Source: Paramecium tetraurelia (taxonomy: Eukaryota). From it: 64,000 bases of DNA. Position 1 is the stretch's first letter; the number at the start of each line of letters is the position of its first letter. The DNA is taken from contig CT868096.1 of assembly GCA_000165425.1 (NCBI GenBank), forward strand, positions 434,001-498,000, in the 5' to 3' direction. Below are positions 1-64,000 of the stretch, piece by piece. A program made the position numbers and the translations under genes. The notes beneath the pieces are model-generated. The model ran no database searches and was not told the origin of the DNA. It was given only the letters and a program-made list of their open reading frames with translations.

Positions 1-2011
1 AAGCTTTTGAATCTAAGCCCATTTAGATTGGGATTGAAGAGGGTAGACTCTTATGCATCTTCTAAAATTTTAGAAACTTCTTTATTGAGTTTATGTCTTC
101 GGTTGACATTAATATTATTGTTTGAAATAAAAAATATCATCTGTAAAATTATATTTATCATTCCTTATTGATACTTCTCATTTCTAAAGGTATATTGAAT
201 GGTCCTTTGAATTTATGAAGAATGCAATTATGATAAGTTATACAATTTTTTATTAATTTAGTTCATCTATAATACTATATATATCATTGTTTTGAATCTT
301 CATTATCCCAGATGTTATCCCCTTCAAATACCTCTCCTTATTCTTAATTCTCCTCTTCCATAGCTAATCTAACATATTCCTGGTATGCAAATCTATCCCA
401 ATCAGTAAAATCTGGATGATCAACTATGTCATTTCTTACTTGAAATGGGTCTCTATTTTCATAAGCAATTAATTTATTTAAATTGGTCAAGAAATTGAAG
501 AACACTCCACAAACAGTCAGATTCTATTTGAAATGACTTAATTTAAAGAGGATATCATTTTCAGGATGTAGAAGATCAACCATTTAACAAACAAAATCAT
601 GGAATAAAATAGGTTCATGATTTAAATAATCCATTCTCTATTTCAGTTCCTCATAAAAGTAATCCATCTCAAATCCTGTAATAATTCCATTGTCATCCAG
701 ATCAATAATCTTGAACCAATATTCTATGGATTATATAGTAGTCTTATCTTCTTCACATAATATGAAGTAAATGAAATCCTCATAGGACATCTTCTAATCT
801 ATTTAACTTCTGAATCTACGGAGGAATCTGATCAAATATTCTATCGACAACTTTACGACTTAGACCATGACTGGAATAACGAGAGAAGTCTTCCTTGCTG
901 ATATGGAAATCGTGATCACCATCTAATTCCCAGAATTTGCAATAAATAACATAGAAATGTTCATATGAGAAATATTATCTGATCTAATATAGGAACTATG
1001 AAATAATACTTTGTTAATATCATCTTCCTTTCCCAATATATCCAAAATATCAAATAAGTTACTTGATTTGAAGTCACGCCATGTAATTTTATTGTTATCC
1101 TTTCGACATAAATGAAAGAATATTCTATGAATTACTGTGTCTGCATATCGTTCTTAAAATTCCGGTGTTGCTTACAAAAATTCCAACCCCGGATGCTATT
1201 CAAGTAAAACTATTTAGGAAAGAGAATGTAGTACTCTTCATGAAAGGTTTGAAATCATCAAATTAAATGAAGTCATTCTTTGGTTTTTTGAGAATATGAA
1301 AACACCTCTGTTTTGGTTCTTTTTATGCTAATTGCTAATTCCAATACTTGATAAAAGCGGTTTTACTAATTTTGTTGCCTGTACCTTCTACTGCTGTCAT
1401 TAGAATTCTTGTTAAGTATTTGCATAGACCACATAAATTTGTAGTGATCTGCTCAAAATGACTAGCGTCGATTTGTTCAGCTTTACCAAATATTTCGTAA
1501 ATAATTTTCTAAAACCCTATAAACATATGGATTATACATTCTATTCTTATTGTAATTATAAATTGATCTCTTATGTGGGGAAATAGAATTGTGGAACCAA
1601 ATCGTAATTTTATACCTCCTCTACATGAAGCTTTTTCTATATTATTTACGATTAGGTCAATGATTATGATAAATCATCTGGAATACGCTATTTAATTTCA
1701 TGAAATGAGTCTGCACGAGGAGGAGTTGAAGGACCTTAGCTTTTTTTGTTAGGTGAGCTTAAGAGTGCACTTTGTGACATCCCAGACATAGTCATCTTAT
1801 TTGTGAAAAATGCATTAGGTTGAGTAATTAGATTATTTTACTTTCCTTCCCGCACATCCTTTATCAGTTGATGTACTAACTTTTAAGTTTAAGGTAGAGT
1901 TAGCCATTTAATGAAGAGATCATCAACTCGAGTTTTGGCCAATTAATATCTAATATTCTAAGTAAGTGGGAAACCTGCTCCAACTCCTTCAGAATACGAT
2001 TTCTAAAGCAT
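1..2011 (-). CDS. Protein phosphatase 2A regulatory subunit B'' (EF-hand type); 3' end not resolved, may run off the window
   Basis: Ciliate-code translation gives [70 protein letters not shown] and WDRFAYQEY, all typical B''/PR72 motifs. ATG at 2011; short introns present. Confidence 0.9.
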
Positions 2012-2039
2012 AAAATAATTAAAATATCTTTTTAATTCT

Positions 2040-4114
<2,075 letters not shown>

Positions 4115-4715
4115 TAATTATAAATAAAATATATATGATTATTTAAAACCACTTAAAACTGAATTTCTAATATATCTTTATAACGAGTAATTAATACCTT
4201 GTTTTACTTTGAAAATGACTATTTGATATAATTATTTACAAATTATCTATTTCATTAATAAAGCCTATATTTATTTTAGATGAATAATTAATTCTATTTA
4301 AAATAATATTATAGTTTCTGTGTTATTAAATACAATAAAGAAGAATAGAATACAATAACCTAATACAATAAGTATTTTTCTAACTTCATTTAAATAACTA
4401 TATCAATATTTGTTATTATTTTATGCAAATATAATAGTTCCATTTGTAAATTTACAACTTTGATGTAATAACTTAAACTAAAAAGCCATCAAATTGGATT
4501 TTATCAGAAAAGCTGAAAAATACAAAATCAATTTTATAGACAATTCCACTAAAAATTTGGCAATAATGTTCTTGGAAAAAGTTAAACTGCAAAATTTATA
4601 TTGTCTTAATTGGGTGTTAGAATGACTTTTATATAAATTAAATCGTTAGAATAAGCGAATCTAATTCGAAAAAGAATAAAATATTTCTTATATTAGTTAT
4701 TTATTATTATCACTA

Positions 4716-5496
4716 ATGAAAATTAATGAACGTTTGTAGTTCTAATCAAAGTAAGAGGAAATTAATTTGGATAAGGAGGTCTCTGAGATTGCTTAAAGAA
4801 TCATGGAAAAAGTTCAATAGAGATCAACTGCTAAGTCAGGTCAAAAGGAGTTGCCTTCTTAATATCTTAGAGCAAGTGATTACTAGGCTAGAAAATTGTT
4901 CCAAAGCTATTAAATTGAAATTAGAAGACAATCTGAGAAGGTTACTAAAGGGCCAAGTCAAGAGATGAGGAGAAAAGAAGAAGCTCTTCTTTCTGATTTT
5001 AAAGTCAATAAATACGAGAAGCCTTAAGAGTTGATCCGTTTTGAGAACTAATTAAGAATGGGAGACTTAAAAACACCTTTAAAAAGTCCAGTTTAGCCTA
5101 ATGATTAAAGACATAATGATATACATTAAAAGACAGTTAAATTGAATAATTATGAGAATATTGGTTTTTAAGAACAGAAAAGTGAGAAAATGAAGTAGAT
5201 CTAAATTATGTATAAAATTAACTTTAGTTTAGGAATGAACATAATCAGTAATTAAATTATCAAATGCACTAACTTAGCAGTAGAAGAATTTCATCACCAA
5301 AACGAGATCAATTAAAATTTGATAGCAATTTACAAACTAAATCTTCTTTGAGTTTTAAAACTACTTAATTATAAACTCCGGTTTCTGTCTCATTCAAATA
5401 ATAAGATATAGTAACCCAACTATTGGGAAGCTTGAAGAATTAAAAAAGAAACTAAGGAGATTATTCTACAAAACGATGAAAAGCTTAATCTTTTGA
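4716..5496 (+). CDS. Hypothetical protein, Q/K/E-rich
   Basis: Open frame MKINERLQFQSKQEEINLDKEVSEIAQRIMEKV...; likely ends KKKLRRLFYKTMKSLIF-TGA. No domain recognised. Confidence 0.55.
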
Positions 5497-6938
5497 CTTT
5501 TAAACGATATAAATTTTACTTAATTGTTAATAAAATAAAATATTTATTAATAAACTTATTTTCTTGAAAAATTATTATTTTCACAAATTTAAAACTAGTA
5601 CTCTACCTCAAGCCCAACCTTAAAAAGACTCACTCAAAATTCTATGATATCTTTAAGGTTTCAATTCTGAGAATATGTAGATAATAGATAAATACCTAAT
5701 GTTGTTTTTAATTTTATGGGATGTCGAGCAGGTTTACTAAGACCATCTTTCTTTTTATATCCATTCTTATTGTCGCACCAAAGAAATGAACAATCAGTTG
5801 CTCGGCTTGTAATAAATAAGGAATTCGAATAAAGTTCCTTCTAACATTAAATTCGGAATTATTATTTTTTTGGGCGTTGTATAATGTCTTTGCTAAGTTT
5901 GATATACATTTTACAATTCGATTTTTGGCGATTACTTTGAAATGTATTGATTTTTTTTCGGGTATTTTAATGAATAGTCTACCCTTTTTTAGAGTTCTTA
6001 CAGAGAGTTAAATGTTGCTATATGATGTTAATGTGAATCACTTTTCTGAAACTCATATTATAAATATTATTGTTCCTTTTTTAACTGTTCATAATTTATG
6101 ACAGGAACATTTGCTTTAAAAATTGGGCCAATACGAAACCTATTTTATGTAAAATTCATTAATTTATTAATAAATGAAATAATATTGAGCTTTACTTTTA
6201 ATTAAAAAAAAATGGGAAATTACGAATTCTAATGATCATTTAAAAGCTAGAATTATTTTAGTTGTATATAAAAATGTTTTTCTACTGATCATTCTGTTGT
6301 GTTGGAAATAGAATTATTTAATGTATTGAACATGAGCATACACTTATACGAAAATTGTAAATTAATCAAGATAAGATATTATATATTATGGATTATAGAA
6401 AAAGGCAAATTGAAGAAATATAAGAAAATAAGATTGCATTTTTTGTTATAAAATTTAAAAATCCTCAATATTTGTTTATTCTTAAAGATGTAACAAATAT
6501 ATTTAATTAATAATATTTGTTAAGAAAAACATAAATCTACATAGAGTAGATGAATTATATATCCAATTATACTGTTTTTTTTAATTATTCTAAACTATAG
6601 ATTATATAGTGAAAATTAAAATAACTAATTAAAATATTACATATCTATTGGGAAAACATAAATTCTAAAGAAAATTAATTTCTTTTTAATTTTTGATATA
6701 TTAAACATAACGATTTCAATCTTACTCTATTATTAAGTCGATGTTTGTGATTCATTCCAGTATAAGGGTTGTAAAAACTATGTATTTTTATATTACTTAA
6801 TTAAATATTTATCAACATGCCTTTTGTAATTGTATTTTTAATTTCTGATAGAAATTATAAATTTAGAAAGTCTATTAATATTCATTTTTATATTCTATAA
6901 GAATTACAAATATCATAGTATATAAAAAATAAGTTATT

Positions 6939-7625
6939 TCAAGGATCAGAATCATCTGACAAAAGCAAACTCTAGACCTACCCTAATCTTTTAAAATAAC
7001 TTAATCGAGTCAAATTTTTGAGACATATTTATGAACTAGAATTAAGTTTTTGTAATAATTCCGAATATAGCATTTAAATTGTTAAGGTTTATTATCCTTC
7101 TCCTTATGAATTACATTTATTGGCTAACTTTTATAAATCTGAGTCATAATTATTATGTTTAGAATTTTTTGAACTGTGTTTTAGTTTTTTTAGAGAATTT
7201 TCAGGGTGTATATACTAGCATCTTGATCCATAATTGCACCATCCATAGTTTAAGAAATTTTTGCATGGTTTTGTTTTGTAGTTTTAATGTAGATGGGCTT
7301 TAGGTAATAGCTCAGATTAACCATGTGCATATGAACACTAAATAATTAACAAATAATAATACATTTGAGCCAAATTTGCAACTACCCGTAAGAGTAAAGT
7401 TTTTGCATAGTTCAGTCTTTTTCTTTTTAGTATATTCCTCTATGAACTATTTTTTTTCAAGAGAATTATTGAACTTCTTTTTGTTAGGTTTGACTCTAAA
7501 ATGATTATATTCTATTTTTACCCTATTTCGAATTCCTTCTCTTCTTCATCTGTACTACATTAATCAAATTAGATTTGAATATAATGGTCAATCTCTAATT
7601 TAATATTCTTAAAATTATGTTCCAT
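6939..7625 (-). CDS. Tandem CCCH zinc-finger (TIS11/ZFP36-like) RNA-binding protein
   Basis: KKTELCKNFTLTGSCKFGSNCSYAHG followed by YKTKPCKNFLNYGWCNYGSRCQYIH. Confidence 0.9.
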
Positions 7626-7720
7626 TATTTTTTGACTAAATTAATTATTAATAGAAAAAATTATTAAGATATGCTTTTTAATTTCAAAATATTTATTCTA
7701 TTAAATTTAAATCTATTAGA

Positions 7721-9796
7721 TCATTCGCTTATCGAATATAGCTCATTTATTTAATTAGCAAAAAATGCCTTAGCTTTGTGTCTCATCAACTTCAATGTAT
7801 TGCTTGTTAATCCATGTACAATAAAACTGATTGGCTCAAGGTATAGTTATTTTACATTCTCTAATCCGTTGAGTTTCTCCAATTTTCCCTAGAGTATTAA
7901 TAAATTTTACTTATCTAGTTACTTGATCTAGGAAATACTTTACAATGTCCTTATTTTTACATAATTCTTCAAAAGTTTAATTTAAACCAAATTGATTGCC
8001 TAGATTGAGTACAAATTATTTATCTGGGACAATGAAACCAATACAATAACTTTTTGAAGAGTCACCATAGACAAATGCTTCAGTTACTCCATTCACTCTT
8101 TAATAGATTCCTTCTATTTTTTCAGGTGCAATGTATTCTCCTTAGCTCAATTTGAATATATTTTTGACTCTGTCGATAATTTATAAGGCACCATTTGGTC
8201 GTATGACTCCTACATCGCCAGAATGGATCCATCCATCTTTATCAATCATTTCTTTTGTCTTTTCTTCCTCTTTGTAATATCCAGCAAAGATAGCATTGCC
8301 TCTTAAACCTAGGCGTTATATTTATATTTACAGATTTCCCCTCTTGGAGTTATTTAATTATTTTCATTAACATCAGTGCTATGATAATTCATTTCAGGAA
8401 CATCAATTACTTTAAATTCTATATTAGGAAAAACACCACCAACATGTCCACTGATTGAATCTTCAGCCTTAGTAATGAAGGATCCTCCACAACCTTCTGT
8501 TTATCCATATCCTTCAATGAAGGGTGCACAAATAACACATTTTAAAAAATCTATTACTTCTGCAGACATTGGAGCTGAACCTGAAAGCATATATCTAACT
8601 CTTCCCCCTAATGCTTCTTTGGTCTTATTGAATACCATGTTATCCCAAAATCTATGTTCTACATGACCTCCATTTTTAAGATAATATTATTTGCTTGATA
8701 AGGCTTATTCACATAGTTTTTTTTTGGCCCCTTGCAGACTTTCTAATTTTTGCTTAATAGTAGTATATATTCTGAAGTATAATCTAGGAACACTCATAAA
8801 AAGAGTTGGTTTGACCATTTAAAGATCCTAATTTAATTTTTGAACATCTCCTCCATACATACAAATTGTGCTTCCGTATCCCAATAAAGTGATGACAACA
8901 AATCTCTCTAATACATGAGGAAGGGGTAAATAACTTAAATAAACATCCTTCTAACTTACTACAATGCCTTGAAATACCACTCCTCCACTTACTGATACAA
9001 AGTTTTTATGCCTTAGCATAACACCTTTGGGCAATCCTGTTGTGCCTGATGTGTAACTGAAAGTAAAAATATTATTTTCAGTCACTTCAAAATATGCATG
9101 TACTTTAGCCTTTCCTGCTTAGATTACTTATTCATAAGGCATGACTTTGAGTCCTTTTTAATTAAACTTTTATTATGTATATAAAGTACTTTCTCAATAA
9201 TTTCTTAGCTTAACTCGTCAAAACATATTATATTTTTTAATGCATGATAATTTGATACTTTCAATATTGTCTAGGCGTTCGACTCAGAAATAAAGAGAGT
9301 ATTAAGCTAAGTTTATTCGAAAATATAAGGTAAACTTTCGAAACCCAAAGTTTCATACAAAGGAATCATTGTATTTCCATATAGAGTATTGGCTATATCT
9401 AGAATTAACCACTCTTCTCTATTTTTAGAAAAAACACCTATCATTTTTAGTTGCTAATCTTCGAATACCTCTGGCTTAGGAATAAGATTTAAGTTGATTA
9501 TACCTGATCCCAAATATCTATAATTAATGTAATTATTACTCAGCATCTTATTTTACTTCTTTGTATGTCATGTATTTGTAATGTTTACTATTCTATCCAG
9601 TAGTAATCTGCTTTCCTATACATCTATTTTCAGGATATAAACGACAAGCTCTTAAAAACATTCCTTGCACTGTCTTTTCTCCCTCAAAATTATCTAATAG
9701 TTTAGCAACATGGGTAGGATTTCTATAAACATTGCTTTCTCCTTCTTTTTTCTCTCCTACAGGTACTGCGTAAATCAATGACTATGCCTACCCCAT
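7721..9796 (-). CDS. ACSL: Long-chain fatty acyl-CoA synthetase (AMP-binding)
   Basis: [69 protein letters not shown]. Starts MGQAQS. Confidence 0.95.
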
Positions 9797-9923
9797 TTAA
9801 ATTTAATTATATATATCAATTTAAAAGATCTATCTTAATATATTACTAATTGTATAATTTTCTTAGAGAAACCGATGAGTTATATTATATTTTCGATCTA
9901 TACTAATTGTGATATTATATTCA

Positions 9924-13995
<4,072 letters not shown>

Positions 13996-14302
13996 TCAAA
14001 GCAAAATAAAAAAATTTATAAATAATTAAAAGCTAATATAAACTAAGTTTATTTTTATTTTGTATGATTAAAATCTGCGTCCTTATTTAAATTTATTGAA
14101 AATATATAAAATTATTTAAAAATTCTAGATTACTTTATTCTTCTATTATTCTAACCAATTATCTATTTTTAAAATAAAAAAGTAAAGAGTGTTAAAAATC
14201 AATTGAAAAAAACTATTTATATGTAATTTTAAATAGTCTAACAAACTATAGGGAAAATTACAATAAAAATATTCAAATAATAAAATTTTATAATTAGTTA
14301 AC

Positions 14303-16262
14303 TCATTAATTTTAAATCATCTCTTAAATTAATCTATCTCCATTGATTATATGGGTTGTACAAATTTTTATATCTTTTTCTAAGGAAATATTTAATTTAA
14401 TTACTGTAACGTAATCCTAACCAACGAATCGCTGCTACTTCCCCATATGTAATCCCTCCTACTATGTAGATGACATCAATTTAATTTTAACCTTCCTTAA
14501 CTTCTTCTCCTTAAAGTTGGTTTAATTTTTCAATGCATTACAAGTTCGCCAGGTAAATCTTTTAAGGCTTACAAAACTAATGGGCCCCCCATGTGTTTTT
14601 TGTGATAATTTCTTCAAATATTCGAACTCTCATTAATAAGTAAAAATACATTATTGGTGCATATGCAAGAAAAACATATGAAATATCCTCTGGAGCACAT
14701 GATCAACATCTTCATTAATCAGACGTAAAGGCTTTTCAATTTTTTCCCATATATGAGTATCATTAAGTTTTTTTCCAATTAACCCAATTTTTTCGCAGTT
14801 TTCAAGAGTGATTATGTGCTCAGTGCCATACATATGCAAAATTTCTATGCGATAAAAATCATAAAGTTTGGTCTTCATGCCATTCTAGATTTAATTGTAT
14901 AGACAAAATGATCGAACAACTTTAGTGATGGGAGCACCATAAGAAATAAGATTTTCAATCATTTATTCAACTTATGATGACTTAGTTTAAAGTATTGCAT
15001 GCACTTCTTAATTAATGCACATATTAAATAAAATGGATTCTAGCTATTTACTTAAATGTTGACTAACAATAAGATCTGTAATAGTGTAAATTATTACGGT
15101 CAAGAATAATATTTTGTTCTTTTGGTAGCATTCATAATTTGGTGAGATATTAATTCATATCACTCATATTCATTATATTATCTTATTATTTCATGGATTA
15201 AATCATCTATTTGTTATTCTATCTCCTTTCTTCAAGAACCCTTTGACATTACTTAATATTCATAATTTTTATTCTATTGTAATAAGAATCATTGAGTTTC
15301 ATCGTTTTTGGTCTGTCTTTTAAGGCTTAATCGTTTTTAATAATATCTAGATTGATGGAATTATGCTTAATTGAAAACACTTCATCAATCAATGTTTCAT
15401 ATGTGAAGGGAGTCAACATAGGAGTGATGAAATCTACTCTTCTGTCAATAATCAAGAGTGTATGCATTTTAGATTCCTTAAAACTAACTTCATCTTCAAT
15501 CAATTCTCCTTATTGCTTTTTTTATTTGAGTATATCGATGATATATTTAGAATAATTTCCTTTGGCATAAATATTCTTAAATTTGCCATGCACTAATTCC
15601 ATTCTTTGAATAGACTCAGCCACAGTTTACAAAATTTTCATATCTTGTCCAATATATAATGGCCAAAGGCAATTATTGATTTCCAAAGATAGCAAATCAT
15701 TAGCTATAGGTATTAGATCGAAATTAAAATTGGTTATGACTAAGTCACCCAAAACAGCCTCTTTTTCTAAATAATCTTTGCATACAATATTCATTCTAGG
15801 GCAGAAGATTAGTAAGTATTTTTTGTTCAAATTCTCAAGTTAATTGTTTCTAATGATTCTTACTATTCTTTTCATGTATTATCTATCAGGATTCACAAAA
15901 AATATAATCTAATTAACTTCTACATTCAATTAATCGGAATCAATGTAATAGATTTAATCAACATCATTTTCTTTCAGAATCTACATTGATTCAACAACCA
16001 AATTAAGCATGTCTGCAATAAATTAATCAATGACAAGCACCTTCTTGCCAACAAACTAATTTATATATAATATTAGAAGTCTTACTTAATTCAATTTATT
16101 GATTAGCTTTTTTCTCAAATACTTCTGATATATAGCAGTTTTAAAGGATGACTACTAGTCTTCGAATTGACTTAAGTTGACTTTTCCTGAATTGGAAGGG
16201 ATTCCACTCTGTTTGACTTTAGATGCCACTTATTCAAAGGAGTCTTTGATAAATTGGAACAT
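14303..16262 (-). CDS. VPS33: Vacuolar protein sorting 33 (Sec1/Munc18 family)
   Basis: KKVLVID, FDLIPIANDLLSLE, LIIDRRVDFITPMLTPFTYETLIDEVF, YIVGGITYGEVAAIRWLG. Confidence 0.9.
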
Positions 16263-16303
16263 TTGTTACTTCTGAATATTAATATTTTAACGATATTGAA
16301 ATT

Positions 16304-18367
16304 ATGCTGCAAAAGAAAGACTCTGATAAGGAAAACACTTCCTATAATAACAAAGATTCATAAAAACAAAGGGTGATTGGAGATTACTTATTAGGTTTGA
16401 TGTTTTTACTATTAGAGTTAAAACTCTTGGGGTAGGTACTTTTGGTTTAGTAAAACTTGGAGTGCATTAAATAACTGGAGAGAAAGTGGCCATTAAAATA
16501 TTGGAGAAAGAGCGTATTGTGGAGGTTGCAGATGTAGAAAGAGTGTCAAGGGAGATACATATTTTAAAATTGATTCGACATAGACATGTTATCTAACTAT
16601 ATGAGGTAAATTTAAACCCTATATATCATAGATAATAGAAACAAAGAAGCATATATTTCTGGTCATGGAATTTTGTGATAATGGTGAGCTTTTTGATTAC
16701 ATTGTGAAAAATGAAAAGTATGACTCTAGAATTTAATTAATTAGACTAGAAGAAGTTGAAGCTTGTCGAATATTCTAGGAACTAATCTCTGGCATAGAAT
16801 ATATTCACAAACTTAACATCGTCCATAGAGACTTAAAGCCAGAAAATCTTTTATTGGATCATTCAAATCAAATTAAAATTGTAGATTTTGGACTTTCTAA
16901 TACATACAAAGAAGGTGAATTACTTAAAACAGCCTGTGGAAGTCCTTGTTATGCGGCGCCAGAGATGATTGCTGGTCATAGATATCAAAGTATCTTGGTT
17001 GATATTTGGTCATGTGGTGTTATTTTGTTTGCAACAATTTGCGGTCAATTGCCCTTCGAAGATAAACATACAAGCGAGTTATACAAAAAGATTCTTAATG
17101 GATAGTATACAATACCATCACATGTCTCATAAGATGGTTAATCCTTTATTAAAGGGTTATTGAATACTGATCCCAAAAAAAGATTTGACATTGACTAAAT
17201 TAAATCTCATCCATGGTTTAAATTATATAAGAGAGTTCATTCAATACCATAAGGAATCATCATAGGATATAGTCGAATTCCAATTGATGAGGACATTGTT
17301 GAATAACTCGCTCAAAAAGGATATAGCGCTGATTATATTAAGAAATGCCTTGATGCTAATAAACACAATAATCTAACCACAGCCTATTTTCTACTCCTAA
17401 AAAAACATTTGATTAAAGGAGGCCAATCAACAGCTGATATCAATTCCTAAAATTTCAATGAAAAACTCTTAGAACCAGCTACTAGACCATCGAAACGTAT
17501 ATCTCTTTCTTAACTTAAAAGCTCCCATAAGCAATTTATTAGATAGTTAATTAATGAAAACATTAAAGCACAATAGATCAGGATCATGTCAAACTAATTA
17601 AAAATCACACACTTAAGGAAGAGGAATGTCTGTCCCTTAAGTCGAGGATATCAGATCAATCTATAATGGATCAAAAAATTATCAGAATTCTTCATTATCA
17701 ATCGAAGTAATCAATTTAATCAAATATCAAATAGGATCAGTCCTTTTTATTTGAAAGAAATAAATCTTTATCTTTCCAATAGAATAACCATAAGAAAATT
17801 CCTACTGATATATAAATCAATGATGTCTTAAATAAAACAACTTACGTAAATACAAGTAAGAGATCTTCTAATGCTTCGACTGTGTCCCCTGGACATTAAA
17901 ATAAATTGCTTTAATATTTGAGTAAAAATAAATATTTAAATATAGAATCTTCAACAAAAAACACTACTCCCACAGCAGTTAGGGGGAATTCTTAATCGAA
18001 AATGCCATATAATACTAAAACTACTAAAAACCAAAAAGTTTCCTATACAAATTTCGATAATAATAATAATTCTATGTTGGAAAAAAAGAAAGAAAATAAA
18101 CCAATAAATTTAGCTGACTCTACTAACATTGAAAGCAAAAAAAGATCTTTGCATATAGAAGGAGTAATAATAGAATTTTATTAGGTTTAGGATCTCTCAA
18201 TGCCTGCAAGTACTAAACCATAATCAATGCCATATCAATTATGGCTAAAGATGAATAGCAGAAAAGGATCAAGAGATTATAGCAGTGGAGGATCTAAGAC
18301 AAAAAAATCTAATGGCAGTGGTAAAACTAATATGAATCAGAGCTTTAACTTTGATAAGAGAGCGTGA
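16304..18367 (+). CDS. SNF1/AMPK-related Ser/Thr protein kinase (CAMK group)
   Basis: [42 protein letters not shown], followed by a UBA-like segment (NKHNNLTTAYFLL). Confidence 0.93.
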
Positions 18368-18515
18368 TTTCCTTCTACATAATTAATTTATTTTTTTCGA
18401 ATATGTATTTAATAAGTTCTTTATGTAAATAGAAGCAGTAGAATTAAGATAACTGTATGATAAAAGCAAATACTAATCTATTATTAATATACTGACGAAT
18501 AGCTATTATTTTTGC

Positions 18516-18970
18516 TCATTTTTCTACTTTTCCAAGCCATAAAGCCAAAAGTGACTTTCCTTTTACTGCAATAATCTTAAATCTGACCCCTGGAATATCT
18601 CCGACTGCATGTCCCTTTCTACCGAATCCAGCGACTGTAACTTCATCATTTTCATTTAAAAAGTTTAAGCAACCATCCTTAGGAACGAAGGCTGATATTT
18701 TTTTACCATTCTTTTTCAATAATACTCTAACACACTTTCTGACAGCAGAGTTTGGTTGTTTGGATTCACTAAATGGAGTTTATAAAATTAAATTTACACT
18801 CCGATTTTTTCAACAACCAATCCCTTAGCATGTGATGCACCCATAAATGGATTCTTATATCTTGATCCAATCATAGCCTTATTATATTCCTTATCAGCCC
18901 ATCTGTTAACTCTTCTGTGATCTTTGAGCTTTCTTCCTGCTCTCATACCTCTGGGTTTACCAACTCCCAT
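18516..18970 (-). CDS. RPS23: 40S ribosomal protein S23 (uS12)
   Basis: MGVGKPRG...[15 protein letters not shown]...[18 protein letters not shown], with one 29-nt intron. Confidence 0.98.
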
Positions 18971-19062
18971 GATTAAAAGATTTTAATTAAATTATTTAAA
19001 TTTTCATAATATGATTAATACAATATAAAATTGCATTCGATATATCTCAAATAAACATATCA

Positions 19063-20083
19063 TCACAATTATTTTCTGTCGTTATATCCTGAATTTCTAA
19101 CAACAGAATTTCTCCCACTGTTGTTAGTTCCATAAGTACTATACCCTTCAGGAGCTATAGTAGCCCCTTTGATACTACTTGTTTCAAATTAAGTTGTCAA
19201 CGCAGTACCAGATGGCCCAGTCCTTTTAATTTCACTTTCTTTTGTTACTGTAACCTTGCTATTTCTCAAGGCTTCTAATTATGTTTCAGCCATTGTAAGT
19301 TTTTCGGATATATCTGAATTGATTTCTTTTTCCATAATTCTACCTCCCCTTACATAGAAATAATTTACTATTCTGATTATAAGAAACTCTCTAATTACAG
19401 TTCCAATGCTCTTATTCTTTGGTACAGCGATTCAAGTTCATTGTCTTTATCATTCATGAGTAGTTTGAGTTTATGAATTTCATGATCCTTAAATTCGTTT
19501 TGTTCTTAAGAATTTTTAAGGTCATTTGTTAAGCTGTCTTAAAGTTAATGATAGATATTTACTAATTTTCTTTTTAAGGAGTCTTATTTCATCATCTGCT
19601 CCTTGATTTTTGGAATTAGATTTCTAAATACTGCATTTTGTTTTCCACCTCGAGTCCATGTCATCCATTGTGACAACTTGTAAAGGCCTTTCTTAATGAT
19701 GCACTTCAGCATTATTTGGTTATGTAGGTGCAATCCTAACAGAGGGAGTGATTAGAAGAGGTTGCGACTATGTGATGCTTTGGGATACAACAGATGTAGT
19801 AGCAATTTGTCTAGTAGAAAAGGGGCTTCCAAAATAATAATGATAATATACTCTATTCCAATGTTTTGAGATGAATACTATTATATTTAGGGCTACCTTA
19901 GCTAAGGACTACATAATAAAGAAGTGATTTTCCTTATAATAGAAAGTTTCAGTTTAGCTTATAGATCCTTATTGGCCTATTCTGGGTTTTTTAATTAAAT
20001 TGGATGATTAATTAAGAACTGATTGAATTTGAGAATGATTGTACCCTGCTTAGCTATGAATAATTATTATAATATTACTCCAT
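19063..20083 (-). CDS. Hypothetical protein with a central coiled coil
   Basis: Long frame with VVTMDDMDSRWKTKC and heptad E/K/Q/L stretches, ending NSGYNDRKQL-TGA; several small introns. Confidence 0.6.
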
Positions 20084-20959
20084 TATGAATTAGCTGTTAT
20101 TAAATAAATATTAATGTAAAAGCATTTCTCTTAAAGTTTGGTTCAAAAGATTATCATAATTTTAACAAATTATGATAAACACATCATGTTTGATTGTGAT
20201 GAACACTAGAAACATTGTGCAAAAAAGTTTAAGATTTTTCAGTTTGTGGCAGTTTATTTACCTAGTTAAATCGAGACGAAAATATGTCAATTTGATGTTA
20301 ATCACATTTTTTATCTTATACAAAAATGCCGCTTTTTTTTTTTTTTATACCTCAGAGCATTATATGGCTTTGATTTTTGTAATTGTATTTTGTGATCGAT
20401 TTGAAGTGACTGTTGATAATTCAATTTATTTGACTTATATATAAATATGTATGAAGTGAAATCTTAAAATGTCTCTGTAGTTTACATTCAATATTACATT
20501 TTCTAGCTGATAGATCGCTTGGGGGCCTGTATTGATTGATTATTTGGACATTGATATATTTTAGAAATTCCTTACTATCATTTTCAGAGATAGAAAAAGA
20601 ACTAAAAAAATTTCTCTGAATCATGCTGATTAGTTTTGATGGGCTTTCTTGCTGTATATTTGCATTAGAAGAAAGCTTAGGAAACAACTAATGGTAATGC
20701 AGAACTATATTTAATATTAGTATATTTTCACCCTTTAGATGAAATTATCCTCAATTTTGAATGCATTTAATTAATTGATAGAAACCTTTTGCTGGGTGTT
20801 AGATTAAGGCTAAGTATATAGTTTAATAAATTTAATTATTTAATAATATTATGCAGAAACCAATTCATTATTAAGAATAAATGTAATAAAAAATAGCATA
20901 CATAAGGTAATATAAAATCAGGGGTAATCTATTGTGAGTGTAATTAATTTATATATTAA

Positions 20960-22081
20960 TCAATCTCTATAAGTAACAATTGAGTAAGTTTATTATCTGC
21001 TTTTAGTCTTTGTTCTAGCATTTATAGAATGTGATCTCAATTTTGGTAGTTTTAACACATCTCTTTTTATGGTAGATTAATCTAATAGACTTTAGTTAGT
21101 TGGAGTTACTAATTAGGTCTTGTTTGTGTTTTGTATTAGTGTTTCATAGTTATTCTCCAAATCATATTATTATAAATAGCCAAACAACTGAATGTCATTC
21201 AATTTTATTATGTTTCTTAAACCCTTTAATTATTTATTTTAAGTTAACATTTATTCTGTCTATTTGGATTATTAGGATAATTATTTTTGAATAGTTTCCT
21301 TTTATTACACAGACTAGAAGCTCAATCTGACTCCAGGTTACAATTTAAAATCCTAAGCTTAAGATTCTATAAACTCAATTATTGTTTCTTCATTTTCTGC
21401 TTATCTTCGTTTCTATCGTATCTATTCCACTAATTTTGGTTTTGAAATCACAGCATTATTATCAGTCTATGGTACTTCAAATGGCAAGGTAGTTATTACG
21501 TCCTTTTTTGTTTAATTGTTAGATCTTGCAATAGGATCACAATTGTAATCGTAAGTGTATTCTTTTGATCCTATTTGCATTATCAATCTATTATATTACT
21601 CTTTCATCATCCGTTTCTCTTTCGATCGTTCTCTTATCATTTATTCCTTATTTGATTTTTCAATACATTTTTATTCCATTATTCTTCTTTCATTTGGATA
21701 TTCTTCAACAAATTCTATAGTTTTTTATCTAACCAATTAAGGTTCATAGTCTTCCCACAATTAAGTTGGTAACATAAATTTATGCTTAGGAGGTAATTCT
21801 ACTTTTGGTGTCATCCGAAGAGAAATCGGAGCTATGTCTTTAATATCATAAGCTCTAAATCTTTCCTTCTATGTACTATGAGCCTCAAAATCTTCCATCT
21901 CATTATAATTTTGAAAAAAAGGATCAAAACATTTCTAATGCATCATATTGAAAGACAAATTAGCTGCAAAAGAAGCACTTGATTGGGATTCTAAACTTTC
22001 AAAAATCTTATCCTCTACTCTTGTCATAATTTTGTTAATAATATAAGGCATGATGGTTTCAACTATTTCTAAATATTCCAT
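20960..22081 (-). CDS. Hypothetical protein (3' end approximate)
   Basis: Open frame MEYLEIVETIMPYIINKIMTRVEDKIFESLES... with a K/E/R-rich middle. Confidence 0.6.
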
Positions 22082-22194
22082 TAAAATATTTAAAAATGAA
22101 ATATTATTCAGAATTATCAAAAATTAACATGCTGAAAAAAGGACTATAATCATTAAAGCATAAAGTTTAATTATATTATTTTGAGTTTTATATT

Positions 22195-23270
22195 ATGAAT
22201 TAAAATGAAGATGACCTATTTTTTGATTTTTGTTTAACGAGTTAATAAATTACTTTGATAAAAATAATTAATCTAAGGCTTGATCGATAATGGATCTGAT
22301 TCGTGGGAACAATCCAAAGAATTTACAGGTGATATTTTATTACAATTGGGAGTTCTAAATGACAAGGCATTTACATCATTTAAATAATCTATGAGATTAA
22401 TAAATAGCCTCTATCATTTAAGATTTATACTCAGCCCTTTACCATAGAATAGATGACTAAGGGTGTAATTAAAAAAGATTATTCAAAAAATCCTCCTCTT
22501 AAGAAGCAAGATTTATTGTGCTTTCATTAAATAGCTTAGGATTAACATCATTAGGTGAATGCAGATCTATGGCTAAAGGATTATAAGTTCGTTATATTTA
22601 TGATAAATGTTTAAGAATATTGAATGCTCAAAATAACTAAATAAATTCATTTGAATTTGAATAATTGCTAAGTTTAAAAATCATACTTTGATAAAAATTG
22701 TCTATCAATTATGCCAAACTACCTTAGGTTGGATATTCTTTCGATCTCATATCAGAATACTTAAAATTTCAACTTCCCTATAATTGAGAAATATTAATAA
22801 AATACAAGAATTCTAGGAAAATGAAGATTCTATATACAATCTTCCAAACATAAAAGAAATAGGTTTGAGAGGTAATCTCATCACCCAAGTTTATAAATAC
22901 AGAGAACGAATAGTTTTATCATGCAAAACAATATGTAAATTTCCATTTTATTTTATAGAAACTATTGAAAGCTTGGCAGTATTGGCAAATGAAAGATAGT
23001 ATCTCATTAATTTAGGAAAATAAGAAAATTTCAAGAAAAAATCAAAGTTTAGAAGGAAAGAAATAGACAATTCTAAAACCATCAGTAAGTGGAGTAAAAC
23101 AAAAATTTTATATAATGAAGAAAAATGTTCTAATTTCAATAAGGTATATAAAACCATTGATTCTGCTAATTATTTAATGATACCACATTAAAAAGCTTAC
23201 TAAACATAAATGAAATCTAAAATATTACTTGTAATTCATAGATTTTCAATTTATTAATATCTATTATCTC
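22195..23270 (+). pseudogene. Leucine-rich repeat (SDS22-like, LRRcap) gene, apparently disrupted
   Basis: LRILNAQNNQINSF, LPNIKEIGLRGNLITQVYKYRERIV. In-frame TGA near 22689 and frame changes around 22690-22790. Confidence 0.55.
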
Positions 23271-23364
23271 TATTCGTAAAAAAATAAGTCTTTTAAATTG
23301 AGATGTTTATTTATATAGATAATATTTGAAATTCAATGAATAATTTTAAAACGTAAATATCAAC

Positions 23365-26300
23365 TCATAGCATCTAATATGTTATTTCATTAGGTTTCAA
23401 ATATTCACATACGTCCGCAACAATTAAATTTTAGAATGTAATATCCTAATCGTCATCAGGTGCAATTACCATTAAGTCAGGATAATCTTCTTTAAATTAT
23501 GTAATCATTCCTTCAATTTTTTGATTTAATTTCATAACTTTAACTTAAATCTTTTTATTTCTGATATAATAGAAAATTTGTCCTTATGTTTTCTTACAAG
23601 GGCAGCCATCTGGAAAAGAATCTCCGAAATTATGATATTATTTTCCATGTGGAGGTGCCTCTGCAATTAAGTATAACAAATTTTAATAATTACCATTCCA
23701 ATTCAACTCTAAAGAAGCATCCAGACCATCTAAAACAGCCTCAGGTTCATCATCACCTCCTTCTGCCGATAATGAATTCAAAAAACTAATGGCAAGGGAA
23801 TATGAAGTAAATTAACAAATATTCACAACATTTTACAACTCATCATATGGATTCTAATGATCCTTATATGATACAATTGCAAATTTCATCTCAATATTAT
23901 GATTTTCTTTTGTTTTTTGCATTATACTTTTGATGACTTCTTTACAGTTATCAATATATTATGACATTGATCCTGTTGTATCAATAACAAAAGCTATGTT
24001 AATTCCTTATATGAATTATACTTTGTGAGTTGATGAACATGGAAATTTATGGGAGGATATCTTGTTATCTTAACTATGCCAAGCTTATTGACAACAAAAT
24101 TGATATTCACCATTTATTTTTTTACATATTGGGCAGTAATAATTACATAGACCTATATTTTATGTTTCCTTTGGGATTGGATGGGCCCATCCTTTATAAT
24201 CCCAATAGTCTATACATAATACTTCATCAAAATTCAGATGTTAAAATCCTTCATATTTCTCCTTTGAGTGTCTAGCTCTAATACCTATTTATTTTTCTAG
24301 GCATTAACTTTCCCCTTTGCATTCAATCAAATGATAATGACTTTTTCCTCTTCTCCTACAACTCTGATCACAAGTTTCTGGAGTAGATTGCTCTCCAATT
24401 TAATACTGTCTAGCAACATTATTATTCTAATCCTATATTATTAATTTAAATTCCTCCCCCTATTTTATTGTAAATATCTAAAATTCTTTATTTATATGGA
24501 TTTGGGAAGAATGATGCCCAGAATGGCCATATTTCAAATCACAAATTTTATTACATTCAGGACATTTTTAATCACATAAATGAAATTATTTTTCTGTCTC
24601 TATCATGCAACTATGTATTTAATTATGATTAAGTTACTATGGTTTAATGTTTCTACAACATTTCTTTTTTTCGTTACTTTAAGGAATATATTTAATGTAA
24701 GAGAATCTTGATTACCACATAATTTCAACTTAAGTATATGTTATTTAGCATATTCCTTTCTCTTAACAAAATTCCTAACACTCATGCTAATCTCCGCAGA
24801 AGTGATTTTAATTTTAGGAATTACGATATTATGAATGTTCATGATTATTTTTACATCTCCTTTCACATAATACGCAATTCTAAATGCAATAACTTTCTTC
24901 GCATATATGGTTTTAATGTTTTGTTGTCCTATCTGTTTTGCATTTCTTACTACAATACTAACACGTTTCTCCACATAGATGAACATTAGTGCAGTTATGT
25001 TATTCAGTATGGTTTAATTCTAGATTGCATTTGACTTAACATTAAGTTATGCTGCATTTGATATTGCATTTATGATTTTTCAAGGAACACAAATGATACT
25101 ATGACTCATTATGACCAGCCTTATTTTCGCATTTCTTATTTGGACATACTTTGCAAATTTAATCGCATTTGTGGTCACTCAAACAAGAATGCACATGCGA
25201 ATTTAATTCTACTAATTCTAACAAATTATATTTTAAAGAGTCTAATTTTTCAGCACTTGTTTCTACTTTCTAGTAACATTCTAAAATCCTTTTTTTGTTT
25301 TGTTATTAAATTAAGAGGACTTATTTTTTTTCTTCCATTTTTTGATATTCCTGTTATAAATCCTTAAGCTTAAGATTTGTATAATTATCTCTCCCTTCCC
25401 AGCCTTTAAGTAAAGTTTCAAATTTTTACATTTCTTAATCTAAAACCTGTTTTTCTTTCAAATGCTACTCTAAATCTCTCAATTCTTTCAAATATTTGTC
25501 AATTTTTGTAATTTACTCTTATTTTTCTTATTCCTTATTAATTAAATTGTTTTCATATTCTTTCAAGCTATTTAATTCTTATTATTCCTTAAGCGATTGA
25601 TCTTTCAATGCAATCAAATTCTCTGATTAATCAATAGATGATTTTTTCAATTAATTTATCTAAGTCTCAAGGTTAATATGTTAGTTTACTTTAATTAACT
25701 TTTTTTCCTGTAAATAATTAAGCTTGGTTTATCTATCAACAATTATTTAAGATTCTGAGATTTCTTAATTTACAATTTCAATTTCCTGCGACAATCTTTT
25801 TATCTCATTCTCATAATAAGTAATTTCTGATTGGATTGACAATAAGAAATTATCTTTGATATTAAAACTTTCTACCTATTCTTCCTAACCAACTTATTTC
25901 TCCATACATTGCTCAAAAAGATTGATTTTGGAAAAATACAAGGCATCAATTTATTCCTTTAATTATAATTCTTCTTTATTACAATATTCAAGCTAATTCT
26001 CAATATTTTAGAATTGAGGCTATGACAATTCTTATCTAAGATCCTCGATCATAATTCTGTTTCTATATCTAGCCAATGATAATTCTTCTATTTCTTCATT
26101 CAACTCAGTAATTTTTGTTTTATTTTTATTTAAATAACTTTTCTTTTCCTTTATTTTTCTGAGGTTATCATATAGCTCTTTATTTTTATCCAACTTCTAT
26201 TAATATACTTACAAAAATAATTGTTAGGGCATGTTGGTATATTATTCCAATAATCTTTAATTTTCATTCTTACTTTATTAGAAAAATTTGATTCCCTCTC

Positions 26301-29300
26301 TAAGATCATGTAATTTTTCTTTTAGTTCTTTTATTTTATTATCATTTTGATTTTTTTCATTCTCTTTATAATAGCCGCCCAATTATAGAATTTCATTTTC
26401 GATTTTTATTATTTCTTCGCTTATTTTTGATTTCTCAGAATTTAAGCTTCCAATTTATTAGTTATTTTTATCAATTTAAATTTGTATTTGTAATTCAATT
26501 TAATTACATTAATATTTAAGATCTGAGTATTTCTACTGAACCTCTTCTTTCTCTTATATAATTTTAATAAGTTTATCACCTTATGTTTTCAACTCATTTT
26601 TAGTCTTCCTTTATTCATCATTTATAAATTTAATATCAAATGCAATTTGCATATTTTCATTTTCTGATTCTAAGTTCATGCCATTTTATTAAACTCTTTA
26701 AACGTTGAAAAAACTAAACTCTTAAACTATATTCATTAGCTATTCTTTCTATTCCTACATAGTAGCTAACTTAATTAAGTTTGAGAGAAGAAATAAATTA
26801 ATTCCAATTTCTTCAATTTTTTGCGAAATGGAAATTAAGCTATTTCTTTCCATCATCTCCTCTTTTTAATTTTGTATTGAAGAATTGTTTCTTTGCTATT
26901 CTAACATATCGATTTCATTTTCAAGTTTTTTTTTCAATGATTCAAAATGCTCTATGTGATTGTTGAAATATTTGCAAGGTAAAAAGCATTCATTGCATTT
27001 ATTTTAACAAAATTAATATCGATCAAATTAAATTTTAAAAAAGTCTTCAAGTTTGGAATTTTCCACTTCAATTTTAGCTTAAAGTTCCATACCATTGATA
27101 TTTTCTATTTCAGATTAAGTCTTTTAAATAATTTGTTTCTTTCTTTGCTCCATCAATTTCTTTAGCTAATTATTAGCTTCTAATAAGTTTGATTTATGAT
27201 CATTTATATTATCCTTTAACTAGAGATCATTATATAATGATTTCAAAAGTACATGGTTGTATTTTATGTAATCAAAATCATCCATCTCAAATTAATATTT
27301 TCTTTAATTCAACCTTAATTCTTCACCTTATTATTATTAATCTAAAGTAAATTTATACCACTGACTTTTGCTTTCTGAGTAAATTTATTCCAATCGGATT
27401 TCAAAATCTATTAGAGTTGCATCTTTGGTATCTGACAATTCTAGCTAACAAAGAACAACCTTTACCATAGATATTAATTCCTTACCATTTTTCCATCGAA
27501 TACATTCTATAGACTTCTACAAAAGGTAGGCTCTTATTTTCTTAAGTTAATGATCAAATAATTCTTTTTCATTATTAACTAATTATTCAACTGACATATA
27601 ATTACTAAACAATTCTTTCAAAAATGGAAAATCTCGTATTTGTTCGTTATCTAATGCGTTAAAAGAATTGACATCCCTAATGATCTTATATAGAAAACCC
27701 TTAAATAACCTTTCATCTTTTAGCTACTGTGATTCTTCAAATACATTATTAAAAAGTTCTTTTTAATGTCTATCAAAAGAAGTATCTGAGTTTAAAATTG
27801 TAGCATCACTAATCGCAATAATAAATGATAGCATTTTGACTTCTTCTTTTTCAGTTCTAGATCCATCAAATAAACCTTCACAGTCAAGTATTAAAAACTT
27901 TTAATTATCCACAATTGCTAAACTTCCCCAAACTCCATCAGTGCATCTGGCTGATGAAACAGAAAATCTTGTTCCAAATACTCTATTTAATAGGTAACTT
28001 TTGCCTGATGACTGCCTACCAATTATTCCGACAACAAAAATTTTTTTTTCTTCAACTAACAAATAATCCTCTAAAAACCCAAGATGTAATTATTTGACTC
28101 TACAATCTATACTTATACTCTTTTAATTTAGTGAAAATTATCTAAACCCATCATTTAAAGGAATTAGAGTTCCATATTCAATGGTACAAAACTATAAAGG
28201 AACTCTTGAAAATATAATATCAATTATTTAATTCCTATCACACTCAGAGTATTGACTGTCATTCATACTCAAATTAGTAAACTTCAAATCCAATTTCTTA
28301 AAATAATCCATCATTTTAAGCTATTCATTTTCTTTAACATATAAAGTAATATAGCTTAATTTATTTTGATACAAAAACTCAGCATTTGGTCCAAATTTAC
28401 TTTCTGAGCCTTTAACAATGTCCAATGCAGGATTGCCCAAAAGTTTACTTTTTTATTCTTGTCTTTGCTGAGATAAATTTGATTAAATTTTTAAGACATA
28501 TTTTTTTCCTTCATTTTAAAATTCATACATCTAATCAAAAATTATAACATCAGAAGAATCTGAAACAATTTTTACATGACCATTGATAGGTATTGTTTAC
28601 AGTTTTTTACCAGTAAGGTCATATCTATCGCAACAATGAAAATTAGCAAGGTAAAAGTATTTGCCACTTGGACAGGCTAATAATTATTTGTAATTTTATG
28701 TTGGATTAGTGCTGGGTGTGAATTCTGTTTAAGTAACCTCATTTCCTATTTCCTGTAAGCATTTAATAAGACGAAATTATTATTCTTTTTCAGATTATGT
28801 ATAGATTTTGTTATTTTTGGATAATACTATTAACTTTTTACAAGTGTAAATATATGCAACTTAATCTACTAAAAATGGATTACCTTAATTATCCAATTAA
28901 TAACAATAAAATTAATCATTTTATACTATGCCTCTTGAGGAAATTGTGATCTACTATACATATTTTTCTTTATGATTGAATATGAATAAGTGGTCAAGTG
29001 TAATAGTCGAAATAGTATACAGCTTGTTATATTTCCATTAGAGCTAATTATCTTATCACTATTGCTTTCTGGGCTTAAAATAATAAAAATAAGATATAAG
29101 CCATTTTTTAAGTATAAACTATAAAAATGGAAGATTTATTTTTAGTTTAAAATATCTCTTTAATATGATAATCTTATTTCCTATCTTATAAAAAACTACC
29201 ATCTAAATAATAATCATAAATTTCATCCAATTCAGGTTTAATATTGTCTATATTCTAAGACTTATTACGATAGCATCTGAAATTAATTTTCTTTACTGAA

Positions 29301-30415
29301 TACAATACTTATTGACATAATTCTTAATATAATTCGTCTATCTTTTTAATAAATTCCCCCTATATTTCCTTAAATTTTAAATTAATTATCTTTTTATGTT
29401 CATTAAAATATTTCTCATATTTTTTGTTATCTTAAGAGTTCTAGAATTTAAATGTTAATTGTTAATTTTCAATAAATTCAACCGACTAGAATATTGATGA
29501 CACAATCTCCTCTGCTATTGGCAATTTTGTGTCATCATAGTGGAATTTGCTATACCAGGGCTATAATTAATTACAGATTTTTTGGATTAGTTTTTTCCTT
29601 TGTTATTGTACTTCCTCATTTAATTATATTGATAGTTCGTTTATTAGAGTTCTAATTTTATCAGTTTAATGCTCCTTTTTCAAAATATTAATCAAAGGGA
29701 CTATACTATGATTATTTTTGCTGATGATTTGAATCAACAAAGTTTAAGTAAATGATTTAAAAGTGTTTTATAAGTCTTCAATTTTAATCTATTCTAACCT
29801 TTTTATTATGTAAATTTAAGGGATTATTGAATAAGATTTAATAATTTACCAATTTTTAATATCATTTTCAAGCCTAGAATACTAACATTAATATCTTTAA
29901 ATTTCTTATTTGTTCAATTCTTTAAAATCAAAATCTTATCGCACTAATTATTCCGAACTAAAAGGTATTGCATTTCCATTATACCAATTAGAGAATACTA
30001 ATTCATCTAAACATATAATTATATTGTCTGTAAAATCCTGTAAGATTCTAAATAATACAATTTCTATTGATTGTTCTTAAATAGGTATTTTTGTGAAAAA
30101 TGAATTTGATAGTATCAAGCAAAATAACAATAAATCTGAAAATTTAATTACAATGAGATTTCCTTTTTCTGATTAATACAATAATTCTGCTAAATCGATT
30201 ACTTTTTTAAAATCATTCTAAATTTTTCTTTCAATATTGCTTTAACATCCAAATATACCTTATATTCTTTGTTTTGATTAAGTATTTAATTCAATACACA
30301 TTTAATTAACATTATTAATATGAATATGTATTTTGTCAAGTTAAGAATTTAAAGCATGGTCAGTGACTATTGAATACAATAAAGTAATTTCAAATTCTCT
30401 ATTTTTTGGATTCAT
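23365..30415 (-). CDS. Giant protein: N-terminal region, VLIG/GBP/RHD3-like GTPase, coiled coil, Cys/His repeats, C-terminal vWA domain; one frame break at about 28996-29058
   Basis: G1 GRQSSGKS (about 27997-28020), G2 RCT, G3 DCEG, G4 IRD; repeated C..C..H..C units at 24200-25260; vWA IAFVIDTTGSM...GGDDEPEAVLDGL...IAEAPPHG. The G1 codon is in phase with the stop at 23365. Confidence 0.85.
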
Positions 30416-33400
30416 TATCCCTAAATTTTTAATTCAAATATTAAATTTTGTAGATAAATCATCAATTATATTATGATTTATAAAAATGATAGAAAATGAG
30501 AAACTAATAAAATATTAAGTTTTTTTTAAATTAAATAATTTAATAATACTGATTAACGACATAATTATAGAATACTTTGAATATTCATAATTATTACCCT
30601 TTATATTGAATTAATTAATCTGAATTTACAGATGAGAATGTAAAATGATACTTTTTACCCCAAATTCAAAAACTAGTTCATATATTTTCTATTGTATAGA
30701 TGAACAATCAAAAAAGTGTTATTCTTGTAAATGCCCGATTTATTAAGATTAATAATAACAATTAACTTGAAATTCAAGTTTTATTCATTTAAAGAAATCC
30801 AGATGTAGACTTAGAGTATGCCAAATGCAATTATGAAATAGTGCAATATTATTTAAATAGAAAAAAAGGTACTAATTAATTTTAATGGAATTAAATGTTA
30901 AAATTTGCTCATTTTATTCAAGTGTAAAGATAATCATGGCATAAATTGTAAAAATTGAATAAGATATTCCACCTGCTCTATCGGTGACATTATAAGAATG
31001 GAACAGCCTGATATCAAAGTTAAAATTTCTATATTTAAAATATCAGGTTGATTAATTGCATTTAGTTCCCTTCAAATTTCACACCTTAAATTTCTATTAT
31101 AATAATTGAGGTGCTCATCAATGTGTTGTGTTCTAAGTTGTCAAAAAATTAAAGATAAATTCAATCAACTTCATCTTCACTTCAACAAACAGAACCAGAT
31201 GATCCAATGTAAATAGTTTTATAGCAAATTAGAATTAAAATGCAACAACTATAGATAGATTAAAAGTGCTAATTGTAATGTATTTCTCTAATAAATGGCT
31301 TTTACTTTTAAAATATAGGAAATGATATTCAAATTTAAGTTAGTTTATATATATTATTATGACGAAAGAGTATGACTTTGGTAAATAATGAATAATAAAC
31401 TGATACCTTTCTAATTAATTACATAAAATCTCAATTTATAGATAACTTATTGAACTTTAATTTTTTCATTTCCTTTGCTTTTAATTAATCTAAATGTGTT
31501 TCTGTTTCAGAAGTATTCACAGATTTCTTTAATCTATCATTTCATTCATGTTAAATTTCAATACCGATTTTTGTCAGATATTAGAATTCTTATATTTATT
31601 CATTAGTTGTAGTCATTTTATTTCCAAATTTACTAATGTCTTTTAAGAATATATGTATTTCTCTCTATAAACTAAACTCAATTATTAATTACTTTTAATA
31701 AACCTAAAATTTCAACTATCACAAAGTACTTAAATATTAATGAGTTCTGGGTTGCCTATATAGAATTGAATTATTCTTTGTTATTTTTTTTGCTATGAGG
31801 TTTCTTGTTTTTCCAGTTATATATGGAATTCTAAATTGTCATTCAAAATTTTTGTTGTTTAATTCTAAAAAGATGAATCAATGTAATTAATCTTTTTTTT
31901 TTAAGATGTATGACTGATAGGATTATTTACAATTCTCGAATGTTAAAAATAGTTTTTGATATAGTATTCAGAGAATTAGATATATTTTAAATTATGTTAC
32001 AATTATTTATTGATTATTCATTCCTAATTTTTGGTAATGGGTTAAAGGAGATCAATTTCTGATTATTTCTTCATTACATTAAATATTTGTGAATATTTTT
32101 GATAAGAAGAATCCTTCTTCTAAGAAATTAAGACATTTTTAATTCTTATATTTATTTTCATTCAATTTGATAATATTTAAGTAATCATTTACTAAAAATA
32201 ATTTCAGATAAAATCAATACAAGATTGGTTTATATTTTAGGTTTTTAATTATAATGTTCAAATTGAATTTCCTATTTCAATTTTAATGAAATTTGCATTA
32301 GCTTGTTTGATAGTTTCTTGCTTTCTTATAAAAAATATATTTGTTAGAAATTAGACTTAAATTATTTGTTGAATATTGTGATTGTAAATTGATAGGACTG
32401 TATATCAACTGCTTTATATTATGAAGTTTCCTCTTCACAGGAAGAATTTTTGAATCCAAATTCGAATTTGTAACTATATAATTATAATTGTGTAGTGAAA
32501 TTAAATATGTTCTTTTTTACAATATTCCTATGAAATCCTAGGATAAATGAATTATATCAAGTCAATACATTGCCATATTATTTTTACTCATTATATTTAA
32601 TAAATATTAAATTATGATGCTAATTTAAAATTGCTTATGATTTTGGCTTTTAGAAGGCAAATAATTAATCTTGATGGGCAAATTCAATTAATAAATCCAT
32701 ATATTCAACTGATGTGTTAGATTAAATTTATATATTAGCTTTTACGCATATTTTATTAATTGTAAAACATTTAATAGTTTTATTTTCTACTTCCAATAGT
32801 TAAGGATAGATCTAAAGGCTAAATCAGTTTTCCATTATTTGAAATAAGAATGGCAAAATATTTATAAGTAGAAACGATAGGAAATATAACAAGTTTTGAA
32901 GTCCTATTATTTTATGATGATGAATAAGAAATAATCTACTTTAAGTTTATAAACCTAAAGTTCATTTTTAGGTGAAATTTTAAAAAGTAATTAGAGACAG
33001 ACATTTGTATTGTTGTTCTTTTTCAGTCATTATATCATTTGAAAATTGGAAACTTTGATAATTAAATTTGAAAGAATTTCATAATTTACTTAAAAATTCT
33101 TCCAAATATATATATTTATTAAAATTAGCAGGAGAGAGGGGATAAATCATGTTTAATTGTAATAGGTCTAAATTTATCATTTGTTGGAATTTAAGGATGA
33201 ACATTGCTTGAATTCAAAATTCTTCCCCTACAGCATAGTTAGTTTGTTATAATTGTAGAGTCTGTTCAAATATCTAAAAATCAGGAAGTGTTTTTTTTAA
33301 CAATCTCTTATAAAAATGTCATCTTTAGAAATGGCCCTAATGATGACATTTTTATTAAAGTTCCATTAAATCAATCAAGGATTAAGGTTAAAGTGAAGTT

Positions 33401-36400
33401 AGTTTTTAGAGATTTTAATTAGATCTTTTTAAGAAATCTTAAGAAATTATTAATAGCTGCATTAGTTGGAAAAACAAGCAAAATAAGTAAGTTTAGATAA
33501 AGCAAGGTGATTTATAGAAAGTAATTAACTAAATTTATAAAATTAGAACTATTATTTAAGAATTGATTATAATTTAACTTTACACTAATTAAAGAATGGT
33601 TAGAAAGCTCAGCAAAATTAACATAATACTAAAATTTACAAAATGGCAAAATTCATTTTTAATCTTTAAAAATTTTTAAATATGGGGTGGAATTGTTGAA
33701 ATTATAAGTTCGAAAGGTTTTTCTTTAATATTACAAATACAATTATTTTTTGACTTGTTTTAGTTAATAAAAATTTTTCAAAACATAGGTTCTTTTGTTT
33801 CTTGAAATTAAGATTTTGGAAGTAGAAGTAGAATAAAAATATGTCTGATATACAAAATATATTGTTGTTCAAACAAAGTAGGTAGGAATATGGTAATGGT
33901 CATCTTTATTTTCTTTTGTAAGTAAAACATAGAAATTATAATTCAATATTCAATCTAATCCAAAGATTTCTTGATGAATGGTAAAGTAGATGATAATTGG
34001 TTATTCATTTATTGTATTGATCAAGAAAAAAGGATGTGATTGTGATGTTTTTCTTATAAACTATTTAAAAGAATTCCACAATATGCCTATTGGATTCAAC
34101 TGGGTGTGTCAGGTGGTAATCAAATGTTTACACAATTCTATAATTTTGCCACTTCTTTTACTTGTGTTTAAGACTATTATCAAGAAAAAATACAAAAGCC
34201 TTGCCATCATAGTGCAGTTTTAACACCCTAGTTCATTAAATAAGGTGATAACAACAAACTTTACTATTCACACAACCTAATTGACTTTTAAAAGCTAAAA
34301 TTATTTTTACTCCCAATTGACCCTAATACTACAATAGTATCTGTTTTGTTGTGATAATCAGAAATCTTAATTTACTGATATTTGCCTATATCTATTTTGT
34401 ATTTTGTCCATTAGTTCTAATATTCAATCAGAAATATATAGTTATATTTAAATAAATTATTACAAAGCAAACGTATGAATTTAATCTTCTTGTGGTTTCA
34501 TAAAAATCGTTTATTTGCACTAATGATGAATGCTATATTAGAAAAATATTAATGGTGAGATAATAAATGTTGGTTAATTTAAAGACAACTTATAAGGCTT
34601 CTTATTTGTTCTTGATAATCGTCCTATACACAAGTAAAAAGAGTAGCAGAATTATACATTTGTTTACCACCATACACACCCAGTTTAACCCAATAGAAAG
34701 ACTGCGGAATACTTTTAAATAGTTTATTAGAAAAAAATCAAAAACACATATCCTAATGGATAAATTAATTAATCCCTAATGCATTACAGAGGAATAATTG
34801 AATAACTGCGTGTAACTTATTTTAAGATTTGCCTTAATATAATTGTTTTTCATTCATTTTTTAACGTATATTGTTCTTTTTGTATCATTAAATAGATTAT
34901 ACTTGTATCAATAATTGAAATTTGTACCTTCTGCTTTTAAGAAAAAATTAATTGCTGAAATGCTGTCGTTTTTATATTCCTCTTTTTTCAAAATTAACCT
35001 GTAACTGAATATTATCTTTCTTTTTTGTTTAAAACTTTGGATGCAGTTCAAACAAAAGGTAAAAAAGTATCAGCTGAATAAAATTTATTCATTTATTTTC
35101 AAAATGGTTTGTGGTTTTCTAAAGTAATTCTACAATGACATTCTGGATATATTAATTCCACATACCCTGATCTAAAAAAGTGTATATAATTTAAGAATTA
35201 AGGTTTAATAAAATCAATTTTGAAAACTAACTTTAAATAGATTTCATAAGTCAACCATAATTATTAATTACAAAACAATATTAAAAGCCGATCTAAAAGC
35301 ATGAAATATTTAATTAAAAAAAGCTTAAAATAAAACTATAGTAATTCGAAGCGTGTTTGATTCACTAATAAATACTTAACTTTTACGCCAATAGTTTAAG
35401 ATTTTTGTTAATAAATTCTATTGAGATTGAATCGATTTTTGAGTAAAGATTATTAAATTGTGAAAAGAAATTATTCTGTTCAATTTATTACTTATAAATT
35501 TATGGAAATTAAAATTTAGATCTCCATTTATCTTGAAATGGTAGGCTTGCTCAATAAAATAGTGGTATTTTAGTGACTTAATATAACTAAGGTCTATCAT
35601 TAAAATTTAGGTTGTTCTGTTAATAATTGTATTTTTATCTAATATTATGTATATTTTGCAAAATGAGATTGTAAATGTCATAAATTAAGGAAAAAAATTA
35701 TAACCCCAAACAATAACACATTGTATAAAATTAAATTACAAATCTTTCCCTTAAAAATTGTAAAATAACATTTTAAAATGGTATACTAAATAAATCAAAT
35801 AGTTATATTTTATTGTATAAAATTAGAAAAAGAGACTATTTCAACTCATTCATTGTTTTTATAAAAATTACACAAAAAGATAACTGATTTTGATAGATAT
35901 TTTGTATTAAATTGCGAATAATAGTAATAATATACAACACTTTTTAATGGTTTATAAGGTAAAATCACAAATAACATTTACAAACTTGATAAAGTTATAC
36001 AAAATTATTTTAAAAGCAATACAGATGAAGAATTAGATAGCCCTAATTATTCACAAATGCACACCACTTCTCAAGAAATTTTAGAATTCAAATTTCATTT
36101 GATTTTACTAGATATTATTGAAAAATTGACTTTTGTTTGAAAAATACTTATATGAATCTAACATGTTTAGCAATATTAAGATAGGTTAACAATTCAAAGT
36201 GATTTATTTATTTGTTTGTTTATGAATTACCCTATAGTGAATAATATAACATATTATTGGTTTTACATTTAAATATACATGTAAATGTCTAAATTAATTT
36301 ATTAAATAACCAACCATCAATACATAAGAATTTATTGTATAAGTAAATATTTCATCTGTAATATCCTTGATCTAGAAACAATTATCAATTCTTTTTGATA

Positions 36401-36922
36401 GAACAACCAAAACATTATTCACAGGTATGCTTAGAAATAATATGTCAAAAAAGCAAAAATTGATCCAGTGTTTCTGCTCTTATGAACTAATGTTTCGGTA
36501 CGAAAAGCCAGATTAATAATTTATTGATGCTAAAAATGGCTTTAATGCTTCATTTATTGTATATGAAACAAATGCTAATTATTGTGATATATCAAAAATC
36601 ACATTCAGGTCAGAATAAATGAAAGATCTAAGTTTTCCAAATGTTAATGATGTATGGGTGGAAACTATATATTAATGATGAAACTAAATGATTTTCTAGA
36701 TCTTAATCTTTAAAAACAAATAAATTAGAATCAAGTGTTGCTGTAATATGCAGCAAATAATCCTTTTGATGATAGATACAAAGTAAATCACCTCAAGAAT
36801 ATTAATGGTGGTTTGTAACTAACAGGATTAGCATGGATATCTAACATAAGAAAATTCATTATTACATTATTAAAAATAAAGAAAAAATATTGAATTAAGA
36901 TGATTGAATCCAATAAAGTATA

Positions 36923-38163
36923 TCACAAGCAATTTCGTATAATTCTAAGGAAGGAACTATAACATTCTATTACTCCATTTATGTTTTATTTTATATTTTA
37001 ATAAATCTAAACTAAGATTTAGTTTTCAAACTGCTGAATTTTCTGAAATAATTTCAATATTCTACTTATATATTTAATAGAAGAGGAGGTAAAACTTTAA
37101 ATGAACTATGCTTAGCGTTCATTCATTTCTTATTTATGGGACTCAAAGTCATGTTTTACAGAATGCAAAAGAGTTTGGAGATCTCTCATCGTTCGTATTT
37201 CTGGCAATATAAATGAGGTCTTTTCAAAATTAAATTTTCTAACAAATAAATCAATTAATTATTGAATTTTCTCATTGATAAATGAACTACTTTATTTTGG
37301 TTTCTTAGAGTTATTTTTTGACATCATTAGCCTCTCATTCAAAATATCCTCATACTTCAGTTCTGGTATAACTTATAAATCAAAATCTAATTCAAATAAT
37401 ATCACAATAATTAAGGCTAATCTTTGTTAATGGCATCTGAAAAGTAGGAATATTAGGTCTTTACAAAAGTTGAAACTTTCTAAAGCGATTTCTTTATCAA
37501 TTTTCAATTAATCTTCTCTTAATTACTTTACTTTTTCAAGCAATTCTGCACTCAAAGGCCAGCCTAATAGAAGTAAAAAAATATCTTACAAAGAGATTTT
37601 GTTTAAAATTTTATTGCTTAGATGCTGTTTTATTTAAATTATTCATTGTTCAAAAATTATAGAATGAAATTCTCTTAAAGCAATTCTGACGCTTAATCCA
37701 TTATATAATTGTAGAATCTCTTCAAAATTATGATATAAGTCTTTTATGTAGTACGTCTTTTATTAATTACACAAGTTATCTTTTGTAGACATTTTCCAAA
37801 GTAATTATTCAAATCTTATTTAGATAAATAAATACACTCTTTGCTTTATTGTTTTAAATCCTTAGCTTTTTATAGATGAAATAATTTTTGTTTTTTCACT
37901 TGTTGATCTATAGGATCAAATTCGCCAAAGGTTCTATTATTACAACCCAACTGAAAAAGTATTTCATATTAACAATTTAAATGACCATTCGATAATAAAT
38001 GATCATTCAATGCTTGTTCGATTGGTAATTTTGTTGGAAATATTAATTTTTGTTAACAAACTTGGCATTAATATTCATTCTCCGATATCTATAGGAAATA
38101 CTGCAATTTAGACTAATTTCTTTAACAATTCATGTTTTAAGGATTTAAATAATAATTATTCAT
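36923..38163 (-). CDS. ~404-aa protein with an N-terminal C2H2-like zinc finger and possible degenerate tyrosine-recombinase fold
   Basis: Intact frame from ATG 38163 to TGA 36923 after removing one 26-nt intron (37564-37589); YQCQVC...HLLSNGH near the N-terminus. Confidence 0.75.
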
Positions 38164-38772
38164 TAGCTAAATTTGAATTATAAATTAACTAGGAATATTT
38201 TAGTTGAAAAATGAATAATACAATATCCTCCATTCATTAAATAACAAACCTATGTAAATAAATATGTTAATGATTAGTGCAAGAATGATTTAATAAACAT
38301 AGTTATTAATATTTGCCATAATTGATTATCGATTAATGAATAATTTATTTATTTTTGAATTAGAAATAGAATCCTAAAACTGATCTAATGTAATAACTAG
38401 AACTTAATTATGAAATCATTATGTGAAATTTCAAGAAATACATATTTTCAAAAAATGTAGAATGAATGTTTCAGAAGCAAATGTAAAACCAAAAAAGTTA
38501 TCATACAATTTTGAAATTGTGTTGGTTTGAATTATATTTTAATTGTATATGAATGCGTTATTATTTGGGGCTTATCAGTGTTTTTTTCTTAAATTTATAA
38601 CATAGATTATAGATATATTTACGGTTGAACTTTCAGATAAATGGAGCAAATAATAAGACTGATTTATGTAGTGCTGGGCAATAGCCAATCTCATCTGCAA
38701 AATATAAATAATATTATATCAATATACAATAATTAACAGAAAAACTCATAATTTTAATTAATATATTTGAAA

Positions 38773-38816
38773 TATACTAAGTCAATAAAATACAACTATT
38801 TTATTGACTTAGTATA
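38773..38816. repeat. Perfect 20-bp inverted repeat with 4-nt loop, bounded by TA
   Basis: tatactaagtcaataaaata-caac-tattttattgacttagtata. Confidence 0.95.
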
Positions 38817-39380
38817 AAATATTAAATAATAACAATAATTATTATATAAAAAAATAAAAATTATAATTTATATTAAATTTGGGAAATCCATTAAATTGAT
38901 TGATTTGTGAACAAAACNNNNNNNNNNNNNNNNNNNNNNNNNNNNNNNNNNNNNNNNNNNNNNNNNNNNNNNNNNNNNNNNNNNNNNNNNNNNNNNNNNN
39001 NNNNNNNNNNNNNNNNNNNNNNNNNNNNNNNNNNNNNNNNNNNNNNNNNNNNNNNNNNNNNNNNNNNAGCCTATACATGATTCATCTTGACTTCACTTCG
39101 AATGATTTCATTACAGAATTGTTAACTAAGTTAAAAGACAAGACTTCAAAATAAAATGAAACTAGTTGAGGTATTGTCTAATTTTACAAATACCGCCTAG
39201 CCTCTTCCTTTACTATTGGATTCAGACATGTTTGATTGAATTATTTATCAGTGAAATTTTATTCTTTATCTTTTGAAATAAAATATTAAATAATAACAAT
39301 AATTATTATATAAAAAAATAAAAATTATAATTTATATTAAATTTGGTAATCCATTAAATTGATTGATTTGTGAACAAAAC
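38815..39380 (+). repeat. ~102-bp direct duplication flanking the assembly gap (38815-38917 and 39279-39380)
   Basis: Both copies read taaaatattaaataataacaat...ttgtgaacaaaac and differ only at gggaaatcc versus ggtaatcc. Confidence 0.95.
38918..39067. other. Assembly gap (N run)
   Basis: Run of N bases. Confidence 1.
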
Positions 39381-39499
39381 CAAAATATATTATCCAAAAT
39401 AATGTTGACTAACAAATCTAATTTATTAAATTAGAATTAAATATAAAAAGCTTTGTTCACAGATTGGATCAATCTTTATATACATTAAAATTAGATATT

Positions 39500-40104
39500 T
39501 TAAAAGTTAATTGCTTCAAATCCTATTCAAGCAGCAACTACTAACTTTTTAGTTTGTCAAATTTATTTTATTTATATGAGCGTTGACAGTTAGTAATTGT
39601 TTACTCAATAACATTTTCAACTTATTTGGCATTCTAATGATAATCCTCTTCAGATCTTATCAATAAGGCTATATACAATCTAGTTTGGCTTATAGTTGAG
39701 TATAATAATTGTCTTATTCATTTTGTAGCGCATTTTAATATTTTGAATAGTAGAATTTCACAGCACCATAATTTTCTTTTTGGGGTTGAAATTCTATTAC
39801 TGCATCGATTGCCTAAATTGAGACATAGATCTCATGGTACTAATAAATTTGGATGAATTAAACTCATTTCTCATTTCAACATTTGGTGATTAATTTAGCA
39901 CTACAATAGATTTCAAAGGACTCCCTTGAAAATCTAATGTAAATTTATCTAACATTACTTGAAACTGATGTTCTCTATTTGGATTTTGTTTACCCAAAAC
40001 TTATTTCTGAGTAGCCAAATTTATATTATTCTTTTTGTTTTACTAAGAAGCCTAGATAACAGAATTAACAAGTTTGATACTAATTTAAAGATAGTTTAAG
40101 CCAT
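39500..40104 (-). CDS. Hypothetical protein (3' end approximate)
   Basis: Open frame from ATG 40104 (MAQTIFK...REHQFQVMLDKFTLDFQGSPLKS); no domain recognised. Confidence 0.4.
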
Positions 40105-40384
40105 AAATTATTTTGATTTAAACTTATTGTGAATCTTTTATCTGTAATTTTGCGATTGTTATAACAGATATAAATTCATAAAAAATAAAATAATATTTAA
40201 GAATGATATTTCTATTCATATTGTAACCAATGACGAAATCAATTATTATTCGACTTTTAAACATATTCACAGAAAAACAATTTGAATAATAACAATATAA
40301 ACATACTTTGTAACAATATTGAAAAAATATATATTAAAAATTTTGATTAATAATATCATTGTTCAAAAATTAATTATTTATTTG

Positions 40385-41354
40385 ATGTCTATAATTGGAG
40401 TATTGGGTGGTATTTGTTCAGGAAAATAGTTATTTTGTTAGTTAATGAAAGAAATGTATGACTATTAAATAGTTTACTTTGATCAGGAAATTGATCTGAA
40501 TAAAACTGCTATGCAGATATATAATAACTGGAATACTCCTACAATTATCACAGCAATCACCACGAAGGAGCAGATACGAGTCTTGAAGAAAAGAAACTAT
40601 TTTCATTTAATATATTTGGACTCACCTTCATTTACAAGATATAGAAGATATTGTGAAAAGCATGAAATAATTAAGTTTGAAGATTTCGTGAGACTTGATG
40701 ATAAAGTATGAGAAATTTTCACTATATAAGCAAAAATATGATCTAGATTTCTTAGAGTTGTCAAAGAATTGCAAGGTTTATCTTAAAAATAATACAAACA
40801 CTTTTGAAGAATTCAGAAATTACTTGAAACAATAAATGGCTAAGATCATTAGACCATTTCGACCTGATTGGGATGTATATTTTATGAAAGTAAGATTATT
40901 AACATCATAGATTGCATATACAGTCAAATAAAGAAGCAATTGCATGAAAAAGAGTGTCGGGGCGGTGTTAATTAACAACAATAAAAGAATTTTAAGTACT
41001 TCTTATAATGGAACTCCAAAAGTGATGAAAAATTGTAATGAAGGAGGGTGTGATGTTTGCAAGGAATCATAAACTTTAGACTTGATTTTATATAAGTGTA
41101 TGTGCATTCATGCAGAAGAAGGATGCATCTTAGAATTAGGAATCACACAAACTAGAAATACTACTTTGTATACAACTTTGTTTCCGTGTGTTTGGTGTTG
41201 TAAAGCCCTTTTGTAAGCTGTATGATTTAGAAATTATTTTAAGGAAGTTTCAAGAATAGTTTATTGTGAATAAGGCAACTGGGATCTATCTTTAAAAATT
41301 ATATAAAATTTAATCAAATATGATTAGATAGATATTGAGCAATATATTTATTGA
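40385..41354 (+). CDS. DCTD: dCMP deaminase with an N-terminal P-loop kinase-like domain
   Basis: IIGVLGGICSGK, RPDWDVYFMK, RSNCMKKSVGAV, YNGTP, CIHAEE, PCVWC. Confidence 0.9.
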
Positions 41355-42112
41355 GTTTTTTACAAATTATAAACTATGGTAATAATAGTATTAAATATTA
41401 ATTGTAATTATTAATGAAAAAAAATAATTCAAGTGATAAAAAATCAAAAAATAATTTTATCAACCAAATTGTAAATAGGATTTGGAGTAAAAAAATGGAT
41501 AATAATAAAAAAATTAGAATGTATATATCCTGATCGGGTGAAAATTGAGAGGTAATGTTAATTAAATCTATCCATATAAGAGAGAACAATGAAAAGTTAA
41601 GAAATATTTTATAAATTCATGAGGAAGAATAATAATATTTTATTTGAATATTTTGATTAATTTGATATATTTGAGAATTTATTGGAAGAAAGATATTTTG
41701 CCATTCATCCAATATGATATTTCTATTTTATATGAGTCAAATGATAAGGTTAATAAAGTTAATTCCTATAATTCAATAAATATCATAAAAGGACTATTGC
41801 AATGGTACAATGAGTTAGATTAAACGCAGATAGAATTTCATTAGTATTGAATGTTATATTATATGAAGGAATAAATTGAAAGTAATTAGTGAGGGATATG
41901 TAAGGAAAATTAGGATATAAAACGTGAAATGAAATTAGTTACATCAAAAGTTTCTTTAGCTTTCCAAATTTTGAAAAGACTTAGGTTCATTACAATTAGG
42001 ATATTCTGTAATAATTTGTTTTAAATTGTTATAATAATAGTGAATTGTTAATATATATTTATATACAAAAATTAAGAATTTAGAAATTCATTAATAAAAA
42101 AAATCTTATTCA

Positions 42113-43159
42113 TTGGGTTATTTGAACGACAAAGGAGTAACTTATGATTACTATGAATCTCTGGCATTTTATAAGATGCTAAAGAAAAAGAAAGATTGCA
42201 ATTTTTGAGCTTGTTAAAAATTTTTGGGAAATTCTAATTACACAAAAATTAATTTGAATATCTCTCAGATCCAAATGTCAGATGGAGACCAAAATGTAGT
42301 TATTCTGGGGTGATGAATTTGAAGGTAATGTGATAAATTTGTATGATGATTAGAAATTAGCACTTTTGAGCCCTAATACTAGTAAACATTATAGAGATTA
42401 AAATAGGTGGCTTATTTCAAAGTTTAGGTGAAGAGCAATAGAAGAAGTTGCCATTTGTAATATTACCAGAATTTGTTGCTTGGATGATTGAATTGACTCC
42501 AAACAAACCTTATCAATGCATGTGCTTCAATTTCGATCAGGTGTCAATAAATATGAGAAAGAGAATTCAAACACTCTAAAGCTATCTACCACATGGTTTA
42601 TCATGATACTTATGATTGTTCGATTGTTCTTTACAGTAATTTATTAATTGTATTTTTAGAACTATATTCCTGTTAACTTTTATATGCCTTTATCCCTTGT
42701 TGATGAAAATAAGAGAAGATCAAAAGAAAAAGGAGCTATTTTAAATTAAAAATTCTATTTTAGGACTAATTTTTAAGAATTTGGTCCTGCTACTGTAGAA
42801 GAACTAACCTTACAAGAAATATTTTTTGGTAAATAAGACGGATCTTTTATTGGAATTGTAGGACTAATTCACTAAAATAGAAATGTTGTTAAAAAATAAT
42901 AATGTGCATAGAAAGAAGAACAGATATATCTAAAAAATAAAGTACTTCAAGATGAAGTCATGCAATTTGTAAAAAACAAAGTAATGGTACTACTAAGACG
43001 CTTGCTTCTTGGATGAGAGATTTTGTAACTTCACATCCAAATTATAATTAAGATCCAATAGTTACACATGAAATTAATTTTGATCTTATCAGAACACTCA
43101 CTGCAATTAAAGATAGGTAAAAGGAGGATCCTCACTTTCCCTTTATATTCATTATGTGA
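42113..43159 (+). pseudogene. GCLC: Glutamate-cysteine ligase catalytic subunit pseudogene with a large internal deletion
   Basis: FWGDEFE, PEFVAWMIELTPNKPY, then directly NFYMPLSLVDEN...KFYFR and TLASWMRDFVTSHPNYNQD. No ATG at the expected start; frameshifts present. Confidence 0.8.
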
Positions 43160-43645
43160 TTTTATATTTTAACTAAGGTTAACATTTTAAGAATTATCAT
43201 CAAACAAAAATATTAAATATTTTGTCATAATCTTAATCATCATCTTCTATTACTTTTCTTCAAAAGGTTAGCTCCAATTCAAAGAGAGTTTAATCTTCAT
43301 AGTCTATTTTTGCACTAAACATTTTACAATATTTTCTGTCAATTAATAGAGGATAATTTTTAAAGAATTTGAATTAATTATAAACTTAATTTTCAGTTAG
43401 ATATTTAGGAAAATATTTTGATTATAAATAATTTAAGTTATTAAATAAGTATAAATATAGCCTTAACAATGTGATACCTTCTTAAATTAAAAATATAAGT
43501 ATATATTAATTAAGTATTAATTGATAAAAATGAATTTATTGAATATTCTTAAATTTTCAACAATAATGCTGAAATCTTCAATAAATATTTGAAATTTATA
43601 TAATATATAATTCATAAAAGTAACATAGTAATACATATCAATACT

Positions 43646-44869
43646 TCACAATAAATTTTAAAAACTCTATTGGCTCTTGATTGTCCAACCACTTACTTTT
43701 CTTATTTATTATATCTATTCTTCAATTTTTTCATTTTTAATTGAATTTATAATTTTTACCTATTCACTTAAATAAATCGTTTGATTCAGTCTCTTTAATT
43801 TAAGACTTACTTATTCTTTATAAATAATTTAGTGATGTGATAAGCAACTTTGCATACTCTTATTCTTAGTTTGCTACGAATTATAATTTTCTTTAGGCCT
43901 AGATTTCTGAATATAAAATTTTCTTTCAGTTATATTGTTTACATATTTCTGATTATCCTAAAGTTACAATTCGATCGGTAATTAGTACTCAACACAAGGG
44001 ATGTTTTTTCGTATCCTTAAAGGAGAATTTTATTCATATGAGATCTCTGTTTATTATCTCAAAGGTTCTATAATTTAATCCATACAGGTATATGAAATTG
44101 GTGTAACTTAGGTTTTATTTCGAGTAATTTTATTTAATCTTAAAATTTTGGCTGCAAGAATTTGAGTATGATCCTTAGGTTCCAAATTTGAAGTTATAAA
44201 CTTCTTTTATAAATGATTATCTTCTTATTTTGTTTATGCTGCAGGTTTTAGATATTTGAATTAACTATTGCTTCTTTTTTTTGAACGTATCACATCTAAG
44301 ATCTGATGCATAGTAGTGATTTAAGGTTTATTTAATTTATAAGGTTTAAAATTGATTTTATTTTATCTTTGGTTGACAAATTCACGAGCTTTCCGATAAT
44401 TTTCCTCATACTGCATTAAATAACCAAAAATAATAATAATAATTAGTTTTCAACTAAGCATAACAAAACATCAATCATGAATACTGAGAGTATAGGCGGA
44501 GGCTTTATTATTGTTGTAGGAATACAATTCTCTAATTTCAGGATGAGATAGATTATTTTCATTTTTTTTTAATCCTTACTTTTAGAATATTTGAGGTAAC
44601 TTATTTATTTATCTTGGTCTAAAGAAGGCATCTTTAGCTCCTGTTAGTTTAAACTTTTTCTCGTTGTTATTTATACATTATGGATTTTTGTGGTTGTTTC
44701 CTAACTTAATCTTTGGTAAAACTAATTTAGGTTGATCATCTTCAATTTATGTTAGCACTCTTCTCCTTGTATTGTTAAATTAAGGAGTTTCCATATCATC
44801 AAGAGATATCGTTCTACTCTCTTCATATAAACTCGAGATTTTCGCTCTTTTTGGTATCATATTTTACAT
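43646..44869 (-). CDS. Hypothetical Q/K-rich protein
   Basis: Open frame MIPKRAKISSLYEESRTISLDDMETPQ... with a small intron; may be joined to the upstream ORF. Confidence 0.5.
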
Positions 44870-44899
44870 ATTATATTTTATTACATAATTATTTCCTTA

Positions 44900-45603
44900 A
44901 ATATTGATTTAAATGGTTTCCCTTTAGTTTCATAAGTCCCAACAGAGAGTGATTTCTAAAGCAAACTTTTAGTTTCTTTAATTAATTCATAACTGTGTCT
45001 TTAAGTGTATATATGAATTTTTAATTCTTTAATGAATTTTTTCCAATATAAACTGAATCATATGTTAACGATGATTATAAAATTTTAATTATATAACAAG
45101 ATCAATTTTTAACATTCATTTATAGTTTATTAGATTTCTTAACTATTTTTTATTCAACAACAGTTTTTATTTTATGAACTTAATTCTTAAAATTGACAAT
45201 TTGTGAATTTTATAAGGCTTTGCTCTACTTTGCCATCTAAATCATGGATTGTGTTTATTAAATTTGATCACTTTACTGTTAAATTAATTGTGAGTTTTCT
45301 AATGTCAATTAGTTATTCTCCTAATTAACCTTTTCTAAACGAATACGCAATAATTCTAACTTATAATCAAAACCATCTTTCATGTTTTAATGTTAAATTC
45401 TAGATTTTCTATTCAAAAATTATTTACTTTAAATCATCTAATTCTTCTTCCAATTAATGAATGTTATCTCTTGAGGATTTGGATCTCATCGTATTATATG
45501 ATTAGAATAGTTCTTTAAGCTCAAATTCCAATTTTAGATTTCTCTACTTCAGCTATTGTAATTCTGTTAATAAAATTGCTTTATCTTAATACATTTAATT
45601 CAT
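44900..45603 (-). CDS. Hypothetical coiled-coil protein (3' end uncertain)
   Basis: MNQMYQDKAILLTELQQLKQRNLKLEFELKE... heptad pattern. Confidence 0.5.
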
Positions 45604-45626
45604 TTAATGGAATTAATTAAAATTAA

Positions 45627-48048
45627 ATGAGTATTAAATAACTAGCTACAAATTTCGATGTTCTATATCGAAGAGTCAGTGATAGAAGCAAAGTGACAGA
45701 AATCCTATTGGGATAATTATTTGAGCGCTCTGAAGCTGAAGAAAAGTATCACAAAGCCCTTGAAAAAATTAGTGGGTAAATGCAAAACAGTGGAGGAGAC
45801 ATTGATGATTTGTTGAAGGGAATGAAAATCAATTTAAATCAAAGAGCATAATATTATAAAGTAATAATTCATGATAAAATAGCAATTTAATTAATCATAC
45901 AAGCATGATGTTGAACTAGCTATCAATGATCTTAAATAAATCTAATGTCAATTTAAACCTTTAATCCAGGAAGTCTTGAAAACAGATAAGGACATAAAAG
46001 TAGCTTTCGATAAATATGACCGCTAGAAAGATAAAACTTTTAGAGCTTCTAAGGATTATGAAGAAGCTGCCATAACTTTGGAAGCATAATGCTGGAATAA
46101 AGAATGCAATCCTGAGTCAAGATCAAAGGCTTAAATAAGGTTAAATCAATAATTAGTTTATAAATAAGAAAATGAGTCCGCTCTTAGACATGCTGCCACT
46201 ACCTATAATAATTTCGTTTAATCTTATAACACTTTATTATAAAATGGAATCTAATAATTAATATCTTATCATAATCAAATCTTTTCAATTAGCAAAGTAA
46301 CTATTTATACACAATTATATCAAGGACATTCTCATGAAAATCTTAGTCTATGAAATATCAAAAACGAGAAATCTCCAATATGATAGTGAGCAATTTTTCA
46401 AAGAAGCTGAAAAATACTTGGATCCTCAAGACGATCCAATAGCTCCTGGACCTTCAAGCTAAATTGGAATCACAAAAGATAATTATCTCAAAGTAACTTC
46501 GTAATAAAATTCTTCTTTTTTAAAAACTATTGCAGATTAAATATCGTTAAGCCATCGTTTAAATGTTAACAGAGAAACTGTTTCATTATAATAATTGGAA
46601 GTTGAAGATGAATTTGATTTATTCTTAGCGAATCAACAATTTATTGATGATTTAAAAGAAGTTTCCATTAATCTCATCAACAAAGTTAGTAAGAAAAATA
46701 AATCTAAAAATAATGAAGAAAAATAACTGGCTGGAGTTTAAGCTATGGTGAATAAATATAAAAATTAATATGGAGAATAATAGTTAATAAAGATATTTAG
46801 CTATATTAAGCATATTATATAAAGTACTTAAGAATAACAGATTAAAGGATGGAAAAATATTCCTTAAATCGAAAATAATGTTTTAGAAGATGAACTAGAA
46901 TCTAAGTTCTTTAGAGAACTTGGCTGCATTATTTTAGAATCATTTAGATAAGCAGGGTAAATTTAAAAACTTATTTAGGCGTTCTCAATTAAGCTAATTT
47001 GGATTCAAGAATATTATTACCTTTACTCAAAAATTATTAGAAATATCATAGAGGGAAGGAGAGTTGATATTGGTAAAAAGACTTATTACTATGATTTCTA
47101 CTATCTATACAATAGATGATAAAGAAAAGAGATTTTTCTTATAAGATAGCTTGATTTCTATGTCTATATGGAAATAAATTGATTTATGGGAAGGTGTTAT
47201 CTATACCACAATTGAAGCAGAAATAGATAAATCTGCTACGAAAGATTCTGCACAGTTTACAAAAGAATAAATATTTAAAGATAAAAATGTGATTTATTCT
47301 AATTTGTTAAGTCTGACTTTAAATATGGTTAATTTTAAGTAATTATTAATTTAATGCAATTAGAATTGATAAGTAAGAAATTAAGAATGTTTTGAATAAA
47401 TATGCAAGAGCTTTCTAGCTTTTTGAATTGTAAACTTAGGAGTTGTTAAAATTTGCCGAAAATGATGGTAAAATTGAACCAAATTCTAAAGTAAACTCAT
47501 TATCAATTTTATAATCTTTGTACTACTAACCGCAAACTACTTCCACCATCTAAGGACCATTAGGTTAAAAAAAAGTAGTAATTTTTGATAAGAAAAATCC
47601 TCTATCATCAAATTTAACAGTTTAAAAGCCTGGAGGAAATCAAGTGTATTTCTCATAAGATACTCCTACGAGGGAAACAATATCACCATAAATTTCCCCT
47701 TATTAAAATAACTCATCATGGTAATAGCAATAGCAATAACACTAATAAGAACAATTATAATAATAAGAACAATAATAATAACAATAATAATAATAATAAC
47801 AACCGTAATAATAATATACAACAATTTAAACTTAATCATAATAATAATCTATATTATAAAAAGTATTTACTCCATAAAATGCAAACAATCAATCGTTAAC
47901 TATTTTATAGAATTAATAAAATATGACAATACCTCAATAATAAGCTAATTAAGTTCAATAAATTTAAGAAACCGAATAAACAAAAATCAGATATAGCTCT
48001 CATCCATTAGAAGTTCCAAGACCTAATAATTAAAAAAAATAAGGTTGA
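45627..48048 (+). CDS. F-BAR (FCH)-like protein with an SBF2-like domain and Gln-rich tail
   Basis: FDVLYRR...ERSEAEEKYHKALEKI at the N-terminus; FFLQDSLISMSIWKQIDLWEGVI...EAEI later; TAA/TAG/CAA tract at about 47725-47850. Confidence 0.7.
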
Positions 48049-48103
48049 TTTTATAACATAACAAAATAATTAATATACACATTGTATTGTATAAAAATGA
48101 TTG

Positions 48104-49954
48104 GTCAATCTAATTTTTCTGATTTTCTTAATGCTAAAAGTGCATAGTTTCCAACTACAACTTACGGAACACTTAGGATTCCTAAAACTGCGATTGTTTC
48201 AATCAAATTTAATTTAATCCAAAATAGTGTTAAAACGAAAAATAACCCTATGATTAGAGCTAAAAACAAATAAACAATTGTTGAATTATCCTTTGGCAAT
48301 CTTTCAAAGCTTAAGTTCAAATTTGAAATTATTGAGAGGAAAAATAGAAATGCAATTAAGATGATCATAACAAAGAATGAAACAAACTAGGATATTAATG
48401 AGAATTACAAAGAAAGGAACTTCTGGTTATTCTTAATTGAATTAATGTACAATCTCTTAGGGCAATTTATAGGTACTGTCATTCTAGAAAGTTGTTTAAG
48501 CTTAAAACTTTGTATCTATTTTGACAAAACTCAATCTTTTGGGTACAACGTTAGAATCAGCTATGAGTAATTCCACTGAATAGATTGCATTAAGAGGTGT
48601 AATATGATCAGGGTCGCCAAAGTCTATAATACCATAATAGATCTTTTTTTTTTTATCATACTCAGCAAATACTTACGTAGAAGCGGAAGAATATTAAGGA
48701 TGAATTAATCTGATGGCAACTTATTGTTTAATTTAATTTTTAGTCTACTAAAATAAAATTCTTACTTTAATGATTACATGAAGGAAACATTTTTCATTTG
48801 CACTAAGAATCACAGGATAAACCTCTCCATTTTCAACACTATGATGGAAGTTTGGTTTGGAAGTCTTGCTATCAACAATATCAAATATAACTTCTTCAAT
48901 CTCAACTTCCTATAATACTTTAATAGTGTATTTTAGCTTAAATCTTAAATTGGAAATCTTACAATATAATGAGGAAAATGCAATTCGAAAGGAACAGAGC
49001 CAACTGCTGAAATTTCAAAATAGCCGCTAAATTCTTTAGATTTAATTGGTGTGTAGGTGTAATGTTCTTTTTAATTGTTGATTAGTGCATAAACTTCTGT
49101 AGGTTAAATTTTCTCTCCTCTAAAATTGACGAATTTCACATTTATTTATGTTTTTCCTTTGTTCAGTTAGTAATGGTCTTAGAAAATAGGATATATTATT
49201 GAATTAACTTAATCCAATTAGAATAATTTGGTAATCCAATATTACTCTTCAATAGATCCTAGGACTTAAGTTCTTTAGTAAAGAAAGTTAATAATAGTTT
49301 ATTGATAGATCTAATTTTGGAGGAGGTCTTATAGTTTTGGATGAAGATTGGTGATATTGAAAGTAAAAAAGGAGAACAAAATTTAAGCAGTTGCTGTAGC
49401 TGAATTATCTCTGTCCAAAACTGCTGAAACTCCTTCGTATATTTCTTAGAAATTAAAGATGGCTTCTTAAATTGCTTAATGAACCTTGCTATGATTACAA
49501 AAAGTGGCAAGGTGATATGCTTGAGCTGCTGTTCTATAAGAATCATCCTATTTTTTAAGCTAAGGTTTGGCTGCACCTCCTGCAGTGATAAACTAGTCAA
49601 GTTTGGGACATAACCCGTTAAATAGTGAATTATAGTAAATAGATTCAAAATCATCTGAATCAATTTTTGGAAAATCAATATTATAGTCTGCCTGACATTC
49701 ATCCAAAAACGATGATGCAAGCTTTGCATAATAAGCATCTTGAGCTGTTGTTAAAGTGTATTCTTTTAACCAAGTACAAACCTTATTAGAATAAATTTAC
49801 ATACTTAATCTTGATCCACATCAACTTACAAATCAGATGCTATTGACAATTAATAAGCTAATTTTTTGAGAGAATCCGGTTTGGTCACAAATATATTTTA
49901 CTTGTATTTAGGAAATGCAAAAACTGTGGTGAATAAAAGTATTGCAATGATCAT
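48104..49954 (-). CDS. RPN2: Ribophorin II / Swp1-like oligosaccharyltransferase subunit
   Basis: Signal peptide MIIAILLFTTVFA; three C-terminal TM helices ending LFWIKLNLIETIAVLGILS...GNYALLALRK. Confidence 0.65.
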
Positions 49955-50924
49955 TAATTAAATTTTATATGGAATCTAATATTATAATGAAATGAAATCC
50001 ATTACTTTTACAGAAGTTTGATATATTTTTATGTGAACTTTGATTCCTTTATAATAATTGATGTGCAAGCCTTAATTGTTAATCTACATTAATTCTCATG
50101 AATTTAATTATCTATTTTAAGATTCTTCTTTTAAAAATTAAGGTTGGATTTTTCTCATATTGAATCATTAAAGTATTTTATTATATCAAATTGATCTTAA
50201 GTATGAAAAAGAAAGGAAGATAAGAAGTCTGTTATTAGATTTGAAAAAAAAATATTAAATATTAAATGAATTTAAAAGAAGGTTCTGAATAGAACAAGGT
50301 TAAAATACAAATGATAATTATCATCATCAAATCTTTATAAATATCAAGGTGTCAGTAGTTATCATCTAGATATACTTCTTAAACAAATTGTTTTCATTCC
50401 ATTAAATGAAGAATACTTAGTAAATTTATTAACTTAAATTTCTGCTGAACTTATTAATAATAAATCCGATTTGCTTCTTTCATTGACAGGTTATTTAAAG
50501 TAGTTCGAAATGTCTAATTTTCCAATACTATTATTTTTATGATAATTCTTACAGTCTTATGAATATATTCATTAAGTTTCTTCATCATTATCATGAGGTT
50601 ATGATGATAATAGAGTATATTTTGAAAAGAAAATTTTTCCTTAAATCTATATTGTCTATATAATTTTCGAGGGCAATAGATTTCAGTTTTAGGAGATCTA
50701 AATAATTATGATTTTATTTCTATAGATCATAAAAATCTGTTGTTTTATGTTAAAGTTGCTCAAAATTTCAAAATTAGGCAAGAATAAGATAATGTTTGAT
50801 GTTGTACATCAGGTTTAAGGATATTAATCTAAGTGATTTCGACATGCAATTAAAATCTAATATTTTTTAAATTGAGCATCCATTATCCCAATCTGAATGA
50901 TAATTAAATTTAAATAATATAAAA

Positions 50925-51856
50925 ATGCAATACTTAGACAATTATTTGCAATCCAAAGGTGGATATGACTATACAAATGTCAAAAGGTACAGAATTTATT
51001 AATTTCAATCTAAGAAATGAATTGATGAAGGCGTAAGGATTCAAAGAAATGCCATTCACAAAAACAGGAACAACAATAGTTGGAGTGATATTTGAAGGTG
51101 GCGTAGTTATGGCAGCAGATACAAGAGCAACGGCTGGATCAATTGTAGCAGACAAAAATTGTGAGAAATTACATCCATTGGCTCCAAATATCTGGGCTGC
51201 AGGAGCTGGTACAGCTGCAGATTTACATCATTAATGTGCTCACTTTAATGCTAAACTCAAACTTTAGAGACTCAATTTGAATAGATAAAGCAGAGTTAAT
51301 GAAGTGATTACTAAATTAACAACAAAACTCTTTCCTTATAGAGGTCACATTGGAGTTGCTCTTATCATTGGTGGAATTGACTCAAATGGACCATAATTGG
51401 CTTCAGTCTCACCTCATGGAAAGTAAGTGATTACACCTAATTTATTAGTTATGTTTATCATCCATTTTAATCTATGGGTAGTGGATCTCTTGCAGCTTTA
51501 GGAATTTTAGAGGCCAAATTTTAGGATGGTCTTACCAAGTAATAAGCAATCGATCTTGCTATCGAGGCAATTGAGGCCGGAATTTTCCATGATATGGGGT
51601 ATTTTGGAATTATATTATTTCAGATCTGGCAGTAATGTCGATGTAGTTGCAATTACAAAGGAGGGTGTTGATTATAGAAGAAATATCAGATAATATAATG
51701 CTAAATCCCATCAGAAACAAATACCATATCATTTTCCTGCCAATAACACACGTAAAATGATATAATTATTATTTAGCTGCTTTAAGGAAATATGAATTTA
51801 ATTTTGAAAAACAAGAACTAAGAGAAATCGGAAAGGAGATGGAGATTATTGAGTGA
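50925..51856 (+). CDS. PSMB7: 20S proteasome subunit beta2 (beta type-7)
   Basis: [47 protein letters not shown]. Confidence 0.95.
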
Positions 51857-51931
51857 AATATTTCAATATTATATCGTATTCAAATGTAAATTGCTAATAA
51901 AATTACTTATTTGATTGAAATTATTTAATTA

Positions 51932-52748
51932 ATGGATAAACAAGATTATTATCAAGTCTTGGGGGTTGAGAGAAATGCCACAACTGACGAGATTAAGAGT
52001 GCCTATAGGAAGTTGGCTTTGGTATGAATTATTATAGCTATATAGCTAGAAATGGCATCCAGATAAGAACCCCGACAATTAAGAGGTAGCCAAAAAGTAG
52101 TTTTAATTGATTTTATAAGCATATACAGGTTTGATTTCAATATTTCAAAATAGTTCTTTGTGATAGTTAGAAAAGAGCAAACTATGACAAATTTGGAACA
52201 GTTGATGGGGAAGAATAAATGAATTTTGATTTTGAGGACTTTTTTGCTCAAGATTTTGAGTCAATGATGAACTTTATGATGGGCGATGCTTTTGTTAAAA
52301 TGTTTACTAATATTGGCAGAGCAGGAAGAGGGAAACATAAATTCAAAATACCATCTTAGTTTGTTTTTAAATAAGCTTAACCATAAAAGAAGCCACAAAA
52401 AAAAGAAGAAGAAGATGAATGGGAAACTGAAGAAGAAATTGATGAAGATGATGATTGGAAGGATGTAGACGATGATGAAGATGATGATAATAACGATAAT
52501 GACGATGAATTCTAATCAGATAGTGATGATGATCTCACATAAACTGAAAATTTGTTTATGATGCCTATGTTTATAGATGATAGCATTAAGGATACTGATA
52601 GTAAATCATGTTAATTATATTCTAAGGTAAAAAATTCAAGTGTAAGTTCGATGGATAGGTATTGAAAGAATAAACGTTAGTGTAGCATTTTGAAAAGAAC
52701 CATAAAAAAGAATTTGCTGCTTGGAGTAAAAAACAGCATTTTAAATGA
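51932..52748 (+). CDS. DnaJ / J-domain protein with an acidic tract
   Basis: DYYQVLGV...[19 protein letters not shown]...YDKFG. Confidence 0.92.
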
Positions 52749-52773
52749 TTAATTAATTACATTATTTTTAGAT

Positions 52774-53995
52774 ATGAAAAATAGATTCCTACAACTTAAA
52801 TAAAAACTTAATAATTGGAAGTGGATTGAATGTCAAGTAACTCTCCACTCTCTAACTAATTAACAAGAATCCTATCGTCTTCTTGAAACCAACTATAAAA
52901 TTATGTAAGAGTAAAATTGTTGAAGAGTCACTCCAATTCAATATACAAATGTAGAAATCTTTCAATTTCTCAAAACGTATAGGGTGGAATTGGCACAAAA
53001 GTTGGAAACTTCCAGCAATCGTTGTTAAACCCATTCTAAATAGTTATAAATTATATACTAAAGGTCTAAAATGCAGATTGATTTTTGGCTATGTTGAAGA
53101 TGTATCTAACAATTCGACAAGTGGAACTCGAAGGAAATACAGAAAAACTATATACTGAGAACATCCAAGGCTTTTAATTCGAAAATATCAAGTTCAGTTC
53201 AACTTCATATAAGCTGGAAGTTTTTACTAATCCATAATTTATAGGGTGTCCATTTTCATGTCATTATTGAGATCTATAGGCAAGATGATATCTTCTAAAC
53301 CGAACCCATTAAATCAGTCATTTTTCCTCCTATTTTCGTAGATTCAAGGAAGGCTGCCAGAAATACCAAGAGATTTGATTATCAAAAAAATAATTTCTTT
53401 GATCGGAAAAGTCGAAAATATTAAAAATAGAAGATACTCTTGAAGGAATTAATAACTATTTGATGGCTTAAAATATAAGGAATAAGTGTAGACACCCTTA
53501 TTTTCTAGCCTTAAAATTTAGATCAATATTTGATTATACTATAATTCGAATCAATACTCTTCTCAATTGAGTCTAGAACAATTACTTTTTAAAATATATA
53601 ATGTTTAGTTGACAGCTTGAATTCACATTAGAATCAATAAGTATTATTGTTAACGATGAAGTATTCAAATTATAGTGAACTTGATATTGGATTCTTTAGT
53701 AATAATTTGAGTCAATTATAAAATAATGTCATTCAAGTTGTTGTTAGTGCTTAAATAGATAAGCATTGGGTAAAAATCAATGCAAGATGATTTAAATAAT
53801 ATATATGCAGAGAAGTATTCAATGTTTCCAAGAGTTTCATCCTCAGATTAGATGTAAATCAAATAATATTTTGACATTTCGTTTGATGAAAGTGATTCAG
53901 AAGTTTGCTGTTAAAATGATGTAATTCTATCTCTCAATTATAATAATAGGAATAAATTGATTGGGTAAATAACAGAATCTACAGGAGTTTTCTGA
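52774..53995 (+). CDS. Hypothetical protein
   Basis: Extended coding-like frame with small introns; no domain recognised and boundaries approximate. Confidence 0.4.
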
Positions 53996-54326
53996 AACAA
54001 AAATAGAAATCCAAAATAGAAAGTCTGTCTATGAATTAGAATTTAATATTAATTTTACAATCATTTTTTCATATTCATATTTACCATTTATCAAATAAAT
54101 TTTGCTTTAATAAATCATTAATTCTTAATATTATATTTTTATTATAGTTTAACAAGTTATCAATACTTAATCTTGTTTATGAATTGATTGAAATGTTATT
54201 ATTCAAATTGCTCTGATGTTATTTCAATTAATTATAATTAAATATACTCTGTTGTATTTCAATTTGTATCTTAGTTTGAATGAAAGATGATATTAGTAAT
54301 ATATAAAATTAAATAATTATTATTCC

Positions 54327-56678
54327 ATGGGTGGGTGCGGAGGAAAGCCTTAAAAAAGAAATAAAAAACCTTACGTTATACCAAAATCATTAGAATAGCA
54401 ATGTATTACTATTCCTAATTTAGTTAATGCTATTGAAATTGATTTACTATATCTAATATATTAGGACTTAGCATCACGAAATGTCGAAAACTTAGTCAAC
54501 AAGACAGCTTTTACAGATTTCTTCACAATGATTGGGTTGTGGGGTGAACTTGTTTTTGAATATTTTAACTAAGAGAACCATAGCCTATTGAATTTTGAGC
54601 AATTTTTAAAAGGAGTTGTTCATTATATAAAATGTGATGAGGATCAAAAAATTCAACATCTATTTAAACTATATGATCTAGAAAAACACGGATTGATCAG
54701 AAAAGGTGAGTTTCTGCAAATGGTAAAATCACAATTAAAACAATTAGATCTAAAACTACCCAAGAGAGGATTTGATCAAATTGCTTGATGACCCCATGTT
54801 TTTGGAGGATCTAAAAATTCTCAAATATTATGAGACAAAGGAGATGATCAACTAGAAAAAATTATAGCCAAAACGAGCTGATGAATAAGAGTTTACAGAA
54901 TCAGGTAATAAGATTAATATGAGAATAGTGCAGGCAATCCAGAGAAGAAGTTCTTTAAGTGGAGAAATCTAATCAATCTAAGGGGCTAAATCAGGTGAAT
55001 CTATACATGGATCTTAAACTAATTTGCCTGCTTTCAATGAATAAAGTGTTGTGATGATGTTCCCGAATGAGAGTATGATTGGACCAACTGGTGTTCCAAT
55101 GGGATAGTTTGGTTAAAATATAACTTTCAATATTAATGGAAAATTGGTTGAATTAAAAAGAGTCAATATTAATTATCTAGTTCATAAGTATGTGAATATG
55201 ATTTATAAACATAAAGCAAAAAATGATTAGGGGTATTTATGTTTCATAATTTAGTTTATCACTCGAAGATTTCAAATCTTTTGTAAAGCTGCATCCTAAA
55301 ATATTTGAAGGCCTTTATAAAGCCTTTAACTTTGATGTTTGGGGTGTTGATGCTAATTCTTCAGTTCCTCGTTCGATGATGACACCAAAGGATCTTGAAG
55401 GAGAAGTCAAAAAAATCAGCAAGAAAAACCCTAAAATTTCAAATCCCAGATACTTTAAGTTGATGCAAAGATTCTGTCTATCTTTTAAGAAAAAGGAATC
55501 CCCTTTACCTTCAAGTATGTAATGCTAATTAATCTTTAGAGATATTTTGCCTTGATGGACTAACAATATAAGAGAAGGTTAACAACTAGGAGTAATAATA
55601 TGGATTTGAAGTGTCTCATAAAGATAAATTATATTAAACTAGAACATATATGTGTTAAGATTTCGAAGATTATAAAAGATGGACAAACAGTTTATAAATG
55701 TTTCAAAAGTATTTAATTTTCCATCTTTTAGAGCCTCTGTGAATGATTATTATTCTATCCTTTAGAAGATTGGAGAAGGCAAATTTTCAATAGTATATCT
55801 TTGTGAATGCAAAAAGGATAGACAAACATTAGCTATAAAAATTATTGAAAAGTTTAAATTATCAAAATCAGAAAAATTAATGCTTGCGTAATTTTAGTAT
55901 TTAACTGTAGTCATGAGGTAGAAATCATGAAATTGCTTAATCACTCTTGTATTGTCCGTTTCCATGAAATTATTGAAACAAAAACTCATTTAAACATCAT
56001 TACTGAAGTCGTTAGAGATGGAGATTTATTTGATTACATAATTAAAAATGAGAATATTAATGAGCAAGAGGCATCCTTAATAATGAGTCAGCTTTTTGAT
56101 ACTCTAAATTATGTTCACAGCGTTGGCATTGTTCATAGAGATTTAAAACCAGAAAATATTATGATTGTTTTGGATACTACGAAAAAAAATGTTAAATAGG
56201 TAAAAATTATTGATTTTGGTTTTGCCAACTTTTTGACGAATATCTAAACTAAAGAAGGAGAAGCTCTTTGCGGAACCACTAATTATTTGGCACCTGAAAG
56301 TTTGGAATAAAAGAAAATAGATTTTAAAGTTGACAATTTTGCTTTGGGAGTTATCCTATACTTTTTACTTTCAGGTACCTTAAAAAATCTAAATTAAATT
56401 AGGTTACTTACCCTTTGATTCTGAATTTCCAGAGGATATTATAAAAAATATTATTGAATGCAAATATGATCTCTAAGAAGAATTTTGGTAATAGATTTCA
56501 GAGGATGCAAAAGATTTAATAAAGAAATTATTAATCAAAGAACCTGAAGAAAGAATCACTTTACAAACAGCTTTAGAGCATCCATGGATTAAAGTATAAA
56601 TTTAAAAGTATGTAGAACCGAAATTCATTGCCTATAAAGAAAGCCTAAAGAGTCAATAAAAGATTAGGTTTATTTTGA
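54327..56678 (+). CDS. CDPK7-like kinase: N-acylation motif, EF-hands, PH domain, CAMK-type kinase domain
   Basis: [24 protein letters not shown] (EF-hand-like); PH-like EGEVKK...RYFKL...[32 protein letters not shown]. Confidence 0.88.
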
Positions 56679-56939
56679 TTGATGATGTATATCAAAATGT
56701 TTATATGAAATTGTAAAATTTATAGAAATGCTTATAAAAATCATTTATAATTGACATTTAATCACGTTCGATTCTCAATTTGATTAAATTTCTTTTAGTT
56801 AAACTTAAAATATATTATTTAATAATTATAATATTTGAATCAAAGCCAAAGATAAGTACTGATTATTAAATCAAATAAATTATAAGTTAATAAGTTAATA
56901 AAAGCCTTAGCAATTAAGATTATATGGAAATATATTATT

Positions 56940-57576
56940 ATATATTCATAAGAGACTTTGAGAACTACTATTAGTCCAACCCTTAGGTTTAATATCTAAG
57001 TCTTATGAAATCGGTTTTGATTATTATTATTTTTAAAAAGTATTGACTTTGCTTCTGTGCGAATCATTTAATCTTTCAGAAAACCTTCTAAACTATTAAC
57101 CAATCATGATGCGATCTAACAATAAAATTTTTTCTGGGTCTTTAAACTACTGTGGAAAAAATCTATTAATTATTTTCAGAGGCTTTTAGGGATTGATAAA
57201 AACTTCCTCATTAATATTACAACTCTATTGAATAGGCTTTTTGTATGAAAAATTTTAATTTTGCACATCCAAGCTCAGGTTTATTATTTTGATTTTTTCA
57301 TTTTCATTAGCTTTAATGAATGAAGATTCCGCAGATTTTTCGTAATAATGTTTTTAGGGAGATGTTTTTAGTTTTTTCTAAACTTAATTCGATTTTCGAA
57401 CCTTAAATTGAGGTACTTTGCAATCAAATATACTCCCATTATATTGATAATTTCTTAGCTTGATTTACATAGCAAAATTTGGAATAATTATGATAATAAA
57501 CTTAGATTCATTACGACAAATTATTTAACTAGATAGAAAAATCTAAATTAACTTGTAGAATTATAGTAGAATCCAT
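56940..57576 (-). CDS. Hypothetical protein (boundaries approximate)
   Basis: Coding-like Q/K/S-rich frame; no domain recognised. Confidence 0.35.
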
Positions 57577-57849
57577 TTTAAGGAAAAGCTTTAAATATAA
57601 TAGAATTCTATGAAGGACAATTTTCGATTTTCAAGTCAAGACATCTATTATTCTAAAAAAATAGAAATTAGAATGTCAAAAAAAGAACAAGTTCACACAA
57701 AGGAGAAAGAATATGGTTATAGGAATGTAAAATTGGTTCTATTTTTTATATGATTAATTGTAATTTAATTAATAATGATTATAAAATAAAGAATAACTGT
57801 ATAACATATTTGAAGAAATATTAAGAATGAAGTAGTTATTTTGATAAAA

Positions 57850-58391
57850 TCAAGTTAAAATATTAAATCTTACTGCTTTTTTTTTGATTCTATTGAATCT
57901 ATTTATTAAATTTCTGGTTTCGAGAAATTAAGCTTCGATATCTTTTGTTTCCTAATAAATTTATCATTCAATACTGTTTTCCTGAGCTTCATTCTGTATT
58001 CCGTACTTCTAGTCCTCATGTTTTTATTTTATTAGATCATTATCGTGGTTGAATTGATTTTCTTTTCTGTCTAAAGTTCTATAGGTTTTGGAGATGGGCT
58101 GACTTTTGACAAATATTAAGGACGCTTTTAACATACACTTTAATTAGTTCTAATGATGGGGGTTTTCCAGGATTGAAAAGAATCATTTTAGATTTCCTTG
58201 AACTTTCTTTTAATCTCGAAATCATTAATAATGTGAGGAATAAATTATGTATTTGATTACTTTTGCAATTGATAATTAGGTCTTTTGGTTAAATGAAATA
58301 TATTTGATTATTGTTCATCCAAAATTTTAATTTTCTCTATGATGATTGAGAGATCAAATAAAGATTCTAGTTTTTATTTTGTTATACTCAT
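57850..58391 (-). CDS. Hypothetical protein
   Basis: Open frame MSITKQKLESLFDLSIIIEKIKILDEQQ... Confidence 0.5.
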
Positions 58392-58493
58392 TATATAAAT
58401 TTATATTGATTATATATATTTGGATGCAAATTTTTGGGACTTATTGAATTCAAATTTGATATTCATCGCATATTAAATATTATTAAACAGCAA

Positions 58494-59600
58494 ATGAAGC
58501 CAAGTGGAAAAAAGGATTCAAAATAAATGAATTAAAGATCTCCAGAAAAGATATTACAAAGGAGAAATAATAATAATTAATTATAATACTTAGTAAAATG
58601 GAAAGGTAATGAGGAGCCAACTTGGGAATTCGAAGAAAACATCAGAAATATTATATAAAATTTACCAGTCAATGAATAAGAATTATATTCAAATTAAAAT
58701 GATAAATAAGTAAAATAAGGGATACCTATTAGACATTAATAATAGAATTTTAAGCATCCTAATTGTTCAGAAGAACTCCTTTTTAATAAACAGAAGGAAA
58801 TGACTTAAAAATATTGCAATGCTTACCCTTAAATGGGAGATGAAATTGATAGTGTTCATTTAATCTTAACTTAAGAAGATTGCTTATTTGAAATTAAATG
58901 GAAATCTAGACCTGATGGTTTACAGCCAAACTCAGATTTTTATTAATATGATTAATTCAAAGTAGTTGCTCCAATGCTTTTTATGGACTTTTTAGAAATT
59001 TGTATTTTAGGATATGAAAAACACACAGACATCAAATTTATAGCACCTGGAAAGGACAATATTGAAAGAACTTAATTGATTAAAAGAATCTTATTATAAA
59101 ATCCAAAATATTTGGATACTAATAAAAGTTAATCGGATAAATCTGCAGAAGAAGTAAAGGTAAATGATTAGGCTGCTTAACTTAAAGAGAAAAACAGTTA
59201 ATTAAAGAAAAACACAATAATAACCTTCATGCAATCAGAGCAGAAATAAAAATAATCAATAGAATCGTCCAATTAAAAATTGATACAAAAGTCGGTTGTA
59301 GTTTCAGAATAATAACGTAACGATAGGTCATCTCAGTAAGATGATTTTTAGGAAGACAAACTATCTCAGTAAGACGACAAAGTGGTCTAATAATAACCAG
59401 GAGTATAGGATTAAAAGAATGGTTCAAATTAAAATGATGAAGAATAAATAGATTAAGAATCAATATCTTTAGAATAATAATAAGAATGATAATTTACATT
59501 TGGAGTATTATGTTAAGATATTAAAATTTTCATAGTATAATTTTTTATTTATCTTTAATTCTTAAAATTCAAATTTCCATTTGAGATCTTACAAATTTAA
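58494..59600 (+). CDS. Chromodomain plus chromo-shadow-like protein (HP1-like); 3' end approximate
   Basis: PEKILQRR...QYLVKWKGNEEPTWEFEENI; second domain LFEIKWKSRPDG...APMLFMDFLE. Confidence 0.8.
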
Positions 59601-59698
59601 TTATTTAATTACTTTCTGCTAAATTATTATGATTAATTTACATAAAAAGGCTGAGGTCAATTCCTATCAAGTTTTATTATTATTAATTGTAAAATAAT

Positions 59699-60592
59699 TC
59701 ATAAGATTATTCTATTTTTATTATATATTTAGTTTTATTGTCTTCTTAATAATGACTGGTTTTCATTCTCTGATTAAGAATGTCTCTTAACTAATGATAA
59801 ATTTGGTTTAATATTCAAGATTCTCAATAATTTATTAAAAATCTTTGATAGTGTATTTATCGGCCATTTTAGTAGTGTTTTAATTTAAGTCTAAATGATA
59901 TCTGCGTTGGGAGAAATCTGTTTAAGACGGTTTTTTTTCATTGTTAAATTGATGATAACATATTTTGAATATTGAGGAGTGTAGATGAGCACTTAGGTTT
60001 ATAGAGATATTTAATTTTTTTGAGTGTTCATTTTACTGTTAAATTAAAAAAATTATGAAATACATAAAAAGAGGGGTTATTGTATAAATATTATCATCCT
60101 TGAGTTTCTCGTAAGACCACTTTAGCAAGTTTTTTGAGCTCAAGGAAATAACTAATATAAAATAAAAGCATTTACCTACTATTAGTAGGATGGTTGTAAT
60201 TTTTGATGGCTCTCTGCAATTCTATGATCTTATTCAGTGGTAATATATCTTGCAATTGTTTTTTGGGATATAAAATACTGCATAGTAATTATAGATTACT
60301 TTTATGTAGGTTTACTCAAGTCAAGACTGGATCTTTGAAATGATAATCTCCCTGGGGATTTACGTATTTGAGGAGATGGGTTCTAAGATTAATGAAGTGC
60401 ATTATTTTTAGGTGATTTGGGAGATATGCTTGATCTCAAGATTTATTAGAGTTATTCCAGATTTGATTTTTTTGCTTAGTACAGTATTTGTTTAGGTTAA
60501 TCAAATTTGCTGTTTATTTTGCCGCGTACTTCCTTACGAAAGTCATCCAATTCAGAAATTGGAGTGTTTGCTATAAATGATCCAGAATGCAT
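59699..60592 (-). CDS. Hypothetical protein
   Basis: MHSGSFIANTPISELDDFRKEVRGKINSKF...; SP-rich with small introns. Confidence 0.55.
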
Positions 60593-60602
60593 AAAATTAT
60601 TA

Positions 60603-61949
60603 ATGAAAAAATTACCTAGTAGTTATTTGGAGCCTAAAATATTTGATAACAAATACATCATCAAATAAAAATTGAGTTCTGGGTCTTTTGGAATTGTTTA
60701 TTTGGCAATTCATAAAGTTACACGCGAAGAAGTGGCTGTGAAATTGGAAAAAGGAGAATAAGAAACATTGGATAGAGAAGTCTACTTGCTCACTAAATTG
60801 TAAGGCGTCTAAGGTATTACTAAACTTTACTGGTTCGGAAGTGAGCAAAACTATAATGTTATGGTCATCGAAATCCTTGGCAAGGATTTAGGATATTATA
60901 TAAAACAATACAAGCAATTATCATTGAAAACTGGCTTACAATTATTGGAATAGCTAATAACAATATTTAGTTTTGTACACAACAAAGGAATTGTTCATAG
61001 AGATTTAAAACCTGAAAATATAATGATGGGTAAAATCAATTCAGCACAAGCATTTTTAGTTGATTTTGGAGTTTCTAAATAGATTTTCGATCAGGGAAAG
61101 CATATGTAAATGTTAGCAATTACAAACTTAGTCCTTTTCGAGATAAAAAGTCATTTATTGGAACAACTCGATATGCTTCAATTGCAGCTCACAGAGGATA
61201 TGAAATCGGCAGAAAAGATGATCTAGAATCTCTTATGTATGTTATTATATATCTTATATTGGGGTAAACATGTTAATTAGTTTAATTAGCAAATTACCTT
61301 GGCAAAATCTGTAAAATATTGGAGATAAAGACAGAACGATTGTTGTTGGAGAAGTCAAGATGTAAACAACAATCTCGTAACTCTGTAAAGATTTGCCTAC
61401 GGGTTTCTCAGAATATCTGAAGTAAAGTAATCATCTTAACTAGTTATTTAAAAGGGCTTAAGTATTAAGACAAGCCTGATTATGATTTATTAAAGAAAAT
61501 TATGAGACAATGTTCAGATGCAAATTCTTATGATAATTAATTCGAATGGACTGATAAAATACCAGAGAAACCTGGAGAAACTAAATAATAAAGTTCTTTC
61601 TTAGCTGTTCCGAGTGGTTTAAATGATCAACAAAGATAAGGCACAAAAAAATAATCTTATATGGGTACTGATTCGATTAAGTTTAGGTTCTCAATCTTCT
61701 AATATAGTTAAATATATTCCGTCTTATCAAGAAGCAATACCTATTAAATCTTAACCTCAAAAAATCATAGTAAGTCAACCTCATATCGATGTCTTAAAAT
61801 AAATTGATACTGTCGACTTTGATGACATTGAAGAAAACATGAAAAATTACCCCACTTTAGAATAAAAATTTTTGAGATTAAAAGAATTTGATGCGAAATT
61901 CAAGGATCAATGCATATCTCATTCTGCAATTCATGTTTTCGATCATTGA
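60603..61949 (+). CDS. CK1: Casein kinase 1 family kinase
   Basis: [49 protein letters not shown]. Confidence 0.95.
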
Positions 61950-61999
61950 ATCAAATTTATTTTAATTTACTTAATTAATTATTCAGAATTATTTATAAA

Positions 62000-64000
62000 A
62001 TTAGAATTTTTATTCTTCCTAATTTAATATATAGCTAATAATTGAAGATCCATTATTATCCATATTCTAATACTTAAAAATACATGCATTAAATGTGTCA
62101 ATTTATTTTCTCATAGAATAATTTTACCACCTTTAAGTTCTAAACGATTTCATCTGCCTATTTAAACCCTTCATTATTAAAAAGAGTCCATTTCTCCTAA
62201 ATCTTACAATAACATTGATAATTTGAACGATCAATATTCTCTATCAAACCACATAATTAATATTTATGAATTGATAATGGATAAGACATCTAATGGGTAT
62301 GAATCTGATCTTGATTGATATCTAAAATTAGAAATTCTTCTTCTGTTTTTTAGAAATCAAAGTAATCTTCTAAATTGTAATTCTTAATAATCTCTGGTTT
62401 TTCCCTCTCATTTTATATTGGTTCATTGTATATTGCATAGACTACAACCTTATTCATTTTTAGAATCAATTTTTGATCAATAAACTTAACAATACAGTTA
62501 TTACATAATTTTTGGTCACAAAATGAACATCTCTCATTTCCTTATTGATTAGTTTAAAAGATCAATTCATACTTTTTATTAAAAATCTTCTCTTTATAAT
62601 CAGTTAAATTTGTCTCCTCAAAAATATTTGCAATTTCTACATGCAAATCAAAAAATTTAGATTGTTTATTTATGTATATTTTTCTAATAGCATCAAAATT
62701 TCTATATGACTTTAGTATTCCAACTTTTTCAACAAAACATCTGTTAATTGTTATTTCTAATTCTTCTTCACTTTATTGACGTTTATTTAAATTATATATG
62801 TAATCTTTAGGAAGTTGACACAAGGGCGTATCAGGATTTACTAACATTATACAATATAATACTTGTTTCTGTGTAATTATTATTACTACATTCAAATAAA
62901 AAATCACTTTCTGGTAAAAATTTCTCAGCTAATTGCTTGACTGTCATTTTATGATCGAAAAAGACTTTTTATGGTTATCCATTCACATAAACAGTGTCAT
63001 GTCTACTTTCAGTGATTGTAACAGAGTGCTCCTTTAGTAATTCAATGTCTTTTGATTCATAACATAAAACAGCCTAACTTCCATAATATGATTCCTCAAT
63101 TATTTCATTTAAGTTAAAATAATCCTTAAAATTATTCTTAATAAAGTTTCTTATCTTATTACTAGACTCATAGTTTTTAAATAAGCAACTAAGTAAAGAT
63201 TATTACGACTCATAAACTGAAAATCCTTTGTTCGAAATTTCAGTCTCCTCAAGACTAATATGAATTCTCTAATCCAAGTGATTATTGTCTTATTTAAAAT
63301 AAAAATTCCTATTTAATACTTGAATGTCTAAGATTAAAAATTATCCATTATTTAATTAATGAGTGTCAAATTTAAATTCTTCAACAACCAACTGATTTTC
63401 ATGAAACCATTTAACTAATTATTTAAAATCTTATGGTACGTTCTTCAAAGCGTAAAATTTAATAAAATTTTTGGGAGGTACTTAAATAGTTAATTGTTAG
63501 TTTAAAAGCTTTTCAAAATTTTAATTTATATCTTATATCGTCCAATCTCTGGAGAAACATTAGACTCCTTCGATTATATTAGTTACTCCTTCATATAGAG
63601 GAATTAATTGAATTTTAAGATTTTTATTTATAAAAGTTCCATCTTTAAATAAAGTCTTAAATGTATAGTATTCTAAGGGAATTTTATTTAGATTTTGAAG
63701 AGTAGTCACTAGTGATTCCCATAAATCTTGGGGTATGCATAAGTAATCTATGTTTAATTTTGACTTTTCATTTAAAAAATAATTGTATAATGGATCATCA
63801 TATCTAAAGTTTAAAATAAAGTTACGATAAAATATTTGAGTAGTAATCGTCCACTAAATCTAAATTTAAAATAGAAATTGTATTGAGTTTATTAATGTCT
63901 TATGTTTGAGCAATTATTTTGGATTTGTTTAACCATCTAATTATTTTTTAAAACAATTACTTTATTGATATCAAATAATAGATGGAATTATCTAGAAACT
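62000..64000 (-). CDS. Large hypothetical protein with a Cys-rich (RING/zinc-finger-like) C-terminus; 5' end beyond the window
   Basis: Long frame with CSFCDQKLCNNC...CSLC and further CxxC-like pairs near 62080-62700. Confidence 0.5.

Follow-up and report, generated by a model that had tools for sequence, protein, structure and literature searches.

Structure of the gene and its transcript

The window (the whole 64-kb stretch of Paramecium tetraurelia macronuclear DNA analyzed here) carries on its minus strand a coding region spanning 23365..30415, from an ATG at 30415 to a TGA at 23365-23367. Under NCBI table 6, the sequence as given divides this region between two minus-strand frames, a stop-to-stop frame of 1896 codons at 23365..29055 and an upstream frame at 28994..30433, whose ATG is the one at 30415. 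The 1896-codon length is far outside chance expectation; the next longest frame in the window has 1267 codons, and the majority have fewer than 500. Further in-frame TGAs between 28000 and 23365, a concern raised by the first-pass annotation, did not appear, as none is present on this strand from 28994 down to 23365 (table 6).

The junction between the two frames coincides with a single extra base at 29001. Among the four sequencing runs compared at this position, three omit the letter in their contigs (X20, 7.7 of 7.7; X17, 3.99 of 3.99; X12, 80.2 of 80.2), two of them RNA data sets, and no contig of the fourth (X19) covers it. Paralogs and orthologs continue straight across the frame junction, with exactly four residues separating two conserved blocks, and the frame switch in homolog alignments falls between 29003 and 28998. 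This letter reflects either a strain difference or an error in the assembly, and both the TGA at 28994-28996 and the seeming break in frame result from it. Without it, the frame measures 7050 nt, i.e., 2349 codons and a stop, and homologs begin at 30415 and are colinear over the whole coding region. We conclude that, with the base at 29001 removed, the gene is a single intron-free exon of 2349 codons, in line with the "about 2350 codons" first proposed for 23365-30415.

Since the window as given does contain a frame break, the locus could also be read as a recent pseudogene that a frameshift and an in-frame stop (TGA, 28994-28996) have disrupted. We give this reading next to no probability: the extra base is missing from every run with a contig at this position, on either side, reading stays open over 470 and 1877 codons in a code whose sole stop is TGA, and transcripts of the locus are made and polyadenylated. 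In the strains from which runs X12, X17, and X20 derive, absence of the extra base refutes it.

RNA contigs span 23320-30061 without joints and reveal no intron within that span, which establishes transcription of the locus and, for this gene, agrees with the earlier description of an "intron-poor" region. The 3′ untranslated region is 45 nt long (23320..23364, minus strand), with a polyadenylation site at about 23320, where an X17 contig terminates with nine untemplated T while the genome reads tttatatag. The protein is already present in databases as a "VLIG-type G domain-containing protein" (P0004; UniProt label), but this deposited model is wrong, as it starts 38 codons late and includes two false introns, both arising from the single extra base at 29001. 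Its "intron 1" (29023..29059, minus strand; 37 nt, GTG...AAG) is an artefact bridging the frame break: the residues it skips are kept in homologs, and an X17 contig (28930-29115) is unspliced across it save for a one-letter gap. Likewise, the 36 nt of "intron 2" (28531..28566, minus strand), also an artefact, encode VSDSSDVIIFDQ, residues that are kept in paralogs, and are crossed gap-free by contigs from both X20 (28113-28608) and X17 (28527-28948).

Domain organization of the protein

The protein comprises, in order, approximately 790 N-terminal residues, a GTPase domain, a helical stalk, a Cys/His array, and a VWA domain, all encoded on the minus strand, and the motifs listed by the first-pass annotation were all found (VVGIIGRQSSGKSYLLN, SARCTDG, ILDCEGL, IIRD, DTTGS, GGDDEPE, and EAPPH). 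The first 470 residues (29004..30415) correspond to no known family, the sole Pfam match being FAS_pseudo-KR at 18 bits, under the cut-off of 27.4. This region is 52% identical to a P. primaurelia protein (P0006) and 30-34% identical to four paralogs (42% for P0007). The following pre-G region of approximately 260 residues (28219..28998) includes the family-conserved consensus motifs GNPxLD, KFG, and SRVPLQxCTIE, and again no Pfam family was identified in it, matches in the piece searched beginning at its residue 314, which is the G domain.

The GTPase domain (27346..28215), delineated from G1-G4 motifs as well as Pfam and PDB matches, includes a G1 motif GRQSSGKS (27997-28020), a G2 motif SARCTDG (27934-27954), a G3 motif DCEG (27874-27885), and a G4 motif IIRD (27673-27684). 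Across 44 sequences, the G, Q, G, K, and S of G1, the R, C, T, and G of G2, and the D, E, and G of G3 are invariant. The best Pfam family for this domain was URGCP_GTPase (PF25683; 48.5-49.2 bits), ahead of MMR_HSR1 (27.1-27.5 bits), although the URGCP_GTPase gathering score of 55 was not reached and only profile positions 185-297 of 396 were matched. Of 20 further family members, 16 likewise have URGCP_GTPase as their top-scoring G family, and one of the 20 (P0059, 64.8 bits) passes the cut-off. When compared to solved structures, GBP5 was the best match to the G domain in a single-sequence search of the PDB (E 2e-7, vs. 3e-4 for Sey1), and a family-profile search returned GBP5 (6e-14) and Sey1 (5ca8; 9e-14). 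Finally, BLASTP against fish GVIN1 (P0108) yielded 35% identity over 102 residues spanning G1-G3 (E 9e-16), and the VLIG-type signature is present, with QSSGKS in G1, RCTxG in switch I, and DxEG in G3. Judging from these motifs and matches, the G domain is best assigned to the GBP/Sey1/VLIG group, as initially suggested, with all nucleotide-binding motifs intact.

Within this group, the protein resembles the vertebrate very large inducible GTPases (VLIG, GVIN1) and URGCP in being giant and cytosolic, with a central G domain and the signature G.QSSGKS..LN..FG..F.VS..RCT.G ... D.EG. However, Pfam families identified in fish VLIGs (PF26772, PF26773, PF25974, PF25496, and PF26771 in P0107, P0108, P0305, and P0306) are missing here at E up to 5, and the zinc array and VWA of the Paramecium protein are not among the families listed for these fish proteins, which reach whole-region E-values of only 1e-5 to 1e-6. 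GBPs (GBP1/2/5) are immune, coat-forming GTPases, and the likeness to them consists of GBP5 being the best solved match and of an RD-type G4 motif in both. Yet the GBP5 P-loop arginine (GxxRxGKS) has no counterpart (HMMER aligns GLYRTGKS to GRQSSGKS), so that catalytic details may differ from those of GBP5. The Pfam GBP family (PF02263) is not listed for P0004, with a fragment scoring 18.1 bits against a cut-off of 21.1. The protein is also fourfold larger than GBPs, and has neither a helical GBP domain nor a CaaX end, its C-terminus being a VWA domain (...EITYQML).

Sey1, RHD3, and atlastin share a related class of G domain and a QSSGKS-type P-loop, and a membrane-fusion GTPase of this type, with a housekeeping role at the ER, would be consistent with the family profile scoring Sey1 (5ca8) level with GBP5, with the name "protein sey1" given to a relative by its depositor (P0071), and with several relatives reaching or approaching the RHD3_GTPase cut-off (47.9, 46.4, and 42.9 bits). 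We nevertheless assign only a marginal probability to this reading. For the Paramecium protein, RHD3_GTPase (PF05879, cut-off 42.4 bits) is not listed for P0004 and reaches 21.8 bits with a fragment, and the stalk, zinc array, and VWA following the G domain form a C-terminal architecture unlike that of Sey1. In addition, a Kyte-Doolittle scan (19-residue window, threshold 1.6; a crude measure) found the C-terminal 1877 residues free of hydrophobic stretches, and thus of a transmembrane hairpin; the only marginal stretch, at 84-107, contains Lys and Asp. These three features largely refute a Sey1/atlastin-type protein, and the protein does not behave like the housekeeping Sey1/atlastin with which the first-pass annotation had envisaged possible clustering. 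Neither a membrane anchor nor a lipid anchor was identified, and the protein is predicted from its sequence to be soluble; the "membrane-remodelling" activity proposed earlier is left with no membrane-binding feature to support it.

Downstream of the post-G helical part, a conserved Cys knuckle, CxxxCxxCxxxCx5H (26956..27009), retains each of its ligands (C664, C668, C671, C675, and H681) in at least 90% of 44 sequences. The adjoining stalk of approximately 570 residues (25228..26925) was delineated from composition and periodicity: Pro and Gly together represent 0-2.4% of residues in nine of ten 84-residue windows, Q, E, and K each account for 12-13%, and a 3.5-residue periodicity, a crude measure, stands at 1.6-9.2 times background. 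This supports a helical, coiled-coil-like stretch where a long coiled coil had been noted. The stalk is the fastest-diverging part of the protein, at 53% identity to the closest ortholog where the G domain, Cys/His array, and VWA reach 76-85%. Most members outside of Paramecium and rotifers have a far shorter stalk, and the distance from G3 to the Cys/His block is 300-400 residues in many other members, as compared to approximately 900 in this protein.

The Cys/His array (24016..25206; 397 residues), defined by conserved positions and an AlphaFold2 model, consists of about six units of the form HxC-x3-4-HxC-x3-C-x2-4-C-x3-C-x5-7-H, followed by a small alpha/beta part. Its composition over approximately 400 residues (10.1% Cys and 7.2% His) confirms the repeat block noticed initially, and its 57 conserved Cys/His positions would be enough for roughly 14 predicted zinc sites. 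The AlphaFold2 model (md28cc267bb12; pLDDT 90.8, pTM 0.74) represents a confident fold. A 367-residue Cys/His piece matched no Pfam family at E up to 5, phmmer against PDB sequences and Foldseek at E ≤0.001 returned nothing, and only two of 48,161 chains reached Z 2 in the structural comparison (VIA). The highest-ranking of these is the helicase core of ZNFX1 (9q9z_A, residues 1259-1345; rmsd 4.7, 79 aligned), at a Z of 2.5 that is not significant.

This last match raises the question of a nucleic-acid sensor, in which the array would be composed of divergent NF-X1-like fingers binding RNA or DNA, as in ZNFX1, with the GTPase and VWA signaling downstream. Both are large cytosolic proteins with tandem Cys/His knuckles joined to an NTPase, and the HxC-x3-C spacing of the array loosely resembles the NF-X1 finger pattern. 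We consider such a sensor very unlikely, however, given the non-significant Z, the empty phmmer search, and the absence of Pfam zinc-finger families from the array (E up to 5) and from 20 other members (E up to 0.05). With no Pfam or sequence match behind it, the ZNFX1 likeness is a lead and not a relationship.

The C-terminal VWA domain (23368..24015) was identified from Pfam and fold matches, and carries the metal-site motif DTTGS (23968-23982) followed by GGDDEPE, EAPPHG, and GCPC. It matches Pfam VWA_4 (PF25106) at 56.5 bits (E 3.3e-15, cut-off 27). The two predicted head models have pLDDT of 86.3 and 90.8, with ten-residue blocks of the VWA mostly at 84-97 and two lower blocks at 78 and 65. 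Model residues 412-623 align to the pactolus I-domain 2iue with a Z of 19.0 (rmsd 2.6, 180 aligned; VIA-align), the VWA part matches integrin beta chains (beta3, beta8, and beta6) at Z 17-18, a total of 104 chains reach Z ≥8, and Foldseek also retrieves integrin beta (E 2e-10). The domain is thus a VWA of the VWA_4 type, and its modeled fold is integrin-beta-like. The likeness to integrin beta I-like and pactolus I-domains is one of fold only, at 11-14% identity, and these domains are extracellular. The DxSxS of the metal-ion-dependent adhesion site reads DxTxS in the Paramecium protein, its first Ser being a Thr, and the family keeps DTTxSM.

The first-pass annotation had likened this domain to that of vwkA-type proteins, and VWA_4 is indeed also fused to alpha-kinases (P0154, E 6e-13; P0265, E 4e-24), which share the same motif set. 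The VWA_4 type is likewise found in HSP70-VWA fusions and in stand-alone bacterial VWA proteins, about 260 residues long and 33-38% identical to the VWA part. In contrast to the vwkA-type and HSP70-VWA proteins, the partners of the VWA are here a GTPase and a zinc array, and neither an alpha-kinase (PF02816) nor an HSP70 domain was identified in P0004 by Pfam.

Distribution and genomic context of the family

Proteins with the same architecture were found in other ciliates, bdelloid rotifers, Anaeramoeba, Phytophthora, a moss, a liverwort, and a conifer, and the Paramecium protein belongs to this widespread conserved eukaryotic family. The Cys/His ligands and the VWA motifs DTTxSM, GGGDxPEAV, APPHG, and GCPCG are kept from ciliates to land plants. 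P. tetraurelia has four loci of the family, and Tetrahymena malaccensis and T. utriculariae have same-contig clusters with adjacent locus tags. A full-text literature search found no paper on the family, and a PADLOC search, whose library covers prokaryotic systems, yielded no family for P0004 (E up to 0.01).

Around the gene, the window encodes an SDH flavoprotein, Sec1, protein kinases, a proteasome subunit, a chromo-domain protein, an AMP-binding enzyme, and CCCH and EF-hand proteins, and includes no tandem copy of the gene. The flanking genes are thus ordinary housekeeping ones, which does not fit the "accessory region" initially described.

Two observations touch on ubiquitin-type systems. 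A C-terminal RING has been added in 2 of 32 scanned relatives (P0203 and P0276), and at all four loci examined (of five found), the closest VWA_4 genes of bacteria have ThiF/E1-like and/or JAB genes as neighbors. Taken together, these associations possibly reflect a ubiquitin link for the family.

Potential roles of the protein

We propose that the G domain would pair with a second G domain when GTP-bound, leading to self-assembly as in GBP, atlastin/Sey1, and GVIN1 relatives, with the helical stalk setting the reach and a rigid head, formed by the zinc array and VWA, binding a protein ligand via the metal site. The whole protein may then behave as a nucleotide-driven scaffold or coat assembling on a cytosolic target. 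Its role, the weakest step in this proposal, might be the surveillance of bodies inside the cell, for instance bacteria, symbionts, or damaged compartments, with a possible coupling to ubiquitin-type tagging. We estimate that a GTP-driven scaffold or coat with a zinc-VWA head, engaged in surveillance of intracellular bodies, has about an even chance of being correct.

An immune role is plausible solely by analogy with GBP and GVIN1 and from the behavior of the gene family. Human GVIN1 is described in one report as a coat on an intracellular bacterium (10.1101/2025.03.24.645074). The four loci in P. tetraurelia, the clusters in Tetrahymena, and the fast-evolving N-terminus and stalk fit a conflict role, but the divergence of these two regions could equally represent relaxed constraint.

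Several observations run against this proposal: the P-loop does not have the GBP5 arginine, the URGCP_GTPase match lies under the Pfam cut-off, the families flanking the G domain in GVIN are absent, no anchor was found, which leaves targeting unexplained, the neighbors are housekeeping genes, and there is neither a tandem copy nor a PADLOC match.

Alternatively, the protein could be a housekeeping scaffold with no immune role, i.e., a GTP-regulated giant adaptor whose zinc-VWA head engages a cellular partner, for which cytoskeleton or cortex organization, vesicle or trichocyst traffic, and ubiquitin-linked protein quality control are candidate processes. The architecture is ancient, spanning very distant eukaryotes with strong conservation of the G, zinc, and VWA parts; the gene sits amid housekeeping genes; transcripts occur in several unrelated RNA data sets, seemingly uninduced, although contigs cannot give levels; the intracellular VWAs Rpn10 and TFIIH p44 are among the fold matches (Z 15-16); and the RING variants and bacterial E1/JAB neighbors indicate ubiquitin-type chemistry rather than defence as such. 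On the other hand, the family is patchily distributed, entire lineages apparently lacking it among the named hits, such patchiness and lineage-specific clusters are unusual for a core function, and immune GTPases are the closest relatives that have been named and studied. Overall, we regard a purely housekeeping scaffold as somewhat unlikely.

Extending the surveillance scaffold to the entire family, one could envision an ancient, pan-eukaryotic machine for cell-autonomous surveillance, in which a VLIG/GBP-class GTPase would polymerize on targets inside the cell. Its head, a hitherto undescribed zinc-array fold with about 14 zinc sites fused to VWA_4, would recruit, or be controlled by, ubiquitin-type conjugation, a link that would be inherited from bacterial operons where E1-like and JAB enzymes neighbor the nearest VWA_4 relatives, and that would persist in the eukaryotic variants ending in a RING. 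This broader scenario seems to us quite unlikely. If true, GBP/GVIN-style coats and ubiquitin tagging would have become linked well before the origin of animals, and gene transfer from ciliates may account for the copies in bdelloid rotifers.

Cell-autonomous immunity in animals centers on GBPs, IRGs, and GVIN1, proteins whose deep history is poorly known. The family described here joins a GBP/GVIN-class GTPase to an intracellular VWA and to a zinc-rich module which is predicted to fold confidently and for which our searches retrieved neither a Pfam family nor a solved relative. Since Paramecium is amenable to RNAi by feeding and hosts natural bacterial symbionts, the function of this protein is directly testable in that organism.

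A single-exon gene obscured by one extra base

The giant GTPase gene is read in the window from two frames on the minus strand (table 6, ciliate code): an upstream frame of 473 codons, opened by an ATG at 30415 and closed by a TGA at 28994-28996, and a main frame that is open from stop to stop over 1896 codons (29055..23365). In the deposited model, P0004 (2287 residues, "VLIG-type G domain-containing protein", 100% identical across the region queried in our protein search), these frames are joined by a 37-nt "intron" on the minus strand at 29023-29059 (GTG...AAG), a second "intron" of 36 nt on the same strand is excised at 28531-28566, and translation begins at an internal methionine, later than 30415. 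By this protein match, the window belongs to the macronuclear genome of Paramecium tetraurelia. Five homologs, including both paralogs and orthologs, were aligned to the window with tblastn; they start at 30415 and align across both "introns", the residues encoded by these being conserved in the homologs. The alignments exit the upstream frame at 29003 and re-enter the main frame at 28998, leaving a gap of exactly four residues between the two conserved blocks, the same as in the homologs, and this spacing combined with the frame switch is just what one extra base produces.

Public sequencing runs agree with this reading. At 29001, one letter of the window is absent from X20 (7.7/7.7 depth), X17 (3.99/3.99), and X12 (80.2/80.2), the comparison at this position resting on these three runs, with no contig available from X19. 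X12 is a DNA contig that spans the entire stretch and is near-identical to the window; it possibly comes from the same source material and is thus not fully independent, while both RNA data sets originate from other studies. Because of this extra base the frame is interrupted and the deposited P0004 gene model went wrong: it contains two false introns and begins too late. Since homologs, frame switch, and run contigs agree, the real gene is a single exon of 2349 codons starting at 30415. The first-pass annotation had estimated about 2350 codons, which matches this length once the extra base is left out, and every motif it quoted was located in the translation. A candidate 76-nt intron at 29044-29119 was discarded, because homolog alignments and reads show a one-base frame break. 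The window also differs from every covering run by four C-for-T differences, at 27286, 27423, 27459, and 27460, of which two are silent, one changes D to N, and one V to I. Reading the locus as a pseudogene, on the strength of the frame broken in the window, is extremely improbable.

The locus is transcribed, a point that the sequence-only reading had left to be checked: RNA contigs cover 23320-30061. X20 is on record as RNA-Seq, and X17 and X19 are taken to be RNA by guess, both lacking any depth in the flanking sequence, which the DNA run covers ~80-fold; contigs from the three runs do not extend into 30128-30900. No splice joints were reported in run contigs across the RNA-covered part of the locus, so that the intron-poor character earlier ascribed to the region holds for this 7-kb gene. 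At 23320, where the genomic sequence is tttatatag, one X17 contig terminates in nine untemplated T, which indicates a poly(A) site 45 nt past the stop codon. The frames of neighbouring genes are fragmented, as expected for intron-rich Paramecium genes, and the GTPase gene shows no intron in the RNA contigs.

The supposed "accessory region" around the gene is ordinary gene-dense macronuclear DNA. It encodes a CCCH zinc-finger protein, an EF-hand protein, an AMP-binding enzyme, a Sec1-family protein, several protein kinases, a proteasome subunit, a chromo-domain protein, and a succinate dehydrogenase flavoprotein, and no second copy of the GTPase gene was found within the 64-kb window. The flavoprotein gene (succinate dehydrogenase/fumarate reductase, with FAD_binding_2 and Succ_DH_flav_C), an ordinary housekeeping gene on the plus strand at 2733-4083, has a GC content of 35.5% vs 21-31% elsewhere in the window. 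The longest other open frame in the window, 1267 codons on the minus strand at 9353-13156, contains a run of ~50 glutamines and long acidic/lysine-rich stretches, and matched no Pfam family.

A soluble giant with a VLIG-like G domain

In the corrected protein, for which residue numbers are approximate, residues 1-470 and 472-730 matched no Pfam family and, by profile, no solved structure. In that search, made with a profile of the whole family, the top rows for the N-terminus were apolipoprotein A-IV (E 0.024) and a designed protein, neither of them credible. The G domain (residues ~730-1020, window 27346-28215) carries motifs G1, G2, G3, and RD and is followed by a short, conserved Cys knuckle. 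Further on come a helical stalk of ~570 residues (Q/E/K-rich, Pro/Gly-poor, with a 3.5-residue periodicity), a Cys/His array of 397 residues, and a VWA domain formed by the last 215 residues (Pfam VWA_4, 56.5 bits).

Across 44 family members, the residues of G1 (GRQSSGKS), G2 (RCTDG), and G3 (DCEG) are invariant, and at least 90% retain the RD-motif Asp. The top G family in Pfam is URGCP_GTPase, at 48.5-49.2 bits and so short of the cut-off of 55; among 20 further members it again ranks first in 16, the other four matching generic families alone. Compared with solved structures, the single sequence had GBP5 as its best match (E 2e-7), followed by GTPase Der and then by Sey1 (3e-4), and the family profile matched GBP5 (6e-14) and Sey1 (9e-14). 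Fish GVIN1 is 35% identical over G1-G3, with a common pattern of G.QSSGKS..LN..FG..F.VS..RCT.G. Together, the GBP5, Sey1, GVIN1, and URGCP_GTPase matches place the G domain within the GBP/Sey1/VLIG group, bearing out the assignment to GBP/atlastin/Sey1/VLIG proteins made from the sequence alone.

Within this group, the G-domain signature is closest to the VLIG type, but the domain falls short of membership in any one curated family. Unlike in GBPs, the P-loop arginine is missing from the Paramecium protein at the aligned position, and the Pfam scores for GBP (18.1 bits) and RHD3_GTPase (21.8 bits, for Sey1/RHD3) both fall under the cut-off. Shorter relatives found by a G-domain search consisted of family fragments or split models, fish VLIGs, and two grass proteins, with no named Sey1 or GBP, although in such a shared-word search this absence carries no weight as proof. 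A Sey1-like fusogen, for which the Sey1 matches might speak, is very improbable: a hydropathy scan showed the last 1877 residues to be free of membrane segments, the sole marginal hydrophobic stretch (residues 84-107) has charged residues inside, and a protein lacking a membrane anchor would not be a fusogen of the Sey1/atlastin type.

An ordered Cys/His array joined to a VWA domain

The array contains 57 Cys/His positions that are present in at least 90% of 52 sequences and kept from ciliates to land plants, enough for roughly 14 predicted zinc sites. It consists of about six HxC-x3-4-HxC-x3-C-x2-4-C-x3-C-x5-7-H units, followed by a small alpha/beta part. AlphaFold2 models were built for the Cys/His + VWA piece (44-sequence alignment) and for the array alone (52 sequences). 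In the former (mean pLDDT 86.3), the VWA part resembles the pactolus I-domain (Z 19.0, rmsd 2.6, 180 aligned) and integrin beta chains (Z 17-18; Foldseek E 2e-10).

The hit list of this larger model was taken up by the VWA domain, and results for the array come from the array-alone model (pLDDT 90.8, pTM 0.74). VIA-align returned only two of 48,161 representative PDB chains at Z of at least 2, with a best Z of 2.5 to a stretch of a ZNFX1 helicase-core entry, which we treat as no more than a lead. Foldseek retrieved no match at E <=0.001 in the PDB or in the viral BFVD, phmmer matched neither the array nor the Cys/His + VWA piece to PDB sequences, and Pfam assigned no family to the array, whether here or among 20 other members. 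The array is thus a strongly conserved and, as modelled, well-ordered module without described relative in Pfam and PDB.

Distribution and evolution of the family

A search seeded with the G domain collected 105 proteins of 1042-3318 residues (E <=0.001), fish VLIGs appearing only among its weakest matches. Sources include six species of Paramecium, other ciliates (Tetrahymena thermophila, T. malaccensis, T. utriculariae, Stylonychia, Stentor, Blepharisma), bdelloid rotifers (Adineta, with one contig of 311,616 bases, and Rotaria), Anaeramoeba, Phytophthora ramorum, moss, liverwort, and Cryptomeria. Protein searches identified four loci in P. tetraurelia, namely P0004, P0011, P0013, and a contig carrying both P0015 and P0111. 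In T. malaccensis and T. utriculariae, several members (P0083-P0093) share contigs and have neighbouring locus tags (e.g. ABPG74_000543/000544/000546, ABPG74_019667/019673/019674, and ABPG72_016362/016363), which suggests tandem expansion.

An exhaustive phmmer search with the Cys/His + VWA piece yielded 6060 proteins at E <=0.001, 78 of them at E <=1e-30. Among the 32 of 150 listed matches that were scanned with Pfam, the only named domains in array-covering proteins were G-domain families (12/32), VWA families, and RING (two); several of the short array-covering matches are possibly fragments. The RING finger is an extra C-terminal one, located behind the VWA domain in P0203 (2889 aa) and P0276 (1240 aa), proteins which cluster with the Phytophthora protein in a quick tree. 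Without the array, the VWA part recurs with alpha-kinase (P0265, P0154), as its previously noted likeness to alpha-kinase proteins had suggested, as well as fused to HSP70 (P0223) and in proteins with several VWA domains.

P. octaurelia P0005, the closest ortholog model, shares 76% identity with the protein over the G domain and 81% over the post-G region; its stalk is at 53%, its array at 83%, and its VWA domain at 85%. For P. primaurelia P0006, the values are 52% in the N-terminus and 38% in the stalk. The long stalk is lineage-specific: ~900 residues separate G3 from the array in Paramecium and in the rotifer group, as against 300-400 in many other members. A quick maximum-likelihood tree of 51 sequences over 1270 columns sets Tetrahymena and Stylonychia apart and joins the Paramecium clade to a rotifer-containing sister clade, at a node that carries no support value. 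The copies of this sister clade (P0016-P0030 and P0160, from Adineta, Rotaria, and relatives) have the long stalk in common with Paramecium and are 37-41% identical to it in the G region; Tetrahymena copies are at 29-35%. The rotifer copies may reflect gene transfer from a ciliate or ciliate DNA within rotifer assemblies.

Bacterial relatives of the VWA domain

The nearest short relatives of the VWA domain are bacterial proteins of ~260 residues, 33-38% identical. A genome scan with one bacterial VWA_4 protein recovered five loci, all in Chloroflexota-type assemblies, and gene neighbourhoods were examined at four of them. In L001 (1508-5706), L002 (1821-5740), and L003 (3450-8633), a larger VWA-like gene is followed by VWA_4, after which a ThiF (E1-like) gene comes within one to three genes; L001 has JAB as well. 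L004 (10-9583) encodes two JAB proteins, a VWA protein with a prokaryotic RING finger, an FHA protein, and further VWA proteins. PADLOC E1-E2 and JAB models match the bacterial ThiF and JAB genes, and these gene rows resemble an operon for ubiquitin-like conjugation that includes VWA components. In this small sample, the E1/JAB neighbours, along with the RING-bearing eukaryotic variants, hint that VWA domains of the VWA_4 type work with ubiquitin-like conjugation.

A candidate scaffold or coat

The protein is a soluble giant. Its G domain, intact and of the GBP/Sey1/VLIG class, is linked by a long helical spacer to a rigid zinc-array + VWA head. GBPs, atlastin/Sey1, and dynamin-like proteins self-assemble through GTP-dependent pairing of their G domains. 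By analogy, GTP-dependent pairing would lead to self-assembly of the Paramecium protein, and the metal site of its VWA domain (DxTxS) would bind an acidic residue of a protein ligand. Assembly on intracellular bodies could then form a surveillance coat, going by the analogy with GVIN1 and by the behaviour of the giant GTPase family, and this coat may be tied to ubiquitin-type tagging. We give this scaffold or coat mechanism as a whole about even chances. The main rival, a constitutive scaffold with no immune function, is possible at somewhat under one chance in three by our judgement, a specifically defensive role, as first proposed and argued here by analogy, is if anything slightly more doubtful, and a nucleic-acid sensor is unlikely.

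The protein, with its G and VWA labels, is already present in public databases, and full-text searches of open-access PMC and bioRxiv turned up no paper that deals with the family or the Tetrahymena gene names; the passages of PMC8195603 that were consulted do not bear on a GTPase-array-VWA family. A corrected gene model, with one exon and a start at 30415, is a practical by-product. For the family, the architecture is a distinct variant inside the GBP/VLIG kind, and its zinc array is an undescribed module as regards Pfam and PDB.

What the first reader, a model, noticed from the sequence alone, without database searches (positions are those of the whole stretch)
36923..38163. Zinc-finger protein resembling a domesticated, catalytically dead tyrosine recombinase
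Seen: an intact one-intron gene amid decayed DNA, with CQVC...HLLSNGH, then RRTTQKTYIIILKRFYNYI, then RLALIIVILFELDFDLQVIPELKYEDI, then FTSSSIKYISRIL. Established: tyrosine recombinases carry a core-binding helix pattern (T...Y...l..F..f), box I (R..a...ll..tG.R..E...L...Di) and box II (tpHslRH.f). The three segments occur here in that order, but the catalytic Arg and HxxR appear replaced. Inference: an integrase-derived DNA-binding protein, of interest in an organism with programmed DNA elimination. The resemblance is by eye only.
Basis: inference. Interest (0 to 1): 0.7.

Follow-up and report, generated by a model that had tools for sequence, protein, structure and literature searches.

The report
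Truncated ThonC transposon ORF1 copy
The gene is a shortened, still-transcribed copy of "ORF1" from a known Paramecium transposon family (ThonC); ORF1 does look like a disabled relative of that transposon's own tyrosine recombinase, but nothing shows the host has adopted it.

Summary
The window is Paramecium tetraurelia macronuclear DNA. The gene is the public model GSPATT00000802001.

Residues 1-340 match the published ORF1_ThonC consensus at 330 of 340 positions (my hand count). [quoted passage not shown] The start codon and two tiny introns are the same. The ThonC spacer and 136 nt of ThonC terminal repeat lie upstream.

The copy loses ThonC homology after codon 340. I found no ORF2, DDE or Y-recombinase motifs in the window. 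An RNA contig shows three spliced introns and a 345-aa product.

The tyrosine-recombinase resemblance is probably real, about 0.7. ORF1 parallels the element's own Y-recombinase by eye. The ESM Atlas places both this protein and its one homologue next to recombinase clusters. The catalytic Arg, His and Arg positions read Asp, Ser and Lys.

No profile or fold test reached significance. That covers Pfam, PHROGs, NCBIfam, hhalign, AlphaFold2, Foldseek and VIA-align.

Domestication is unsupported. The copy is about 97% identical to the transposon consensus, keeps transposon ends, and has no orthologue in the searches run.

The parts
37026..38133 (-). RNA-supported coding region of the truncated ThonC ORF1 copy. 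It has 4 exons (38133-37836, 37814-37590, 37563-37066, 37042-37026 including the TGA stop) and gives 345 aa.
   Evidence: RNA contig of run X3 spans 36311-38138 with three gaps. The spliced translation has one terminal stop, and its first 340 aa equal P0001 1-340.
37815..37835 (-). Intron 1, 21 nt, in frame. An alternative 5' site at 37837 gives a 23-nt, frame-shifting form.
   Evidence: Left out of the X3 contig; the 23-nt form is left out of an X7 contig. Sequences. The same removal is made in P0001 and in the ORF1_ThonC consensus peptide.
37564..37589 (-). Intron 2, 26 nt, GTAAGA...ATTAG.
   Evidence: Left out of the X3 contig but retained in X7 contig 4. An intron in the same phase (T|GC Cys codon) is present in Thon genomic versus cds text and in the ThonC consensus.
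37043..37065 (-). Intron 3, 23 nt, GTAG...TCAG. It lies just past the point where ThonC homology ends, and its removal ends the ORF after five more codons.
Evidence: Left out of the X3 contig.
36923..37042 (-). This stretch is not ThonC ORF1 sequence.
   Evidence: The ThonC consensus reads differently after ...SSIKYI. C-terminal ORF1_ThonC motifs are absent from all six frames.
37981..38067 (-). N-terminal zinc-finger-like motif, CQVC-x18-H-x5-H (residues 23-51).
   Evidence: Translation. A CxxC...H motif stands at the same place in the Sardine, Thon and ThonC ORF1 and Y-recombinase peptides. P0002 has lost the cysteines.
37609..37764 (-). Core-binding (SAM-like) candidate domain, including RRTTQKTYIIILKRFYNYI.
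   Evidence: Pfam PF13495 Phage_int_SAM_4, E=0.032, 15.1 bits, cut-off 27, residues 134-185 of the 196-aa query.
37343..37423 (-). Box I-like segment RLALIIVILFELDFDLQVIPELKYEDI. The position of the catalytic Arg reads Asp.
   Evidence: conserved in P0002. By-eye alignment with ...ILYELAARISEL... of the Sardine and ThonC Y-recombinases.
37067..37105 (-). Box II-like segment FIQSFTSSSIKYI. HxxR reads SxxK. These are the last residues shared with ThonC ORF1.
   Evidence: By-eye alignment with FLQNFQYHDLRY (Sardine Y-rec) and FLEQLKSHDLRY (ThonC Y-rec).
38134..38679 (-). ThonC spacer between the terminal repeat and ORF1.
   Evidence: The window's minus strand upstream of the ATG reads like the ThonC consensus text upstream of ORF1, by eye over about 250 nt.
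38680..38815 (+). ThonC terminal-repeat fragment: terminus-like end at 38680 and the 32-nt sub-palindrome at 38779-38810. In the gene's orientation it reads as the inner arm of the palindromic left TIR. It breaks off at about 38815.
   Evidence: 18 of 20 match to the ThonC 'TIR end consensus'. The 32-mer matches with 1 mismatch, and 0 of 100 shuffles give a match.
35459..35684 (-). Second, more diverged ThonC-like terminal-repeat fragment. Its terminus-like end at about 35678 faces the gene.
   Evidence: Inverted repeat I3. Alignment with 38660-38917 gives 77% mean column identity, best over about 130 nt. A GTGAAAAG-type motif lies at 35459.
36311..38138 (-). Extent of the spliced transcript contig.
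   Evidence: X3 record 1: 1758 nt, 3 other letters, 70 nt of gaps.

Best explanation
This is a 5' fragment of a ThonC transposon sitting in the macronuclear genome of Paramecium tetraurelia. ThonC is one of the 'Fish' family of composite IS630-Tc1-mariner elements that also carry a tyrosine recombinase. The fragment runs from within the left terminal repeat (about 38815), through the spacer, to codon 340 of the element's 445-codon ORF1 (about 37067). ORF2, the DDE transposase and the Y-recombinase are not recognisable in the window. The locus is transcribed at a low level and spliced at the two ancestral ORF1 introns and at a third, fortuitous GT..AG just beyond the truncation point. The predicted product is 345 aa. 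ORF1 is most likely (about 0.7) an old paralogue of the element's own tyrosine recombinase. It has the same N-terminal CxxC...H finger, core-binding-like helices and catalytic-domain-like blocks, but the active-site Arg, His and Arg read Asp, Ser and Lys. In the transposon it would therefore bind DNA, plausibly the repeated sub-palindromes of the terminal repeats or the active recombinase, without cutting. That last step is inference. This somatic copy is best read as a young transposon relic that escaped elimination, not as a host gene. What is shown: identity with ThonC ORF1, the flanking ThonC sequences, the truncation, transcription and splicing. What is inferred: recombinase ancestry, the DNA-binding role, and lack of host function.
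For: Organism and public model. ThonC identity: ORF1_ThonC consensus (Guérin 2017, Additional file 4, read) versus P0001 gives 330 of 340 identical by my hand count. The same ATG and the same two introns are removed. The window's upstream 250 nt read like the consensus. TIR end is 18 of 20, and the 32-nt sub-palindrome has 1 mismatch with 0 of 100 shuffles matching. Truncation and missing partners: no C-terminal ORF1_ThonC motif (0 hits for 3 motifs). There were no DDE, Y-rec or ORF2 motif hits (0 hits for 5 motifs; the only hit at the gene itself is the ORF1 motif, plus one 1-mismatch hit elsewhere at 23340-23360). No transposase or integrase Pfam hit appeared among 104 ORFs of 100 aa or more in 28-48 kb. 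Transcription and splicing: (X3 contig 36311-38138 with 3 gaps; oligo-dT raw-read runs X22 and X23 laid 10 and 4 reads). Product length. Recombinase likeness: Pfam SAM_4 E=0.032. Atlas feature score 0.96 and ten of ten structure rows are recombinase clusters, for both P0001 105-345 and the 27%-identical P0002 140-380. By eye, Sardine Y-rec ...LAFRLFILYELAARISELAQITFQMV against Sardine ORF1 ...LAFLLLLLFELDLELSCISILTFQDV gives 12 of 28 identical with no gaps, at nearly the same residue number; the box II blocks also align. No orthologue.
Against: No significant sequence-profile or fold match to tyrosine recombinases was obtained. Pfam PF00589 is absent for the exon pieces, P0001 and P0002. PHROGs and NCBIfam gave nothing. 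The PDB sequence profile search gave nothing. hhalign of the two-sequence profile against 14 E. coli and lambda recombinases, and three subsets, gave P-values of 0.5-0.9. The AlphaFold2 models were unusable (pLDDT 55 and 33), and their fold searches returned only generic helical hits. The ORF1/Y-rec paralogy rests on alignments by eye and on the Atlas, which its own text calls a lead. One of my by-eye alignments, of the unspliced tail, proved wrong once the ThonC consensus was read. Against 'mere relic': the ORF is open over 345-387 codons, it is transcribed and correctly spliced, and it sits in the somatic genome, from which transposons are normally removed. The two terminal-repeat fragments have their termini pointing towards the gene. 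That fits inner arms of palindromic TIRs, as the Sardine consensus text shows, but it also fits ends of two neighbouring elements. The outer arms were not found.
Confidence: 0.8

Rival explanations
1. Domesticated host gene. A transposon-derived, catalytically dead recombinase kept by the cell as a DNA-binding factor, perhaps acting on ThonC/Sardine-derived sequences during programmed DNA elimination.
For: Open frame, macronuclear location, transcription and splicing. An intact zinc-finger motif, whereas the P. primaurelia homologue has lost its cysteines. A neighbouring ORF1 relic is far more decayed.
Against: It matches the transposon consensus at 330 of 340 residues, so it shows no history of its own. 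It is truncated at codon 340 of 445. ThonC terminal-repeat and spacer sequences are still attached. No orthologue or ohnologue appeared in two word-index searches (344-2000 aa and 367-1169 aa) or in the exhaustive phmmer search, which returned only P0002 at 27% identity. Only 10 and 4 reads were laid from two oligo-dT RNA runs. Open frames of 200 aa or more are common by chance under a one-stop code: 67 in this window.
Confidence: 0.07
2. The recombinase resemblance is chance or convergence. On this view ThonC/Sardine ORF1 is an unrelated helical zinc-finger protein, and only the transposon identity is real.
For: Every statistical test was below significance. Helix-rich, AT-biased ciliate sequences give many weak look-alikes. 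The Atlas notes that its scores were not measured for parts of proteins, and its own models of these proteins have pLDDT 0.44 and 0.42. One of my own by-eye alignments proved spurious.
Against: Two proteins only 27% identical independently land on recombinase clusters in both Atlas searches. The top Pfam hit among 24,736 models is the family predicted beforehand. The finger, box I-like and box II-like blocks lie at nearly the same residue numbers in ORF1 and in the Y-recombinase of the same element, in two families.
Confidence: 0.25
3. Assembly artefact or germline contamination. The ThonC fragment would not really be part of the macronuclear chromosome but was scaffolded in next to a gap.
For: A 150-N gap at 38918-39067 lies just beyond the repeat fragment. 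A 107-nt direct repeat (38811-38917 and 39275-39381) brackets that gap.
Against: One RNA contig crosses from ThonC ORF1 into 730 nt of non-ThonC sequence with only 3 mismatches. Ten runs from several studies hold half or more of the stretch's sampled words (only two of those were laid). The public model lies on a 950-kb scaffold.
Confidence: 0.07

Closest known systems
[quoted passage not shown] 2017, PMC5405496, Table S4 and consensus file; I saw supplement passages)
   Same: 330 of 340 residues identical (hand count). Same start, same two intron removals, and same upstream spacer and terminal-repeat sequence.
   Different: It stops matching after codon 340 of 445. It lies in the somatic genome. 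ORF2, DDE and Y-REC are not recognisable nearby. A third short segment is spliced out, giving a new five-residue C-terminus.
ORF1 of Thon and Sardine (Arnaiz et al. 2012, PMC3464196, Text S1; called 'hypothetical' in the main text; passages seen)
   Same: Thon ORF1 aligns with no gaps over the first 189 residues at about 41% identity (77 of 189, hand count). It shares the zinc finger, the KTY.IILKRFYN, ILF...DL.VIP.LKY.DIL and FIQ.FT.S.IK blocks, and the intron phase. P0002 of P. primaurelia resembles Sardine ORF1.
   Different: These are different families, with nucleotide identity of roughly 65-70% by eye.
Y-recombinase ORF of Sardine, Thon and ThonC, and the tyrosine recombinases of Euplotes Tec elements as cited in those papers
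   Same: Similar length, an N-terminal CxxC...H finger, and box I and box II blocks at matching residue numbers (by eye).
   Different: The Y-recombinases keep R (AARISE) and HDLR. ORF1 has D/E/T, S and K at those places.
Bacterial and phage tyrosine recombinases (Pfam PF00589 with PF13495 / PF02899; XerC/D, lambda Int)
   Same: Nearest neighbours in the ESM Atlas by features and by predicted structure. Sub-threshold PF13495 hit.
   Different: No PF00589 match, hhalign negative, and the catalytic residues are not conserved.
Crypton-derived animal genes with the DUF3504 domain (recalled from memory, not checked here)
   Same: Precedent for recombinase-derived proteins that have lost catalytic residues.
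   Different: Those are old, conserved host genes. This one is a near-consensus transposon fragment, and no Pfam DUF3504 hit appeared.

Membership tests
ThonC ORF1 (Fish-type composite Tc1/mariner transposon) | Near-identity to the ORF1_ThonC consensus peptide | tested here: met
   330 of 340 positions identical. This is a hand comparison with the supplement text, because supplement sequences could not be entered into alignment tools.
ThonC ORF1 (Fish-type composite Tc1/mariner transposon) | Same intron positions as the element's ORF1 | tested here: met
   The 21-nt and 26-nt segments are removed in RNA, in P0001 and in the consensus peptide. Thon genomic versus cds text shows the same T|GC phase.
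ThonC ORF1 (Fish-type composite Tc1/mariner transposon) | ThonC terminal inverted repeat next to ORF1 | tested here: met
   18 of 20 to the TIR end consensus. The 32-nt sub-palindrome has 1 mismatch and 0 of 100 shuffles match.
ThonC ORF1 (Fish-type composite Tc1/mariner transposon) | Complete element: full 445-aa ORF1 plus ORF2, DDE transposase and Y-REC between two full TIRs | tested here: not met
   Motif scans found none. No transposase or integrase Pfam hit in 104 ORFs. Outer TIR arms were not found. So this is a fragment.
Tyrosine recombinase superfamily | Profile match to the catalytic domain (Pfam PF00589) at or above its cut-off | tested here: not met
   No PF00589 row at E up to 10 for the exon pieces, P0001 or P0002. 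PHROGs, NCBIfam and PDB profiles gave nothing. hhalign P 0.5-0.9.
Tyrosine recombinase superfamily | N-terminal core-binding (SAM-like) domain | tested here: inconclusive
   PF13495 at E=0.032, 15.1 bits against a cut-off of 27. Not seen in P0002. Atlas neighbours carry Phage_int_SAM families.
Tyrosine recombinase superfamily | Catalytic residues: Arg I, His-x-x-Arg, and the Tyr nucleophile | tested here: not met
   In by-eye alignment with the Sardine and ThonC Y-recombinases, Arg reads Asp, His reads Ser and Arg reads Lys. The region that would hold the Tyr is missing from this truncated copy.
Tyrosine recombinase superfamily | Recombinase fold | tested here: inconclusive
   AlphaFold2 pLDDT 55 and 33. 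Foldseek and VIA-align returned only generic helical hits, best Z 5.8. Atlas structure search gave TM 0.52-0.59 and 0.43-0.49 to recombinase clusters.
Domesticated transposon gene | Conserved orthologues in related species | tested here: inconclusive
   None found. Proteins shorter than 344 aa were outside the word-index searches that used this protein. The search from 272 aa (query P0002) did not recover P0001 itself. No Paramecium genome could be searched.
Domesticated transposon gene | Loss of transposon ends and divergence from the mobile family | tested here: not met
   The terminal-repeat fragment and spacer are retained, and the protein is about 97% identical to the consensus.

The most novel reading that the evidence does not exclude
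The large 'Fish' Tc1/mariner transposons of Paramecium would encode two recombinase-type proteins: an active Y-recombinase and ORF1, an inactivated paralogue that binds the palindromic terminal repeats. The truncated ORF1 made from this somatic ThonC fragment would then act in trans on germline ThonC/Sardine repeats, as a repressor or as a guide for their elimination.
Probability: 0.06. Interest if true: 0.7.

Novelty: already known. Interest (0 to 1): 0.3.

Why it matters
The finding mostly clears up an orphan annotation. The uncharacterised 668-aa public model is a mis-extended transposon fragment, and the 'domesticated recombinase' is a copy of a catalogued transposon ORF. Two smaller points may interest people who work on ciliate transposons. 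First, ORF1 of the Sardine/Thon/Merou-type elements is listed without a function in the passages I read. It looks like a catalytically disabled paralogue of the element's own tyrosine recombinase. That would make these elements carriers of a paired active and inactive recombinase module alongside a DDE transposase. Second, a near-consensus transposon fragment is retained, transcribed and spliced in the somatic nucleus of an organism that normally deletes such DNA.

Tried and rejected
- Whole-genome search of the window's own assembly: no genome is held.
- Word-index homologue searches: three were run and returned only P0001 or P0002 themselves.
- PHROGs, NCBIfam and PDB sequence profile searches: no recombinase hit.
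- hhalign of the P0001+P0002 core against alignments of 14 E. coli K-12 and lambda recombinases, and against Xer, Xer+Fim and phage-type subsets, in local, low-mact and global modes: best P 0.54.
- AlphaFold2 of the exon-3 domain (pLDDT 55) and of the whole public model (pLDDT 33): both too poor.
VIA-align wide gave best Z 5.8, all generic helical proteins and no recombinase. The second model was not searched.
- RNA run search: no RNA holder is listed on record. The runs used were guessed to be RNA, and X3 was accepted as RNA because its contig lacks three GT..AG segments.
- A by-eye match between the unspliced C-terminal tail (…KIQQFENQILVQIYQNIKQNIN…) and the Sardine ORF1 and Y-rec tails, including a supposed retained Tyr: rejected. 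The ThonC consensus showed that this tail is not ORF1 sequence.
- A candidate outer arm of the left terminal repeat at 35232-35400: not convincing.
- Terminal and GTGAAAAG-type short motifs alone: no more frequent than in shuffles.
- Earlier findings of this scan: nothing.
- Literature search for the gene identifier: 0 papers.
- Sardine, Thon and ThonC peptides from the supplements were not entered into alignment, profile or fold tools, so those comparisons are by eye only.
Full report
**What is there.** The window is AT-rich (GC 0.21-0.35) and reads as ciliate DNA in which only TGA is a stop. A word-index search with the first frame returned one protein at 96% identity. It is P0001, 668 aa, 'unnamed protein product (macronuclear) [Paramecium tetraurelia]', GSPATT00000802001 / XP_001438487 / A0CJX3, on a 950-kb contig.

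**Gene model from RNA.** I laid four runs on 35900-38500.
- One contig of run X3 (1758 nt, depth 18) covers 36311-38138 with only three other letters.
This pattern marks the contig as spliced RNA.
- Run X7 shows a 23-nt alternative for the first segment and retains the second.
- Two oligo-dT raw-read runs gave 10 and 4 reads from about 19 and 22 million records, so the level there is low.
- Joining the four exons from ATG 38133 gives 345 codons and one terminal stop. The first 340 residues equal P0001.
- The 270-aa tail of the public model depends on a different 29-nt splice that the RNA contig does not show.

**Relatives.**
- Exhaustive phmmer over 1.84 billion representatives found only one other protein: P0002, 495 aa, from P. 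primaurelia, E=1.4e-5. It is 27% identical over 234 columns (pairwise E=1e-17).
- P0002 has no Pfam family and has lost the finger cysteines.
- Further word-index searches found nothing else.

**Identity: a ThonC transposon ORF.**
- Arnaiz et al. 2012 (passages) describe the germline transposons Sardine and Thon. These have palindromic terminal repeats, a DDE transposase, a tyrosine recombinase and two hypothetical ORFs.
- Text S1 of that paper prints the peptides. Thon ORF1 aligns with the window protein with no gaps over the first 189 residues, at 77 identical by my hand count. Thon genomic DNA has an intron in the same T|GC codon as the window's 26-nt intron.
- Guérin et al. 2017 list seven such 'Fish' families in Table S4. 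The ThonC terminal consensus TATAGCCAATCTCATTTGCA matches window 38680-38699 at 18 of 20.
- The printed ORF1_ThonC peptide, 445 aa, differs from P0001 1-340 at ten positions: D76N, N103D, A141E, Q170L, S179R, K187E, I229L, R252K, T299R, S334F. This is a hand comparison. It has the same start and the same two intron removals.
- The ThonC consensus upstream of ORF1 reads like the window's 38164-38400.
- The Thon 32-nt sub-palindrome occurs at 38779-38810 with one mismatch, and 0 of 100 shuffles give a match.
- After codon 340 the window no longer follows the consensus. Three C-terminal ORF1_ThonC motifs have no match in any frame.
- Five motifs of the DDE, Y-recombinase and ORF2 proteins likewise have no match. 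Among 104 ORFs of 100 aa or more in 28-48 kb, none hits a transposase or integrase family.
- The locus is therefore a ThonC fragment of about 1.75 kb: part of the terminal repeat, the spacer, and ORF1 codons 1-340.
- Two of the three RNA-versus-reference differences (37691, 37085-86) turn residues 141 and 334 into the consensus residues.

**Surroundings.**
- A second, more diverged ThonC-like terminal fragment lies at 35459-35684 in inverted orientation.
- Both fragments have their terminus-like ends facing the gene. The Sardine consensus text shows that these terminal repeats are full palindromes whose inner boundary repeats the terminus. The arrangement therefore fits the inner arms of one internally deleted element. 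It equally fits the ends of two neighbouring elements. Outer arms were not found.
- At 34911-35060 a stop-ridden frame matches the Sardine-like core-binding block of P0002: 11 of 19 identical, pairwise E=1e-6, tblastn in the window E=0.035.

**Is ORF1 a dead tyrosine recombinase?** Evidence for:
- The top Pfam hit of the first exon, among 24,736 models, is Phage_int_SAM_4. It is sub-threshold (E=0.032, 15.1 bits, cut-off 27).
- The ESM Atlas places P0001 105-345 at feature score 0.96 among clusters carrying Phage_integrase or Phage_int_SAM families. All ten structure rows are recombinase clusters, TM 0.52-0.59.
- The 27%-identical P0002 140-380 gives the same picture independently: score 0.96, first hit Phage_int_SAM_2 / Integrase_1, ten of ten structure rows recombinase clusters, TM 0.43-0.49.
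- By eye, ORF1 and the Y-recombinase of the same element share several features. Both have a CxxC...H finger near the N-terminus. Both have a T/Q..Y...L(K/R)(L/F) helix. They share a box I block, Sardine LAFRLFILYELAARISELAQITFQMV against LAFLLLLLFELDLELSCISILTFQDV (12 of 28, no gaps, residues 216 and 217). They also share a box II block, FLQNFQYHDLRY against FIQNFHLSVIKF.
- In that register the catalytic Arg is Asp here (Glu, Asp and Thr in Sardine ORF1, Thon ORF1 and P0002). His is Ser in all four ORF1 proteins compared, and the second Arg is Lys in all four.

Evidence against:
- No PF00589 hit.
- Nothing in PHROGs, NCBIfam or PDB sequences.
- hhalign against 14 bacterial and phage recombinases gave P 0.5-0.9.
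- AlphaFold2 models were too poor to test the fold.
- I could not put the supplement peptides into any tool. One of my by-eye alignments, of the tail, turned out to be false.

I put the ancestry at about 0.7.

**Domesticated?** I think not.
- The copy is about 97% identical to the mobile family's consensus.
- It is truncated.
- It keeps transposon end and spacer sequence.
- It has no detectable orthologue.
- It is weakly expressed in the two raw-read runs.
- Its openness is unremarkable for a young copy under a one-stop code: 67 frames of 200 aa or more occur in this window.

Caveats: proteins under 344 aa were outside the word-index searches made with this protein, and no Paramecium genomes could be searched. 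Supplements other than those named were not read. I found no statement that ORF1 is recombinase-like in the passages read or in the listing of the three papers found by the search 'Sardine, Thon, Paramecium, recombinase'.

**Verdict.** This is a known transposon ORF in fragmentary form, sitting in the somatic genome, transcribed and spliced. The biological reading as a domesticated host factor is not supported.

Noticed in passing
window 34034-34749: A large palindrome: arms 34034-34192 and 34603-34749, about 84% complementary, around about 410 nt. The size and shape recall the palindromic terminal repeats of Fish elements, but the sequence did not look Thon-like by eye.
   Followed up: partly
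window 34800-35060 (-): A stop-containing relic of a Sardine-like ORF1 core-binding block (...EEYKNDSISAINFFLKAEG...). It matches P0002 at 11 of 19 residues (pairwise E=1e-6) and scores E=0.035 by tblastn in the window.
   Followed up: partly
window 38811-38917 and 39275-39381, N run 38918-39067: A 107-nt direct repeat brackets the 150-N gap, and the sequences upstream of the two copies differ. This may be an unresolved assembly join or alternative rearrangement forms at the edge of the ThonC fragment.
   Followed up: no
window 37691 and 37085-37086: RNA contigs differ from the window here: 37691 in both X3 and X7, and 37085-86 in X3 only. Both changes give the residues of the ThonC consensus (A141E, S334F). 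This could be reference error, strain difference or a second near-identical copy.
   Followed up: partly
window 36051-36965 (-), part of public model P0001: The C-terminal 270 aa of the public 668-aa model come from a 29-nt splice (36945-36973) that the RNA contig does not show. This tail has no homologue or family hit.
   Followed up: partly
P0002 (P. primaurelia CAD8085141.1): This annotated 495-aa 'protein' looks like a decayed Sardine-type ORF1 (QISD, HDSVSAL, LILFELDL, NEEAKQFI blocks) without finger cysteines. It is probably another transposon relic annotated as a gene.
   Followed up: partly
window 36311-36721: Transcribed sequence downstream of the stop. It is a separate block in run X7 but joined to the gene's contig in run X3. 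Small plus-strand ORFs (36427-36678, 36654-36893) have no family hit.
   Followed up: no
window 42492-43013 (+), 40692-41222 (+), 23368-29055 (-): Neighbouring recognisable genes or fragments: a piece of glutamate-cysteine ligase (PF03074, 8.9e-14), a dCMP/cytidine deaminase (PF00383, 8e-16), and a 1896-aa frame with GTPase and VWA domains.
   Followed up: no
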